Assembly (NCBI GenBank): GCA_045562555.1
Contig: JBJKVO010000001.1
Coordinates: forward strand, 328,148 to 392,147
DNA length: 64,000 bases
From: Dehalococcoidia bacterium
GTDB lineage: Bacteria; Chloroflexota; Dehalococcoidia; Lucifugimonadales; UBA3495
Direction: 5' to 3'
Shown in pieces: positions 1-64,000 of the stretch (the first letter of the stretch is position 1; each line of letters begins with the position of its first letter). A model generated the notes under the pieces. That model was given only the letters and a program-made list of their open reading frames with translations. It was not told where the DNA came from and did not search any database. The position numbers and the translations under genes are program-made.

Positions 1-773
1 TTGGCTTTGTGTTTGGTACGAGTAAAGACAACAACTTTTCCTGTAGGCGTCTTTGATAGGAGATGAAGCAAGAATTCTTTCTTCAGACCACTTGGCACAG
101 GGAAAGCTGTATGTGTAACAGTGGTTGCACTAGTGAGACTACCTAATTGAATAGTTGTTGGGTCATTAAGGATATTGTTAGTAAGTTTTCTTATAGGTTC
201 AGGCATTGTTGCGGAGAATAATAACGTCTGTTTGTTTGAAGGAGTCTCTTGAATTATTTTGTTAACATCAGGCAAGAACCCCATATCACACATGGTGTCT
301 GCTTCGTCTAAGACTAAATATCGCAAATTATTAAGCCGAAGAGTTTTGTCACGTATATGATCCAGAATCCGCCCAGGACATCCGATAACAAGATCTACTC
401 CTCTATTTAGCCGTCTTGTCTGGGGGAATTTACCTACTCCTCCATATATAGATGCGATCTTTAAATCTAAGTATTTATTCAATGCTAGTGCATCTTGATA
501 CACTTGCTCTGCTAATTCACGAGTTGGTACTAACACTAGTCCACTTACATTAGAATTACGAGCATTGGATATAAATTGCAAGACGGGAATCAGGAAAGCG
601 GCTGTTTTCCCCGTTCCTGTCTCAGCTAGGCCTAGTAGATCCCTTCTATCTAAAACCGACGGTATAGCTTGTTCTTGAATAGGGGTAGGAAAGATGAATC
701 CGAGATCCTGTATTCCTTTAAGAATCGGTTCATCTAAAGGGAGTTTATTAAATTTCAAAGGTGTTCCTCTCAC
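1..773 (-). CDS. DEAD-box ATP-dependent RNA helicase, N-terminal part; the ORF runs off the left window edge
   Basis: Absent from the ORF track because there is no in-window stop. My minus-strand translation from GTG 773 reads FPTPIQEQAIP (Q motif), AETGTGKTAAF (Walker A), PTRELA, VLDEAD (~297-314) and SAT, with no frame breaks. Confidence 0.85.
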   Translation of the reverse strand, partial: MRGTPLKFNKLPLDEPILKGIQDLGFIFPTPIQEQAIPSVLDRRDLLGLAETGTGKTAAFLIPVLQFISNARNSNVSGLVLVPTRELAEQVYQDALALNKYLDLKIASIYGGVGKFPQTRRLNRGVDLVIGCPGRILDHIRDKTLRLNNLRYLVLDEADTMCDMGFLPDVNKIIQETPSNKQTLLFSATMPEPIRKLTNNILNDPTTIQLGSLTSATTVTHTAFPVPSGLKKEFLLHLLSKTPTGKVVVFTRTKHKA

Positions 774-941
774 TAATATATTGGGTTGTTGAACTTTAGG
801 TAACAGTAAAGCTCATGTTTCCCATTGAGGATTATTCGTGAGCGTTATTTGATGGCGCTAATGTCCCTCCTCATATTGTATCATGGAGTACGCATCCAAA
901 ATGTATCAAATAATATTACTTTCGGATAAGAAGAGGTGTTT

Positions 942-1565
942 ATGGAAGAAGATAGGATTCATTGGGTATATAGCTCCGAATCAATTGAAGAACTGGAAGA
1001 TAGATATGATCAATGGGCCTCGACATATGATTCCCATCTTGCTCTTACAACGGGATATGCGATACCGGAAGAAACTATGAAAGCGGTGTGTCGTTTGCTG
1101 GATTTGAAAGCAACGATATTGGACGCAGGCGCTGGCACAGGGTTAATGGGGGAAGTGTTACAAGCAGCCGGATATAGTGATTTGCACGCAATCGATCTAT
1201 CAGACCAGATGTTGGGAGTTGCTTCTAGCAAAAATATTTATGTAAGTTTATCGAAAATGAAATTGGGAGACAGGCTAGAATTTGAAGACAATGTTTTTGA
1301 TGCAGTTGTCATAACAGGCGTGTTCACTACGGGACATGCGGAGCCTCAATCCCTAGATGAGTTAGTCCGTATCGTAAAAACTAGTGGGCATATAATATTC
1401 AGTATTAATCTCGACGCTTATCACAATTTAGGATTCGAACAGAAAATGGAAGATATTTCGGCAGCTGGTGTATGGGAACAAGCTTACCGTTCAGAGGAAT
1501 TCAAAGGCTTGCCTAATTACCAAGCTGACGTATTCCATCAAGTGTGGGGATTCAGGATTTTATAG
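942..1565 (+). CDS. Class I SAM-dependent methyltransferase
   Basis: Motif I ILDAGAGTGLMG. I prefer ATG 942, preceded by AAGAGG, over the track's GTG 936. Confidence 0.7.
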   Translation: MEEDRIHWVYSSESIEELEDRYDQWASTYDSHLALTTGYAIPEETMKAVCRLLDLKATILDAGAGTGLMGEVLQAAGYSDLHAIDLSDQMLGVASSKNIYVSLSKMKLGDRLEFEDNVFDAVVITGVFTTGHAEPQSLDELVRIVKTSGHIIFSINLDAYHNLGFEQKMEDISAAGVWEQAYRSEEFKGLPNYQADVFHQVWGFRIL

Positions 1566-1594
1566 GTTTTGAGAAGGAAGTTTATGTTTCACGA

Positions 1595-2680
1595 CTATGC
1601 CGCGTGCAATGATTGCATTACTTCTGAAAGAGCCATAGCTGCAGAATCTACATCCTCTTCGCCTATGTGTCGATGGGTCACCATACGAATGTATTGCCCT
1701 CCGTTTGGAATGATTGATCCGTAAGTTGACACTTTGACACCTTTTGCTTTAAGGCCATTAACTACTTCCCTGGCAGCGCTAATATTGGGGTCGATTTCAA
1801 ATATTACTATATTGCTTTGGATAGTATCCGGGTCGATGGTAATCCCAGGTATTTCAGATAGTTTATAAGCTAAACTTTTTGCGGTTGAATGATCTATTGC
1901 GAGCCTGTCTACCATTTGATTCAAGCCTACTATTCCAGCGGCAGCTATAATTCCAGCCTGGCGCATTCCCCCGCCAAGCATGCGCCTCCAGCGCCTAGCT
2001 TCATCTATAAAATCTTTGGTTCCGCATAGTACCGATCCCACAGGGCAACTAAGTCCTTTGGACAAACAAAAGGTTATGCTGTCCGCATTTTCAACTAATT
2101 CACTGGCTTCAATACCAAGAGCAACCGACGCATTGAAAATTCTTGCGCCATCAATATGGAGTTTAATATCATTGTTGTGAGCAATAGTTGCAACTTCATT
2201 AGTGTGTTCTAGAGATATAGCCGCCCCATTACATCTATTGTGAGTGTTTTCCAAGCATATAAGTTTGGTGTACGGGAATTGAGGACTAGATAGTGGACGA
2301 ATACTCTCTTTTAGTTGGTTAACATCTAAGGATCCGTCACTTTGATTTTGTATAAGCCTTAGTTGTGCTCCTACTATTGTGGATACACTCGCGTTTTCAT
2401 TCCAAAATATGTGTGATTCGCTGCCTACCAAGATTTCATCCGCTTTAGAACAATGACTAAGAATTGCTACTAAGTTACCTTGAGTTCCACTGGTAACATA
2501 TACCGCGGCTTCTTTACCTAGCATAGCCGCCGCTTTTTCTTCAAGATTTATCACAGTGACGTCTTCGCCTGATAATTCATCGCCAACTTCAGCTTCATAC
2601 ATCGCTTTGCGCATTTCCTCTGTGGGCAAAGTCTGAGTGTCACTGTATAAATTAATTTCTTCCAAATGTAACCTCTGCAT
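1595..2680 (-). CDS. ltaE: Low-specificity L-threonine aldolase (PLP-dependent, beta-eliminating lyase family)
   Basis: GTQGNLVAI and the PLP-lysine context FCLSKGLSCPVGS. Length is 361 aa. Confidence 0.75.
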   Translation of the reverse strand: MQRLHLEEINLYSDTQTLPTEEMRKAMYEAEVGDELSGEDVTVINLEEKAAAMLGKEAAVYVTSGTQGNLVAILSHCSKADEILVGSESHIFWNENASVSTIVGAQLRLIQNQSDGSLDVNQLKESIRPLSSPQFPYTKLICLENTHNRCNGAAISLEHTNEVATIAHNNDIKLHIDGARIFNASVALGIEASELVENADSITFCLSKGLSCPVGSVLCGTKDFIDEARRWRRMLGGGMRQAGIIAAAGIVGLNQMVDRLAIDHSTAKSLAYKLSEIPGITIDPDTIQSNIVIFEIDPNISAAREVVNGLKAKGVKVSTYGSIIPNGGQYIRMVTHRHIGEEDVDSAAMALSEVMQSLHAA

Positions 2681-2752
2681 CCAAATTATTGATACTACTG
2701 ATATATAATAACCATATCAAATCATACTAACAACTTTTTTGAAAGGTGAGTT

Positions 2753-3382
2753 ATGAGATACCAGCATATTAAATTCCCCGCAGGGGAGTTGCATTTTGAG
2801 GGAGTTCTTTCTATGCCGGAAAGTTCTGATTCAATTCAAGCGACTGTTCTATGCCACCCTCATCCGTTGAGAGGGGGCAACATGGATAATCATGTGATAA
2901 CAGCAATTGGGCTTGGATTAGATCAAATAGGTATTGCTAACCTAAGATTCAATTTTCGGGGCGTAGGGAATAGCGAAGGGGAATATTCTGATGGGGAGTT
3001 AGAGTACAAGGAAATAATTGGTGCTCAAAATATTTTGTTAGATAACCAAGAGCTTTCCTTCACGTCCATATCAACTTTAGGGTATTCATTTGGCTCTAGG
3101 GTTATATTGAAACACTCAAAAGTATTAAAACCTTGTTCTAAATTGGTTTTGGTATCTCCTCAGACTGAGGCTGTAAAAGACTCAAATTTAAAAGAATTAG
3201 ATATACCTGTATTGATTATTGCTGGATCGAATGATCATATTAGCTCGATGGATAGTATAGAAGATTTTATCGGGCCAAATCATGACAATATCCGTCTGAA
3301 GAAAATTCAAGGTGCTGATCATTTTTGGATTGGGCATGAATCAGAGCTGATAGAAACAGTGGTTGAACATTTATTAGATTAA
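2753..3382 (+). CDS. Alpha/beta hydrolase (COG2945-like)
   Basis: CHPHPLRGGNMDNHV N-terminal signature and a GYSFGS nucleophile elbow. Confidence 0.65.
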   Translation: MRYQHIKFPAGELHFEGVLSMPESSDSIQATVLCHPHPLRGGNMDNHVITAIGLGLDQIGIANLRFNFRGVGNSEGEYSDGELEYKEIIGAQNILLDNQELSFTSISTLGYSFGSRVILKHSKVLKPCSKLVLVSPQTEAVKDSNLKELDIPVLIIAGSNDHISSMDSIEDFIGPNHDNIRLKKIQGADHFWIGHESELIETVVEHLLD

Positions 3383-3409
3383 ACACACTTATACAGAGAG
3401 TAACAATTA

Positions 3410-3886
3410 ATGAACATATTTAACAAAAACACACTGACGGCCATCTGCGTGATAGCTACAGTGTTGGTTCTGGACCAATTCACAAAGCTTCTAGTAAGGC
3501 AGTCACTAGTTCGAGGCGAGTCGTTTCCTGAAGTAGGGTTTTTCAGATTCACTCATGTCTACAACACGGGCAGTTTGTTTGGGATTTTCCAAGGGTATAA
3601 TACCCCTCTTATAATTGCTTCTATAGTAGCGATTCTGTTATTGATTTGGATTTATAGGACGTATGCTCACAAAGGTTTATTAATCTCACTCGCTTTAGGT
3701 CTTCAGTTGGGAGGAGCCGCTGGAAATCTCATAGATAGATTGATGCAAGGGCATGTTACTGATTTTTTGGATGTATGGATTTGGCCGGTATTCAACATTG
3801 CAGATTCGAGCATAGTTATTGGGTTAGGAATTTTGTTTTTTATAATGGTCACTGATAAAGAACTTAGGCAAGAAAAAAATGAGTAA
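3410..3886 (+). CDS. lspA: Lipoprotein signal peptidase II
   Basis: Four TM segments, NTGSLFG and FNIADSSI motifs. Overlaps rluD as in many genomes. Confidence 0.85.
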   Translation: MNIFNKNTLTAICVIATVLVLDQFTKLLVRQSLVRGESFPEVGFFRFTHVYNTGSLFGIFQGYNTPLIIASIVAILLLIWIYRTYAHKGLLISLALGLQLGGAAGNLIDRLMQGHVTDFLDVWIWPVFNIADSSIVIGLGILFFIMVTDKELRQEKNE

Positions 3887-4802
3887 TAGTGTTATTGACT
3901 TAATCGTTGATTCTGACCACTTGCGCTTGGACACATATATTCAACAACAAGATATTGGACTAAGCCGAAGTAGAATCAAAAACTTAATAATAGCAGATCA
4001 AGTTCTCGTGAATGGGAATTCTTGCAAGGTTTCTCAATCCGTTTGCCAAGGAGATCTTATAACTATTAATATACTTGCGCCAAAACCTTCTGGTAATGTT
4101 CCTGTTGATATCCCACTGGATGTTATTTTTGAAGACGAACACATCATGGTGATAAATAAGCAGGCTGGATTGCCGGTACATCCCGGTCCAGGGCACGAAT
4201 CAGACACCATGGTTAATGCCATCTTACATGTTTGTCCAGATTTGGCAGGTATTGGCGACGAGATTAGGCCAGGTATTGTTCATAGATTAGACAAGGACAC
4301 TTCTGGATTAATTGTTGTAGCCAAGACTGAACAAGCTTTAAACCATTTATCCGACCAAATGAAAAATAGAAGTACAGATAAGCAGTACATAGCTCTGGTA
4401 ATGGGCCATATGCCAAAATCATCAGGAATTATCAACTTGCCAATTGGCAGACACCCTAAAGACCGAAAAAAAATGGCTGTGGTTGAAAATGGCAGGGAAG
4501 CAATCACGGAGTTTGAAGTCCTAGAGGTTTGTAAAGATATGTCATTACTGAAATTAAAATTACATACTGGCAGGACTCATCAAATCAGAGTGCATTTGGC
4601 ATATATGGGATGTAAGATTTTGGGTGATTTGTTATATGGAGGAAAGTCCCCAATGTTAGATAGACAATTTTTGCATGCCTCGCGTATGCAGATAATTCAT
4701 CCTCACTTTGAAGCTCCTCAGGTTTTTGTCGCGGAATTACCTACGGATCTAACTGAAATTGTTAGAGATTTAGGATTTGACAAATCTAGCCTTAGCTTGT
4801 GA
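3879..4802 (+). CDS. rluD: RluA-family 23S rRNA pseudouridine synthase (RluD-like)
   Basis: S4-like N-terminus, HRLDKDTSGL catalytic Asp motif, GRTHQIRVH. Confidence 0.85.
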   Translation: MSNSVIDLIVDSDHLRLDTYIQQQDIGLSRSRIKNLIIADQVLVNGNSCKVSQSVCQGDLITINILAPKPSGNVPVDIPLDVIFEDEHIMVINKQAGLPVHPGPGHESDTMVNAILHVCPDLAGIGDEIRPGIVHRLDKDTSGLIVVAKTEQALNHLSDQMKNRSTDKQYIALVMGHMPKSSGIINLPIGRHPKDRKKMAVVENGREAITEFEVLEVCKDMSLLKLKLHTGRTHQIRVHLAYMGCKILGDLLYGGKSPMLDRQFLHASRMQIIHPHFEAPQVFVAELPTDLTEIVRDLGFDKSSLSL

Positions 4803-4882
4803 AGTAAATAATACTATGATTCAAACAAGAAGAATCCACCTGTGCTACACTAAAATTCTCAATTATATACTGGTAATATTTC

Positions 4883-6547
4883 ATGACAGATACTGAAAAA
4901 CCTATTAATTTCATCTACCAAGCGATTAATGAAGATCTTGATTCTGAACGGTTCATAGGCAATGTGATCACCCGATTCCCACCTGAACCTAACGGATATT
5001 TGCATATAGGTCATGCTAAGTCAATTTGTCTTAATTTTGGAATGAGAGAAGAGTATCCAGGAGCGGTGTGCCATCTAAGATTAGATGATACTAATCCTTC
5101 TACAGAATCAGTCGAGTTTGTGGAAGCAATAAAGGAAAATGTCCTGTGGTTAGGATTCGACTGGGGTGACAAAATCTTTTACGCTTCTGATTACTTTGAA
5201 CAATTTTACAACTATGCTCTAAGACTCATTGAATTAGGTAAGGCTTATGTCTGTGATCTTGACGGTGATCAAATACGAGAAACTAGAGGGACTTTGACTT
5301 CCCCTGGTAGCAATAGTCCGTTTAGGGATAGATCTATACAAGAAAATCTGGAATTATTTTCGAAAATGAGATCTGGCGAGTTCGGTGACGGTGAAAAAGT
5401 ATTGAGAGCTAAAATTGATATGAAATCGCCTAACCTCAATATGAGAGATCCTGCCTTATACAGAATTAGACATGTTGCCCACTATCGTACTGGAGAAAAC
5501 TGGTGCATCTATCCAATGTATGACTTCGCCCACTGTATCTCAGATTCTATTGAGAATATAACGCATTCAATATGTACGCTTGAATTTGAAGATCATCGTC
5601 CATTGTATGACTGGATTTTAGAGACTTTGAATTTGTTTCATCCAAGACAAATAGAATTTCCCAGATTAAACATTACTAAGACAGTTTTAAGCAAACGAAA
5701 TTTACTATCTATGGTCGAGTCTTCGATAGTGGATGGATGGGACGATCCTAGAATGCCTACATTAGCTGGATTGAGGCGTAGAGGATATAGTCCTGAAGCA
5801 ATCAAAGACTTCTGTTCTAGAGTTGGATTGACTAAGCGAGATAGCGTGATCGAAATCCAATTGCTAGAACATTGTTTGAGGGAAGACCTGAACAAAAATA
5901 GCTTGAGAAGATTGGCAGTTATAGATCCATTGAAAGTGATAATTGATAATTTTGATGAAAATCAGGTTGAATTTTTTGAAGCTAATAATAACCCTGAAGA
6001 TTCTTCAAGTGGTACCCGGTTAATTCCTTTCACTAAACACATATTTATAGAACGATCTGATTTTGAGATTGCCCCTCCGGATAAATTTTATAGGTTTTAT
6101 GTAGGTAATGAGGTGCGATTAAGGTACGCGTACATAGCAAAATGTGTTTCATTCGACACAAATGCTAATACTGGTGAAATTGATGCTGTACATTGTGAGG
6201 TGGATTTTGATTCTAAAGGTGGTATGCCTGCTGATGGACGGAGAATAAGAGGAACAATTCATTGGGTGTCAGAGCAGCACTCGATAAACGGGACTGTAAA
6301 ACACTTCGATTATTTGATCGATGACCAAGAGCCATTAGATCAAGAAGCCAATGATACGGCCAGGCAGAATATATTTAACGATGTAAAATTAGAACAAAGT
6401 TTAGCTGATTCTGAACCTGGTGACGTATTTCAGTTTGAGCGTTTAGGTTATTATTGCCGAGACATAGCAGACTCTGATACGGGTGGCATGATTTTTAATC
6501 AAACTGTTAGCTTGAGAGATAGTTGGAGCAGAATAAATAAAGCATAA
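4883..6547 (+). CDS. glnS: Glutaminyl-tRNA synthetase
   Basis: TRFPPEPNGYLHIGHAKSICLNFG closely resembles E. coli GlnRS. VLSKR is the KMSKS-type motif. Confidence 0.9.
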   Translation: MTDTEKPINFIYQAINEDLDSERFIGNVITRFPPEPNGYLHIGHAKSICLNFGMREEYPGAVCHLRLDDTNPSTESVEFVEAIKENVLWLGFDWGDKIFYASDYFEQFYNYALRLIELGKAYVCDLDGDQIRETRGTLTSPGSNSPFRDRSIQENLELFSKMRSGEFGDGEKVLRAKIDMKSPNLNMRDPALYRIRHVAHYRTGENWCIYPMYDFAHCISDSIENITHSICTLEFEDHRPLYDWILETLNLFHPRQIEFPRLNITKTVLSKRNLLSMVESSIVDGWDDPRMPTLAGLRRRGYSPEAIKDFCSRVGLTKRDSVIEIQLLEHCLREDLNKNSLRRLAVIDPLKVIIDNFDENQVEFFEANNNPEDSSSGTRLIPFTKHIFIERSDFEIAPPDKFYRFYVGNEVRLRYAYIAKCVSFDTNANTGEIDAVHCEVDFDSKGGMPADGRRIRGTIHWVSEQHSINGTVKHFDYLIDDQEPLDQEANDTARQNIFNDVKLEQSLADSEPGDVFQFERLGYYCRDIADSDTGGMIFNQTVSLRDSWSRINKA

Positions 6548-6570
6548 TTGAAGGTTACACAAGGGTAATT

Positions 6571-8025
6571 ATGAACGAAATAAGAGTACGATATGCTCCT
6601 AGCCCTACAGGGCAGCCTCATATTGGGAATATTCGGACAGCATTTTTTAATTGGTTGTATGCTAGGCATCATGGGGGTAAATTTGTAGTACGGATAGAAG
6701 ACACTGATCAAGAGAGATTAGTTGAAGGGGCATACGAAGGTATATTAGAAGCTTTGGAGTGGCTCGATATTGATTGGGATGAAGGCCCGGACAAAGGAGG
6801 ACCATTTGGTCCATATCTACAATCAGAAAGATTAGGATCCTATGAAGCTGCCGCACGTACTATGATAGAAAATGGTGTTGCATATTATTGTTTTTGCGAT
6901 AGAGAACGATTGGCGAATCTACGAAAACAACAACAAGAAAATAAAACCGACATAAAATACGATCGTCGATGCCTGAAATTGTCAGGAGAAGAGATACAGA
7001 GTAATTTAGATAACAATGTATCGTATGTTATTCGATTTAAAATTCCGTTGAACGAGATAATCAAACTGAATGATATAGTCAGAGATGAAGTCGAATGGAA
7101 TACTAACCTACTAGATGATTTTGTTCTTATTAAATCTGATGGATTTCCGACCTATCACCTGGCTAATGTTGTTGATGATCATGATATGGAAATTTCTCAT
7201 GTGCTGAGAGCAGAAGAGTGGTTGCCCAGTACCCCACGGCATTTGCTGATTTACGCTGCGCTAGGTTACGAACCTCCAGAATTTGGACATTTACCAATGA
7301 TCCTAGGCCCGGATAAATCCAAATTGTCAAAACGCCACGGAGCAACATCTATCCTAGAATATAGAGACCTAGGGTATTTGCCTGAAGCTGTAATAAATTT
7401 CATGGTTTTGTTGGGTTGGTCGATTGATGATCACACTGAGATTATCTCTAGAGATGACATGACTAAATTATTTGATTTAAATAGAGTAGGTAAACCAGCG
7501 GCAGTATTCAATATAGACAAGTTGGATTGGATGAATGGGACGTATATAAGAGATCTACCTGAAGAAGAACTCTTACGTTATGTTTCGACTTTATGCATTG
7601 ACCACTATGGAGATGAAGTAGTCAATCAGTATTCCGAGAGATTAGCTAAAATTACGCCTCTGATAGCGCCTAGAATGAAACACATAATCGATGCTCCTGA
7701 CATGGTTTCATATGTACTGATCACTGATTTGATTGTGGACAAAGAATTTATAAAGACCTGTAAATTGTCAGATTCAGATATAAGTGCTGCCCTGGATCGA
7801 ACGATTCAATATATGCAAACCGAAAAAGATTTTTCTAAAGATGTCCTTGAAGAACAAATGAGAGCAATATGCGAAGAATTGTCTAGCTCTCCACGGAATT
7901 ATTTCGGGTTGATACGTAATGTCTTGACAGGTAGAACGGCTACTCCGCCATTATTCGACATAATAGAGATCTTGGGGTCAAAGGAAACTGTAACACGGTT
8001 GCAAAGAGCATCAACTTTATTTTAA
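6571..8025 (+). CDS. gltX: Glutamyl-tRNA synthetase
   Basis: RYAPSPTGQPHIGNIRTA (HIGH) and KLSKRHG (KMSKS). Confidence 0.9.
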   Translation: MNEIRVRYAPSPTGQPHIGNIRTAFFNWLYARHHGGKFVVRIEDTDQERLVEGAYEGILEALEWLDIDWDEGPDKGGPFGPYLQSERLGSYEAAARTMIENGVAYYCFCDRERLANLRKQQQENKTDIKYDRRCLKLSGEEIQSNLDNNVSYVIRFKIPLNEIIKLNDIVRDEVEWNTNLLDDFVLIKSDGFPTYHLANVVDDHDMEISHVLRAEEWLPSTPRHLLIYAALGYEPPEFGHLPMILGPDKSKLSKRHGATSILEYRDLGYLPEAVINFMVLLGWSIDDHTEIISRDDMTKLFDLNRVGKPAAVFNIDKLDWMNGTYIRDLPEEELLRYVSTLCIDHYGDEVVNQYSERLAKITPLIAPRMKHIIDAPDMVSYVLITDLIVDKEFIKTCKLSDSDISAALDRTIQYMQTEKDFSKDVLEEQMRAICEELSSSPRNYFGLIRNVLTGRTATPPLFDIIEILGSKETVTRLQRASTLF

Positions 8026-8268
8026 TCGTTCTAAGACATTCAATAAATTTTGTGATATCTGTTTGCTAGTAGTGTGCTGTAATTTACCGTTTGACAATTT
8101 TAATAATTTTCTTAAAATTGTAAAAAGAAATTACTTTAAAAGTGCCTTGACAAACAGATATAGAACTGAGGTAAATTTCGATAAGTTGGGGTGCAGCGCA
8201 TTTCAATTACTCAGATTTGGTCTGAGTGACGACAGATGTAAGAGTGGTTCCTAGGAGGTGATTAGCGG

Positions 8269-9102
8269 ATGTTGTCTACAGAAGTAAAAATACTTAGTGA
8301 CGGTAACATGAAAATGGACGGAGGCTCAATGTTTGGGTCGATGCCCAAATTGTCTTGGGAGAACACTGTCCCTACAGATCGTAAGAATCGCATAACTTTA
8401 GGACTTAATTGTTTGTTACTACAAATTGGCGGTAAAAATATCCTGGTAGATACAGGAATAGGTCCCAAAGATCATGAGAAAAACAAAGAATCACTTGGTC
8501 TAGTTCCAAGTAGGTTACTTAAAGGACTCCGTAATCTTGGTATCAGACCTAAAGACATTAATAAAGTAGTATTAACTGATTTGCAGTTTGATCATTCCGG
8601 AGGATGTACAAGAATGGATCGTGCAGGGAATTTAGTAGCTACGTTCCCTAAAGCTGAATACTATGTTCAGCGCAAATGCTGGGATTCGGCAAGTAATCTT
8701 AACGAACGCAACATGGATAAACACGATGTAGATGATTACCAACCATTGTTCGAAAAAGGTCAGCTCGAGATGATTGATGGGGATAGTGAAATAATGCCTG
8801 GGTTGCAAGTGATACGGACAGATGGATGTGCGGATGGGCATCAAGTTGTTTTGTTTAATCATGGAGGCGAGAGAGTAGTGTTCCTAGGTGACCTTATTCC
8901 TACTCATCATCATCTCAATTTAGGAGTTATATCAGCATTTGATCATGCTCCTGAAAAGACATTAGAGCAAAAGAGATTTATCTTAGAAGAAGCAGAAAAA
9001 CAAGGATGGTTGTTGGTTTTCGCTCATGGACATGATACTAAAGCAGGTTACTTAGAGAAAAGAAATTCCACTACTTATTTAAGGCCGATCGAATTCGAAT
9101 AA
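8269..9102 (+). CDS. Metallo-beta-lactamase-fold protein with a degenerate metal motif
   Basis: MBL-like layout, but TDLQFDHSGG occupies the position of the canonical HxHxDH motif. GGAGG SD lies upstream. Confidence 0.55.
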   Translation: MLSTEVKILSDGNMKMDGGSMFGSMPKLSWENTVPTDRKNRITLGLNCLLLQIGGKNILVDTGIGPKDHEKNKESLGLVPSRLLKGLRNLGIRPKDINKVVLTDLQFDHSGGCTRMDRAGNLVATFPKAEYYVQRKCWDSASNLNERNMDKHDVDDYQPLFEKGQLEMIDGDSEIMPGLQVIRTDGCADGHQVVLFNHGGERVVFLGDLIPTHHHLNLGVISAFDHAPEKTLEQKRFILEEAEKQGWLLVFAHGHDTKAGYLEKRNSTTYLRPIEFE

Positions 9103-9113
9103 ATTATTTATGG

Positions 9114-10367
9114 CTAACACTGGACTATTCCGTTAGCTCCTAAATTTTTAAGAATCTCTTTAGTTACTAGATTTTTCGCTTGGTATTCCGTTTTGTTAAC
9201 CCTTATATAATTACTCGTATACCCAACAGAATCACCATTTTGATTTTTGGATTCCCATAAGACTTCAAACTGCTTTCCAATCATAGTTTCTTTGAATGCT
9301 TTCGCAGAGGAATCCTTTACATCGATTGCCCGGCTCATACGGTTCTTTTTCACAACAGGTGATATTTGATCTTCCAGATAAGCTGCGGATGTTCCTGGCC
9401 TTATCGAGTACGTGAATGGGTGAATGTCAGAAAATTCTATACCTTTTATGAAGGCAACGGAATTATCAAATTGAGAGTCTGATTCACCAGGAAAACCAAT
9501 TATCCAATCTGTGGTTATCGCTACCTCAGGAATCGTTCCCCTTACTAATTTTATTGATTCTGCGAATTGTTTGAGTGTGTATCGACGCCGCATGCTTTTT
9601 AGTAGAGTATCGTCTCCACTTTGTAAAGGTATGTGAAAATGGTTTTGCAGCCTACTATCTTCCCATAAAGACAATAAAGCTGAATTGATTTCATGTGCTT
9701 GTAGGGAGGAGACTCTAATTCTAGGGATGGAAGTAGAATGCAATATATTACCTAACAACGTATGCAAGTTTTCTGTTGGGTATTCAAAGCCATAAGTTCC
9801 TAGTTGTGTACCTGTTAATACTACTTCTTGATAGCCCTGGGAATGGTAATTGTTAATATTTTCTATTATTGTTGATGTGGGTATGCTTTTTTCTCTTCCC
9901 CTTACCTTTGGGACTATGCAATAGGCGCAAACCTGATTACATCCTTCCTGTATTTTAACCATAGCCCGAGTTTTATCCGTGCTTGGTAGAAAGCTCGGCT
10001 TATCCAGTTCCTTGATGCGAAGTTTCTCATTTACTTTTGATACCAGATTAAGTTTTTCATCGTTGCCTAGGATGAGACAATTATCATATTTTTCGGTTAG
10101 CTGTTGAGACTGAGACTGAGCATAGCAACCGGTAATTACCACTAGGGTATCAGGGTGCTTCTTGATTGTGGTATTGATATACTGTCTGGCCTTTGAATCA
10201 GCTGTAGCAGTTACAGTGCAGGTGTTTAATACTACAACATCTGCATTGTGCGCATTATTGGTTAATTCGTAGCCATTATCGTGAAACTCATTGTTGAGTG
10301 CCAAACTGTCCGATTGATTTAACTTACAGCCATGTGTTTTTATATATACTGTAGGGCTTTGTTTCAT
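9114..10367 (-). CDS. Radical-SAM tRNA methylthiotransferase (MiaB/MtaB family)
   Basis: N-terminal Cys triad (HGCKLN...NTC...GC), radical-SAM CNQVCAYC, C-terminal TRAM-like region. Confidence 0.8.
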   Translation of the reverse strand: MKQSPTVYIKTHGCKLNQSDSLALNNEFHDNGYELTNNAHNADVVVLNTCTVTATADSKARQYINTTIKKHPDTLVVITGCYAQSQSQQLTEKYDNCLILGNDEKLNLVSKVNEKLRIKELDKPSFLPSTDKTRAMVKIQEGCNQVCAYCIVPKVRGREKSIPTSTIIENINNYHSQGYQEVVLTGTQLGTYGFEYPTENLHTLLGNILHSTSIPRIRVSSLQAHEINSALLSLWEDSRLQNHFHIPLQSGDDTLLKSMRRRYTLKQFAESIKLVRGTIPEVAITTDWIIGFPGESDSQFDNSVAFIKGIEFSDIHPFTYSIRPGTSAAYLEDQISPVVKKNRMSRAIDVKDSSAKAFKETMIGKQFEVLWESKNQNGDSVGYTSNYIRVNKTEYQAKNLVTKEILKNLGANGIVQC

Positions 10368-10464
10368 AGTCTGATCCTAGTTTCTTCTAGACAATGGTAA
10401 CATGACTCACACGTACATATAGTATTTGTTAAAATACAGTGAGGTCAGCGTTAGAGGAATTATT

Positions 10465-11667
10465 ATGAATTTAAGATACTCAGGTTATCCAGTAAGGATA
10501 CATTCTGGAACAAATAGTTTGGATCGGATTGACTCTGAATTAAATAGAGTGAATTCTAAAAGGGCGATGATTGTTTGTGGCCAATCGATAGCTAAAAGAA
10601 CCAACTTAATAGAAAGGGTAAAGAATGTGTGCAAACCGCCTGAGAGGATAGTTTGTGTTTTTGACCAAGCAGAGACGAGCTCCCCTCTGCCTTCTGTGCT
10701 AAAAGGTGTCCAAATTGCAGAAGAAAACCAAGTTGATTGTATTATATCTGTAGGAGGCGGTAGTTCTATTGTTACTACTAGAGGAATATTAATATTATTG
10801 GCGGAAAACGGTACTGCCTCTGATCTGTGTACACAATATCCAGAGGGTGGGAGACCGATTAGTCCTCGGCTAGATGAAGAAAAATTACCCACGATATCTA
10901 TTATTACTACTCCTACTACTGCGACAAATAGATCGGGAACGGCATTGAAAGATCTGGAAACTGGGACACGATTGGAATTGTTCGATCCCAAAACACGGCC
11001 AGTTGCTGTAGTGTGGGACAAAGAAGCTTTAGAAACGGCTAGTGTGGAATTGACAAAAAGCGCGTCAGCATCGTTATTGACTGGAGTTTTAGCAGGATTA
11101 CTATCTCCTGTTTTGAATCCTTTGGCAGCAAGCGATTTAACTGGTTCTTTGGATATCTTGTTGCATAATTTACCCCTCATAGATTCAGTTGATAAGTATG
11201 GTGATGTTAGCTTAAATTTGTGCGCGGCTTCATTTTTGTACAACAGAGCTTGCGATAGTGGTGTCGGTGGAACTGCTCTAGGGGTTGTTAGTGCCATATC
11301 TCATTCAATTGATACTAGGTTTCCCAATTGTAGCCACGGAGATGCATATTCAGTCATGACATCACATGGTATATCTTTTAATGGGGCTGCCATTACCGAG
11401 ACTAGTAATCGCTTAATTCACATATTGGAACGTGCCAATATTAATAGCTTTCCTGGAAGAGGTGAGAATAGTGATCGTTTGTCGACGTGGATTAGAAACT
11501 TTTTTGAGGAAATAGGAATGCCAACAAGACTAGCTAGCATTGGTGTGAATGATGGAGACATTCACTCTATCGCACAAGATGCAATGGAAGATTTCCCAAT
11601 GCATAGTAATATCAGGAAAGTTAACAATATAGAAGAAATTGAAGAACTATTATCTGGGGCATTATGA
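10465..11667 (+). CDS. Iron-containing alcohol dehydrogenase / maleylacetate-reductase-like oxidoreductase
   Basis: ISVGGGSSIVTTRG and Fe-ADH-type architecture. I prefer ATG 10465, preceded by AGAGGA, over the track start 10426. Confidence 0.65.
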   Translation: MNLRYSGYPVRIHSGTNSLDRIDSELNRVNSKRAMIVCGQSIAKRTNLIERVKNVCKPPERIVCVFDQAETSSPLPSVLKGVQIAEENQVDCIISVGGGSSIVTTRGILILLAENGTASDLCTQYPEGGRPISPRLDEEKLPTISIITTPTTATNRSGTALKDLETGTRLELFDPKTRPVAVVWDKEALETASVELTKSASASLLTGVLAGLLSPVLNPLAASDLTGSLDILLHNLPLIDSVDKYGDVSLNLCAASFLYNRACDSGVGGTALGVVSAISHSIDTRFPNCSHGDAYSVMTSHGISFNGAAITETSNRLIHILERANINSFPGRGENSDRLSTWIRNFFEEIGMPTRLASIGVNDGDIHSIAQDAMEDFPMHSNIRKVNNIEEIEELLSGAL

Positions 11668-11685
11668 GACATATATTGGTTAGAA

Positions 11686-13251
11686 ATGAAATATGACCAC
11701 ATAATTATAGGCGCCGGATCGGCCGGATGCGTCTTGGCCTCTAGATTGTCTGAGGATCCGGATGTGTCTATCTTGTTAATCGAAGCTGGTCCTGATTACT
11801 CTGACTTTGAATCAGTCCCTGACGATGTGAAGTATGGGAATAATATGTGGCGATCAGCTTATGGTAATCATAGTTGGGGGTATCCTGCCTTTCCTACTAG
11901 TGATAGAGATGCACCGATGATTATTCCTAGAGGAAAGGTTGTTGGAGGATCTAGTTCCATCAATGGTCAAGTAATATGTAGGGGTATTCCTGAAGATTAT
12001 GATAATTGGGCTTCTTGGGGTAATTCGGAATGGTCGTTCGAAAAAGTCCTGCCATATTTCAGAAAATTAGAAAATGATCTGGATTTCGGTTCAAGCGATA
12101 TCCACGGCAATGATGGACCGATCCCAGTGCGGCGCTACAAAAGAGATGAATTATTACCCTCTTTTGACCAGTTCTATGAATCCTGTGTGAATTTGGGATA
12201 TCCCGAGGATCCCGACCAGAATAGCCCAGAGTCGTTCGGTATCGGGATGAGAGCGTTAAATAATATCGATGGAATCAGGATGAGTACTTCATTCACTTAT
12301 CTAAACGTATCTAGGCATAGGCTGAATTTGACGATAAAAGCTAATGTGTTTGTAGACCGAATATTATTTGAAGGGGATAAAGCAATAGGATGTAGTGTCA
12401 AGAGTGGTAATGAAATATATGATGTTTTTGGTGAAAACATCATATTGTGTGGAGGGGCGATAGCATCTCCTCAATTATTAATGGTTTCCGGCGTAGGCCC
12501 ACAAAAATTGCTAAATGCCTACAGAATTCCAATTGTCCATGAATTGAAAGGTGTTGGCGAAAATTTAAGAGATCATCCTGCGGCATTTGTATTGCTAAAA
12601 TCAGACGCTTCGTTGGAAGATGAATTTGCTCCAAACATACAGGTAGGATTAACCTGTAGCCCAAAGAATTCATCTACTATTTCAGATTTGAAAATATGTC
12701 CCATCTTGATGTCAAGTGAACATGCCCCTCCCAGTGTACAAATTGATTCCGAAGACTTCCACTTTGGTATAAGTTTTGCTTTACAGAACGCAGTGGGTTC
12801 TGGAAACTTGACTATTACTTCTTCTGATCCATGCGTTTATCCCACTATTAATTATAATTACCTGGGTAAAGAGTACGATCTTGATCGCATGAGAGAAGCA
12901 TTGGGATTAGTGTTGGATATTATTAATGAAGATCCCCTTAGCAACCACATAATTGAACGAGTAAGCCCAACGGATTCTCAGCTTCGGGATGTCGAATCTC
13001 AAAATGAATGGCTGTTGGGTAATGTTTATACAGATCACCATACCTCTGGGACTTGTAAAATGGGTTCTGCGGATGATGAATTTGCTGTAGTGGACCAGTA
13101 TTGTAATGTGTATGGCATAAAAAACTTGAAGGTTGTGGACGCGTCAGTTATGCCCGATGTTATAAGGTCGAATACAAATGTGACGGTCATCATGATAGCT
13201 GAAAAAGTAGCAGATTGGATTAAAGAAACAGATAAAGGAGAAAGACTATGA
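11686..13251 (+). CDS. GMC-family FAD oxidoreductase (choline-dehydrogenase-like), copy 1
   Basis: IIGAGSAGCVLASRLSE FAD fold, GGSSSINGQ, C-terminal HTSGTCKMG active-site region. Confidence 0.85.
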   Translation: MKYDHIIIGAGSAGCVLASRLSEDPDVSILLIEAGPDYSDFESVPDDVKYGNNMWRSAYGNHSWGYPAFPTSDRDAPMIIPRGKVVGGSSSINGQVICRGIPEDYDNWASWGNSEWSFEKVLPYFRKLENDLDFGSSDIHGNDGPIPVRRYKRDELLPSFDQFYESCVNLGYPEDPDQNSPESFGIGMRALNNIDGIRMSTSFTYLNVSRHRLNLTIKANVFVDRILFEGDKAIGCSVKSGNEIYDVFGENIILCGGAIASPQLLMVSGVGPQKLLNAYRIPIVHELKGVGENLRDHPAAFVLLKSDASLEDEFAPNIQVGLTCSPKNSSTISDLKICPILMSSEHAPPSVQIDSEDFHFGISFALQNAVGSGNLTITSSDPCVYPTINYNYLGKEYDLDRMREALGLVLDIINEDPLSNHIIERVSPTDSQLRDVESQNEWLLGNVYTDHHTSGTCKMGSADDEFAVVDQYCNVYGIKNLKVVDASVMPDVIRSNTNVTVIMIAEKVADWIKETDKGERL

Positions 13252-14795
13252 AGTATGACTATATAATCATTGGTGCAGGATCAGCTGGCTGCGTCTTAGC
13301 AACTAGATTGACGGAAAATCCGGATGTCTCGGTATTATTACTCGAGGCTGGACCTGATTACCCAGATTTTGATAAAGTCCCTGACGATGTAAAGTTAGGC
13401 AACAATATGTGGAGATCAGCTTATGGGCCCCACAGTTGGGGGTATCTTGCAACAGCCACTCCCCAGCAATCAGAACCAATAATCATACCCAGAGGGAAGG
13501 TAACAGGAGGGTCTAGTTCAATTAATGGGCAAGTTGTATTTAGAGGCGTGCCAGAAGATTATGATAATTGGGCTGAATGGGGCAACGATGAATGGTCATT
13601 TGACAAAGTATTGCCTTATTTTAGGAAACTTGAGAATGATTTAGATTTTGAATCTAGTGACTTTCACGGCAACGACGGTCCTATCCCGGTAAGAAGGTAT
13701 AAAAAAAGAGATTTGTTACCTTCATTTGATAAATTTTACGACTCTTGTGCTAACTTAGGCTTCCCTGAAGATTCTGATCAAAATAGCCCAGAATCAGAAG
13801 GTATCGGAATGCGTGCTCTCAACAATATAGACGGCGTGCGAATGAGTACAGCTTTTACTTATTTGAGTTTATCCAGGCACAGGCCAAATTTAACTGTTAG
13901 AGGAAGTGTTTTAGTTAATAAAATTCTTTTTGAAGGGGATACTGCCGTAGGTATAGAAGCGGAAAGTGAAGGGGAAGTATTTGTTTTAGAGGGAGAGGAA
14001 ATAATACTTTCCAGTGGGGCTATAGCATCTCCTCAAATTTTAATGCTGTCTGGTGTAGGTCCTAAAGATGTGCTAGACAATGAAGGAATTGAAATTGTAA
14101 AAGAGGTTCCTGGAGTAGGAAAAAACTTGAGAGATCATCCCGCGGCATTTGTGCTGCTAAAGGGAGATGGGCCTTTACTTGATACTGACGCACCTAATAT
14201 TCAGGTTGGTTTAAGATGCAGCCCTAGTAATTCAGATACGAGAGCGGATCTGCAAATTGCTCCGATACTAATGTCGAGTGAACATGCTCCATCGAGCGTT
14301 AAAATAGACAGTGACGATTTTCATTTTGGTATTAGTTTTGCTTTGCAAAATGCTGTAGGATACGGCGAACTCACTTTAAATGATGCAAACCCTAGAACTC
14401 AACCCAATATAAATTACGATTATTTAAATGAAGAATATGACAAAGCTCGGATGAGAGAAGGCCTTAAAATGGTCTTAGAAATTGTTAATTCAGATCCCTT
14501 GCAAGAACATGTTGTAGAAATAATGAACCCTTCTCAAGCAGATTTACTAGATGAAAATTCTCAAAATGATTGGTTATTACGTAATGTGTACACTCAGCAT
14601 CATTCCTCTGGGACGTGTAAAATGGGAACCTCAGATGATGAAATGGCTGTAGTTGACCAATACTGTAGAGTATTCGGACTAAATAATTTGCGAGTGGTTG
14701 ATGCGTCAGTGATGCCCGATGTTATAAGAGCTAACACTAATGCAACAACTATGATGATTGCTGAAAAAGTCGCTGATTGGATAAATAATAATTAA
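13248..14795 (+). CDS. GMC-family FAD oxidoreductase, copy 2 (tandem paralog)
   Basis: Collinear with copy 1 along its full length, with many identical blocks (e.g. LPYFRKLENDLDF, HGNDGPIPVRRYK). ATGA overlap with copy 1. Confidence 0.85.
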   Translation: MKYDYIIIGAGSAGCVLATRLTENPDVSVLLLEAGPDYPDFDKVPDDVKLGNNMWRSAYGPHSWGYLATATPQQSEPIIIPRGKVTGGSSSINGQVVFRGVPEDYDNWAEWGNDEWSFDKVLPYFRKLENDLDFESSDFHGNDGPIPVRRYKKRDLLPSFDKFYDSCANLGFPEDSDQNSPESEGIGMRALNNIDGVRMSTAFTYLSLSRHRPNLTVRGSVLVNKILFEGDTAVGIEAESEGEVFVLEGEEIILSSGAIASPQILMLSGVGPKDVLDNEGIEIVKEVPGVGKNLRDHPAAFVLLKGDGPLLDTDAPNIQVGLRCSPSNSDTRADLQIAPILMSSEHAPSSVKIDSDDFHFGISFALQNAVGYGELTLNDANPRTQPNINYDYLNEEYDKARMREGLKMVLEIVNSDPLQEHVVEIMNPSQADLLDENSQNDWLLRNVYTQHHSSGTCKMGTSDDEMAVVDQYCRVFGLNNLRVVDASVMPDVIRANTNATTMMIAEKVADWINNN

Positions 14796-14810
14796 TTGGA
14801 AGGTATTACA

Positions 14811-16223
14811 ATGTCAGGTGAAGTAAGAATAGAAAAAGATTCAATGGGAGAAATGGAAGTTCCAGTTAACGCTCTATATGGAGCTTCAACAATGAGAGCT
14901 GTGCTTAATTTCCCAATTAGCGATCTAAGATTTTCAAGAGAGTTTATAAGAGCTCTCGGATTGATTAAACAATCAGCTGCCAAGGCTAATATGGATTTAG
15001 GGTTTTTAGATGGCAAAATCGGTGCAGCTATTGTTGATGCAGCACAAGAGGTGATTGAAGGTAAATTAGATGAGCATTTTGTACTTGATATATTTCAGAC
15101 AGGCTCTGGAACCTCAACAAATACAAATGCTAATGAAGTTATAGCTAATAGAGCTTCTCAGCTTATGGGAGGAGAATTAGGTTCAAGACTCGTTCATCCA
15201 AATGACAATGTGAATTTAGGACAATCGTCAAATGATGTGATCCCAACGGCGATACATGTTGCATCATTGATAGCAATCAAAGAACAATTGGAACCTGCTC
15301 TTAATGTGCTCAATAAATCATTAAACGACAAGTCACATGAATTTTGGGGGATAATTAAAACTGGTCGGACTCATTTGCAAGATGCTACTCCGATTAGACT
15401 GGGACAAGAATTTTCAGGATTCGCCGGACAGATTGAAAATGGTATTGTACGAGTTGGAAGAATAAAAGAAGCCCTTGCACAAGTTGCTCTAGGAGGTACG
15501 GCTGTTGGTACCGGAGTTAATACTCATCCTGAATTCTCGTCTAGAGTTTGTAAAATTGTTTCAGAAGTTGCAGGTATAGCAGTCACTGAAACTTCCAATC
15601 ATTTTCAGGCACAATCCACACTAGACGCATCGGTTGAGGCAAGTGGTACATTGAGAGCAATTGCTACGAGCCTGCATAAAATAGCAAATGACATCAGATT
15701 TATGGCATGTGGGCCTAGGGCGGGTATAGGAGAAATATTACTTCCGGAAGTTCAACCCGGAAGCTCTATAATGCCAGGTAAAATAAATCCTGTAATTTCT
15801 GAATCAGTCATTCAGGTAGTAGCTCAAATTTACGGAAATGATGCTACAGTAGCTATATCTGGACAAGGAGGATACTTCGAACTTAATACGATGATGCCTG
15901 TAGTAGCATTCAATATATTACAGAGCATATCTTTACTAGCATCTTCTGCTAATAACTTTGCGGTACAGTGCGTAGATGGCATTCAAAGTACGTCTACAGG
16001 GCCAGATATGGTTGAAAGAGGATTAATGCTTGGGACTGCTTTGGCTCCAGAGATAGGATATGACATGGCTGCTGATATAGCCAAAACTGCTGCTAAAGAA
16101 GGATCTACAATAAGGGAAGTGGCTAAAATAAAAACTGATCTCACGGATGCACAGCTCACAGAGCTATTGAATCCTGAAGAAATGACTAAGCCAAGTTTAG
16201 AAGTGTCAGGAGGAGGCGGGTAA
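14811..16223 (+). CDS. fumC: Class II fumarate hydratase
   Basis: EKDSMGEMEVP, SSNDVIPTA, GSSIMPGKINP signature. ATG 14811, preceded by GGAAGG. Confidence 0.85.
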   Translation: MSGEVRIEKDSMGEMEVPVNALYGASTMRAVLNFPISDLRFSREFIRALGLIKQSAAKANMDLGFLDGKIGAAIVDAAQEVIEGKLDEHFVLDIFQTGSGTSTNTNANEVIANRASQLMGGELGSRLVHPNDNVNLGQSSNDVIPTAIHVASLIAIKEQLEPALNVLNKSLNDKSHEFWGIIKTGRTHLQDATPIRLGQEFSGFAGQIENGIVRVGRIKEALAQVALGGTAVGTGVNTHPEFSSRVCKIVSEVAGIAVTETSNHFQAQSTLDASVEASGTLRAIATSLHKIANDIRFMACGPRAGIGEILLPEVQPGSSIMPGKINPVISESVIQVVAQIYGNDATVAISGQGGYFELNTMMPVVAFNILQSISLLASSANNFAVQCVDGIQSTSTGPDMVERGLMLGTALAPEIGYDMAADIAKTAAKEGSTIREVAKIKTDLTDAQLTELLNPEEMTKPSLEVSGGGG

Positions 16224-16227
16224 AAGT

Positions 16228-17358
16228 CTAACGTGCGTTGGCTTTGGCCTTCTCTTTGATTAAAGGAATCAATTCCTTTCCATATTCTGCGGTATCTACC
16301 AAAGGGTCAAATCCTCTAATGATAAATTTGGAGCAGCCTAACTTGTAATATTCCATCAACGCATCTGATACTTGATCGGGAGTACCAACCAAAGCGGTTG
16401 TGCTTCCTGAAGCTCCACTAGCCAAAGCAATTGGCATCCATAGTCTTTCATCATAAGTCTCTTGGTTTAAGGCTTGATCCAATACTCTCCTGGAACCGGT
16501 TGACTGAGGTCGGCTGGATTCTCCTGGTTTAATTCTGTCTCCTAAAGAGCTTTTGACTCGGTCGAGTATATGGTGGGCTTTTTCCCACGCTAATTTTTCG
16601 GTGGGTTCTATTATAGGCCTTACAGACAAACTGAATTGTATAGGTTGGTCTCGGTTAGGGTTGACATTCCGTATGATAGAAATTTGATTTCGAATTGACG
16701 CTAAAGGCTCTCCCCATAAAGCAAACACATCAGCGTACAGTCCTCCTATTCTAGTTGCAATTTCTGACGCTCCTCCAAAGTACATGGGAATAGACGTTGG
16801 ATTATACGGTTTGATTTCACTAAATCCATTCTCGATTTTATAGTATTTACCATCGAAATTGAACGGCTCGTTAGAGTGCCATGTTTTTTTTAATACTTGC
16901 ATGTATTCTTCGGTTCTCAGATAACGATCATCATGACTTATCCAATCACCGTCACGTTTTTGATCGGCATCACTCCCGCCAGATATAACGTGCAATGCGA
17001 TTCGTCCATTTGTTAGATGGTCGAGTGTGGCAGCCTGCCTGGCTGCCAATGTTGGTGCTACAAAACCTGAACGATGAGCTATTAGGAATCCTAGTTTGGA
17101 TGTTTGGGAAGCTGCATATGATGCGATGGCAAATCCATCGGGAGTAACGGCAGAGTAGCCAATTAATACTTTGTCAAAGCCGCTAGTTTCATGAGCTTTC
17201 GAAAATTCGGATATATATAACTTGTCCAATCCTACAGGGATTTCACTACCTGGGTTTATTACTCCCCCAAAAACACTCAAAGAGGCGCCTGATTGACCTT
17301 CAGACTCTCTATGTACTCCAATCATACCAATGATTTCTGGTATAGAGTGATTCAACAT
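16228..17358 (-). CDS. Luciferase-like (LLM class) flavin-dependent monooxygenase
   Basis: TIM-barrel LLM pattern (GRIALHVISGG...YFGGAS). Length is 376 aa. Confidence 0.75.
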   Translation of the reverse strand: MLNHSIPEIIGMIGVHRESEGQSGASLSVFGGVINPGSEIPVGLDKLYISEFSKAHETSGFDKVLIGYSAVTPDGFAIASYAASQTSKLGFLIAHRSGFVAPTLAARQAATLDHLTNGRIALHVISGGSDADQKRDGDWISHDDRYLRTEEYMQVLKKTWHSNEPFNFDGKYYKIENGFSEIKPYNPTSIPMYFGGASEIATRIGGLYADVFALWGEPLASIRNQISIIRNVNPNRDQPIQFSLSVRPIIEPTEKLAWEKAHHILDRVKSSLGDRIKPGESSRPQSTGSRRVLDQALNQETYDERLWMPIALASGASGSTTALVGTPDQVSDALMEYYKLGCSKFIIRGFDPLVDTAEYGKELIPLIKEKAKANAR

Positions 17359-17375
17359 GTGAGAATACCCATTGA

Positions 17376-17816
17376 TTAACCTAATCTATATGGACTATAA
17401 GACTCAGGGCTCACAGAATCCAATGGTAATCCTTTATCACCAGCAGCTTTTATACATGCTGTACACCGATCTTGAGGATCATGATTGATAGCAGGCCAGA
17501 TATCTTTACTGACAATACCACATATAAATAAAGGAGAGACCTCTTCTATTCCTAAGCTTTCAACGTAATGAAGCATCCCTTTACCGTCGGGGGTAAGTCG
17601 CCACCAAGGGGTAGTAGACTCTCCTACTGAATATATGTGTTCTCTATATTCATCTATCCACGTGCCTTCAGGTATTTCGACCACCCATGAGCTTCTACCA
17701 TTTGCATTTTCTTGTTTGAAGCCGTTAAGTTTACCTTGTTGTATATACTGCCTAATAACTCGTTTGGATACGTTTAGGATTCGAGATGCATCCTGTATGC
17801 TGAGTACTTCTGCCAT
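17376..17816 (-). CDS. Helix-turn-helix (excisionase/MerR-like HTH_17) protein with an uncharacterised Cys-containing C-terminal domain
   Basis: N-terminal LSIQDASRILNVSKRVIRQYIQQGKL. GAGGA SD. Lies between the ALS paralog and the LLM gene with 42-nt and 17-nt gaps. Confidence 0.5.
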   Translation of the reverse strand: MAEVLSIQDASRILNVSKRVIRQYIQQGKLNGFKQENANGRSSWVVEIPEGTWIDEYREHIYSVGESTTPWWRLTPDGKGMLHYVESLGIEEVSPLFICGIVSKDIWPAINHDPQDRCTACIKAAGDKGLPLDSVSPESYSPYRLG

Positions 17817-17858
17817 AATATCCTCATCTTCGTTGCTATTTAGTTATACATATTACCG

Positions 17859-19556
17859 TCAATCAGCTGAAGTTGCACTAGTCAGAGGATCTTCTAGAGT
17901 ATCAGGTAAAGATCCCCCCGGAGGAACCATGGGGAATACGTTTACAGATGGATCGATGACAAATTCAAGTAAATATGGCCCATTGTGTTCTTGAGCTTTT
18001 AGTAGAGCCGCAGCTACATCTTCTTGTTCAGTAATCCTAACAGCAGGTATACCGTAAGATTCAGATAATTTCACATAGTCAGGACCTGGCATGGGGATTT
18101 GATTGAGGTGCCCATCAAAATACATTTCTTGCCATTGTTTTACCATTCCAAGAACTCCATTATTCAACAGTACTATTTTTACTGGTAAGTTTTCATGAGC
18201 TAATACCATCAATTCTTGTAAAGTCATTTGGAAACCCCCATCACCAGCTATTGTCCATACGGTGGAGTCTGGGGCTGCTACTTGAGCCCCTAATGCTGCA
18301 GGCACCTCGAACCCCATAGCTCCGAGCCCTCCTGATGAAATGAAAGTGTTAAATTTATCAAGGAATAAGAATTGAGCTGCCCACATTTGGTGTTGCCCTA
18401 CTCCGGTTACCACATTTGTATTCGGATTTTGTTGGATAATATCATTAAGATCTTTAAGTACATGCTGGGCAAGAAGTTTCTCGGTTTTTGGTATCGCTAA
18501 TGAAGGGTGTTCTTCTTTAATTTTCAGTATTGACGATACCCAAGCGCTATGCTCTGCTTTCTCCAGTAAAGGTAATAATTCCGTCAGCACTGCTTTTGCA
18601 TCTCCTGGCAGGCCTACTTCAGTTGGAACATTTCTCCCTATTTGAGAAGATTCAATATCAATATGTATTATTCGCGCATGTGGGGCAAAAGCGGCAGTAT
18701 TACCAGTTACTCGGTCATCGAACCGCATACCAACACCAAATATGACATCCGCCTGATCTGTAGCCATATTTGACCAGTACATACCATGCATTCCTAACAT
18801 GCCTAATGACATGTCGTTGTTGCGAGGGAAATTGCTTAAACCTAACAGAGTATTTATTACTGGGATGCCGGTTTTTTCTGATAAATCCAGTAATTCTTGA
18901 TCAGCTTTGGAAATCAGGACACCGTGACCAGCTATTATTACAGGACGCTCTGCTTGATTTAAGAGTCTCGCTGCATCAGGAAGCTTTGCTCTGGTTTCTT
19001 GAGATATTGTGGGAGTGGGAATAGGCTTTACTTCTGGGTAATTGAATTCCGCTAGTTCTAGCTGTACATCCCTGGGGATGTCGATTAATACAGGTCCGGG
19101 CCTCCCTTCTTGTGCCACTTGGAAGGCCTCATGGATTGTATCAGCCAGATCGTCAGTTGACATAACCAAAAAAGTTCTTTTAGTGCATGCTGCTGCGATC
19201 GAACAAATGTCACATTCCTGAAATGCCTCTGATCCTAGGGCTGTCCTGGCAACTTGGCCAGTTATAGCAACCATTGGAACGGAATCTGCTTTAGCCCCCA
19301 TGATTCCTGTAACTAGATTGGTTGCCCCAGGCCCTGATGTAGCAACACATACGCCTGGCTTTCCTGTTATCCTAGCGTATCCATCTGCGGCATGTGCTGC
19401 AGACTGTTCGTGCCTGACTAGTATGTGCTTTAGTTGGGGGTAACTCCAGAGTGCGTCATAAAATGGGAGGATTGCTCCACCTGGATGCCCAAATAAGACT
19501 TCAACCCCTTCTTTAAGTAGACTTTCGCAAACTATTTCCGCGCCTTTTAGTTTCAC
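17859..19556 (-). CDS. Acetolactate synthase large (catalytic) subunit paralog; no adjacent small subunit
   Basis: Collinear with ilvB at 35024-36715 (GVGQHQMWAAQF, GGLGAMGFEVPAALGA, IAGDGGFQMT). I prefer GTG 19556, preceded by GGAG, giving VKLKGAEIV, which parallels MKLTGAEIV of ilvB. The track's longer N-terminus overlaps the T-box terminator. Confidence 0.85.
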   Translation of the reverse strand: MKLKGAEIVCESLLKEGVEVLFGHPGGAILPFYDALWSYPQLKHILVRHEQSAAHAADGYARITGKPGVCVATSGPGATNLVTGIMGAKADSVPMVAITGQVARTALGSEAFQECDICSIAAACTKRTFLVMSTDDLADTIHEAFQVAQEGRPGPVLIDIPRDVQLELAEFNYPEVKPIPTPTISQETRAKLPDAARLLNQAERPVIIAGHGVLISKADQELLDLSEKTGIPVINTLLGLSNFPRNNDMSLGMLGMHGMYWSNMATDQADVIFGVGMRFDDRVTGNTAAFAPHARIIHIDIESSQIGRNVPTEVGLPGDAKAVLTELLPLLEKAEHSAWVSSILKIKEEHPSLAIPKTEKLLAQHVLKDLNDIIQQNPNTNVVTGVGQHQMWAAQFLFLDKFNTFISSGGLGAMGFEVPAALGAQVAAPDSTVWTIAGDGGFQMTLQELMVLAHENLPVKIVLLNNGVLGMVKQWQEMYFDGHLNQIPMPGPDYVKLSESYGIPAVRITEQEDVAAALLKAQEHNGPYLLEFVIDPSVNVFPMVPPGGSLPDTLEDPLTSATSAD

Positions 19557-19586
19557 TTTTACTCCATTATATGGGGCTATTTGAAT

Positions 19587-19850
19587 AAAAAAATCCCGCC
19601 CCCTATACAAGGGACGGGATTTTCCCGCGTTACCACCCTAATTGCTCAAGCCGTTGCTTGAGCCGCTCAATAACGACACTAACATGCCGCGTGATATTTA
19701 CAGGTCACGAATTCTGTCCTAGCTTACTTGGCTTAGCTGTTCAGCAGGCCGCTCCAGAGGGATTTTCCTTTAACTTCTAGTGTCTGCTTTCACCGTACCA
19801 GACTCGCTTTACTGTTAGATTAAAGTACTCGTCTCTTTCAACGCGTTTAT
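19587..19850 (-). promoter_or_regulatory. T-box riboswitch leader (specifier ambiguous: AUC Ile or AAU Asn) with intrinsic terminator
   Basis: On the minus strand: AAUUAGGGUGGUAACGCG T-box motif (19626-19638). Terminator AUCCCGUCCC-UUGUAUAG-GGGGCGGGAU plus U7 (19587-19624). Stem I has the AGUA/GAA S-turn, distal hairpin GUCUG...CAGAC and a K-turn-like GGAGCG. Confidence 0.8.
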
Positions 19851-19961
19851 ACTACGATATCATGCAAAATTCCGTAGTGTCAATAAAATCTAAGAGTTTA
19901 TGTTTTGTTTGTATTTATAATGTAGAATAAATTTATTACTTTTAAAGCGAGTATCAACACT

Positions 19962-20501
19962 ATGACATCTTATCTTTCGAAAATACGTGGTATACCGGTT
20001 ATAGGTGACGAAGTTATTAAAATAATTGATAGCCGTACAGGTCTCGTAGATGAACCGAAATCTGAGTGCGATTTGCTGGTATGTACTGAATCAACACTTT
20101 TGATCTTCAGGAATGGCTCTCCTAAAACAGTTGAAATCTTGCAGAAAAGCAGTATAAACAAGATCGAATTAGTAGAGCATCGAAAAAATATACCGATCTT
20201 TACAATGCTGTCTTTTATGATCTGTTCGGTGATAGTGTATTTGGGTATATCTTATTGGTTAGTAGAGTCTATGGAACAACCTTTCCTTCCTGGAATGAAT
20301 TTGGCATTATTCCCCTTTGCGTTACTTGTGGCTCTATCCATAGGCTTATGGTGGGTATGGAAGGCATACTCTTTCAAAGATAAGATGTTTATTCGACTGG
20401 CATCGGTAGGAGGGAGTACGTCACAATTTAATTGTTCCTATGATTGCCGTGGTGATTTATTAAGCAATATCATATATTTTCAATCCGGGGTTAATGTCTA
20501 G
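19962..20501 (+). CDS. Hypothetical membrane protein (soluble N-terminal domain plus 2 TM segments)
   Basis: ORF only; hydrophobic stretches IPIFTMLSFMICSVIVYLGISYWL and LALFPFALLVALSIGLWWVW. The 3' end overlaps tsaD convergently by 42 nt. Confidence 0.4.
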   Translation: MTSYLSKIRGIPVIGDEVIKIIDSRTGLVDEPKSECDLLVCTESTLLIFRNGSPKTVEILQKSSINKIELVEHRKNIPIFTMLSFMICSVIVYLGISYWLVESMEQPFLPGMNLALFPFALLVALSIGLWWVWKAYSFKDKMFIRLASVGGSTSQFNCSYDCRGDLLSNIIYFQSGVNV

Positions 20502-21509
20502 CTTCAGGTCCCATGGTTCTTGTCTCAATTGTTGGTAGTATGCAGCAGCAGCTATCATAGCTCCATTGTCTGTACAAAGTCTTGGTACGGGGATAAAGGT
20601 AGGTATGATGCTGAGCTGGTTAATACGCTCCCTCAACGGGAGATTAGCGGCAACACCTCCGCCTATGATAATTCCTTTGGCTCCATGATCTGCAGCCGCT
20701 TTCATTACTTTACTGGACAATACATCAACCACAGATTCTTGAAATGCCGCGGAAATTTCGATGATCAAATTATTACGGTTTTCAGAACTTAATTTGGATG
20801 TGTCCTCTGGATAGACATTTTTTTCGATGGCAAGTTTGAGCACAGCGGTCTTGAGACCACTAAAGCTAAAATTGGAAGTTCCCGGCAACCAGGCTCTTGG
20901 CAAATGGAAGTCGCTATGGTGTACACCTGCGGTTTTTTGAATTTCAGGTCCTCCAGGGAATCCTAAACCTAGGATTCTTGCAGCTTTATCAAAACATTCG
21001 CCAGCTGCATCATCGAGTGTATGTCCGAGCAGTTCATAGTCGCCATGGCCGCTCATTAATACAAGGTCGGTGTGTCCTCCTGAGGCTATTAAAGACACTA
21101 TAGGAAAGCCTACTTGTTGATCAGGTCCATGTACCTGGTCTAACCAGGCGGAATATACATGGCCTTCTAAATGATTCACTCCAAAAAACGGTTTATTCAG
21201 ACACATGGATAATGCTTTACCCGTATTTAATCCTGTAATTAAAGATCCTGCTAATCCTGGTCCATAAGTGGCGGAAATTATATCGACATCCGTTATATCT
21301 AGTTCGGCTTCTTTGAGGCTCATGTCAATCACAGGCATAATATCTCTGATATGCTGGCGAGAAGCCAATTCCGGCACAATGCCTCCATGTTGACTGTGAA
21401 TATCAGTTTGTGAGGCAATTACATTTGATCTAATCAGATGTCCGTCTTCTACTATCGATACTCCTGTATCGTCACAAGAAGTTTCTATTCCTAATATTAC
21501 TGTGCTCAA
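20460..21509 (-). CDS. tsaD: tRNA N6-adenosine threonylcarbamoyltransferase
   Basis: LGIETSCDDTGVSIV, HLEGH, Kae1/TsaD architecture. Confidence 0.9.
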   Translation of the reverse strand: MSTVILGIETSCDDTGVSIVEDGHLIRSNVIASQTDIHSQHGGIVPELASRQHIRDIMPVIDMSLKEAELDITDVDIISATYGPGLAGSLITGLNTGKALSMCLNKPFFGVNHLEGHVYSAWLDQVHGPDQQVGFPIVSLIASGGHTDLVLMSGHGDYELLGHTLDDAAGECFDKAARILGLGFPGGPEIQKTAGVHHSDFHLPRAWLPGTSNFSFSGLKTAVLKLAIEKNVYPEDTSKLSSENRNNLIIEISAAFQESVVDVLSSKVMKAAADHGAKGIIIGGGVAANLPLRERINQLSIIPTFIPVPRLCTDNGAMIAAAAYYQQLRQEPWDLKLDINPGLKIYDIA

Positions 21510-21618
21510 TCTGTTGACTCTGCCAAATATAAATATGTTACCTGAAAGGTATTATAGCTAGGCTGAAATTATATATGATATATTTATTCCAGTCATTCAT
21601 AAAAGGTGAATTATTATA

Positions 21619-22932
21619 GTGTTATTTGTAATCATGAACGCTTCTGGCGCGTCTGTGGATGTAGGCTCATCGAATTTGGTTTTGCAGATCGTACTGATAC
21701 TGCTTAGTATCGGAATGGTGGCGATTTTTACCAGCGCTGAAGCTGCTATGATGTCGGTGAATAAATTTAGGACTAGGTACCTAGAAGAACAGGGCAACAA
21801 ATCCGCTCGGATTCTCAACAAACTGATGTCCAAACATGAAAAGTTTTTCTCAACTATATTACTTACCGAGAATACTTTTATTATATTCGCTTCATCTGCA
21901 GGTACAGCTCTGGCTATCAAAATATTAGGCGGTAGTGGATTAGCAATTATTATAGCTCCTTCTATTATGACAGTCCTGGTAGTTATATTCGGTGAAATAA
22001 CTCCTAAAACATTTGGTGCAATTTTTGCTGAAAAATGGTCATTGTTTATTGGCAGGCCTATATCTGTCGTGATGTTCTTAGAGACACCGTTGATTTTCTT
22101 GTTTTCACTGGTGCCGAGGTTGCTTAAGAAAATCTTTAAGGTGAATGATACTCAAGGACATTCAGTGTCTGAGGGTGAACTCAGAATGATGATAGGAATA
22201 GGAGAAGCAGAAGGATCAGTGGACGCATCTGAAGCAGACATGCTGGAAAATATATTTCGGTTTGGAGATAGTCACATGACAGCTATCATGACTCCTAGGC
22301 CTGAAATTATTTGGCTCGAACGAGGTACTACTTACCAAGAATTCTTGGAAGTTTATAGGTTGCATAGTCATTCCAGGTTTCCGGTTTATGGAGAATCGAT
22401 AGAAGATGTGATTGGCGTGTTAAGTGTCAAAGATATAGTTCTGAAAGCCACTCAATCAATAGTGCAACTTGATCAGGATATTACTACCGATCTAAGGACT
22501 GCATTTTTTGTTCCTGAAACTAAGACAGTTAGCGAGACATTTACTGAAATGAGAGTTAATGGACATTCGATCGCCTTAACAGTTGACGAATTTGGGGGTA
22601 TTGCAGGGATTGCTACGTTAAAGCAACTTGTTGGAATAATTGTTGGAGAAGTGACCGAAGAAGAAGGAGAACCGGAAGATGTATTGCCTTTGAGTGAGTC
22701 CAATTATCTGATTGATGCAGGTAAGACAATAGTCGAAACTAATGAAGAATTAGGCATAGACCTTCCAGAAGGGGAATATCAAACCGTAGCGGGATTGATA
22801 CTTAAAGCGCTGGGCAAAATACCAAATGTTGAAGAAATTGTGGATATAGATAATGTGCGTTTAACGGTAAAATCTATGGTTGGCGTTCGATTGGATAAAG
22901 TGCAGGTCAGGATCTTGCCGAGAGTGGAATGA
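21619..22932 (+). CDS. CNNM/HlyC-CorC family transporter (DUF21, CBS pair and CorC_HlyC domains)
   Basis: N-terminal TM DUF21 region, CBS pair region, C-terminal CorC-like domain. GTG 19 is preceded by GGTGA at 21605-21609. Confidence 0.75.
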   Translation: MLFVIMNASGASVDVGSSNLVLQIVLILLSIGMVAIFTSAEAAMMSVNKFRTRYLEEQGNKSARILNKLMSKHEKFFSTILLTENTFIIFASSAGTALAIKILGGSGLAIIIAPSIMTVLVVIFGEITPKTFGAIFAEKWSLFIGRPISVVMFLETPLIFLFSLVPRLLKKIFKVNDTQGHSVSEGELRMMIGIGEAEGSVDASEADMLENIFRFGDSHMTAIMTPRPEIIWLERGTTYQEFLEVYRLHSHSRFPVYGESIEDVIGVLSVKDIVLKATQSIVQLDQDITTDLRTAFFVPETKTVSETFTEMRVNGHSIALTVDEFGGIAGIATLKQLVGIIVGEVTEEEGEPEDVLPLSESNYLIDAGKTIVETNEELGIDLPEGEYQTVAGLILKALGKIPNVEEIVDIDNVRLTVKSMVGVRLDKVQVRILPRVE

Positions 22933-23552
22933 TTATCCACCTAGTACGTCATGGCCAAACCATTTGGAATAAAGATAGAATATTCCAAGGCCAATCCGAT
23001 GTGGATCTAACTGATTTAGGGAGAACTCAATCTAGATTAGTTGCAGCTAAAATATTGGAATGTGGTCCTTCAGCTGTTTATACCAGTCCTTTATCAAGAA
23101 CTCGGCACATTGCTGATGTGATAGCTAATGGAATCAATAAAACAAGTATAGAAGTTCAAGAATTGTTGGAACTGGACTTAGGTATGCTTGAAGGTAAAAC
23201 AGGCGAAGATCTCAGGGAACATTGGCCTGAGATTATTGAACAATGGCGTCAGTTTCCGTCTAGAGTTACTATGCCTTCAGGGGAATCATTTTTAGAATTG
23301 CACTCTAGAGTTACTAAAAGTTTATATGATTTGGTTGATTCAAACACTGAAAGTCCAATTGTAATCGTGAGTCATAACTTTGTAATTAAGATTCTAATAT
23401 GTGAGATATTAGGGTTAACTGTTGATTCTTTGCACAAAGTTAATATAGATTTGGCCTCTGTAAGTACGATCGAGATTGATCATGACAGTAGTAGTTTGTT
23501 GATGATGAACGGTACATCTCATCTTGATCATTGTTTGGAAGTACAGACATAA
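22929..23552 (+). CDS. Histidine phosphatase family protein (phosphoglycerate-mutase-like)
   Basis: LVRHGQTIWN catalytic RHG motif, SHNFV. ATGA overlap with the upstream gene. Confidence 0.75.
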   Translation: MIIHLVRHGQTIWNKDRIFQGQSDVDLTDLGRTQSRLVAAKILECGPSAVYTSPLSRTRHIADVIANGINKTSIEVQELLELDLGMLEGKTGEDLREHWPEIIEQWRQFPSRVTMPSGESFLELHSRVTKSLYDLVDSNTESPIVIVSHNFVIKILICEILGLTVDSLHKVNIDLASVSTIEIDHDSSSLLMMNGTSHLDHCLEVQT

Positions 23553-25012
23553 AGACATTTACTGAAATACAAGACATAACTATCAAGACATTGTTTGATA
23601 CAGGCATTGTTAAGGACGACACTCCTTTAGTAGTAGCGTGTTCTGGAGGCCCTGATTCCACTGCACTGTTACACGTCCTCTTTAATAGTTCTGAAATTAT
23701 TTTGGAAAATGTTTTGGTAGCTCATCTTAACCATGATTTCCGCGGCCAAGAAGCTGAGGATGATGCCGAATTTGTTAAAAATATGGCTGCTAATTGGAAT
23801 TTGTCTTACAGGATAGGCAGAGCTGATCCGTTGACCTACCAAAATGAACAGGGAATTTCATCCTTTGAACAGGCAGCACGAGAACTCAGGTACACATTTT
23901 TGCGTGATGTAGCCCGAGATGTAGGAGCTCCCGCTGTTCTGTTAGGACATACTTTGGATGACCTAGCTGAGACTGTATTAGGTCACATTATTAGAGGTAC
24001 GGGGCTACAAGGCTTAGTGGGAATGGAAGTATGCAACAACTGGCCATTTCCATATGATGAAGACGAAATAATGATAATTAGACCGATGTTGGACATCGCC
24101 AAATCAGAGACAGAATCATACTGCTCACAACTGGACGTAACATTCAGGAGGGATAGTGGTAATTATTCTCACAGGTTTACTCGAAATCGGATCAGGCACT
24201 CATTATTACCCGAATTGGCTATCGGTTACAATCCAGGGATTAAAGATGCGTTAGTTAGATTATCTAGGATAGCCTCAGAAAATTTGGAATTTATAGGAAG
24301 TAGACTTGAGGAATATTGGAAAGAATTATGTGTTCCAGACACCAATTTAAACTGCGTCACAATTAATTTGGTAGGTTTTGTTAAAGCTCCGATTAACATA
24401 CAAAAATTATTGCTCAGAAAGGCTTATGAAGAAATCATTGGTAATACAACTAGATTGCAAGAAAACCATATAGATCACGTAGTAAATCAACTGAACGCTG
24501 ACTCACATACTTCAAGCCAGTACAAAATTGCTGATTGGCCAAATAACATTAAAATTTTATATCGCGGTGAAAATTTGGTTTTATCTAAAGGAGAACTTTC
24601 CAATCAAATTGCTGAGGAAATATTGGTAGATATCTCAGAATTGCCGGAAGCTTGTGATTTTATATACAGAAATATCAAGTTTACGTTTGAATTGATGGAG
24701 GGTGGTGTTGAAGATGTTGACTTTAATAACCCTAATGTTTTGTATTTGGATACCGTAAATATGCCCAAAACTTTGCTAATACGACCTATGAATACTGGAG
24801 ATATATTTCACCCTTATGGATTTGGACATGAACTACTTTTGTCAGACTTCTTTTCAAAAGGGCAAGTGAATCGAATAGAAAGGCAAGTCATGCCAATTCT
24901 TACCGATAGTGTTGGAACCGTATGGGCCGTGGGCTCGAGAATAAGTGAGTTGGGTAAAGTGGGAATAGAAACTAAGAAGGTTTTGAGAATAACCAGATCA
25001 GATCTAAGTTAG
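23531..25012 (+). CDS. tilS: tRNA(Ile)-lysidine synthetase
   Basis: VACSGGPDSTALL PP-loop and LGHTLDDLAETVL. The start is uncertain: TTG in the track, with no in-frame ATG nearby. Confidence 0.8.
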   Translation: MFGSTDIKTFTEIQDITIKTLFDTGIVKDDTPLVVACSGGPDSTALLHVLFNSSEIILENVLVAHLNHDFRGQEAEDDAEFVKNMAANWNLSYRIGRADPLTYQNEQGISSFEQAARELRYTFLRDVARDVGAPAVLLGHTLDDLAETVLGHIIRGTGLQGLVGMEVCNNWPFPYDEDEIMIIRPMLDIAKSETESYCSQLDVTFRRDSGNYSHRFTRNRIRHSLLPELAIGYNPGIKDALVRLSRIASENLEFIGSRLEEYWKELCVPDTNLNCVTINLVGFVKAPINIQKLLLRKAYEEIIGNTTRLQENHIDHVVNQLNADSHTSSQYKIADWPNNIKILYRGENLVLSKGELSNQIAEEILVDISELPEACDFIYRNIKFTFELMEGGVEDVDFNNPNVLYLDTVNMPKTLLIRPMNTGDIFHPYGFGHELLLSDFFSKGQVNRIERQVMPILTDSVGTVWAVGSRISELGKVGIETKKVLRITRSDLS

Positions 25013-26319
25013 GGGATATATGCTTCTGCCTTGAGATGGAAGCCGTCTTTTGTATGTTCTATGAGATGCCATGACTGTTTTACGTGTTGAATTTCAGGGC
25101 TGTTCCGATCGTATACTAGTTCTCTAGCGCAGTTATGGAATAAAGATCCATCCATTATTTCCGATTCGGTTAGCATGCCTTTTTCAATAAGCAATCTAAG
25201 TGCGATCGCTCCCGTTTTATCTACAGGTCCTCCGTCTATTTCCGTGACATTTTCCATGTTATGGACTTCCCACGCTATCTCTAGCATACGATCCCATGCA
25301 CTACGAAAAGGGTAGTCCGACCCTTGAATTTCTGCAACCACTGTTTGTGAGAAGTAATTGGCTGCTCCCTCTACAAACCATAAAGTATTAGATCCTGGTT
25401 GGCGCGTTTTCCTTTCACATTGTCCTGGCATTGCTAAATCCTGTTGGAATGCGTGGTAAAACTCATGAATCAAGAAATCCTGAAAATTAAATAAAGGTTC
25501 ATGCTCTCTCATGTTTTCTGTGATTCCCATTGCGATGATTCGGGTTTCTTCGCATAAAGCTGCTTGAGTGGACGCATCCGCGCCTTGTTCGAACCAAGCT
25601 CTGAATCGGTCGAGTTCATCCTTTAGATGTTCATTCTCTTCTCTATGTCCCATGCATTCATCATCTCTAAGCCACGATTCAATGTCATCCATCAAAATGT
25701 CTATTTCAGAGTTCTTGAGCATTACTTCATGCTTTATGAATGGCATTCCTTCTATTTCCTGCTCTGGTCGGATCATGTCACCTACTGGATAGATCCATGC
25801 CAAAATATTGGACTTACGAGATGCCATTTTAGATTCAGCGTAAGAAACCCATTCATGGATATCTTCGGTAGAGTAAGAAGAGTGATTTAGAATGGTGATT
25901 TCTCCAGATGGTTTCGAATAGGATTCTAGATTACTCTGATATTTTTCGTCAGGTTGTAGGCTTTGATCGTATGAAGGATTATTTTTATCGGTACTAGTGT
26001 TCAGAGTTTGATCGGCTGATGGATTATGGTTATCTGTACTAGTGTGCAGCCTTTGATCGTCTGATAGATTATTATTATCAGCCTGTAGTCGGTTTCGGTT
26101 TTGTATTTGTTGACTAGCTTTCACTTGATTTTCGAGTAATTCAATTCTTTCAAGTAAGTCTGATGAGGTGTCCGATACTAAAGGTTTCTCAATTGTTGGA
26201 ATGGAGTTAAGTGGTTTTATAGTTTCTTGTTCAGGGTCTGCTGGTCCGCTGCAAGCTAGAGGTGCAATGATGCTAAATACGAGGAGGAATAGGATGGAAA
26301 TTTGTTTTATGTTGATCAT
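25009..26319 (-). CDS. Lipoprotein with coiled coil, repeat linker and HExxH...EG (peptidase-MA-like) domain
   Basis: Lipobox IAPLAC|S, ERIELLENQVKASQQIQ, HEFYH followed ~25 aa later by WFVEGAANYF. Confidence 0.5.
   Translation of the reverse strand: MINIKQISILFLLVFSIIAPLACSGPADPEQETIKPLNSIPTIEKPLVSDTSSDLLERIELLENQVKASQQIQNRNRLQADNNNLSDDQRLHTSTDNHNPSADQTLNTSTDKNNPSYDQSLQPDEKYQSNLESYSKPSGEITILNHSSYSTEDIHEWVSYAESKMASRKSNILAWIYPVGDMIRPEQEIEGMPFIKHEVMLKNSEIDILMDDIESWLRDDECMGHREENEHLKDELDRFRAWFEQGADASTQAALCEETRIIAMGITENMREHEPLFNFQDFLIHEFYHAFQQDLAMPGQCERKTRQPGSNTLWFVEGAANYFSQTVVAEIQGSDYPFRSAWDRMLEIAWEVHNMENVTEIDGGPVDKTGAIALRLLIEKGMLTESEIMDGSLFHNCARELVYDRNSPEIQHVKQSWHLIEHTKDGFHLKAEAYIP
25955..26095 (-). 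repeat. Three imperfect 45-nt (15-aa) tandem repeats inside the lipoprotein linker
   Basis: Unit starts (c/g)tttgatcg recur at 25961, 26006 and 26051. They encode LHTSTDNHNPSADQT, LNTSTDKNNPSYDQS and related units. Confidence 0.7.
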
Positions 26320-26342
26320 TGGTACGCTTACACGCTAGAGTA

Positions 26343-27146
26343 TTAGACCCTCCCAAACTCCTTGAGGCTTTCTTCCAATTGGCTGCAGATAGTTTTATAT
26401 TCTGCTGCTACATCAGTATCTAAAAGACAAGTAGGTTTTGAGTTGTCTCTGTAGCTGGATCGGAGTGCTAAAGAGCCTAAGAAGGGAGCATTTACGTCTT
26501 CAGCGAGCTGTTTAGATGTTCCCTCTCCAAATATTTCTCCTGTGTAATTTTCCACTATTCCTAAAACATTTAGGTTTAATTTACGGATCATGTTAATACA
26601 TCGTTTTGCGTCTAAGTTTGCCAATTCTTGGGGTGTGCTTACAACAACAAATCCATCCATTGGTAATGTTTGCATAACTGTGAGAGGAGAGTCTGAAGTT
26701 CCTGGCGGCATATCAACTATAAGATAATCAAGTGTTCCCCATTCAGTATTTTGAATGAATTGGTTGATTGCATTGTGAATCATAGGTCCACGCCATATGA
26801 TGGCTTCATCTTCATTCTCTTGGAATAGAGACATCGATATTACCTTCACGCCAAACTCGGATGATGGGATAATGACTCCATTCTCATAGTCAGGTTTTTC
26901 TTTAACAGCAAGAACTTTCGTGACATTAGGGCAGTCTATGTCAACGTCCAGAATCCCAACGCTAGCTCCAGCGTTAGCTAAAGAAACTGCTAAATTTACA
27001 CTTACTGTGGTTTTCCCGACCCCGCCTTTACCACTGTAAACTCCGATTTTATGCTTTACGTTGGTAAGCCTGTCGGATATTTGTTTCCTTTGAGCCCATT
27101 GCTGCTTGAGTTGATCCAGACGAGCATTTTGATTTCTGTTAACCAT
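26343..27146 (-). CDS. apbC: Mrp/NBP35-family Fe-S cluster carrier ATPase
   Basis: GKGGVGKTTVSVNLA deviant Walker A. Adjacent to a DUF59 gene. Confidence 0.85.
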   Translation of the reverse strand: MVNRNQNARLDQLKQQWAQRKQISDRLTNVKHKIGVYSGKGGVGKTTVSVNLAVSLANAGASVGILDVDIDCPNVTKVLAVKEKPDYENGVIIPSSEFGVKVISMSLFQENEDEAIIWRGPMIHNAINQFIQNTEWGTLDYLIVDMPPGTSDSPLTVMQTLPMDGFVVVSTPQELANLDAKRCINMIRKLNLNVLGIVENYTGEIFGEGTSKQLAEDVNAPFLGSLALRSSYRDNSKPTCLLDTDVAAEYKTICSQLEESLKEFGRV

Positions 27147-27165
27147 CTTACCTCAGTGTGTATGC

Positions 27166-27480
27166 TTAGATGCCTAGTTGATTTCTAGCTTCTTCGCTAA
27201 TTAAGTCAGGTGACCAAGGAGGATCGAATACCATTTCGATTTCTACTTCTTCAACACCGTCCACATCTTGAATAGCCCATTCTGCTTGTTGAGCTATTTG
27301 GGGTCCCATTCCGCATCCTGGGAAAGTGAGAGTCATTTGCACGTAGACATTATTCTCTCCATTTACTGCCACGTCATATATCAATCCTAAATCAACCAAG
27401 TTGATTGGAATCTCAGGATCATACACTGTCCGTAGTGCTTCAATTATTTCTTCTTTTTCTACAACTTGAGCCATGTCCAT
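27166..27480 (-). CDS. DUF59 (SufT/PaaD-like) Fe-S assembly protein
   Basis: LRTVYDPEIPINLVDLGLIY and TFPGCGMG motifs. Confidence 0.75.
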   Translation of the reverse strand: MDMAQVVEKEEIIEALRTVYDPEIPINLVDLGLIYDVAVNGENNVYVQMTLTFPGCGMGPQIAQQAEWAIQDVDGVEEVEIEMVFDPPWSPDLISEEARNQLGI

Positions 27481-27668
27481 ATGCCTCCTTAGTGTTTTTG
27501 TTACTGTACTTAGTCCATTTTATCATTGTTCTTCCAAAGCTACTATGGTCTAAATGTAAGACGTGCCTAAATTGATATAAGAGCCTATGAATGGTATTAT
27601 AATACTTTGTGCAAATCTCGTAAGGATTAGCACTTTCGTGTCATAAAATAAACGCTAGGAGAATCTCT

Positions 27669-29288
27669 GTGGCAAACTTCTCAGATTACGTCAAAACTCT
27701 TTTGACTAAGCCAAATGTAAGGCATTTAACCCGAGACCAAATGGATGATGAGACCAGTCAATACGGTAGAGTAACTAAAACGGGAGGGCATGCTTACAGC
27801 TCTAATGTTAGAAATAGAAGTGCAGGTATTGCAGTCACGTTTGGAAGTGATGAAGTAGCTTCCAAAAACCTTAATGCTCAGCAACAAGGTATTGCAGATA
27901 ATCTAGAAAATACTCTAGCAGCGTTGTCAAAATATCTAGACAGAGCTCCGTTGGTGTCTGTTACCAGAACTATAGGAGATAATGAAGAATTTAACGCTAA
28001 ATGTACCTTGCTATTGTCGGAGCAACGAAAAGATAACTTGAGACAAGGGCATCTTTGGACTCATACATTAAGAGAGTACAGCTCTGAATCTCCAGGACCT
28101 GAATTATACTTGGTATCGGTTCCTGAATGGCCAGAAAATGATAAGCAAGTATTATGTTTTCCCGATGAAGGCTTGACTATTGTGTTAGGCATAGACTACG
28201 TAGGGGAAGTTAAGATGGGATTCCTTAGAATGGCTATGTGGGAAGCAAAAAGAGCAGGTATGCTTAGTTTGCACGCAGGATCGAAGCTATTGAAAGCTAA
28301 ACAACCTGACGGTTCTACCGGTAACTTTGGAATGCTGTTATTCGGACTCTCAGGCACAGGTAAAACGACTCACTCATGTCATGACCACGGTCTTACAGGC
28401 GAAGGCGAAGGCATCGACATTCTTCAGGACGACATTGTTTTCTTGGGTAAAGATGGGAGTGCCAAAGGAACTGAGAGAGGATTCTTTTTGAAAACAGAAG
28501 GATTGGAAGCGGATACTCAACCTTTGATTTGTAATGCTTTAGATGCACCTGAAGCGTTATTTGAAAATGTTATGGTGACTCACGATGGAGAAGTGGACTA
28601 CAATGATTTATCGCTTGGAGGTAACGGGAGAGCTGTAATTTCCAGGGCTCACTTTGCTCCTCATATAGGCGAGTCTATCAATTTACCACCATTAGATGAA
28701 GTCGACGGTCTTATTGTCGCCTTTATTACGCGTCGCATGACGGTGTTGCCTTTCATATCCAAACTAACACCAGAACAAGCTGCCGCAACATTCATGCTTG
28801 GAGAAAGTGTAGAAACATCCGCTGGTGATCCAACCAGAGCAGGAGAATCAGTTAGAGTGGTTGGCACAAATCCATTTTTGCTAGGTTCACCTTCAGATGA
28901 AGGTAACTGGTTCTATGATTTTGTATCCAAAAATCAAGATAAAGTTCATTGCTACTTGTTAAATACCGGAGGAGTTGGTGAAATTTTCCATCGTGATGAC
29001 AACGGGAAAATAGTGGTGGATCAACCAGTTACTCGGGTCGCGATCGATGATATGGCTCGTATGATAAGAGGGATAGTGAGGAACGATATAGAATGGGTCG
29101 AGGATGATCTGTTTGGAGGAATGGTTCCCAGCAAAATAGATGGAGTGGATTTAAGCAAGTATGACTTGTCTAATTTTTATTCTCCTGATCAGATTAAAGA
29201 TATATCAGATAGATTAACAGCCGAGAGAATAGCTCACTTAAAATCATTTTCTGGTTTGAATTCAGACATAGTCACGGCATTAGATTAA
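27669..29288 (+). CDS. pckA: Phosphoenolpyruvate carboxykinase (ATP)
   Basis: LFGLSGTGKTT kinase-1a motif and PEPCK-ATP length. GTG start preceded by AGGAGA. Confidence 0.85.
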   Translation: MANFSDYVKTLLTKPNVRHLTRDQMDDETSQYGRVTKTGGHAYSSNVRNRSAGIAVTFGSDEVASKNLNAQQQGIADNLENTLAALSKYLDRAPLVSVTRTIGDNEEFNAKCTLLLSEQRKDNLRQGHLWTHTLREYSSESPGPELYLVSVPEWPENDKQVLCFPDEGLTIVLGIDYVGEVKMGFLRMAMWEAKRAGMLSLHAGSKLLKAKQPDGSTGNFGMLLFGLSGTGKTTHSCHDHGLTGEGEGIDILQDDIVFLGKDGSAKGTERGFFLKTEGLEADTQPLICNALDAPEALFENVMVTHDGEVDYNDLSLGGNGRAVISRAHFAPHIGESINLPPLDEVDGLIVAFITRRMTVLPFISKLTPEQAAATFMLGESVETSAGDPTRAGESVRVVGTNPFLLGSPSDEGNWFYDFVSKNQDKVHCYLLNTGGVGEIFHRDDNGKIVVDQPVTRVAIDDMARMIRGIVRNDIEWVEDDLFGGMVPSKIDGVDLSKYDLSNFYSPDQIKDISDRLTAERIAHLKSFSGLNSDIVTALD

Positions 29289-29328
29289 TAGTAAATAGGT
29301 ATAGAACAGCGCATAAGGAGGAGTAGTA

Positions 29329-30126
29329 ATGACCACGTTAAATGAGGTTTATTCACAGTTTGTTACCGAGCGGAAAGCCACTGCTAAACAAAAAGAAGGA
29401 TATCAGGACCTAGGTAAATTTGTGAACTATTTTGGGAAAGACCGCAATATCAATGAGATATTGCCCTCAGAGATTGCAGACTATGCTCAGCATATAGGCC
29501 GTACTGCTACTGATCCAGCAAAACGGCTCGCCACTGTAAAATTATTTCTGGCATATTTGAAAAAACAAGAATTAATTGAAGGAAGCCTTGCAACTCATCT
29601 AAGAATCCCTAGGACTAGGGCTTCAGCTTCTAAACGAGCAGCTGCTGCTCAAGAAGGAGGAACTGTTTTAAGCCAAGAAGGTTTTGACATGTTGACTTCA
29701 GAATTGGATTCGCTGAAAATCGAAAGAGTTTCTGTGGTAGAAGATATCAAGAGAGCGATGGAAGATGGAGACTTTAGAGAAAATTCTCCGCTAGACGCAG
29801 CTAAGGAACGACAAGGCTTCGTTGAGTCTAAGATTAAAGAGCTAGAAAGCAGTCTTAGAGGAGCTCAAATTATGTCTGCTGCTAAGAATTCTGGTAAAGA
29901 ACGCCGAGTATCTATAGGTTCTAAAGTTACAGTCAGAGATTTGGGATCTGGTAAAAAGTCCACGTATTCGTTAGTTGATATAAGGGAAGCAGATCTCGCT
30001 TTAGGGAAATTATCCACTTCATCGCCTGTGGGACAAGCTTTGATGGATTCTTTGGTAGGTGACGAGGTGTCTGTCTCAGTTCCTCGTGGGACCGTTGCAT
30101 ATAAAGTCGAGCGGATCGCTCGTTAA
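29329..30126 (+). CDS. greA: GreA-type transcript cleavage factor with a ~110-aa N-terminal extension
   Basis: C-terminal ~155 aa is GreA-like (coiled-coil tip EDGDFRENSPLDAAKERQGF; globular domain SSPVGQALMDSLVGDEV). The N-terminal part has no Gre homology. Strong AGGAGGAG SD. Confidence 0.75.
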   Translation: MTTLNEVYSQFVTERKATAKQKEGYQDLGKFVNYFGKDRNINEILPSEIADYAQHIGRTATDPAKRLATVKLFLAYLKKQELIEGSLATHLRIPRTRASASKRAAAAQEGGTVLSQEGFDMLTSELDSLKIERVSVVEDIKRAMEDGDFRENSPLDAAKERQGFVESKIKELESSLRGAQIMSAAKNSGKERRVSIGSKVTVRDLGSGKKSTYSLVDIREADLALGKLSTSSPVGQALMDSLVGDEVSVSVPRGTVAYKVERIAR

Positions 30127-30145
30127 ATTTCTAAATAGGTAGATT

Positions 30146-30179
30146 AAAAAGCTCCACCTTATTTCAGGTGGAGCTTTTT
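30146..30179. terminator. Bidirectional intrinsic terminator between greA and the peroxiredoxin gene
   Basis: AAAAAGCTCCACC-ttatttca-GGTGGAGCTTTTT: perfect 8-bp GC-rich core flanked by A and T runs. Confidence 0.75.
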
Positions 30180-30180
30180 A

Positions 30181-30639
30181 TTATCCTTCAATAGCAGCTA
30201 GCATATCATTCGGATCTGGAGCTTTACCGGGCCCATAAACTTGCCTGAATATGATAGTTCCACTTTTGTCTATCACGATTAGTGCGCGTAGGCCTGCGCC
30301 TCTTTCCTCATTCCAGATATCATATGCTTTGGTCACTTCTCCTTTAGGGTGCCAATCAGACAATATTGGGTGAGGTAATCCTCCTAACGATGTAGCATAG
30401 GCTCGATGAGCTGCCACTGAGTCACAACTTATGCTCAGAACTTGAGCATCTTTTTCTTCGAATCGGTCATTGAATTGCCGAAATGAAGTTACTTGATTTG
30501 TTCAACCGCCTGTAAAGTCGAAAATATGGAACGATAAGACTACGTATTTCTTGTCTTTGTAATCACTTAATGAAACGTCTCCATGATCGACTGAAGGTAG
30601 GGTGAAATTTGGTGCGGGTTCGCCAACATTTGCTGACAT
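30181..30639 (-). CDS. PrxQ/BCP-type peroxiredoxin with an in-frame TGA at the peroxidatic-Cys codon (candidate Sec; alternatively a nonsense pseudogene)
   Basis: ATG 30639, preceded by GGAGG (30647-30651), reads ...FHIFDFTGG-TGA(30502-30504)-TNQVTSF...SISCDSVAAHRAY..., continuing in frame into the track ORF 30181-30417. This matches the BCP motif D-x-T-P-G-C-T-x-Q. Confidence 0.6.
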
Positions 30640-30666
30640 ATGTTTACCTCCAGAAAAGATATTGAG

Positions 30667-30675
30667 ATTATATCA
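30667..30675 (-). promoter_or_regulatory. Extended -10 promoter (TGaTATAAT) for the peroxiredoxin gene
   Basis: Minus strand reads TGATATAAT about 28 nt upstream of the ATG. Confidence 0.45.
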
Positions 30676-30780
30676 CTACTATTGGGCAAGATATCAGTAA
30701 AACTGTACAATCTGGCCCTAAAAGTGTTGCCAGCCATTCTAGCGGATGTTAGCTTATAAAAATCTGAAAGGATCTGGTTT

Positions 30781-31734
30781 ATGGAAATTGTTTTTGATAA
30801 AGGAATATATGTTCCTTCCTTGAATTTATGGTTGGACTCGACCCGTAAAAAAGAATTTTGCGTGGTGAGTCATGCTCACTCGGACCATGTTGCTCGGCAT
30901 AACATACCTGTTATGACTAGCAGTACGTTGAAGTTATTAGGAGAATATTACAAGAAGAGTGATCCAATAATAATAGGTTATGATCAAGAAGTTGGTTACG
31001 ATAAGTTCTCGTTGACGTTTTATCCTGCAGGACATTGCTTAGGCTCTGCTCAAATCTTGATTATAGACAAAGAAACAGGGCTGAGGATAGTCTATACTGG
31101 GGATTACAAAATGAGTCCTAGTCCAGTAAACGAGGGAAGTAAAGTTATTCCATGCGACGTACTCATTATTGACGCTACCTACGGGAAAATTCAGTATATT
31201 TTCCCAGAAGAAAACAAAATTATCCAAGATGTTGTGCGAATATTAAACAGTTGGTTGGGTGATGGGTATAGACCGATTTTAGAAGGCTGGAAACTGGGCA
31301 AAGCACAAGAGATTTTATTTCATATGCTAGCCCAAGGATTTAAAGTCGTAGTTGAAGAGAGTATTTATAAAATTTGTCAGATATATGAAGAGGAAGGAGT
31401 GGTCTTTCCAGGCTCGTATAGATTATTTACAGGGTTATGGGAAACTGATGAAATACTTCTTTGCCCGCCAAATCGGGTTAAAAAACTTGACATTCAACAA
31501 GTTAATGGGAAGCGGATTATGAGGTTGACTGGCTGGGCTATGGACTATAAATCAGGCAGTCGTTATGGCAGGACTATGGTGCCTTACAGTGATCATGCTG
31601 ACTTTAAGCAATTGCTCAATTATGTTGGGCAATCTGGAGCTACGAAAATATATACAGTAAATGGTTTTCAAGACTTATCAAAATATTTGGTCAATTTAGG
31701 ATATGAATCCAGTCATTTGGGGCGGTCTATGTAG
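30781..31734 (+). CDS. MBL-fold / beta-CASP-like nuclease (ligase-associated-exonuclease-like)
   Basis: VVSHAHSDHVARH (HxHxDH), later YSDHADF. Length is 317 aa. Confidence 0.55.
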   Translation: MEIVFDKGIYVPSLNLWLDSTRKKEFCVVSHAHSDHVARHNIPVMTSSTLKLLGEYYKKSDPIIIGYDQEVGYDKFSLTFYPAGHCLGSAQILIIDKETGLRIVYTGDYKMSPSPVNEGSKVIPCDVLIIDATYGKIQYIFPEENKIIQDVVRILNSWLGDGYRPILEGWKLGKAQEILFHMLAQGFKVVVEESIYKICQIYEEEGVVFPGSYRLFTGLWETDEILLCPPNRVKKLDIQQVNGKRIMRLTGWAMDYKSGSRYGRTMVPYSDHADFKQLLNYVGQSGATKIYTVNGFQDLSKYLVNLGYESSHLGRSM

Positions 31735-31762
31735 GAGTAGTCTGTTGTACAACAGACTACTC
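31735..31762. terminator. Perfect 12-bp hairpin between convergent genes (no clear U tract)
   Basis: GAGTAGTCTGTT-gtac-AACAGACTACTC. Confidence 0.5.
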
Positions 31763-31775
31763 TCGCATTATTTAA

Positions 31776-33332
31776 TCAGGGAGTGGCGTCGAATGTGGGT
31801 ATTTTGTAATTGTCATCGTTTGCTATCATTCGATTGACGGCACTTAGGTAGGCCTCTGCACTGGCTACGATTATGTCCGTGTTTGCTCCTCTGCCCGAGA
31901 AAATTTGCTCTTGGTTCTCGATTCGTATGGTGACTGTCCCCTGTGAGTCAAGACCTTCAGTAACTGATTGGACGTTGAAATCTATTAATTTACACGTTGT
32001 GCCAATTACCCTATCAATTGCTTTGCAAACAGCATCAACTGGTCCGTTCCCGGTTGACGCATCTGTGAATTGAGTGTTGTCAGGTCCGGTTAATCGGACT
32101 GTAGCGGTAGGGATGTCATGGTCTCCACTTGAAAAATGAACCTGATCTAAAGAGTACGTGACAGGTTCATTGGACACACGTTTTTCTTCGTCCATTAGGA
32201 TTTCTAGGTCCCTGTCGTTTACCTCTCGTTTTTTGTCAGCTAGTACTTTGAATGATTCGAATACGTTATTTAGTTCTTCTCTTTCAAGAAAGTATCCCAA
32301 TGTTTCCAGTCTGGATTGAAGTCCCGCTCTGCCGCTAAGTTTACCTAGTACTAAGCTGTTGCCTGGAACCCCAACTCGTTCTGGCTGCATTACTTCATAG
32401 GTTGATCTGTCTTTGAGTACACCGTCTTGATGGATGCCTGAAGCGTGCCTGAAAGCGTTCTCGCCAACAATAGCTTTGTTCGCTTGCACGGCCATTCCTG
32501 TGATTCTACTGACTAACCTACTTGTTGGGTACAACTGAGTAGTGTCTATATTGCAGTCGATGTTGAATAAGTCTTTACGAGTGTCGAGTCCCATGATTAT
32601 TTCCTCTAACGAGGCGTTTCCGGCTCTCTCACCAAGTCCATTAATACATCCTTCCACTTGTCTAACTCCTGCTTGGATGGCGGCTAGTGTGTTTGAGACT
32701 GCTAAGCCTAGATCATTGTGACAATGTACACTTAAGGTGGTTTTCTCAATTCCTGGAATTGTATTGCGTATGTCTGTAATCAATTCTGCGAAATTGGATG
32801 GTATTGCATATCCCACAGTATCTGCAATGTTGATAGTGGTAGCGCCTGCCTTGATTACTGCTTCCAGCATTTTGTATAGATATTCTTTGTTAGTTCTTGT
32901 CGCATCCATAGGGGAGAATTCTACATCGTCGCAGTATTGTTTGGCACGAGTTACCATCGCTACAGCCATATCCATGACTTCTTCTCGGTTCTTCCTGAGT
33001 TGATGCATGACTTGAATTTCCGAGGATGATAAAAACACGTGTATCCTTGGTGATTCCGCGTGTTTTACGGCTCCCCATGCTTGGTCCACATCATTTGGAT
33101 GAGCCCTGGACAAGGAGCATATGACTGAATCTTTAATTTCTTTAGCTATGTTGGACACCGCTTGGAAGTCCCCTGGGGAGCTTGCAGCGAATCCTGCTTC
33201 GATTATGTCTACTTTTAGTTTTGACAGTTGTTTGGCAATTTCCATTTTCTCTTCCACTGTCATACCAATCCCTGCGGATTGTTCTCCGTCTCTTAGGGTG
33301 GTGTCTAATATTTTTACTCTATCGTTAGCCAT
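31776..33332 (-). CDS. leuA: 2-isopropylmalate synthase
   Basis: DTTLRDGEQS, HCHNDLGLAVSN, C-terminal LeuA dimerisation/regulatory domain. Confidence 0.9.
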   Translation of the reverse strand: MANDRVKILDTTLRDGEQSAGIGMTVEEKMEIAKQLSKLKVDIIEAGFAASSPGDFQAVSNIAKEIKDSVICSLSRAHPNDVDQAWGAVKHAESPRIHVFLSSSEIQVMHQLRKNREEVMDMAVAMVTRAKQYCDDVEFSPMDATRTNKEYLYKMLEAVIKAGATTINIADTVGYAIPSNFAELITDIRNTIPGIEKTTLSVHCHNDLGLAVSNTLAAIQAGVRQVEGCINGLGERAGNASLEEIIMGLDTRKDLFNIDCNIDTTQLYPTSRLVSRITGMAVQANKAIVGENAFRHASGIHQDGVLKDRSTYEVMQPERVGVPGNSLVLGKLSGRAGLQSRLETLGYFLEREELNNVFESFKVLADKKREVNDRDLEILMDEEKRVSNEPVTYSLDQVHFSSGDHDIPTATVRLTGPDNTQFTDASTGNGPVDAVCKAIDRVIGTTCKLIDFNVQSVTEGLDSQGTVTIRIENQEQIFSGRGANTDIIVASAEAYLSAVNRMIANDDNYKIPTFDATP

Positions 33333-33408
33333 TTTAATTTCTCCTGAATTTTATAATTTTGAACATCAATTGATTATTGTTGATTTATTGACGTCAGGAG
33401 GAAGCAGT

Positions 33409-33446
33409 CCACCAAATTCGATTTTGCCAAAATCAAATTATGGTGG
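33409..33446 (-). other. Long intercistronic RNA hairpin between ilvC and leuA
   Basis: mRNA CCACCA-U-AAUU-U-GAUUUU-ggc-AAAAUC-G-AAUU-UGGUGG, about 17 bp with one bulge and one G.U pair. No U tract follows. Confidence 0.5.
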
Positions 33447-33501
33447 TGAACTACTCTGAGCGACTCCTTATAGTTAGTTATGTTGTCGATATATTTCATG
33501 C

Positions 33502-34503
33502 TTAATCTTCGATCTCAACAGTGCGCCAAGGCATCATAGTACGTAATTCTTTACCTACTTGATGAATGGGACTAGTTCTGGCCGAATGTCTTAGTGGAGC
33601 GAACCTAGGGCGACCCTCAGCATTTTCTGCCATCCATTCTTTCGCAAAGGTGCCGTCTTGGATTTCTTTCAATACTGATCTCATGTTTTCTTTCACATGT
33701 TCATCGATGATTCTGTTTCCTCTAGTTAGATCCCCATATTCTGCGGTATCACTTACTGAATATCGCATGTAGTTGAATCCACCTTCGTAAATCAGGTCTA
33801 CGATTAATTTCAGTTCATGCAGGCATTCAAAGTATGCCATTTCTTCTGGGTATCCGGCTTCTACGAGTGTCTCGAATGCTGCATTGATCAGTGCTGTTAC
33901 GCCACCGCATAGTACACTTTGCTCTCCAAAGAGGTCTGTTTCAGTTTCATCTTTGAATGTAGTACCTATCACACCAGCCTTAGTACAGCCTATGCCTTTT
34001 GCGTATGCTAGACCGAGTGCTTGAGCTTCCCCTGTGGAGTCTTGGTGTACTGCGAGTAAACCTGGTACGCCAACCCCTTCAACATATAACTCTCTGACTC
34101 GGTGTCCGGGTGCTTTTGGTGCCACCATCATTACATTAATGTCTTTTGATGGTTCCACTTCTCCATAATGGATACTGAATCCGTGCGCGAACATTAGCGA
34201 AGATCCGGGTCTTAAGGAGGGAGCAATTTGTGTTTTGTAAATATCCCCTTGGATGTGGTCCGGTATTACTACCATTAAAACATCTGCTTCTTTTGCGACT
34301 TCTTGGACGTCACCTACTTTGAGTCCTGCCTCTTCAACTAGTTTGCGACTACTACTTTCTGGGTGTAGCCCAACCATTACATCTTGACCACTATCCTTGA
34401 GGTTTAAAGCGTGGGCATGTCCTTGGCTACCGTAACCCAGAATGCCAATAGTTTTACCTGATAGTAGATTTAAGTCCGCGTCTTTGTCGTAATATATATC
34501 CAT
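33502..34503 (-). CDS. ilvC: Ketol-acid reductoisomerase
   Basis: [20 protein letters not shown]; class I KARI length (333 aa). Confidence 0.92.
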
Positions 34504-34517
34504 GTATCCTCCAATTT

Positions 34518-35024
34518 TTATACTTCTTTGTTATTTCCTCGAGTCATTGCTACCCTTCCTGTACGCATCATCTGGATAACCGTGTAAGGGTTTAGTAGGT
34601 CTTGGAGAGCAGCTATTTTGTCTTCACTTCCTGTAACTTCTACCACAATAGAATCAGTTCCAACATCCACTATGTTTGCTCTGAACATTTGAGCTATTTG
34701 GATGATGTCAGATCGAGTCTCTGGAGAAGATTGAACTTTAATTAACGCTAGCTCTCTTGCGATGATTTTTTCTTCGGTGATATCACAAACCCCTCTAACA
34801 TCTATCAGTTTGTCTAATTGGCGGGTAGCTTGGATCACTATGTCTGGGCTACCATCTACAACACATGTCATCCTGGATAAACCAACTTCTTCACTTTTGC
34901 CCACTGTCAAGCTAGCAATGTTAAATCCTCTTCTTCTAAATAAACCAGCTATCCTGGTCAATACGCCGGGTTTGTCTTCTACAAGAGCCACGATTGTATG
35001 TAGTCTTTCATTTGCCATGGCCAC
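34518..35024 (-). CDS. ilvN: Acetolactate synthase small (regulatory) subunit
   Basis: ACT domain [28 protein letters not shown]. Abuts ilvB. Confidence 0.85.
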
Positions 35025-36715
35025 TACACTTTTATCTCCGGCTGAGGTTCTTCGATCATGTCGCTGACGGTTTGTCCTGAAGGGATAAATGGATAGACAT
35101 TTTCTTCTTGCCTAACTATAAACTCCACAATTACTGGTCCAGGGGTATTAATTGCTGTTTGGATAGCTGATGACACTTCTGCTTTATCGGTTACCCGGAT
35201 ACCAGTTATTCCGTAAGCTTCTGCGATTTTCACAAAGTCTGGATTTCCTGCGTATTGGGTAGCAGTATATTCACTATCATATGACAGATCTTGTAATTGT
35301 TTCACCATTCCCAAATTGTTATTGTTCAAGATGGCGAATTTGACGTCAATATTATTTTCTACCGCTGTAGCTAATTCAGGGAAGGTCATTTGAAAGCCAC
35401 CATCTCCTGCAATTGACCATACTGCTTTGTCGGGTTGTCCAACCTTTGCTCCTAGGGCAGCCGGAACTTCAAAGCCCATCGTTCCTAGACCACCAGACGT
35501 AACCCAACTATTTGGATAACTGAATTCACAGAATTGGGCTGCCCACATTTGGTGCTGCCCAACACCGGTAACGATTATAGCTTCTTGATTGGTTTCTTTT
35601 GCTAGTTCCTTCAATACGTATTGAGGAAGCAATTCGGATGTTTCTCGAATGTTTAAAGACGGATGCTCAGATCGCAATTGTTCAATTCGATTCATCCAAT
35701 CCACGTTTATATTATTGTCGACCGCTGGAATCAGTTGGTTCAATACAGTTTTAAGATCTCCTTGGATTCCTACATGCGGTTTTATGTTTTTACCTAGTTC
35801 AGAAGGATCAATATCTACATGTAAAACTCGGGCGTTTGGCGCGAATGCGTCAAGCTTGCCCGTGACTCGGTCATCAAACCTCATACCCAAAGCTATCAAT
35901 GTATCAGATTCTTCTATAGCTATACTTGCGTAAGCCATTCCATGCATTCCAGGCATGCCTAAGTTTAGGAAATGGTCAGTGGGTAATGTACTTATACCAA
36001 GAAGTGTTGTTATAACGGGAATTTGGCATTTTTCAGCTAATTCAATAACTTCATTATGAGCATGTGAGATTAATGCGCCATGTCCTGCTATGATAACTGG
36101 TTTTTTAGCATTATTAATTAGCTGTACTGCTTCGTCTATTTCTTTTTGCGAAGCTTCCATTTTGGGCTTGTATCCAGGCAAGTCGATGTTTACTGGGTAC
36201 ACGTACTCACATGTTTCTGTTAGTACATCCCTAGGTATGTCTACTAATACGGGCCCTGGCCTGCCTGTTCGAGCGATATGGAATGCTTCTTTGATGGCCG
36301 TTGCTATTTCGTCTGTATTCATGACTAGGTAATTATGTTTGGTTACAGGCAGAGTTATACCAGTTACATCCGTTTCTTGGAAGGCGTCTTTTCCTATAGC
36401 TGGTCTGCTAACTTGACCTGTAATGGCGACTATAGGCACAGAATCCATTTGAGCTGCTGTTATTCCTGTGACAAGGTTTGTGGCTCCTGGTCCAGAAGTT
36501 GCTGTGCATACTCCGACTTTGCCTGTGGAGCGAGCATAACCGTCTGCGGCCATAGCTGCAGCTTGCTCATGTCTTACTAAAATATGTTTTAGCTCACTAT
36601 ATTTAGGCAATGCTCCATAAAAAGGAAGGATTGCTCCACCAGGTAACCCGAATAGAACGTCTACCCCTTCTTCTATTAAGCTTTCACAGACAATTTCTGC
36701 GCCAGTTAATTTCAT
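35024..36715 (-). CDS. ilvB: Acetolactate synthase large subunit
   Basis: MKLTGAEIV..., GVGQHQMWAAQF, IAGDGGFQMT (ThDP motif). Heads the ilvBNC-leuA operon. Confidence 0.9.
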   Translation of the reverse strand: MKLTGAEIVCESLIEEGVDVLFGLPGGAILPFYGALPKYSELKHILVRHEQAAAMAADGYARSTGKVGVCTATSGPGATNLVTGITAAQMDSVPIVAITGQVSRPAIGKDAFQETDVTGITLPVTKHNYLVMNTDEIATAIKEAFHIARTGRPGPVLVDIPRDVLTETCEYVYPVNIDLPGYKPKMEASQKEIDEAVQLINNAKKPVIIAGHGALISHAHNEVIELAEKCQIPVITTLLGISTLPTDHFLNLGMPGMHGMAYASIAIEESDTLIALGMRFDDRVTGKLDAFAPNARVLHVDIDPSELGKNIKPHVGIQGDLKTVLNQLIPAVDNNINVDWMNRIEQLRSEHPSLNIRETSELLPQYVLKELAKETNQEAIIVTGVGQHQMWAAQFCEFSYPNSWVTSGGLGTMGFEVPAALGAKVGQPDKAVWSIAGDGGFQMTFPELATAVENNIDVKFAILNNNNLGMVKQLQDLSYDSEYTATQYAGNPDFVKIAEAYGITGIRVTDKAEVSSAIQTAINTPGPVIVEFIVRQEENVYPFIPSGQTVSDMIEEPQPEIKV

Positions 36716-36730
36716 TTTATTTTCTCCAAT

Positions 36731-36970
36731 AAAAAAACCCGTCCCTGAAGGGACGGGTTTGATTCTTATACCCGCGGTACCACCCTTCTTCTTGGAGTAG
36801 GTGCTCCAAGCAGCTTTGGATGTCGATTTCGAGACAAGCCGTTTCCCCTACTACTATTTCAGAGAAATCGCTCCTGGGCGAGTTCGCAATTCGTTAGCCG
36901 CTTGCTCCCACCATGTACAAGCTCTCTCTAAGGCGCGCAATTGCTACTACTCCCATTCGTAGCGTGAACC
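36731..36970 (-). promoter_or_regulatory. T-box riboswitch leader, leucine specifier CUC, with intrinsic terminator
   Basis: Minus strand: GGGUGGUACCGCG (36773-36785). Terminator AAACCCGUCCC-uuca-GGGACGGGUUU plus U7 (36731-36760). Specifier loop is 5' AGUAGUA / 3' GAA-CUC-G, with CUC at 36880-36882. AGAGAGA bulge and GGUGGGA distal loop are present. Confidence 0.85.
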
Positions 36971-36976
36971 TTTGAA

Positions 36977-37005
36977 ATATTATCAATTGAGGTGTTAGAT
37001 GTCAA
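36977..37005 (-). promoter_or_regulatory. Sigma-70-type promoter for the T-box/ilvB operon
   Basis: TTGACA (37000-37005), a 17-nt spacer, then TAATAT (36977-36982) on the minus strand. Confidence 0.55.
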
Positions 37006-37106
37006 TACAATTCGTAGTAGAGGAGACAGTTTGTTTATTTATGAATCGATATAAGCTAATATAATATGGTAAAGATTTCATAAAAACGATACAAATCGAG
37101 GATTAT

Positions 37107-38750
37107 TTGCCAGAAAATATTTTCATCGGAGTTGCTTGGCCTTATGCCAATGGACCGTTGCATATGGGACATGTGGCGGGATGCTATTTGGCTTCAGACA
37201 TTTTTGCTCGATATCACCGATCTAAAGGCAACAATGTTCTTATGGTTTCAGGTAGTGATAGCCATGGGACCCCGATCACGATTAAGGCAGAGGCCCAAGG
37301 AGTATCTCCCGAAGACATTTTCAGAGAATTTCATTCCTTATTTTTGGAATGCTGGGACCAACTTGGTATTTCTTTTGATTTGTTTACTGACACTCATACC
37401 CAGAACCATGCGGAAGTTGTACATAGAATTTTTAATAAGCTGTATGACGATGGGCATATTTATAAAGATAATATGCTGCTAGCTTATTGCGATGAGTGTA
37501 AAAGATTTCTGCCAGATCGGTACGTAGAAGGGGAATGTCCTAATTGTCATGACCCTAAAGCACGTGGTGATCAGTGCGATAACTGCGGTAGAACTCTTGA
37601 CCCCCAAGATTTGATTAAACCAACATGTGCGATAAGTGGAGCGACTCCTGAATTCCGAGAATCTGAACACTTTTTTCTTAAATTGTCAGCTTTTGAAGAC
37701 CAGCTGCTTGCTTGGGTCGAAGATAAAAACCACTGGAGACCTAACGTTAAAAATTTCACCACTCGATTTTTACAAGATGGATTGAAAGATAGGGCAATAA
37801 GTAGAGACCTGGACTGGGGAATCAGTGTGCCAGTTGAGGGATATACGGAAAAGAAAATATATGTGTGGTTTGAAGCTGTAATTGGGTATTATTCAGCTGC
37901 TATTGAATGGGCTAAAAATACGGGGTCTGACTATACTCAGTTTTGGGAAGATGAGGCCACTAAAGCCTATTATTTCATAGGGAAAGATAATATACCTTTC
38001 CACACCATAATTTGGCCCGCGATCATTATGGCACATGGAGGATTGAACTTGCCCTTTGATGTTCCGGCCAACGAATTTCTGAGTTTGGAGAATAGGAAAA
38101 TTTCAACCTCCCAAAACTGGGCTGTTTGGTTGCCTGATTATCTGGAAAAATTTGATCCCGATCCATTGAGATATGCCCTGTCTATTAATATGCCTGAAAC
38201 TGGAGATACCGATTTCAGTTGGTCTGAATTTATTCGCCGAAACAATGATGAGTTGGTTGCAACTTATGGGAATTTAGTTAATAGAGTACTTTCATTCACA
38301 TACAGAAATTTCGATCATAAAATTCCAGAAAAACTTGAGCTTCATCCGGAAGACCTGGAATTATTAAATAAAGCGAAGAACGTTATGTCAGACGTGGATA
38401 ATGACTTGTATCATTGTAAGTTTAAATCAGCAATCAGCCGGATATTTGGCATGGCGCAAGAATGTAATCGTTACTTGGATTATGCCGCTCCTTGGAAAGT
38501 TATCAAAGAAGATAAGGCAAGAGCTGGGACTATCTTGTGGACTTGTATAGCGACAATAAATTGTTTAAAAACTATGGTGGCTCCGTTTCTTCCTTTTAGT
38601 TCGGCCGAGATTGATTTCATGCTGAATTTGGGTGTGACTACTACTTCGTGGAATGCCGAAGAGGTGATCGATCAAATTAAATCGGGCTATACGTTAAATG
38701 AGCCTACTCCTTTGTTTAAGAAACTAGAATTAGAAGATGTGAATGTCTAG
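37107..38750 (+). CDS. metG: Methionyl-tRNA synthetase (short form, no C-terminal tRNA-binding domain)
   Basis: PYANGPLHMGHVAG (HIGH), CPNCHD...CDNCG zinc knuckles, KISTS (KMSKS). TTG start preceded by GAGGA. Confidence 0.9.
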   Translation: MPENIFIGVAWPYANGPLHMGHVAGCYLASDIFARYHRSKGNNVLMVSGSDSHGTPITIKAEAQGVSPEDIFREFHSLFLECWDQLGISFDLFTDTHTQNHAEVVHRIFNKLYDDGHIYKDNMLLAYCDECKRFLPDRYVEGECPNCHDPKARGDQCDNCGRTLDPQDLIKPTCAISGATPEFRESEHFFLKLSAFEDQLLAWVEDKNHWRPNVKNFTTRFLQDGLKDRAISRDLDWGISVPVEGYTEKKIYVWFEAVIGYYSAAIEWAKNTGSDYTQFWEDEATKAYYFIGKDNIPFHTIIWPAIIMAHGGLNLPFDVPANEFLSLENRKISTSQNWAVWLPDYLEKFDPDPLRYALSINMPETGDTDFSWSEFIRRNNDELVATYGNLVNRVLSFTYRNFDHKIPEKLELHPEDLELLNKAKNVMSDVDNDLYHCKFKSAISRIFGMAQECNRYLDYAAPWKVIKEDKARAGTILWTCIATINCLKTMVAPFLPFSSAEIDFMLNLGVTTTSWNAEEVIDQIKSGYTLNEPTPLFKKLELEDVNV

Positions 38751-38773
38751 GAGCACTACTTCAAGAAAGATTA

Positions 38774-39751
38774 ATGAATCTAAAAAATAAGATAACAAAA
38801 ATATATTCCCCAGTATCTTCAGAATTGAAACTTGTTGACGAACGGTTGATGGATTTTGCTTATACTGCTCCTTCGTATGCAAAGCCTGTTTTGGAATATG
38901 CAGTAGGAAGATCGGGTAAGCGAGTCAGACCAGTAATGACACTTCTTTCTGCGTCTGTGTTTGGGGAGATTTCTGAGCACCCCATTAAGATGGCTGCCGC
39001 AACAGAGTTATTGCATCTGGCTACGTTGATTCATGACGACACCATAGATAATGCGGATCTACGAAGAGGTGCAGATACAATTAGTAAGAAATGGGGTAAT
39101 CATGTGGCAGTTTTGATTGGTGATTACATCTTTGCGAAATCTGCAGTGATGGTTTGCGAAACTGGCAATACCGCGGTTGTCAAAAGGTTTGCTGAAACCA
39201 TAATGGAGCTTTCCTCAGGAGAACTCAAAGAATACTTTGATATCGGTGACGTAAGCTGTGATATCAACGGGTACTGGGAAAGGATTTACAATAAGACAGC
39301 ATCATTGTTTGCTACTGCAACAGAATCGGGCGCAGTCCTCGCAGGGGCAAGCAGGGAAGATGCAGAAAAATTAAAAATTTATGGAAACAAAATAGGGATG
39401 GCCTTTCAAGTGATGGATGATGTGTTAGATATCACAGGTACCTCATCTGAATTAGGTAAGCCATCAGGTAATGATTTGATACAAGGGGTAATGACCTTAC
39501 CTAGTATTTTGTTTTGCTCAAAATATTCCGGAGATGACTCCGTTAAAGCTTTTATACAAAATCCCAAAGACACCAAGAACATATTAAAACTGTCAGACAA
39601 CGTTAGAAATTCTGATGTAATTTCCGAATGTGAATCAATAATAGGCAAATACTGTGAAGAAGCTATAAAGCAATGCCAATCATTACCTAAAAATAAAGCT
39701 TCTGATGCACTTATGACTCTGGTAGAGTACCTAATGGAGCGTCAAAGTTAA
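38774..39751 (+). CDS. Polyprenyl diphosphate synthase (trans-IPPS, medium/long chain)
   Basis: LIHDDTIDNADLRRG (first DDxxD) and FQVMDDVLD (second). Confidence 0.8.
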   Translation: MNLKNKITKIYSPVSSELKLVDERLMDFAYTAPSYAKPVLEYAVGRSGKRVRPVMTLLSASVFGEISEHPIKMAAATELLHLATLIHDDTIDNADLRRGADTISKKWGNHVAVLIGDYIFAKSAVMVCETGNTAVVKRFAETIMELSSGELKEYFDIGDVSCDINGYWERIYNKTASLFATATESGAVLAGASREDAEKLKIYGNKIGMAFQVMDDVLDITGTSSELGKPSGNDLIQGVMTLPSILFCSKYSGDDSVKAFIQNPKDTKNILKLSDNVRNSDVISECESIIGKYCEEAIKQCQSLPKNKASDALMTLVEYLMERQS

Positions 39752-41290
39752 GGCCTGAGAATTCCAGACAATTTGCCCGTCAAGTACAGTCAGTAAGACA
39801 GGGTTTGAGCTTCCTATAAGAGAGGTGTCTAGAATGGCTAAGTCTGCCAATAGGCCAGTACGTAAGGTTCCTTTATTATTATGCTGTCCCTCCACTTTAG
39901 CTCCATTAGTAGTGTAACAGTTGATGATTTCGTTGAAAGATAATCTTTCAGTGGGTGCTCCCAGTAACTTTCCTTGAAGGGTGTTGCGTGATTGGGCACT
40001 TACAAATCCTTCCCAAGGATCTGGAGGAATAACAGGGCTATCAGAACTTAATGCTAGTACACTCGAGCTTTCCAACATCGAGCGTAAAGGGTATAAATTT
40101 CGAAGTTTATCGTTAGAATTGGATTGCATGTAATAGTCTCCACGGTGCAATATGAATCCGGGCTGAGTGACCGAACAAAAAGGGATTGTTTTGGCTTTTT
40201 CTATAATCGCTGGACTGTACTCACTGCAATGCTCTATTCTATTAATTATGTGAGGATATTGATTATGGGCACTTCTGAACGCGTCTAAAGTCATATCAAT
40301 AGCTTCTTCCTCTACGGCATGTACAGCGACCCTGAAATGGTGACTGTTAGCCAAATTTATTAAGGTCTCGAGTTCCGATTTTGAAGGAATGTAATTACCT
40401 GTAGCTTCTGACAGCATAATTTTCAACCCTATGAATTTCACCATATCCGTATTTATTTCATTACTGATGTAAGCTAGTTCATTTATATTTTGGATGTTAC
40501 AGCCAATCATTAAACCTATTCTGAGCCTGTTTAAATCGGTGATTGCGGAAAGCCGCTTTATTTTTTGAATCTGATTATTGTGTCCAGCATCCTGTACTGA
40601 TGTGATTCCTTTTTCATGAAGCAAAGAGAAAAATGTGGGCAGATTATGATCTGCATGAAATTGATTAGTGACTTGATTTATCTTATGAAAAATTATGCTG
40701 TTCATATCAAAAAACTTACCAGTGAGTTGACCGTTTTCATTAACGTCTGTGACTCCATATGTCACAGTTGAGTCAGGCTGGTTTATATTAAGGAGTTGCA
40801 TAGCCTTGGAATTTAAGATTATGGCGTGCCCGGTTTCATTAGAAATGAAAACCGGATCACTCATTGTTATTTGATCTAACCAGGCTGCACTGAAGTTAAG
40901 GTCAAAGAAAAACCGATCATCCAACCCATGAGCTCCAATCCATTTAGGTTGAGTTGTGTGGTCCAGGATAGTGGCTATGGCATCTTTAAGTTTTGCGTAA
41001 TCGTATGCTGGTATATGGTGCATTCGTTCTTGGGTTAATACTGCGGCGGATGATAGTAAATGGATGTGAGCGTCATTTATACCAGGTACGACAAGATTAT
41101 TAAAACAGTCAATCCGCACGCAACTCCCAGGCACTGTTTCTTTACCAGATGGGGAATAAAAAATATTCGTGATTGTATTGCCTTCGATGAGAATATTATT
41201 ACACTGTTTTACGATAGGGTCTTGTGAATGGATCACACAATTTGTTAACAGAATACGCCTGTTGGGATTTTCTTTCGTTCCATCACTCAT
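39731..41290 (-). CDS. Amidohydrolase-family (Amidohydro_3 / YtcJ-like) metal-dependent hydrolase
   Basis: PGINDAHIHLL N-terminal metal motif, AVHAVEEEAID, C-terminal ADLAILD. Confidence 0.7.
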   Translation of the reverse strand: MSDGTKENPNRRILLTNCVIHSQDPIVKQCNNILIEGNTITNIFYSPSGKETVPGSCVRIDCFNNLVVPGINDAHIHLLSSAAVLTQERMHHIPAYDYAKLKDAIATILDHTTQPKWIGAHGLDDRFFFDLNFSAAWLDQITMSDPVFISNETGHAIILNSKAMQLLNINQPDSTVTYGVTDVNENGQLTGKFFDMNSIIFHKINQVTNQFHADHNLPTFFSLLHEKGITSVQDAGHNNQIQKIKRLSAITDLNRLRIGLMIGCNIQNINELAYISNEINTDMVKFIGLKIMLSEATGNYIPSKSELETLINLANSHHFRVAVHAVEEEAIDMTLDAFRSAHNQYPHIINRIEHCSEYSPAIIEKAKTIPFCSVTQPGFILHRGDYYMQSNSNDKLRNLYPLRSMLESSSVLALSSDSPVIPPDPWEGFVSAQSRNTLQGKLLGAPTERLSFNEIINCYTTNGAKVEGQHNNKGTLRTGLLADLAILDTSLIGSSNPVLLTVLDGQIVWNSQALTLTLH

Positions 41291-41308
41291 GAGTGACCCG
41301 TTAAGTTT

Positions 41309-42187
41309 TTATGTTGTAGCAGATAAATGTTGCTCGTCGGCATGATAAGAGCTTCTTACTAATGGCCCTGATGCCACGTGTTTAAATCCTAATGATAATC
41401 CAATTTGTTTGAGCTGTTCGAATTCTTCAGGTTTGTAATACTTAACTGTTTTTAAATGCTTCTGCGATGGCCTTAGGTATTGCCCTATAGTTAATAGATC
41501 GCAATCCACTTTCCTAAGATCTTCCATAGTTCTTTTTAGTTGAACGGTCGTTTCACCCATGCCGACTATGATCCCTGATTTGGTTACTATATCTGGGTCG
41601 ATAGATTTGGTTTTTGATATTAGTTCTAGAGATAAGTCATAATTTCCTTTTGCTCTAACTATAGGAAACACTTCTCGAGTAGATTCTATATTGTGATTTA
41701 AGACGTCTGGTTTTTGGTCCAGTATTGTCTTGAGAGCATCCCAATTTCCTTGAAGATCAGGTATGAGGACTTCTACTTTGCAGCTAGGGCTAGTTTCTCG
41801 AATACGTTTGATACACTCAGCGAATATTGCTGCACCGCCATCATTCAGGTCATCCCGGTTGACCGCAGTTATAACACAATAGCTTAGATTCATTGATTTA
41901 ACAGATTCTGCAACTCTTATCGGCTCGAACGTGTCTAACTCATTAGGTTTCCCGGTTGTCACTGCGCAATAGCGACATGCACGGGTACATATTTCACCTA
42001 ATATCATAAATGTGGCTGTTCCTAGCTCCCAGCATTCACCAATGTTTGGGCAATGCGCTTCTTCACAAACAGTGTGGAGGTTTTTTTTCCTCATTAGATC
42101 TTTGAGTTCCATGTATTTTGGTCCGCCAGGCATTTTGGCTTTAATCCATGGAGGCAATCGAGTTTCCGAAGTTCTGTTTTCAGGCAT
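41309..42187 (-). CDS. lipA: Lipoyl synthase
   Basis: CEEAHCPNIGECW auxiliary cluster and CTRACRYCAV radical-SAM cluster. Confidence 0.9.
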   Translation of the reverse strand: MPENRTSETRLPPWIKAKMPGGPKYMELKDLMRKKNLHTVCEEAHCPNIGECWELGTATFMILGEICTRACRYCAVTTGKPNELDTFEPIRVAESVKSMNLSYCVITAVNRDDLNDGGAAIFAECIKRIRETSPSCKVEVLIPDLQGNWDALKTILDQKPDVLNHNIESTREVFPIVRAKGNYDLSLELISKTKSIDPDIVTKSGIIVGMGETTVQLKRTMEDLRKVDCDLLTIGQYLRPSQKHLKTVKYYKPEEFEQLKQIGLSLGFKHVASGPLVRSSYHADEQHLSATT

Positions 42188-42195
42188 ATGTCACC

Positions 42196-42822
42196 TTAAG
42201 TAATCTCTATATGAGGTCGATTTAGTCTTTGCTTCTCTGCGGCCAAAATAGTGTCTATTTGGTTTACAGTACTTTCTAAACTATTCTCTTTATTAATTAT
42301 ATAATATTCGAAGTCGTTTAGCTTGGATAATTCTTCACGTGCCACTTCAAGTCTGAGTTGTAATTGGTCTTCTGATTCAGTCATACGAGTTCTTAACCGA
42401 TTTTCCAAATCGTTTAGGGTTCCTGGGATCATGAAAATCGAGATTGCGTTTGGTATTAGGGATTTGATTGTGGCTGCTCCCTGTATGTCCACTTTTAGGA
42501 TTACGTCTAAACCTTGTTTAAGAGGTCCTGACACTTGAGACTTTGGCACTCCATACCACTTATCATAAACATTAGCCGATTCTAAAAATTCATTGTTTTC
42601 GAGAGCTGTTCTAAATTCTGCTTCATCCATGAATATGTAATCAACTCCGTCAGTCTCATTGTGCCTTCTAGGTCTGGTAGTTGCTGTTACAACGTAATGC
42701 CAGGGTCGTTCTGATTTTTTCAGCTCGTTTAAGGCGGCATCTTTCCCAACACCGGACGGTCCCGTTAAGATCACGACTAATGGTTGGTTATTATGTTGTT
42801 GTACGGACTCAGATATTTCCAT
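42196..42822 (-). CDS. gmk: Guanylate kinase
   Basis: LTGPSGVGKDA P-loop and TTRPRRHNETDGVDYIF. Confidence 0.85.
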   Translation of the reverse strand: MEISESVQQHNNQPLVVILTGPSGVGKDAALNELKKSERPWHYVVTATTRPRRHNETDGVDYIFMDEAEFRTALENNEFLESANVYDKWYGVPKSQVSGPLKQGLDVILKVDIQGAATIKSLIPNAISIFMIPGTLNDLENRLRTRMTESEDQLQLRLEVAREELSKLNDFEYYIINKENSLESTVNQIDTILAAEKQRLNRPHIEIT

Positions 42823-44107
42823 TCATTAACTGGTGCGCTTGTCCCCAGAATGAGGGGTAAGATATCGATGCAGATTCTGGGTTGACGATTGTTGTTTCTC
42901 CGGATGATAGTAGGCCTGCTATAGCTGACGACATTGCTAGCCTATGATCATGGTGACTGTTGCACTCTGCTCCTTGTAATTTACCTGTACCTTGGATTAT
43001 GAGACCATCTTCTGTAGGCTCAATGCTACCTCCCAGGGCTTGTACCATTTCTACGGTGGTGGCGATCCTGTCGGATTCTTTTACCCTCAATTCTGCTGCG
43101 TCTTTAATTGTCGTGATCCCTTCTGCAAAACATGCAGCAATCGCAAGTATTGGGACTTCGTCAATTAAAAGCGGAATCAAGTCTCCACTCAATTCTACTC
43201 CTCGTAATTGGCAGGAAGATACTTCTATGTCAGCTACCGGTTCTCCTCCCTGAATTCGATGGGAAGTTAAGTTAAGGGATTTTTCAGCCCCCATCATTTC
43301 TAGTGCGGTTAATATTCCTGTTCGGGATGGGTTTATACCAATATTTTGAATTTTCAATTTGGCATCGGGATGACAGAGCGCTGCAACCATCCAAAAAGCA
43401 GCTGAGCTTATATCCCCTGGTACCTCCACATCTATGGTATTTATTTCTGATGGATGTATGGTTAGTTCGAGATCTGTGGAAGATAGTTGGCATCCCATAG
43501 CGCTGAGCATGAGCTCAGTATGATCTCTGGAAACGGCAGGCTGTATTAAAGTGGTGGATGAATCAGCTGAAAGCCCCGCAATTAATAAGCAGGATTTTAC
43601 TTGGGCGCTGGCCACTGGCATAGTATATTTTATTCCCTTGAGGTTTCCGCCATTGATAGCGAAAGGAGCTAAAGAATTATCTTTTCTCCCCAAAATAGTT
43701 GCGCCCATTTCAGTCAAAGGATCGATTACTCTTCCCATTGGTCTACTGTTAAGAGATGCATCTCCGCTTAAAACGGAAAAAATGTCTGCACTTGCTAACA
43801 ATCCTGATATTAATCTCATCGAGGTGCCGCTGTTACCCGCATCCAATATGTGAGGACTTTCACTGAAAGCCCCGTTAGTTCCAGTGATTTTGTATTCTCC
43901 CGGGAGTTTCCCGTCTATGATAGACACTCCTATATTTTGTAATATCCCCTTTGTAGACAATACGTCTTGGCCGCTTGAAAGTCCCGAGACGTATCCGGTA
44001 CCTGCACCTAATGAGTTAAGTATAAGTGACCTATGAGATATGGATTTATCTCCTGGAACTCGTAATTCACCTCTTAAGTGTTTGGGTGACGATATTATTT
44101 CTACCAA
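42809..44107 (-). CDS. aroA: 3-phosphoshikimate 1-carboxyvinyltransferase (EPSP synthase)
   Basis: VPGDKSISHRSLIL and NSGTSMRL motifs. Confidence 0.9.
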   Translation of the reverse strand: MVEIISSPKHLRGELRVPGDKSISHRSLILNSLGAGTGYVSGLSSGQDVLSTKGILQNIGVSIIDGKLPGEYKITGTNGAFSESPHILDAGNSGTSMRLISGLLASADIFSVLSGDASLNSRPMGRVIDPLTEMGATILGRKDNSLAPFAINGGNLKGIKYTMPVASAQVKSCLLIAGLSADSSTTLIQPAVSRDHTELMLSAMGCQLSSTDLELTIHPSEINTIDVEVPGDISSAAFWMVAALCHPDAKLKIQNIGINPSRTGILTALEMMGAEKSLNLTSHRIQGGEPVADIEVSSCQLRGVELSGDLIPLLIDEVPILAIAACFAEGITTIKDAAELRVKESDRIATTVEMVQALGGSIEPTEDGLIIQGTGKLQGAECNSHHDHRLAMSSAIAGLLSSGETTIVNPESASISYPSFWGQAHQLMNGNI

Positions 44108-44119
44108 TATAAAACCCCG

Positions 44120-45148
44120 TTATTTTCGTTTTTTGCTAGATCCCCAATCTCCCATCATACGCTTGCGCGCATCCATGAGTCGTTTCCCTAAAAACATCTC
44201 TCCTACACCGTCTGAAAAACTGGGGACGTCTTTGTTAAAATCATACCCTCGAGCAGAAAGCCCACCAGATTTAGTGAGCCAAGACTCTCTTGATATTAAT
44301 GCCTTGGTAAAGTAGTCAAGAACTTCTTCTGAAGATTCTTCTGAAGGTTCGCGCTCGTCTTGCACTGCAAGGAGTTGTTTGAATGATTCTAGGTTAGTAA
44401 TCAGCATATCGATCCAATGAGTTATATGTTCTGAATTGGATACCGAGATGTCTTTGTGCATTACAGGGTCACCAGAAGCCAGCCTTGTTATATCTCTGAA
44501 CCCTGAAGCAGCTAAATGAGAGATATCATCCCAGTTTTCGCTTCCTGAAGTACACTGAATTAGAGCTGTGGATAGAACGAATGGGAGATGGCTTACAGCA
44601 GCGACATAACTGTCGTGTTCGTCTAAGCTAATGTAGTATGGTTCAGATTTGACAGCAGTTGCTAGTTTACTTATCTGTTCCACTGATTCTTTGGATGCTG
44701 TAGGACTCGGAATTATGCAATAGACTTTGTCTGTGAAGAGGTTTGCTTCAGCATTTTCGGGTCCATGGGTTTCTTTGCCTGCCATTGGATGACCACCTAC
44801 GTAGTCAACATGTTCGGGAAGGATGGATGAGGCCCACTCAGCTATGGTTCGCTTAGTGGAGCCCACGTCGGTAACTATGCACCCTTCCTTTAGTTCTGGT
44901 GCTATATAGCCCATTGTCTCTTCCATTGCCATTACTGGTACTGCTAATATGACTATGTCAGCATCGTGAATCGCGTTTAACAACTTGTTTTCAATTTTAT
45001 CGAAGCCACCAGATTTTTGGGCTCCTACTCGTGAATCTCGATTATAGTCAGTGCCCACGATCTCAAGATTATTTATATTAGCTTCCTTCAAAGCTAATGC
45101 CATGGAAGTCCCGATAAGACCTGTTCCTACTATAGTTAATTTAGCCAT
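44120..45148 (-). CDS. tyrA: Prephenate dehydrogenase with a ~60-aa basic C-terminal extension
   Basis: TIVGTGLIGTSMA Rossmann motif and GGHPMAGKE. Confidence 0.8.
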   Translation of the reverse strand: MAKLTIVGTGLIGTSMALALKEANINNLEIVGTDYNRDSRVGAQKSGGFDKIENKLLNAIHDADIVILAVPVMAMEETMGYIAPELKEGCIVTDVGSTKRTIAEWASSILPEHVDYVGGHPMAGKETHGPENAEANLFTDKVYCIIPSPTASKESVEQISKLATAVKSEPYYISLDEHDSYVAAVSHLPFVLSTALIQCTSGSENWDDISHLAASGFRDITRLASGDPVMHKDISVSNSEHITHWIDMLITNLESFKQLLAVQDEREPSEESSEEVLDYFTKALISRESWLTKSGGLSARGYDFNKDVPSFSDGVGEMFLGKRLMDARKRMMGDWGSSKKRK

Positions 45149-45283
45149 ATTTTCCTCTTAAACACAATGTTATTATACGTCCTGTATTCAAGTAAACATT
45201 TCTGCGCTATTTATTTAGTTTCGTATGTCGACCTGTTTGAAGTATAATGCGATTCCTGATTATAACTTAATAAAGGAGGGATT

Positions 45284-45976
45284 ATGAAGTTATTAGTGTT
45301 GAGTGGTGGTAGGCATCCTTACGATGAATCCACCCCAGTTTTAGATCAATTTTTGCAAGATGCGGGTCACGACGTTACCGTCACAGAAGATGCCTCGATT
45401 CTTTCCGACGAAAACATGATGTCAAGCTTTGACTCGGTCGTTTTCAACACAAGGCGAGAAAACTTACCTGATTTTGAACCACTAGCATTCAACCAAGCCG
45501 AAAAGACTGGTATTACTAATTATATTTCCAATGGAGGAGGGTTTGTATGTATACACATCTCGACTTGCGTTGCTGATTCTTGGCCCGAATATCATGACAT
45601 CACCGGTGGAGGCTGGATCACAGGAACAAGCTTCCATCCACCTTACGGAAAATTTACCGTAAATGTGAGCAATGATAATCATCCCGGAGTACAAGGTGTA
45701 ACAGATTTTGAGACTGACGATGAACTTTATATGGGGTTAGCATTGAAAGATGGTAATGACGTATTTATCACAGGGGATTCCGAGGAAGGCACTCATCCGT
45801 GGGGGCCAGATAAGAATCCTATGCTTATGCCCGGAGGTACTTTCCCATTGGGTTGGACCAGGACATACGGCGAAGGTAAAGTATTTGTTTTGCTTCTTGG
45901 TCATGACGGGAAAAGTTTTAAAAGCCCCGAATTTCAAAGAATCGTTCTTAACGGTGTGGAGATAGTTAATAGCTAG
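45284..45976 (+). CDS. ThuA-like (trehalose-utilisation-like, class I glutamine-amidotransferase-fold) protein
   Basis: MKLLVLSGGRHPYDES..., GGGFVCIH. Strong AAGGAGGG SD. Confidence 0.6.
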   Translation: MKLLVLSGGRHPYDESTPVLDQFLQDAGHDVTVTEDASILSDENMMSSFDSVVFNTRRENLPDFEPLAFNQAEKTGITNYISNGGGFVCIHISTCVADSWPEYHDITGGGWITGTSFHPPYGKFTVNVSNDNHPGVQGVTDFETDDELYMGLALKDGNDVFITGDSEEGTHPWGPDKNPMLMPGGTFPLGWTRTYGEGKVFVLLLGHDGKSFKSPEFQRIVLNGVEIVNS

Positions 45977-45993
45977 GGTCCCACAGCAAGGTT

Positions 45994-46497
45994 TTGATGA
46001 AGGATAAGATGCACATTGTATTAGTAGAGCCTAGAATTCCTGCAAACACTGGGAATTTGATTAGATTGACTGCTAATATGGGTGCATCTCTTCATTTGAT
46101 TCACCCACTAGGGTTTAATCTGGAAGATGCTAAGTTGCGTAGAGCCGGTTTAGATTACTCTGACTTGTCTGACGTCTATGAGTATCAAGAGTTTGATGCT
46201 TACGTATCCTCAAATCCAGACCGCAGGTTAATATTTTTTTCAGCTAAAGGAAACGTGTTGTACTCTGAATGTTCATATACAGATTATGATTCCTTGATAT
46301 TTGGATCAGAAGACACTGGATTAAACAATGAACTACTCCAAAAACATGAGGATGCTATCAAAAGTTATATCCCGATGATGCCTCATAATAGAAGCATCAA
46401 TTTGTCGAATGCTGTAGCGGTAGTTGCATTCGAAGCTTGGAGGCAAATGGGATTTAATCATGCTGAATATTCTCCCAGGAACACCCGTTTTAGTTAA
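45994..46497 (+). CDS. trmL: SpoU-family tRNA (cytidine/uridine-2'-O)-methyltransferase TrmL-like
   Basis: HIVLVEPRIPANTGNLIRL, LIFGSEDTGL, SINLSNAVAV. Confidence 0.75.
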   Translation: MMKDKMHIVLVEPRIPANTGNLIRLTANMGASLHLIHPLGFNLEDAKLRRAGLDYSDLSDVYEYQEFDAYVSSNPDRRLIFFSAKGNVLYSECSYTDYDSLIFGSEDTGLNNELLQKHEDAIKSYIPMMPHNRSINLSNAVAVVAFEAWRQMGFNHAEYSPRNTRFS

Positions 46498-46662
46498 CAT
46501 AACATATAATTTGAATCTATTATAGTGTTTGGAATTTGATTTATTTACCTATAAATGCGTTATTTGATTTGACGGAAAGGGTGATTTCAGGGTAGGGTTT
46601 AAGAATCCAAAACGAAACATGGTGTTTTTTATCGCTTGCGAAATTATCAAGGAGGACAAATC

Positions 46663-47784
46663 ATGAAGCACGTTAAATTATTGTTTCTTTCATTAGTTAT
46701 TTCAATGATGACCGTAGCCTTAGTTGCTTGTGGCTCAGAACCACAAGTTGTTACTGAGACTGTAGAAGTGGTCAAAGAAGTCGAAGTAGTTAAAGAAGTA
46801 GAAGTGGTTAAAACTGAAACCGTTACCGAAACCGTTGAGGTTGAGGTAGAGGTGGAAGCAACTCGAGAAAAACGAGAAATCATATTTGCCGGATTGGACT
46901 GGACCAGTGTGATGGTTCAAAATGGCGTAGCCAGTTACATAGTAGAACATGGGTATGGATACCCTGTTAGCTCTGTTCCTGGTTCAACAGTCCCATTATT
47001 TCAGGGATTGATTAAAGGGGATGTCGACATCAACATGGAAGTTTGGCTCCCTAACCAGAACGAAGCTTGGGACAAAGGAACCAAGAACGGTCAAGTTATC
47101 GGTGTAGGCAAAAGCTTAGCAGATAACTGGCAGAGTACTTTCGTAGTACATCAACACACCCTCGATGCTAACCCTGGTCTAGTAAAAGCTACAGACTTGT
47201 TGGAATACCATCATTTGTTTACGGAACCAGATAGTGGCGGGAAAGGTGTCCTTGTAGGATGTATAGCTGGATGGGCTTGCCGTGGTGTTAACGAAGCTCA
47301 GATTGAAGTACTTGGACTATCTGATGTTATCGAACTCAGAGATCCAGGCAGCCAGGCTGGTCTGTTCGCGTCTATCGGAGCAGCCGGTGACAAAGGTACA
47401 GACTGGTTGGGATACATGTGGGGACCCACTCAACCAGACATAGATTATGATCTAGTCGTATTAGAACAAGATCCTGCTGAAGATTGTGGAGGAGAACCTA
47501 AATTAGGTTGTTCCTTCGGCCTAGCAGAGGTTTTGGTCGCTGTTCATGCTACTATGTTGGAAGATGCTCCTGATGTAGTATCTTTCCTCAACAAGTACAG
47601 TTGGCCAGCTGAGTATCAGTTGCCTGCTGAGGCTTGGTATAACGACAACAAAGATAAGTCAGAATACAAAGATGATCCAGGAGCAGCAGTTGCAGAGTGG
47701 TTCTTAACTGAACACGATGGCTGGGAAGCTTGGTTAACAGAAGAAGCAGTGGAGAATGTTCATGAGGCTCTGGGGAATCATTAA
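46663..47784 (+). CDS. Glycine betaine/choline-type ABC substrate-binding lipoprotein (OpuAC/ProX-like)
   Basis: ATG 46663, preceded by AAGGAGGA. Lipobox ALVAC|G, then an E/V/K/T repeat linker, then an OpuAC-like domain (FAGLDWTS...VDINMEVW). Confidence 0.7.
   Translation: MKHVKLLFLSLVISMMTVALVACGSEPQVVTETVEVVKEVEVVKEVEVVKTETVTETVEVEVEVEATREKREIIFAGLDWTSVMVQNGVASYIVEHGYGYPVSSVPGSTVPLFQGLIKGDVDINMEVWLPNQNEAWDKGTKNGQVIGVGKSLADNWQSTFVVHQHTLDANPGLVKATDLLEYHHLFTEPDSGGKGVLVGCIAGWACRGVNEAQIEVLGLSDVIELRDPGSQAGLFASIGAAGDKGTDWLGYMWGPTQPDIDYDLVVLEQDPAEDCGGEPKLGCSFGLAEVLVAVHATMLEDAPDVVSFLNKYSWPAEYQLPAEAWYNDNKDKSEYKDDPGAAVAEWFLTEHDGWEAWLTEEAVENVHEALGNH
46750..46860 (+). repeat. In-frame 18-nt and shorter tandem repeats encoding a (VEVVKE)n / (ETVT) / (VE)n linker
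   Basis: gtagaagtggtcaaagaa / gtcgaagtagttaaagaa / gtagaagtggttaaaact, followed by gaaaccgtt repeats and gttgag/gtagag/gtggaa. Confidence 0.8.
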
Positions 47785-47809
47785 TACCTAGGATAATCCT
47801 GAGTATTTC

Positions 47810-47845
47810 AAGGGCAAGTCACTACGGTGATTTGCCCTTTTTTAT
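47810..47845 (+). terminator. Intrinsic terminator after the binding-protein gene
   Basis: AAGGGCAAGTCAC-tacg-GTGATTTGCCCTT followed by TTTTTATTTT. Confidence 0.75.
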
Positions 47846-49092
47846 TTTACGCGCAGCTTGGGAGGTTTTACTGTGCACATGATGACGGAATTCAGTACGC
47901 AGACTGATAAGAGGATCCACCATGATCTGAAATAATCTCCATCGGCATCCCTTAAGTAACCTATGAGAGGAGCCCCAATACCAGCACTTGCAAGTGTGGC
48001 GGGCATCACTATTCCGCGAATAGAACCGAGAAATTCCCTGCCATAAAAATGAGCAAAAATGAATGAATGCAAGACCATGTTAGCCCCTACTGCTAACCCA
48101 AATGTTATGCCTGAAGCAAACAACCAGAAATTGTTGGTCGCTCCGATCATCATTATGAATGAAACAGTAAACCCTAAAAAGGACCCTATTCCTATGTGGA
48201 CAATGTTGATCCTATCAGCTAACCACCCTGCTATGAGAGCCATGGTTGCTGCGCCCGCTGCGTCCGCGGCAAAGGAATAGGATACAATCCTTGGGTCAAA
48301 GCCTTGCTCCACCCAGTAAGGGATTCTGTGGACAGTTGTTCCGCCTTGTACTAAGCCTAACAGAGTGAAGACAACGACTAATTTCCAAAAGGTTGTAGTC
48401 TTGCATGCCAAAGAGACTGTCCAAATGAAATTCATTGGCATGTTGGTACCTTGCTCATTTTCTGGTGAAGGTAGTAAACCATCAGGATGTAGGCCAATGT
48501 CTTCAGGCTGCCTTTTTAAGAATATAAGAGCCAAAGGTACCGATAAAAGTACGAATATAATAGATAATATAGCCCAGGTGTTTCTCCATCCCGTGGTCTC
48601 TATTAATATTTGAGTGAAAGGGAGAAAAAATATCCCTCCGATTCCCAGTCCCGATGTTGCAACAGCTAAAGCTTTGCCTCTATTTCTTTCGAACCACTTA
48701 GCCACAGGAACAGATGTAACAATGCTATTTGGCGCTCCTAAACCTGAGATTCCTAGGATGGCAAATAAAACTATAAAATGCCACGGATTTGTGATGACCG
48801 AACACAGAAATAATGAGATTCCAATAGTCAAGGAAGACAAGGCGATTAAGGATCGAGGTCCGTACTGATCTAGGATTCTGCCAACGAAAAAACTAGAGCA
48901 CCCAGCAGTCACTCGACGCATAGTGGCAGCCCATCCAAATTGTTGTCTGCTCATATTCAATGACTGAGCCATAGGTAATATGAAGAGTCCTAGGTTGAGA
49001 TTGCCCGTGGCCATCGTTGCGAAGTTAATTGACCACATGGTCGCTACAATGACCCACCCGTAGAATACTTTTTCAGCTAATTTCTTCTGCAT
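47842..49092 (-). CDS. MFS transporter (oxalate/formate-antiporter-like)
   Basis: 416 aa with about 12 hydrophobic segments and an MFS loop motif GRILDQYGPR. Confidence 0.7.
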   Translation of the reverse strand: MQKKLAEKVFYGWVIVATMWSINFATMATGNLNLGLFILPMAQSLNMSRQQFGWAATMRRVTAGCSSFFVGRILDQYGPRSLIALSSLTIGISLFLCSVITNPWHFIVLFAILGISGLGAPNSIVTSVPVAKWFERNRGKALAVATSGLGIGGIFFLPFTQILIETTGWRNTWAILSIIFVLLSVPLALIFLKRQPEDIGLHPDGLLPSPENEQGTNMPMNFIWTVSLACKTTTFWKLVVVFTLLGLVQGGTTVHRIPYWVEQGFDPRIVSYSFAADAAGAATMALIAGWLADRINIVHIGIGSFLGFTVSFIMMIGATNNFWLFASGITFGLAVGANMVLHSFIFAHFYGREFLGSIRGIVMPATLASAGIGAPLIGYLRDADGDYFRSWWILLSVCVLNSVIMCTVKPPKLRVK

Positions 49093-49106
49093 ATAGGCAG
49101 ATTGTA

Positions 49107-51557
49107 TCAGGCAGCTTTGTTTTGAACACCTTTATCTGTCTTGCGTAACCCTAGTTCTCCTTTTGCAACAGATATTTGGATGTGGTCTCCGGTTTGGAAT
49201 TCTCCGTTGAGGATTTTCTGAGAAAACAGATTCTCTATTTGACGCTGTATTACTCTTTTTAATGGGCGCGCTCCAAATACTGGATCAAATCCTTGAGTTG
49301 CTAAATGAAGCTTTGCTGCAGGAGTTGTTTCAAAAGATATGTTTTGTTCAGTCAGTCGTTGTCGTAATTTGTTCAAAACCAGGTCCACCATTTTTAACAC
49401 TTCTTCTTGAGTCAACGGGTTGAATACTACTGTTTCGTCAATCCTATTCAGAAACTCCGGCCGGAACGTTTTGTTCAAGGCTTCATTGACTGATTGTTCC
49501 AGTCGAGCCTTTTCGTCTTGATCATCTGTATCTTTTCTGAACCCGAAAGGGACTCGTCTAAATTCTGAGGTGCCTAAATTGCTCGTCATTATGATTACCG
49601 TGTTAGTGAAGTCTACAGTCCTTCCGTGACCGTCAGTTAACCTGCCGTCATCAAGTATTTGCAGCAGTATGTTGAATACATCAGGATGAGCTTTTTCGAT
49701 TTCATCGAATAAAATCACCCGGTAAGGACGTCGTCTGACAGCTTCTACTAATTGACCGCTACTCTCTTCGTATCCTACGTATCCAGGAGGGGCTCCAATG
49801 AGTCTAGACACGGTGTGTTTCTCCATGTATTCAGACATATCTATTCGTACCATTGCTGATTCGTCATCGAAAAGGAATTCCGCTAGTGTTTTTGTCAATT
49901 CTGTTTTTCCAACTCCAGTTGGGCCAAGGAACATGAAGCTTCCTATGGGACGATTAGGGTCACTGATTCCAGACCTGGACCTTCTTATGGCATCAGATAT
50001 GGCTGTAACGGCATGGTTCTGTCCGATAATTCTATTGTGTAGGGTTTCCTCCATATCTAACAGTTTTCCAGATTCTGATTCCAGTAACCTGCCTACTGGA
50101 ATACCTGTCCAGGAGGATACTAGGGCTGCGATATCATTCTCGTTGACTACAAGTTCACTTTTGTTGTCACCTAATATAGAAGCTTTTTCGTTATCTAATT
50201 CGGCTTCTAATTTAAGGCGTTCCGTTTTAATCTCTGCTGCGGTTTCATATTCAGATAATTGCGCAGATGCTTCTTCTTGATCTTGTAACTCTGAAATTTT
50301 GCGTTCTAAATGTTGTAAGTTCGCCGGTAAACTTTCCATGTCTATTCTCAGTTTACTTGCGGCTTCATCTATGAAATCGACCGCTTTGTCGGGTAATTGT
50401 CTATCAACAACGTATCTATTACTCAGCCGAGCTGCTGCTTCTAAAGCAGCATCTTCTATTGTCACTTTATGGTGAGCTTCGTACCGCGGACGGAGAGCTC
50501 TCAATATTTCTACGGTCTCTTCCAAGTTAGGTTCTTCCAGATAAACTGATTGAAATCTACGTTCTAATGCGGCGTCTTTTTCAATGTGCTTACGGTATTC
50601 TTCTATGGTCGTAGCTCCGACACACTGGAGTTCTCCCCTGGCTAAAGCGGGCTTAAGTAAGTTACTGGCATCGATTCCCCCTTCAGATGCCCCGGCTCCG
50701 ACCATGGTGTGTATTTCATCTAGAAATAGGATGATTTCTCTGTGTGCTAATTTCACTTCATCCATTACTAGCTTTAATCGTTCCTCGAATTCTCCTCTGA
50801 ATTTCGATCCTGCGACGAGAGCGCCCATGTCTAACGCTAGAACTTTCTTGCCTTTTAATGAATCAGGCACATCATCTGCCACTATCCTAGCGGATAGTCC
50901 TTCTACAATAGCTGTTTTACCAACACCCGCTTCACCTATAATTACGGGATTGTTCTTTTTTCTTCTAGTCAATGTTTGCATGACTCTTCGAATTTCAGCG
51001 TCTCTGCCTATAACAGGATCTAGTTTGCCTTCTTTGGCTAATTTAGTTAAATCCACACTATACTTTTCTAATGATCCATATTTACTCTCAGCTTTTGGGT
51101 CATCTACTCGGTGATTTCCTCGGACCTGCATTAATGCAGAATATACTTTTTCTTGGTCTATACCGAATCGTTGGAGCAGTACTGAAGTGACACCTTGCGT
51201 CTCTCTCACTGCAGCTACAAAGATATGCTCTACACTTATAAATTCGTCGTTGAGACGGTCAGATTCTTCCTTAGCCATCTCCAACAAGTGCGCCACTCTG
51301 GGAGTAGTGTATATTTGGTTCCCGGTTCTATTTATTTTAGGGGCGCTTTCCAAAGATTGGCCGAGCTGGGTTTTCAATTCTGTAGTGTCTATTTCCAGAT
51401 TATTTAGAATATCTGACACTACACCATTTTTGAAATATAGGAGTGCCATTAATACATGTTCTACATCCCATTGAGTGTGGTTGTATTTACGCACTATCTC
51501 TTGTGAATTCTGCAAAACTTGCTGTGCTTGTTCTGTAAATTGTTCCGGTCTTAGCAT
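49107..51557 (-). CDS. clpB: ClpB disaggregase (AAA+ chaperone)
   Basis: Clp_N repeats, two Walker A motifs (GEAGVGKTA and GPTGVGKTE), coiled-coil middle domain. Confidence 0.92.
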
Positions 51558-51559
51558 AT

Positions 51560-51916
51560 TTATACCCCCTGTTGGTTGTTCGCTGATGGTTTTCTTACTA
51601 CTCGATCTTGTAGCCTGGTAAGTGTTTCCTGAGTTGTATTGAGTTTGCTTTCGAGTTCATCTATCCGTTTTAATAATTTTAAAATTATTTCAGCTCCGGC
51701 TAAGTTGACACCAAGGTCTTCTGTTAACTCTTTGATTCTACGGAGCCGTTCAATGTCTGCAGGAGAATATAATCTTTGCTTTCCAACTGACCTACTGGGC
51801 CAGATTAATCCAACTCTTTCGTAGTATCGTAAAGTTTGAGCATGGACTCCTACCATCCTTGCCGCAATGCTTATTACGAAACAAGGTTCTTCTTTGAATT
51901 GTTCTTGGAATACCAT
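51560..51916 (-). CDS. hspR: MerR-family heat-shock repressor HspR
   Basis: ISIAARMVGVHAQTLRYYERVGL HTH. Positioned between the dnaJ-like gene and clpB. Confidence 0.8.
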   Translation of the reverse strand: MVFQEQFKEEPCFVISIAARMVGVHAQTLRYYERVGLIWPSRSVGKQRLYSPADIERLRRIKELTEDLGVNLAGAEIILKLLKRIDELESKLNTTQETLTRLQDRVVRKPSANNQQGV

Positions 51917-51917
51917 A

Positions 51918-52772
51918 CTAATCCGCCTTATTTCTGATTTGGTCTAATTGTTTGAAAAGTCCTAATTCTTCAGTAGTTAGGTCGTCCGGTATAACGACTT
52001 GCATCACCACAATTAAATCACCTGTCATATCATTCTTGTTCAGTGCAGGAATCCCTTTGCCTGCCAATCTAATAGTTGTGTTATTTTGGGTTTGTTGTTG
52101 AATTTCTAATTTGTGTGTTGTCCCATCTAGGTCTATTACTTCGAGGTCTCCTCCTAAAACAGCATCTAATAAAGGGATATCAATATCGACATATATGTCA
52201 TTTCCTTTTCTTGAATAGATGAGACTGTCTTGCATGGATATATTTAAATACAAGTCTTTTATCGTGTTAGTTTTGAGTTTGATATGGACACGAGATCCTT
52301 GTTTTACTCCAGGTGGGATAGATATCTGAAGACGTTTACCATCTATGTTTACTACTCGCTTCGCGCCATGGAACGCTTCTTCTAACGTGACCTCAACCTC
52401 TAATTCTTTCTCATGACTTATAGGTTGAGGATTGGTTTGTTGGGTCTGTCTTCCAAACATGGATGAGAAAAAGTCGGAATTCTGGAAATTTGATCCATTA
52501 AAGTTCATATTTCCGAAATTATTCCCACCAAAAAAGTCTCCGGTATTGAAATTTCCCCGTGAAGAACCGAACCTATCATATTGGCTACGTTTTTCCGGAT
52601 CAGAGAGGACGCTATGAGCTTCATTGATTTCCTTGAATTTTTCTTCTGCTTTTGTATCTCCAGGATTTACATCTGGATGATGTTTCCTGGCGAGTTTTCT
52701 GAATGCAGAGGTGATTTCTTTTTGAGAGGCACTTTTTTCGATGCCTAGTATGTCGTAATAATTATCACTCAT
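51918..52772 (-). CDS. cbpA: J-domain co-chaperone without a zinc-finger domain (CbpA-type DnaJ)
   Basis: I prefer ATG 52772 (MSDNYYDILGI...). HPD motif in RKHHPDVNP, a G/F-rich region, and no CxxCxGxG repeats. Confidence 0.8.
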   Translation of the reverse strand: MSDNYYDILGIEKSASQKEITSAFRKLARKHHPDVNPGDTKAEEKFKEINEAHSVLSDPEKRSQYDRFGSSRGNFNTGDFFGGNNFGNMNFNGSNFQNSDFFSSMFGRQTQQTNPQPISHEKELEVEVTLEEAFHGAKRVVNIDGKRLQISIPPGVKQGSRVHIKLKTNTIKDLYLNISMQDSLIYSRKGNDIYVDIDIPLLDAVLGGDLEVIDLDGTTHKLEIQQQTQNNTTIRLAGKGIPALNKNDMTGDLIVVMQVVIPDDLTTEELGLFKQLDQIRNKAD

Positions 52773-52804
52773 TGTTAAAACTCTTACTAGTTTCCTTGAA
52801 AACA

Positions 52805-52834
52805 ATATTAATAAACCTGATAGGTGATTGTCAA
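52805..52834 (-). promoter_or_regulatory. Candidate promoter of the cbpA-hspR-clpB operon
   Basis: TTGACA (52829-52834), an 18-nt spacer, then TAATAT (52805-52810) on the minus strand. Confidence 0.4.
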
Positions 52835-52944
52835 GTTTTATGTGCTTCATGTGTTAACCCAAGATGTCAACCGTCTAGTTTTCGCTCCGTATTGCTATTG
52901 AGAGGTGTTGAGTAAAGTGCTACAATTTTCGTCTGACAGAAAGA

Positions 52945-53019
52945 TCCGCAGTAGCTCAGTGGTAGAGCAATCGGCTGTTAACCGATCGGTCGTAGGTTCG
53001 AATCCTACCTGCGGAGCCA
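52945..53019 (+). tRNA. tRNA-Asn (anticodon GTT), CCA encoded
   Basis: Acceptor stem TCCGCAG/CTGCGGA, D arm GCTC-AGTGGTA-GAGC, anticodon arm ATCGG-CTGTTAA-CCGAT, T arm GTAGG-TTCGAAT-CCTAC, discriminator G, then CCA. Confidence 0.9.
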
Positions 53020-53034
53020 CAACTGTGCCAGTTA

Positions 53035-54402
53035 ATGAGGTTTATGGATATAAGAAGACTTGTGGTTTCGGCCATGTTACTGCCAGTACTAATGATCGCA
53101 TGTGCATCCCCTGCTATTAATGACCCTCAGGATGCTTTTTCAGAAACTAAAATTTCTCAAGAACCTAATCTGGGAACATCCAGTCAAAATGAGCTAGAGA
53201 GAGCACTCGAGGACCAAGTGGTCCAATTAGAACTGGAGAAACGTATTCTGGAATTAGAGGCGCAGCTAAGCCAAACCAAAGACTCTAATTCGCCGAATTT
53301 GATAGATCATTCTGCTATAACTGAAAGTCCTGAATTGCATTCCAAAACAGATATCATTGAGCCAACATTCGACGCGTACTATCAAGAACACCACGAGCCA
53401 TCTGGAGAACAACCAACAATTGATTCAGATACTCCAAGTTACTTCGCATCTACTAGTAATATTCTAAGTGAGGCTGCTAGACTTGAAGGAGGCAATCTAA
53501 TAAGCAAGGGATGGAATTCTCCTACCAAAATCGAGACGACATATATGCTTGCTTCGGATTTGAGCTCTGATTCCCTACAGGAAGTCAAAAGGGGCATTGA
53601 CGTAGTGGAAGACTATTTAGGGATTTATGGTCCTTACAAGGTTTATATTGTCGGTACCGATGAAAAAGAAGCTGAGATAATGGCGGAGGATTATTGTGAG
53701 TGGGCGTACGACAGGCAGGATTTCAGTCATTGTATGAACGATCAAGGAGTAGCGATCAAAGAGATAGCTCACTATAAAGGTGCTAACGCTTTTGCTCAAC
53801 ACTCACATCATCTCGAAAAACCGAATCAGTCTTTTGTGATTGGGAATCCTCTACAAATAGGTGTTGGCTTTGGATCTAAAGTAGCTGCTCATGAAACTGT
53901 GCATATATATCAAAATGCACATCACGTATATCGTTTTGATCCAGAAACCCATCAATCTCTAAATTATGATAGTTTGCCTAGATGGCTAGAAGAAGGTTCG
54001 GCAGAATTTCTTGCTTTGTATTTGTCAGACAAGGAAGGCTGGGTTTCTTTTCGTCAAATGATGGAAGAGGCTATGGGTGCTGTCCATGAGCTCCGAGGAG
54101 AATATCCTCAGTTATCTATTCGAGATTTGCATGATGAAGAATCGACTTATGCCACTGAAAAAGTTTGCGACTATTGTGTGGGTAGGCTCCAATATGAATT
54201 TGGGCAATGGGCCACAGCTTTGCTTGTAGCAAAGAGTTCGATAGATATTTTGTACAAAGATTTCATCCAAGAAATGCATTTAGTCGGGCGAGATAGTGCT
54301 TTCAAACAATATTTCGGGCTCACTATGGAAGAATTTTATTCAGAATTCGAATCGTTTTTGGAACAAGATATTGACGCTCAAATGAGGATACTGCCAAAAT
54401 AA
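53035..54402 (+). CDS. Lipoprotein with coiled coil, linker and HExxH...EG (peptidase-MA-like) domain, second copy of this architecture
   Basis: Lipobox LMIAC|A, LELEKRILELEAQLSQ, HETVH followed ~30 aa later by WLEEGSAEFLALY. Confidence 0.5.
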   Translation: MRFMDIRRLVVSAMLLPVLMIACASPAINDPQDAFSETKISQEPNLGTSSQNELERALEDQVVQLELEKRILELEAQLSQTKDSNSPNLIDHSAITESPELHSKTDIIEPTFDAYYQEHHEPSGEQPTIDSDTPSYFASTSNILSEAARLEGGNLISKGWNSPTKIETTYMLASDLSSDSLQEVKRGIDVVEDYLGIYGPYKVYIVGTDEKEAEIMAEDYCEWAYDRQDFSHCMNDQGVAIKEIAHYKGANAFAQHSHHLEKPNQSFVIGNPLQIGVGFGSKVAAHETVHIYQNAHHVYRFDPETHQSLNYDSLPRWLEEGSAEFLALYLSDKEGWVSFRQMMEEAMGAVHELRGEYPQLSIRDLHDEESTYATEKVCDYCVGRLQYEFGQWATALLVAKSSIDILYKDFIQEMHLVGRDSAFKQYFGLTMEEFYSEFESFLEQDIDAQMRILPK

Positions 54403-54417
54403 TCTTAATAGAGGTGT

Positions 54418-54792
54418 ATGTTGGATATATTGCTTTTATTGTGCGTTTCAATAATTTTATTGATAGCTCTAACGGTGTTAATTAAATCGCTGATCCAGGC
54501 TAAACGAAAAATTAAATTACTGGACCACAGTATAAGAAGCCAGTCAGTTATATCAGGACTTAACTTCGAACAATGGGTCCCGTTATCTGTTGATTATCCA
54601 TTTGATCCTAGGCAATTCAGATTTCTAGGCAATCCTATAGACGGGATACAGTTTGAAGAAGATAAAATCATATTGCTTGAGTTTAAATCCGGCAAATCTA
54701 AATTGAGTTCTAAGCAAAATCATATCAAACACTTAGTGGAAAGTGGAAAAGTTGAATTTCTAGAGGTCCGGCAAGCACCGGAGTTGACATAA
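54418..54792 (+). CDS. Membrane-anchored PD-(D/E)xK nuclease-fold protein (archaeal Holliday-junction-resolvase-like)
   Basis: One N-terminal TM segment, then GNPIDGIQF...IILLEFKSGKSKLSSKQ, a D...ExK arrangement. Confidence 0.45.
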   Translation: MLDILLLLCVSIILLIALTVLIKSLIQAKRKIKLLDHSIRSQSVISGLNFEQWVPLSVDYPFDPRQFRFLGNPIDGIQFEEDKIILLEFKSGKSKLSSKQNHIKHLVESGKVEFLEVRQAPELT

Positions 54793-55065
54793 TATAATAT
54801 ACTAAATTCGTTACATATGTGGAGTGAGTTAACGGATATAGTATAAATAATTAGTAATATGACCTATTAATGAGTTAAAAACTTCGATTAGCGTCAAATA
54901 TTCGAAAAGTTGTTTACGTGTTAATTTGACACTGGTTGTTCAAAACGGTATCCTTACCAAATGTCCAATACTGTACAAAAAACTAAAGAACCGCTTTACT
55001 ACGATTCTTAGCGCAAAACTCACCAATTAGATACGTCAGGCTGATTGACGAAAAGGAGGAGTTTA

Positions 55066-56295
55066 ATGCTACAAAATAACACTACTACAGAATCACCCTT
55101 AGCCCCAATAATATCCGTGAGGTCTTTATGGAAGATCTTTGGAAGCAATCAAGATGAAATTGTGAATGCAGATGAAGGAGACACTGATAAAAGTGAGGTC
55201 CTTCAAGAATCCGGCGACGTTATAGCACTGAATGATGTTTCATTTGATGTATTCCCTGGTGAAACCTTTGTAGTGATGGGTTTGTCAGGTAGTGGCAAAT
55301 CTACTTTGGTTAGATGCTTATTGAGACTTATTGAACCGTCTAGTGGTGAGATTAATATCAATGATGATGATATCTTGCTTTATGATGCGGCTAAACTTCG
55401 AGAGTTCAGGCGTAATGAAATGGCCATGGTGTTTCAGCATTTCGGATTACTCCCCCACCGAAACGTTATAGATAATGCGGCGTACGGGCTAGAACTCAAA
55501 GGCATTGATAAAGATGAAAGATATGAAATTGCGAAACACATGTTGGAAAAAGTTGGACTGGATGGCTGGGAAGAAGCTCGGACATCTGAGTTAAGCGGAG
55601 GCATGCAGCAGCGCGTTGGTCTTGCTAGGGCTTTGACAGTGGACCCTACAATCCTGCTTATGGACGAACCATTTAGCGGCTTAGATCCTTTAATTAGGCG
55701 TCAAATGAGGGAAGAATTAGCTGATTTACAAGCCGAATTGCAAAAGACGATTGTTTTTATCACTCATGATTTGGACGAAGCCGTTACGATTGGTGATCGA
55801 ATAGCGATTATGAGAGACGGTAGAATTACTCAATTGGGTACTCCTGAAGAGATCATTACTAACCCTGCAGATGATTTCATTAAAGAATTCACTAGAGATA
55901 TAAGTCAAACTAGGGTTTTGTCAGTTCAATCCATTGCCTCTGACCTAGAACAAGTATTTGAAACCACGGCTAGGGTATCAGAAATTATAGAAGGAATGGA
56001 AGATACAGGAAAAGAATTTGCTTTTATAGTAGATAATGATAATAAGCTTCTCGGGTTTATAGATAAAGAAGCTATTGAAGCGGCAGGAAACGATGCGCCA
56101 CTTAAAGACATGGATTTATCTGTGATCGAGCCAATTCATGAATCAACGGTGATTGAAGATGTAGTGCAATTGACTCTAGATAATCCATATCCGATACCGA
56201 TAGTTGATGATGAAAACATACTTACTGGATTAGCAACACATGACGCCATATTACAGGCATTTGCTGAAAATGCGTTGCAACAACAAAGTAATTAA
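55066..56295 (+). CDS. proV: Glycine betaine/proline ABC transporter ATP-binding protein with a C-terminal CBS pair
   Basis: I prefer ATG 55066, preceded by AAAGGAGGAG. GLSGSGKST, LSGGMQQRVGLARAL, LLMDEPFS. Confidence 0.85.
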   Translation: MLQNNTTTESPLAPIISVRSLWKIFGSNQDEIVNADEGDTDKSEVLQESGDVIALNDVSFDVFPGETFVVMGLSGSGKSTLVRCLLRLIEPSSGEININDDDILLYDAAKLREFRRNEMAMVFQHFGLLPHRNVIDNAAYGLELKGIDKDERYEIAKHMLEKVGLDGWEEARTSELSGGMQQRVGLARALTVDPTILLMDEPFSGLDPLIRRQMREELADLQAELQKTIVFITHDLDEAVTIGDRIAIMRDGRITQLGTPEEIITNPADDFIKEFTRDISQTRVLSVQSIASDLEQVFETTARVSEIIEGMEDTGKEFAFIVDNDNKLLGFIDKEAIEAAGNDAPLKDMDLSVIEPIHESTVIEDVVQLTLDNPYPIPIVDDENILTGLATHDAILQAFAENALQQQSN

Positions 56296-56315
56296 GATAG
56301 GCACGGTACTATATT

Positions 56316-57329
56316 ATGGCTACTGAAAATCCCAACGAAACTGATAATAATATTTCAAAGATATCTAAGATAAGGATTAACAAGTGGTTGGTGTATGCCG
56401 GGGTAGGTGGAATTGCCTTAATTATTAGCTTTATTCTTAGACAAGTTGATTTGGAAGTGTTTTTGAAATTCCCGTTAGATATTGAATTTCCTGTCAAGAG
56501 TCGTATGAACGATGGGTTGGATTGGTTAGTGATAAATGGTGCTTGGTTTTTTGATGGCATAAGTTATCAAATCAAAGTATGGCTCGGCAGATTAAAAGAT
56601 TTTCTTATTTGGCTCCCATGGCCTGTTTTTAGCGGATTAGTATTATTGCTGGCCTGGCGAATTGGAGGCAGGAAAATTGTCCTGTTGGCTATAACTGCGT
56701 TGTTATATATAGGTGTTATGCACCTGTGGGAAAGTGCGATGGTTACTGTAGCTATAATGATAGTGTCAGTTTCCATTTCTATAATGTTTGGGATACCAAT
56801 AGGTATATTGGGATCACGAAGCGATAGATTCGATAGGATATTGAGGCCCATATTAGATGGAATGCAAACAATGCCTAGCTTTGTGTACTTAGTACCAGGC
56901 ATTATGTTCTTTGGACTAGGAAATGTCTCAGCTGTGATAGCTACTGTGCTGTATTCAATTCCTCCTTGTATCAGGCTAACTAACCTTGGTATAAGGCAAG
57001 TTGATTCTCAAGTAATTGAAGCAGGAACTGCATTTGGTAGTAACCGTATGCAGCTACTTACGAAAGTCCAGATTCCCCTAGCTATCCCTACGATCATGGC
57101 AGGGATTAACCAAACGGTGATGATGGCTTTGGCTATGTCTACCATTGCTGCAATGGTTGGAGCCGGAGGATTAGGCCAGGATGTACTACTGTCGATGGGA
57201 CAATTAGACCAAGGAGGAGCATTTTTGGCAGGAATGGGCATTGTATTGATGGCTATTGTGATCGACCGTATAACTCAAGGGTATATCGAATCAAGCCAAT
57301 CATCGTCGGGCACAACTAATCGGGAATAG
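56316..57329 (+). CDS. proW: Glycine betaine/proline ABC transporter permease
   Basis: BPD_transp_1-type permease with an EAGTAFGSN...(EAA-like) loop. Follows proV. Confidence 0.85.
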   Translation: MATENPNETDNNISKISKIRINKWLVYAGVGGIALIISFILRQVDLEVFLKFPLDIEFPVKSRMNDGLDWLVINGAWFFDGISYQIKVWLGRLKDFLIWLPWPVFSGLVLLLAWRIGGRKIVLLAITALLYIGVMHLWESAMVTVAIMIVSVSISIMFGIPIGILGSRSDRFDRILRPILDGMQTMPSFVYLVPGIMFFGLGNVSAVIATVLYSIPPCIRLTNLGIRQVDSQVIEAGTAFGSNRMQLLTKVQIPLAIPTIMAGINQTVMMALAMSTIAAMVGAGGLGQDVLLSMGQLDQGGAFLAGMGIVLMAIVIDRITQGYIESSQSSSGTTNRE

Positions 57330-57361
57330 CACAGATTTAGTATTAGTGGGGATATACACTT

Positions 57362-58471
57362 ATGAAGATTACTGACGTAAAGGCTACCACAGTCAAAATA
57401 CCATTAGAGAAAGTATTCTCTGGAAGTGTGTATGATGTGGGATTTCGGTGCACTATTATAACTAGCATTGAAACTGATGAAGGAGTGATTAGCCAGAGCT
57501 ACTCGGGTGACGATCGATCTACCTTCGAATTCCAACATGAATTGGTAACAGGACCTCTTAGGGATGCTGTGTTGGGTGAAGATCCTATGCGGGTTGAATA
57601 CCTATGGGAGAAAATGTTTTCTTTGGCTCCTAATTATACGCATGACTTTGGTCCTAGACCCGTAATGAGGGCAATTGGGGCTATAGATGTGTCTTTGTGG
57701 GACTTGAAAGGCAGAATACTTAATACCTCTGTGAATAAAATGCTTGGAGGATACTCTAATAGTTCTCCTGTGGTTAGATTCCGATACTATGAACAAGGAG
57801 CTGATGAAGAAGAGATCGCTCAACTATTAGAAAGTAAAGCTCAAGGATTTGGTGGCGTTAAACTCAAAGTGGGAAGAGCATCGTTATCAGAAGATATAGG
57901 AAGAGTGAGGCGCATACGTGAAGCTTTGGGTGAAGATTTCCATATGATTTGTGATGCGAATGAAGGCTGGACATTAGAACAGGCTATACGGTTTGCTAAA
58001 GAAACTGAGCAGTATAATCTAGATTGGTTGGAAGAACCTGTACAGTGGCACAGCGCTATGGAGAACATGAGAAAAGTAAGAGAAGCAACCAGTACTAAAG
58101 TTGCTGCAGGTCAAGGAGAAAGTAATAAATTTGGGTGCTGGCGCTTAATTGAAAATGAATCAGTCGATGTCATAAATGTCGATGCTTCAATCGCTGGAGG
58201 CATTACTGAATGGCAAAAAATCAGGTCAGCTGCAGAGATTAAAGGAATTAAGATGGGGCATCATGAGGAGCCACATATATCATTGCATTTGATGTCAGCG
58301 ATACCTAATGGAACTTTCGTAGAGGTGTTTGAGGAACATAGGGATCCCGCTTATTACGAAATGAACAAAACTTTTCCTGTAATGAATTCAGGATATGTCA
58401 CTGTTCCGGATGCTCCAGGACTCGGATTAGAATTTGATCAGGATTTTATCAGTAAATACAAAATCCTCTGA
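57362..58471 (+). CDS. Enolase-superfamily enzyme (mandelate racemase / muconate lactonizing family)
   Basis: GGVKLKVGR, metal ligands in CDANEGW, LEEP and INVDAS. Confidence 0.8.
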   Translation: MKITDVKATTVKIPLEKVFSGSVYDVGFRCTIITSIETDEGVISQSYSGDDRSTFEFQHELVTGPLRDAVLGEDPMRVEYLWEKMFSLAPNYTHDFGPRPVMRAIGAIDVSLWDLKGRILNTSVNKMLGGYSNSSPVVRFRYYEQGADEEEIAQLLESKAQGFGGVKLKVGRASLSEDIGRVRRIREALGEDFHMICDANEGWTLEQAIRFAKETEQYNLDWLEEPVQWHSAMENMRKVREATSTKVAAGQGESNKFGCWRLIENESVDVINVDASIAGGITEWQKIRSAAEIKGIKMGHHEEPHISLHLMSAIPNGTFVEVFEEHRDPAYYEMNKTFPVMNSGYVTVPDAPGLGLEFDQDFISKYKIL

Positions 58472-58479
58472 CCAAGCTG

Positions 58480-59472
58480 TTATCCGCAATTAGCACAACA
58501 TTGATCTACCCAGTGACCAGGACTTACTTCTATGAGGCCCATTTCTATATTTCCATTCTTACAGTCATCTGTTGGTTCAGGACATCGGGTGCGGAACACA
58601 CAGTTTGATGGAGGATCAATAGGAGAAGGAACTTCGCCAACTAGTACAAGTTCATCTCTTTGAAGCCTGGGATGTGAAGGTAATGCTGCAGATATCAATG
58701 CTCTTGTATAAGGGTGCCTAGGATCTCCAAAAATCTCTTTAGGATTACCAAGTTCCACTATTTTCCCTAGATACATAACTGCCACTTGGTGGCTCATGTA
58801 TTTCACTGTTGCCAGATTGTGAGCGATCATAAGATAACTTAACTCATAAGTCTGTTGAAGTTCTTTTAACAGGTTTAGTACTTGAGCTCTAATAGATACA
58901 TCAAGGGCTGATACAGGTTCATCAAGAACCATTAATTTAGGTCTGGTAGAGAGAGCTCGCGCAATAGCTATTCTTTGTCGTTGCCCTCCGCTAAATTCAT
59001 GAGGGTATCTTTCTGCATGGAAAGGGTGCATTCCTACAACACCAAGCAGTTCATTTACACGTTCTTGAATCTCATTGTTTGTTGCTTTCTCGTGAGTTAC
59101 GATTGGCTCAGCGATTATATCTCTAACTCTCATTTTAGGGTTCAGAGAACTCCATGGATCTTGGAAAACGGCTTGGACGGAAGATTTGAATTCTTTCCTA
59201 GAAGCGGTAGTGAATTCAGCCATGTCTGACCCTTCATACTGAACCATACCATCAGTGGGTGGCTCAGACATTAGGATCATTTTAGTAGTGGTGGTTTTAC
59301 CGCAGCCGGATTCTCCTACCAAGCTAAAAGTTTCTCCTTTATTTATGTCGAAGGATATGCCGTCTATAGCTTTAACTGTTCCTACCAAAGTTTTCGTAAT
59401 AGCACCCTTTGTTACAGGGTAATGCTTTTTAAGGTTATTAACTTTAATTAAGCTGTTATCGGTTGATGCCAT
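58480..59472 (-). CDS. oppF: Oligo/dipeptide ABC transporter ATP-binding protein (OppF/DppF type) with a Cys-rich tail
   Basis: GESGCGKTT, FSGGQRQRIAIARAL, C-terminal HPYTRALI...CVFRTRCP...C...HWVDQCCANCG. Confidence 0.85.
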   Translation of the reverse strand: MASTDNSLIKVNNLKKHYPVTKGAITKTLVGTVKAIDGISFDINKGETFSLVGESGCGKTTTTKMILMSEPPTDGMVQYEGSDMAEFTTASRKEFKSSVQAVFQDPWSSLNPKMRVRDIIAEPIVTHEKATNNEIQERVNELLGVVGMHPFHAERYPHEFSGGQRQRIAIARALSTRPKLMVLDEPVSALDVSIRAQVLNLLKELQQTYELSYLMIAHNLATVKYMSHQVAVMYLGKIVELGNPKEIFGDPRHPYTRALISAALPSHPRLQRDELVLVGEVPSPIDPPSNCVFRTRCPEPTDDCKNGNIEMGLIEVSPGHWVDQCCANCG

Positions 59473-59513
59473 GTTTGTCCCTCCTTAGATTTATCGGGTA
59501 ACCAATTAGTATA

Positions 59514-60506
59514 TTAATCAATCTCGCCGCAGTTCACGCAACATTGATCTACCCAGTGTCCTGGACTTACTTCGATCATTGCCATTTCAATGTTTCCTTC
59601 CTTGCAATCGTCTGATGGGTTGGGACACCTGTCTCTAAAGACACAACCGGAAGGAGTGTTTGCAAGGTCTGGTGGTTGTCCTTCAATAGTCGGTAGCATG
59701 TCTACGTCATCATCCAAATCCGGGACTGATTTTAGTAAGGCTTTCGTATATGGGTGTTTAGGGTTATCAAATAATTCCACCACGTCTGCTTGTTCTATAA
59801 TGTGTCCTGCGTACATAACAGCAACACGGTCACACATTTTAGCTACGATGCCAAAGTCATGTGTAATGAATATGATTCCTACGCCAGTTTCTTCTTGAAT
59901 GTCTTTTAGTAATTTAAGATACTGTAATTGGATAGTAACATCGAGAGATGTTGTAGGTTCATCTGCGATAAGGATGTCGGGACTCCTGGAAATGCTAATC
60001 GCTCCAACAACTCTTTGTCTCATTCCACCGCTCATTTCGTGTGGGAATGAAGTGACTCTCATTTCTGGAGCAGGTATATTCACACTCGAAAGTAACCCAA
60101 TAGCTCGTTGTAACAATGAGGGTTTATCCTCATCGTATTCTAGCTCTAGGGTTTCGGTAAGCTGTTTCTTTATATTTATCACAGGGTTTAGGGAAGTCAG
60201 GGGGTCTTGCATAACCATGCATATTCCTGTACCTCGGATTGCTCGCATCTCATCGTCACTTTTCTCTACTAAATCTTCTCCGTGATAGAGAATTTTACCT
60301 GACTCGATACGACCTGCAGGTTTTGGAACCATACCTAGAATCGACCATGCAGTCATACTTTTTCCGGATCCTGATTCCCCAACTACACCTAATGTTTCAC
60401 CTTTATGTAGTTCGAAATCAATACCATCTACAGCTTTTACGATACCAGTTTTTGTATGGAAATGGGTTCGTAAATTTTCTACTTTTAATAATATTTCCTC
60501 ACTCAT
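59514..60506 (-). CDS. oppD: Oligo/dipeptide ABC transporter ATP-binding protein (OppD/DppD type) with a Cys-rich tail
   Basis: GESGSGKSM, MSGGMRQRVVGAISI, C-terminal HPYTKALL...CVFRDRCP...C...HWVDQCCVNCGEID. Confidence 0.85.
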   Translation of the reverse strand: MSEEILLKVENLRTHFHTKTGIVKAVDGIDFELHKGETLGVVGESGSGKSMTAWSILGMVPKPAGRIESGKILYHGEDLVEKSDDEMRAIRGTGICMVMQDPLTSLNPVINIKKQLTETLELEYDEDKPSLLQRAIGLLSSVNIPAPEMRVTSFPHEMSGGMRQRVVGAISISRSPDILIADEPTTSLDVTIQLQYLKLLKDIQEETGVGIIFITHDFGIVAKMCDRVAVMYAGHIIEQADVVELFDNPKHPYTKALLKSVPDLDDDVDMLPTIEGQPPDLANTPSGCVFRDRCPNPSDDCKEGNIEMAMIEVSPGHWVDQCCVNCGEID

Positions 60507-60517
60507 ATCATCCTCTC

Positions 60518-61396
60518 CTATCTTGCTCTTCTCAGTCTAGGGTCTAGGTAGTCTCTTAACCAGTCACCAAAAAAGTTAAAGGCCATCACCACTAAAGTAA
60601 TTAAGATACCAGGGAAGAGTGATACCCACCAAGTTGTTAAGAGTTGTTGTCTTCCTTCTGCAACCATGATGCCCCAAGCAGGTTCACCAGGACTCATTCC
60701 TATTCCAAGGAAGCTAAGAGATGCTTCAAGTAAAATGACTTGACCAATCATTAAGCTAATCATAACCATCAAAGTGTTGATTACATTGGGCATTAGATGC
60801 CTCCACATAATCATCACAGGTGATACTCCTAGGATGCCTGCAAGTACCACAAAGTCTCGCTCTCTTACGCTAAGTACTTCCCCTCTAATCATTCTAGCAA
60901 ACCTAGCCCACGTAGTGGCAGTGACTGCAATAATAACTCCGGTGTAACCAGTTCCTACGAATGTAACAATAAGCATTGCTACTAGGATAGAAGGGAATCC
61001 CAATGTTGCGTCAGTTATTCTCATAAGGACAGAATCAACCCATCCTCGAGCATACCCAGCTAGAAGGCCAACCGTTGTTCCAATCAGTAGAGCCACGATT
61101 ATCGATGGGGCTGTAACCAGCAGTACTGATCTGCAGCCATAAACTAACCTGGCGGTCATGTCTTTACCTAAAATATCTGTTCCAAATATATGCGACCAAT
61201 CTGTGAAAGGCGGAATTTGCCTAGCCTTTAGGTCGTTAGTCATAGGGTCTCCCACTAGAAAGTTAGCGAAAAAACCACAAAACAGTAGCACCGTTAAGAT
61301 GGTGAGCGCTATCCAAGGGGGATTATAATCTTTTATCCATTTACGAATAGATTGCCCGCGGGTCAATTGGATTGGTTCAAAATTTAAACTAGTCAT
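60518..61396 (-). CDS. oppC: Oligo/dipeptide ABC transporter permease (OppC/DppC type)
   Basis: BPD_transp_1 permease with six TM segments. Confidence 0.85.
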   Translation of the reverse strand: MTSLNFEPIQLTRGQSIRKWIKDYNPPWIALTILTVLLFCGFFANFLVGDPMTNDLKARQIPPFTDWSHIFGTDILGKDMTARLVYGCRSVLLVTAPSIIVALLIGTTVGLLAGYARGWVDSVLMRITDATLGFPSILVAMLIVTFVGTGYTGVIIAVTATTWARFARMIRGEVLSVRERDFVVLAGILGVSPVMIMWRHLMPNVINTLMVMISLMIGQVILLEASLSFLGIGMSPGEPAWGIMVAEGRQQLLTTWWVSLFPGILITLVVMAFNFFGDWLRDYLDPRLRRAR

Positions 61397-61404
61397 AATT
61401 CCTC

Positions 61405-62370
61405 CTATCTAGTCCTTACTCTAGGATCAACCCACCCATAAGCGATATCAATTATCACTGCGGTTGTGATGTAGAAGAATCCTGATAGTAGAATAGCTGC
61501 TTCTGTCAGTGGGAAGTCTCTTTGCGTTACTCCATCCAAAAGTAAGAGTCCTACTCCTGGCCAAGCAAACACTACTTCTACAACAACAGAACCGTTTAAT
61601 AGCCCAGCAAGAGTAATTCCACCGAATGTAAGTACTGGAATTAAAGCGTTTTTGGCTGCGTGTCTCCAAATCACTATCCTATTGCTAAGACCTTTAACTT
61701 GAGCGAATTTAACGTAGTCACTGTCTAGAATTTCTAACATGGCGGATCTGGCAAGCCTCATTATTGCTGCCGTTACAGATAACGCAAGTACAGTCGAAGG
61801 AAGGGCTAAATGCCATAAAGTTTGTGGGATTTGGTGCCATTCAGGCCACCAGCCTTGAATGTCACCTCGTCCATATGTTGGGAACCATTGTAGTTGGCCT
61901 CCCAAGAATAATATCAACATAATAGCTACCCAAAATTGGGGGGCCGCTAGTCCGAATACGGCGAATCCTTTGCCTAATTTATCAAAAATAGAGTCGCGTT
62001 TTACTGCGGACATGATCCCCAGAGGAATTCCTATCACAATAGAAAGGAAGAAACCGCAGAGAGCCAAATGGACGGTGGCGGGAAGCTTTGTAAGTATAAG
62101 TTCTGAAATTGGTTTTTGGATTACGAAAGATGTTCCGAAATCAAATAGTACTGCAGAGTTAATGTAGTCCCAGTACTGGACGATGAAAGGTCTGTCCAGA
62201 CCCATTTGTTTTTTCTGTGCTTCGTAGATTTTTTGGTCATGGGCTTCAGTCAGTGGCATTAAGTAATCAGCCGGGTCTCCAGTTAAGTGAACGCTCCCGA
62301 AAACTACGAAGCTTAGAGCTATGAGCGTTATGAATCCCTCTCCGAATCTTCTTAAAACATATTGCCACAT
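61405..62370 (-). CDS. oppB: Oligo/dipeptide ABC transporter permease (OppB/DppB type)
   Basis: MWQYVLRRFGEGFITL... typical N-terminus. EAA-like loop YVKFAQVKGL. Confidence 0.85.
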   Translation of the reverse strand: MWQYVLRRFGEGFITLIALSFVVFGSVHLTGDPADYLMPLTEAHDQKIYEAQKKQMGLDRPFIVQYWDYINSAVLFDFGTSFVIQKPISELILTKLPATVHLALCGFFLSIVIGIPLGIMSAVKRDSIFDKLGKGFAVFGLAAPQFWVAIMLILFLGGQLQWFPTYGRGDIQGWWPEWHQIPQTLWHLALPSTVLALSVTAAIMRLARSAMLEILDSDYVKFAQVKGLSNRIVIWRHAAKNALIPVLTFGGITLAGLLNGSVVVEVVFAWPGVGLLLLDGVTQRDFPLTEAAILLSGFFYITTAVIIDIAYGWVDPRVRTR

Positions 62371-62396
62371 AATAACTTACCCCTCTTTTGCATTTG

Positions 62397-62429
62397 ATGA
62401 CCGGAGGGATTTATATTCCCTCCGGTCAT
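62397..62429 (-). other. Perfect 13-bp intercistronic hairpin between the binding-protein gene and oppB
   Basis: ATGACCGGAGGGA-tttatat-TCCCTCCGGTCAT. Confidence 0.65.
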
Positions 62430-62454
62430 TCTTTAAACAACTTAGTTGTTTGGT

Positions 62455-64000
62455 TTACTTCAAGCTGATTGTCCATGGTGCAGTGAAGTAAGGAACCAAT
62501 TTCCATGGTTCGTAGTTAGCAACTCTAGGACCAGCTCCCCATGGAACGTTAGCGTAGAAAGGTCCCCAGTGCATAGATTCATCTCTGATGAATTTATATG
62601 CATCGTTGAATTGTTGCTCTCTAACGGCGCCTTCTGAAACGTGATTCAAAGCTAGTTCTTTGATCTTGTCGCATCGAGCAGCTCCGTCAGCTGTCTCTGG
62701 TTCGTTAACTCTCCAACGAGCGTCGTGGTTACAGTAGTGACCAGTTGTGATGCTGGTACCGTCGTAACGAGCTTCGTTGTCTCTGATGAGCATGTCACCA
62801 GGGAGAGATCGGTTGTTCCATTGCTGTTTAATAGCAGCCTGGTCACCAATTTCGATGTCAACGGTGATTCCTACATTCTTCTTCCAGTCAGCAGCCATTA
62901 ATTCAGCTACTTGTGGTAGGAATGGGAATGAACCTGCTTCCCAGGTCCAAACCTTGAAGCTTAGGGAGTCATCTAATCCAGCAGAGGCCCACAGTTCTGC
63001 AGCTGCCTTATGCTGGGTCATATGGGAATCCGTCTAGGTCTGAGCTGTAACCCAAAGCATTGGATGTAGCCCAACCATGACCTTCGTGGGTAGCGCCTTT
63101 ACCGTACAAAGCTTCTTGGATGGCTACGGGTGTCGGTACCATATTGTAATGCTTGTCTAGCATCTTTCTGGAAGCACCACATGTCTTCTTCCCAGCAGTC
63201 GATGTAGATCATCCAGAGCATGGAGTTCTCTTCTTGCCAGAAGACACCCATGTTCGGATTGACTTGATCTAAGGTTGGGACGATAGTTCATGTTAGCCTC
63301 AATGAGGTCAGCTTCTCCGGATTGAAGAGCTGCTAATCGAGTGGAAGGTTCAAGAATGACTTCCATGTCGATTCCGCCAACGTGAGCGATTCTGTCTTCA
63401 GCGAAGCCATTAGCCTCGGTGAACCAGTAATCATCAGTTCTGGTCGAAAGTCAGTATTTGACACCTAACTCATAGTCGGCGAGTTCGAAAGGACCAGATC
63501 CTACCGGATTCTCTTCGAAGTCTGCGAAGCAGTCCATATTGTTCTCCGCCGCCTTTGGCTGCGTCCCACATAGCCATTCGTGCAAATTTACCGGGTAGCA
63601 ACATACCCTTTTTCGTCTTGGTTGCACTCTGAGAGAAGTTGAACGGGAAGTTCTATAGCAACTCTGTTCTGAGCGTAGGTTATCTGGTTGTCACCAGGTC
63701 CTAGAGTCCAAGGGACTTGGTATATTTGATGTATGCAGTTTCAGTAACGTTCATACATCCAGCTTCTGCCCAAGCAGTAGCCAATTCAGGGTCTCGTTCC
63801 TGCTGTAAGCTCACCATTACGTCGTCTACCGTCTATGGATCGTCGCCGTTATGGAACGTGATTCCTTTACCAGTCTCTTACGTCAATGACCCAGGTTGTG
63901 CCGTCTTCCGACACTTCCCATTTAGCTACCGATGATGCCTGGAACTAGATTACCACCACCCATAGTGGAGAACATGTCATCCATAAATACTCTTAAGTAT
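62455..64000 (-). pseudogene. Family-5 peptide/nickel ABC substrate-binding protein gene (OppA/DppA-like); its 5' kilobase has multiple frameshifts and in-frame stops; extends past the window edge
   Basis: The C-terminal 188 codons (62455-63021) are intact. Upstream, homology continues (NPVGSGPFELADYELGVKY, MEVILEPSTRLAALQSGEADLIE, AIQEALYGKGATHEGHGW) but hops between all three frames and contains TAG and TGA stops. Confidence 0.7.

Follow-up and report, generated by a model that had tools for sequence, protein, structure and literature searches.

The locus lies in the assembly of a Dehalococcoidia bacterium (GCA_045562555.1), on contig JBJKVO010000001.1 at positions 328,148 to 392,147 of the forward strand; this whole stretch of 64,000 nt is referred to here as the window. 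It has a G+C content of approximately 40% and carries one tRNA-Asn and two T-box leaders, as detected with ARAGORN and Rfam. On the minus strand, from 30639 to 30181, we found a predicted complete coding sequence for a selenocysteine peroxiredoxin (prx), comprising 152 codons, including the putative Sec46, and a terminal TAA at 30183-30181. Translation of this frame yields MSANVGEPAPNFTLPSVDHGDVSLSDYKDKKYVVLSFHIFDFTGG, an internal stop, then TNQVTSF...AAIEG and the terminal stop. The internal stop is a TGA at 30504-30502 (codon 46), and it is the only one in the frame; the claim of an earlier sequence-only reading that the 152 codons contain no further lesion was thus borne out. In the list of open reading frames the gene appears only as two pieces, one of 45 aa (30502-30639) and one of 78 aa with a GTG start (30181-30417). 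A Pfam search with cysteine placed at codon 46 of the query returned AhpC-TSA (PF00578) over residues 5 to 130, spanning the TGA, with an E-value of 1.1e-34. Among genomes, the closest relatives of the gene, at 83-94% amino-acid identity, reside in metagenome-assembled genomes labelled Dehalococcoidia or Chloroflexota.

A Shine-Dalgarno sequence, GGAGG, was read directly at 30651-30647 on the minus strand, with 7 nt separating it from the ATG start codon at 30639, just as had been described. The extended -10-like element previously put forward as a TGnTATAAT promoter, TGATATAAT, is present at 30675-30667 on the same strand, but a -35/-10 consensus scan gave no call there and we therefore regard it as a sequence match only. 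Downstream of prx, the terminator scan revealed a bidirectional terminator at 30145-30180, a GC-rich hairpin with a 15-pair stem set between runs of A and T. This hairpin abuts the prx stop codon (30181-30183) and is shared with a convergent gene for a GreA/GreB-like protein (29329-30126, plus strand), whose 265 residues include an N-terminal extension of approximately 110 residues with no Pfam match. Convergence of a greA-like gene with prx was also seen in distant relatives (272 aa in locus L086). On its other side prx adjoins a plus-strand gene of 317 aa (30781-31734) that gave a sub-threshold Lactamase_B_2 score (20.9 bits; cutoff, 27); in the 63%-identical ortholog locus a metallo-beta-lactamase-like gene, of 337 aa and with a faint RMMBL match, likewise lies between leuA and prx. 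Synteny with the 63%-identical ortholog, on a circular contig of 4.07 Mb, takes in ilvB-ilvN-ilvC-leuA, the metallo-beta-lactamase-like gene, prx, the greA-like gene, FeS-assembly/Mrp/ParA, tilS, a histidine phosphatase and CNNM.

The two T-box leaders of the window, at 19607-19850 and 36746-36969 (both minus strand, 121 bits each), each immediately precede a gene for a TPP enzyme of the acetolactate synthase type (17859-19610 and 35024-36715, the latter followed by ilvN, ilvC and leuA), which suggests two ilvB paralogs under tRNA-sensing control. In one related locus, a long-read contig at 5x coverage (L085, 3198-4905), ilvB was called as two genes of 282 and 227 aa versus a single gene of 568 aa in relatives, probably the result of a frameshift error in that assembly.

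The protein had been taken for a PrxQ/BCP peroxiredoxin, and this assignment was rejected on scores, motif and fold. The best PDB sequence matches were all to AhpE of Mycobacterium tuberculosis (91.5 bits, E=4e-25, ranging to 6e-23; 37% identity over 141 positions), followed by Prx1-type chains at approximately 74 bits and BCP/PrxQ-type chains at only 49 to 55 bits. A structure prediction of high confidence (pLDDT 94.5) superimposed on AhpE end to end, with TM scores of 0.93-0.95 in both directions and an rmsd of 1.2-1.5 Å, and PrxQ/BCP proteins were absent from the 50 top structural matches of the model. Although PrxQ/BCP enzymes are similarly small (approximately 150-160 residues) and share the thioredoxin-like fold, the NCBIfam models for E. 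coli Bcp (PRK09437; 50.3 bits, cutoff 140) and Deinococcus PrxQ (NF053650; 44.6 bits, cutoff 260) fell far short of their cutoffs, and both the DxTPGC motif and the cysteine at CP+5 are missing. No NCBIfam model reached its cutoff, the best-scoring being NF040737 (peroxi_PrxU) at 67.8 bits against 270. PrxU of Eubacterium acidaminophilum, reportedly characterised as a selenocysteine peroxiredoxin by Sohling et al. in 2001, resembles the present protein in being a bacterial peroxiredoxin with selenocysteine at the peroxidatic position, but its profile spans 233 positions as against 152 residues here, and the two are not orthologous.

Relatives of prx were collected by scanning genomes and metagenomes, the metagenomes yielding at least 494 tblastn-confirmed relatives of which the best 80 were retained; the two scans together provided 83 related loci, with amino-acid identities of 56-99%, and 67 distinct family proteins were used to tabulate motifs. 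In place of DxTPGC the active site reads FH[IV]xDFTxGU, or more fully F-H-[VI]-x-[DNS]-F-T-x-G-U across the family and FHIFDFTGG-U-TNQ in the window protein. Codon 46 (30502-30504, minus strand), the predicted selenocysteine of the motif T43-G-G-U46, aligns with the cysteine of FTGIC in AhpE, in accordance with the earlier claim that the TGA occupies the peroxidatic-cysteine codon; the peroxidatic residue of AhpE is Cys45 (PMC4965862). The codon for Thr43 of the TxxU motif (30511-30513) aligns with Thr42 of AhpE and is found in 67/67 distinct family proteins, while that for the conserved active-site arginine, Arg118 (30286-30288), aligns with Arg116 of AhpE in an invariant column. In the predicted structure residue 46 is the first of helix alpha2. 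At U-7, the position of the canonical proline of PxxxTxxC/U, the family has valine in 59 proteins and isoleucine in eight, preceded by histidine, and proline in none of the 67.

The likeness to AhpE (Rv2238c; PDB 1xxu, 1xvw and 4x0x) extends to length, at approximately 153 aa, to the F-T-G-x-C/U motif and to the conserved threonine and arginine. AhpE differs, however, in having Cys45 rather than selenocysteine, in keeping the motif proline (FFPLAFTGIC) and in being actinobacterial. It is also a true 1-Cys enzyme, since it has valine where the family described here has Cys72. The TGT codon of this residue lies at 30424-30426 (minus strand), within an [IM]SCD motif; Cys72 (U+26) is present in 66/67 distinct proteins and is the sole cysteine in 65 of them, and it recurs in cysteine-form relatives. 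It falls directly after strand beta4 and before helix alpha3 of the model, and no cysteine occupies CP+5; in PrxQ/BCP enzymes the resolving cysteine sits in alpha2 at CP+5, as in most members, or else in alpha3. Cys72 is a candidate resolving residue and may serve as such. The label 'AhpE-like' as used here denotes the nearest neighbour by sequence and predicted fold.

The homologous codon is TGA in 83/83 related loci and TGT or TGC in none, and in each of them the frame is otherwise open and of the same length. Substitution rates were estimated by the Nei-Gojobori method from pairs of 75-99% identity. The 40 codons preceding the TGA gave a dN/dS ratio of 0.072, the 27 codons from the TGA to the point at which the C-terminal fragment is annotated to begin gave 0.135, and the codons downstream of that point 0.071. 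Comparison of the window gene with the L001 gene of its own clade revealed 73 nucleotide differences and only seven residue differences, a ratio of 0.03, so that values of 0.03 to 0.14 prevail throughout the gene. These results bear directly on the alternative raised in the sequence-only reading, namely that a TGY-to-TGA nonsense mutation made prx a pseudogene. In its favour, gene callers end the frame at the TGA, and fragments of 45 aa and 78-88 aa are on record in databases. Nevertheless, retention of the TGA in every relative down to 56% identity, purifying selection on either side of it (the window's own clade included), the lack of a second lesion and the kept synteny render decay of the gene highly improbable.

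An error of sequencing or assembly in this contig can be considered next to negligible. The same TGA recurs in independent assemblies from ENA, JGI, NCBI and Logan, among them long-read circular contigs. Single-base variants or errors do occur, as illustrated by an unrelated 696-bp scaffold (L093, 104-565; protein P0004) whose catalytic codon is TTA (Leu) and whose sequence context is otherwise identical to that of L054; this sole TGA-less member of the family can be put down to an error or to a dead allele.

The fragments annotated on either side of the TGA might instead be genuine products, a 45-aa N-terminal polypeptide and a C-terminal piece begun at an internal start, which would form a split peroxiredoxin or of which only the C-terminal piece would matter. 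Gene callers report both in many assemblies. The internal GTG at 30417, however, has no Shine-Dalgarno sequence, purifying selection extends to the 27 codons that separate this start from the TGA (dN/dS 0.135, as above), and the catalytic residue would belong to neither piece. In every relative the interruption coincides precisely with the catalytic codon. We judge this arrangement very unlikely. Thus, because the TGA is kept in relatives, selection is purifying on both sides and synteny is preserved, we interpret the TGA as a recoded codon rather than a nonsense mutation, an error or the boundary of a split gene, and the earlier proposal of a recoded selenocysteine codon is upheld.

A recoded UGA could in principle be read as a standard amino acid, either tryptophan or glycine, if the code were altered or a near-cognate tRNA took part, or cysteine inserted by the selenocysteine pathway when selenium is scarce. 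Several database entries (among P0001-P0009) show tryptophan at the site, and no selenocysteine machinery was found in the window or in 549 kb of related loci. The tryptophan is explained by code-4 gene calling, which translates TGA, as the DNA of L094 reveals. Across the 51 other large ORFs of the window the stops are TAA in 27, TAG in 15 and TGA in nine (including that of 21619-22932); the genetic code is therefore standard and TGA an ordinary stop elsewhere in the window, as previously stated. Furthermore, an enzyme with tryptophan or glycine as its peroxidatic residue would be inactive, insertion of cysteine by the selenocysteine pathway would still need the same machinery, and the existence of cysteine-form homologs, together with a conserved hairpin at the spacing of a bacterial SECIS element (bSECIS), fits selenocysteine. 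Decoding as a standard amino acid accordingly strikes us as unlikely. A scan of the window for pairs of ORFs joined by TGA, and hence for a second selenoprotein, found only shadow frames and junctions of adjacent genes, leaving prx as the only plausible TGA-interrupted gene.

Cysteine-form relatives belonging to the same subclade were found at approximately 44% identity, namely P0217 (locus L095, 1431-1889), which reads SFHIYSFTKGC...ISCD with a TGT codon at the catalytic position, and also P0221 and P0222; their gene neighbourhood is other than that of the selenocysteine-form prx. A more distant AhpE-like clade, represented by P0219 (L097, 254-715; 40% identity), has the motif FHPFSFTGG-U, in which the proline is retained, and a TGA at the catalytic codon. 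Beyond this TGA, at a distance of 17 nt, comes a canonical SECIS made up of a stem of 8 bp and a GUU loop. Two further database proteins, P0216 and P0233, have tryptophan at the catalytic site.

In bacteria the stem-loop of a selenoprotein mRNA lies inside the coding sequence. A SECIS-like stem-loop is located in the prx mRNA at 30488-30456 (minus strand), where it had been proposed, and starts 13 nt past the TGA. It comprises a lower stem (CUUC/GAAG), an internal loop, an upper stem (UCGG/CCGA) and an apical loop, in the arrangement CUUC-auu-UCGG-[..]-CCGA-uuc-GAAG. Its minimum free energy is -9.1 kcal/mol (z=-2.84), and three of 200 shuffled sequences fold equally well. We aligned the region without gaps from the TGA onwards in 64 distinct sequences, of which columns 17 to 49 correspond to the window hairpin. 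When members were folded singly, a lower stem of 5 bp, a 2x2 internal loop and an upper stem of 4-5 bp were predicted in almost every case. On the alignment, 83.6% of cells formed pairs, compared with 22-49% when the partners were slid by one to three columns. Compensatory changes (CG/UA, GC/CG/AU) occur at six of the ten pairs, and the covariation score was reached by none of 500 shuffles. The dS of the hairpin segment was 0.84 as against 1.26-1.29 in the other segments, a reduction expected from an added constraint on the RNA. Conservation of the hairpin is partly driven by the protein, because its stems overlap the conserved FR...RFEE codons; the compensatory swaps and the slid controls nonetheless argue for a real RNA constraint. 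No equivalent two-stem hairpin lies downstream of the TGT codon in the cysteine-form locus L095.

Published criteria for bSECIS elements comprise a loop of 3-9 nt, a G in the first two loop positions, a spacing of 16-37 nt and a minimum free energy of -7.5 kcal/mol or lower (PMC13188914). Within the family the spacing from UGA to loop (23-29 nt) fits in 64/64 sequences, the free energy in 63 and the loop size in 57. A G at loop position 1 or 2, typically as GU, was found in 30/64 on the minimum-free-energy folds and in 46/64 on the consensus loop of 9 nt. The window hairpin agrees in spacing (26 nt), free energy and loop size (6 nt), but neither of its first two loop nucleotides is a G: it carries AA, in contrast to the GU or AG of most relatives, and the same holds for L001, L003 and L007. 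The sequence-only reading had considered the hairpin a weak candidate; it is conserved and covaries throughout the family, but the window copy lacks the canonical loop G. The clade of the window, lacking this G, still displays strong purifying selection on prx.

The genes selA, selB and selD were not seen in the 64-kb window, and ARAGORN and Rfam detected no tRNA-Sec there, only the tRNA-Asn and the two T-boxes. Searching the window and 96 other related loci (549 kb) by tblastn with E. coli SelA and SelB gave no match, and a database search with E. coli SelA returned enterobacterial proteins only among the matches listed, a result uninformative for Chloroflexota. Dehalococcoidia MAGs with 46-49 selenoproteins are listed in BSepDB, among the richest bacterial selenoproteomes, and SelA and SelB are reported to be common in sponge-symbiont bins of several phyla. 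One member of the cluster to which the protein belongs is named 'Alkyl hydroperoxide reductase E [Geodia barretti]'. Our main reservations about selenocysteine decoding stem from the absence of the machinery in the window and the 549 kb of related loci, and from the missing loop G in the clade of the window. Even so, taking the conserved codon, the selection on both sides of it, the covarying hairpin and the cysteine-form homologs together, we infer that the UGA at codon 46 is decoded as selenocysteine, with a probability of roughly 0.9. The protein is best read as a member of the known TxxU class of selenocysteine peroxiredoxins in a marine Dehalococcoidia-like host.

The following mechanism can be proposed. 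During translation, SelB and Sec-tRNA(Sec) would bind the stem-loop at 30488-30456, which, from its position 13 nt downstream, would direct recoding of the UGA at 30504-30502. The product would be a peroxiredoxin of 152 residues with a compact AhpE-type fold and U46 as its peroxidatic residue. The selenolate, situated at the N-terminus of helix alpha2 and activated by Thr43 and Arg118, would attack a hydroperoxide to give a selenenic acid. This may then be reduced via a selenenylsulfide with Cys72, which a thioredoxin-like reductant could in turn reduce.

The TxxU peroxiredoxin selenoproteins of marine metagenomes, of which 43 were reported from the Sargasso Sea and 253 from the GOS data (PMC1088965; PMC2398784), share with prx the AhpC/TSA domain (PF00578), selenocysteine in TxxU at the peroxidatic position, a stem-loop directly after the UGA, a marine bacterial origin and the existence of cysteine homologs. 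Their conserved motif is given as PxxxTxxU in a 2026 review (PMC13188914), whereas in every member of the present family the proline is replaced (H-[VI]-x-x-F-T-x-G-U), and the branch is AhpE-like and chloroflexotal. A search of the searchable literature library for a selenocysteine-containing AhpE-like enzyme, using SAR202 or AhpE with selenoprotein, found no paper. Resolving cysteines of peroxiredoxins have been described at the C-terminus and in helices alpha2, alpha3 and alpha5. It is conceivable, if doubtful taken as a whole, that the family constitutes a separate, vertically inherited branch of selenocysteine-using AhpE-like enzymes in Chloroflexota, in which the motif proline has given way to His-Val/Ile, the cysteine at U+26, at the end of beta4 and outside the described locations, resolves through a selenenylsulfide, and the SECIS element of the window's clade works without the loop G. 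Were this the case, a SECIS element with no loop G would imply different rules of SelB recognition in this lineage.

Selenocysteine peroxiredoxins have been known since 2001-2005, so that no general concept is changed; the AhpE-like placement, the replacement of the proline and the conserved cysteine at U+26 are modest particularities within a known kind of enzyme. The family does offer a natural selenocysteine/cysteine pair on the well-studied AhpE scaffold, and 64 natural SECIS variants that could be used for studying recognition by SelB. In public records prx is either split, into a 'hypothetical protein' of 45 aa and an 'alkyl hydroperoxide reductase' of 78-88 aa, or carries tryptophan at the catalytic site. 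Given such annotation and the at least 494 confirmed relatives, counts of the enzyme in marine Chloroflexota are likely to be wrong. For the bacteria themselves, the presence of a putative selenocysteine at the peroxidatic position indicates that they need selenium for their defence against peroxides.
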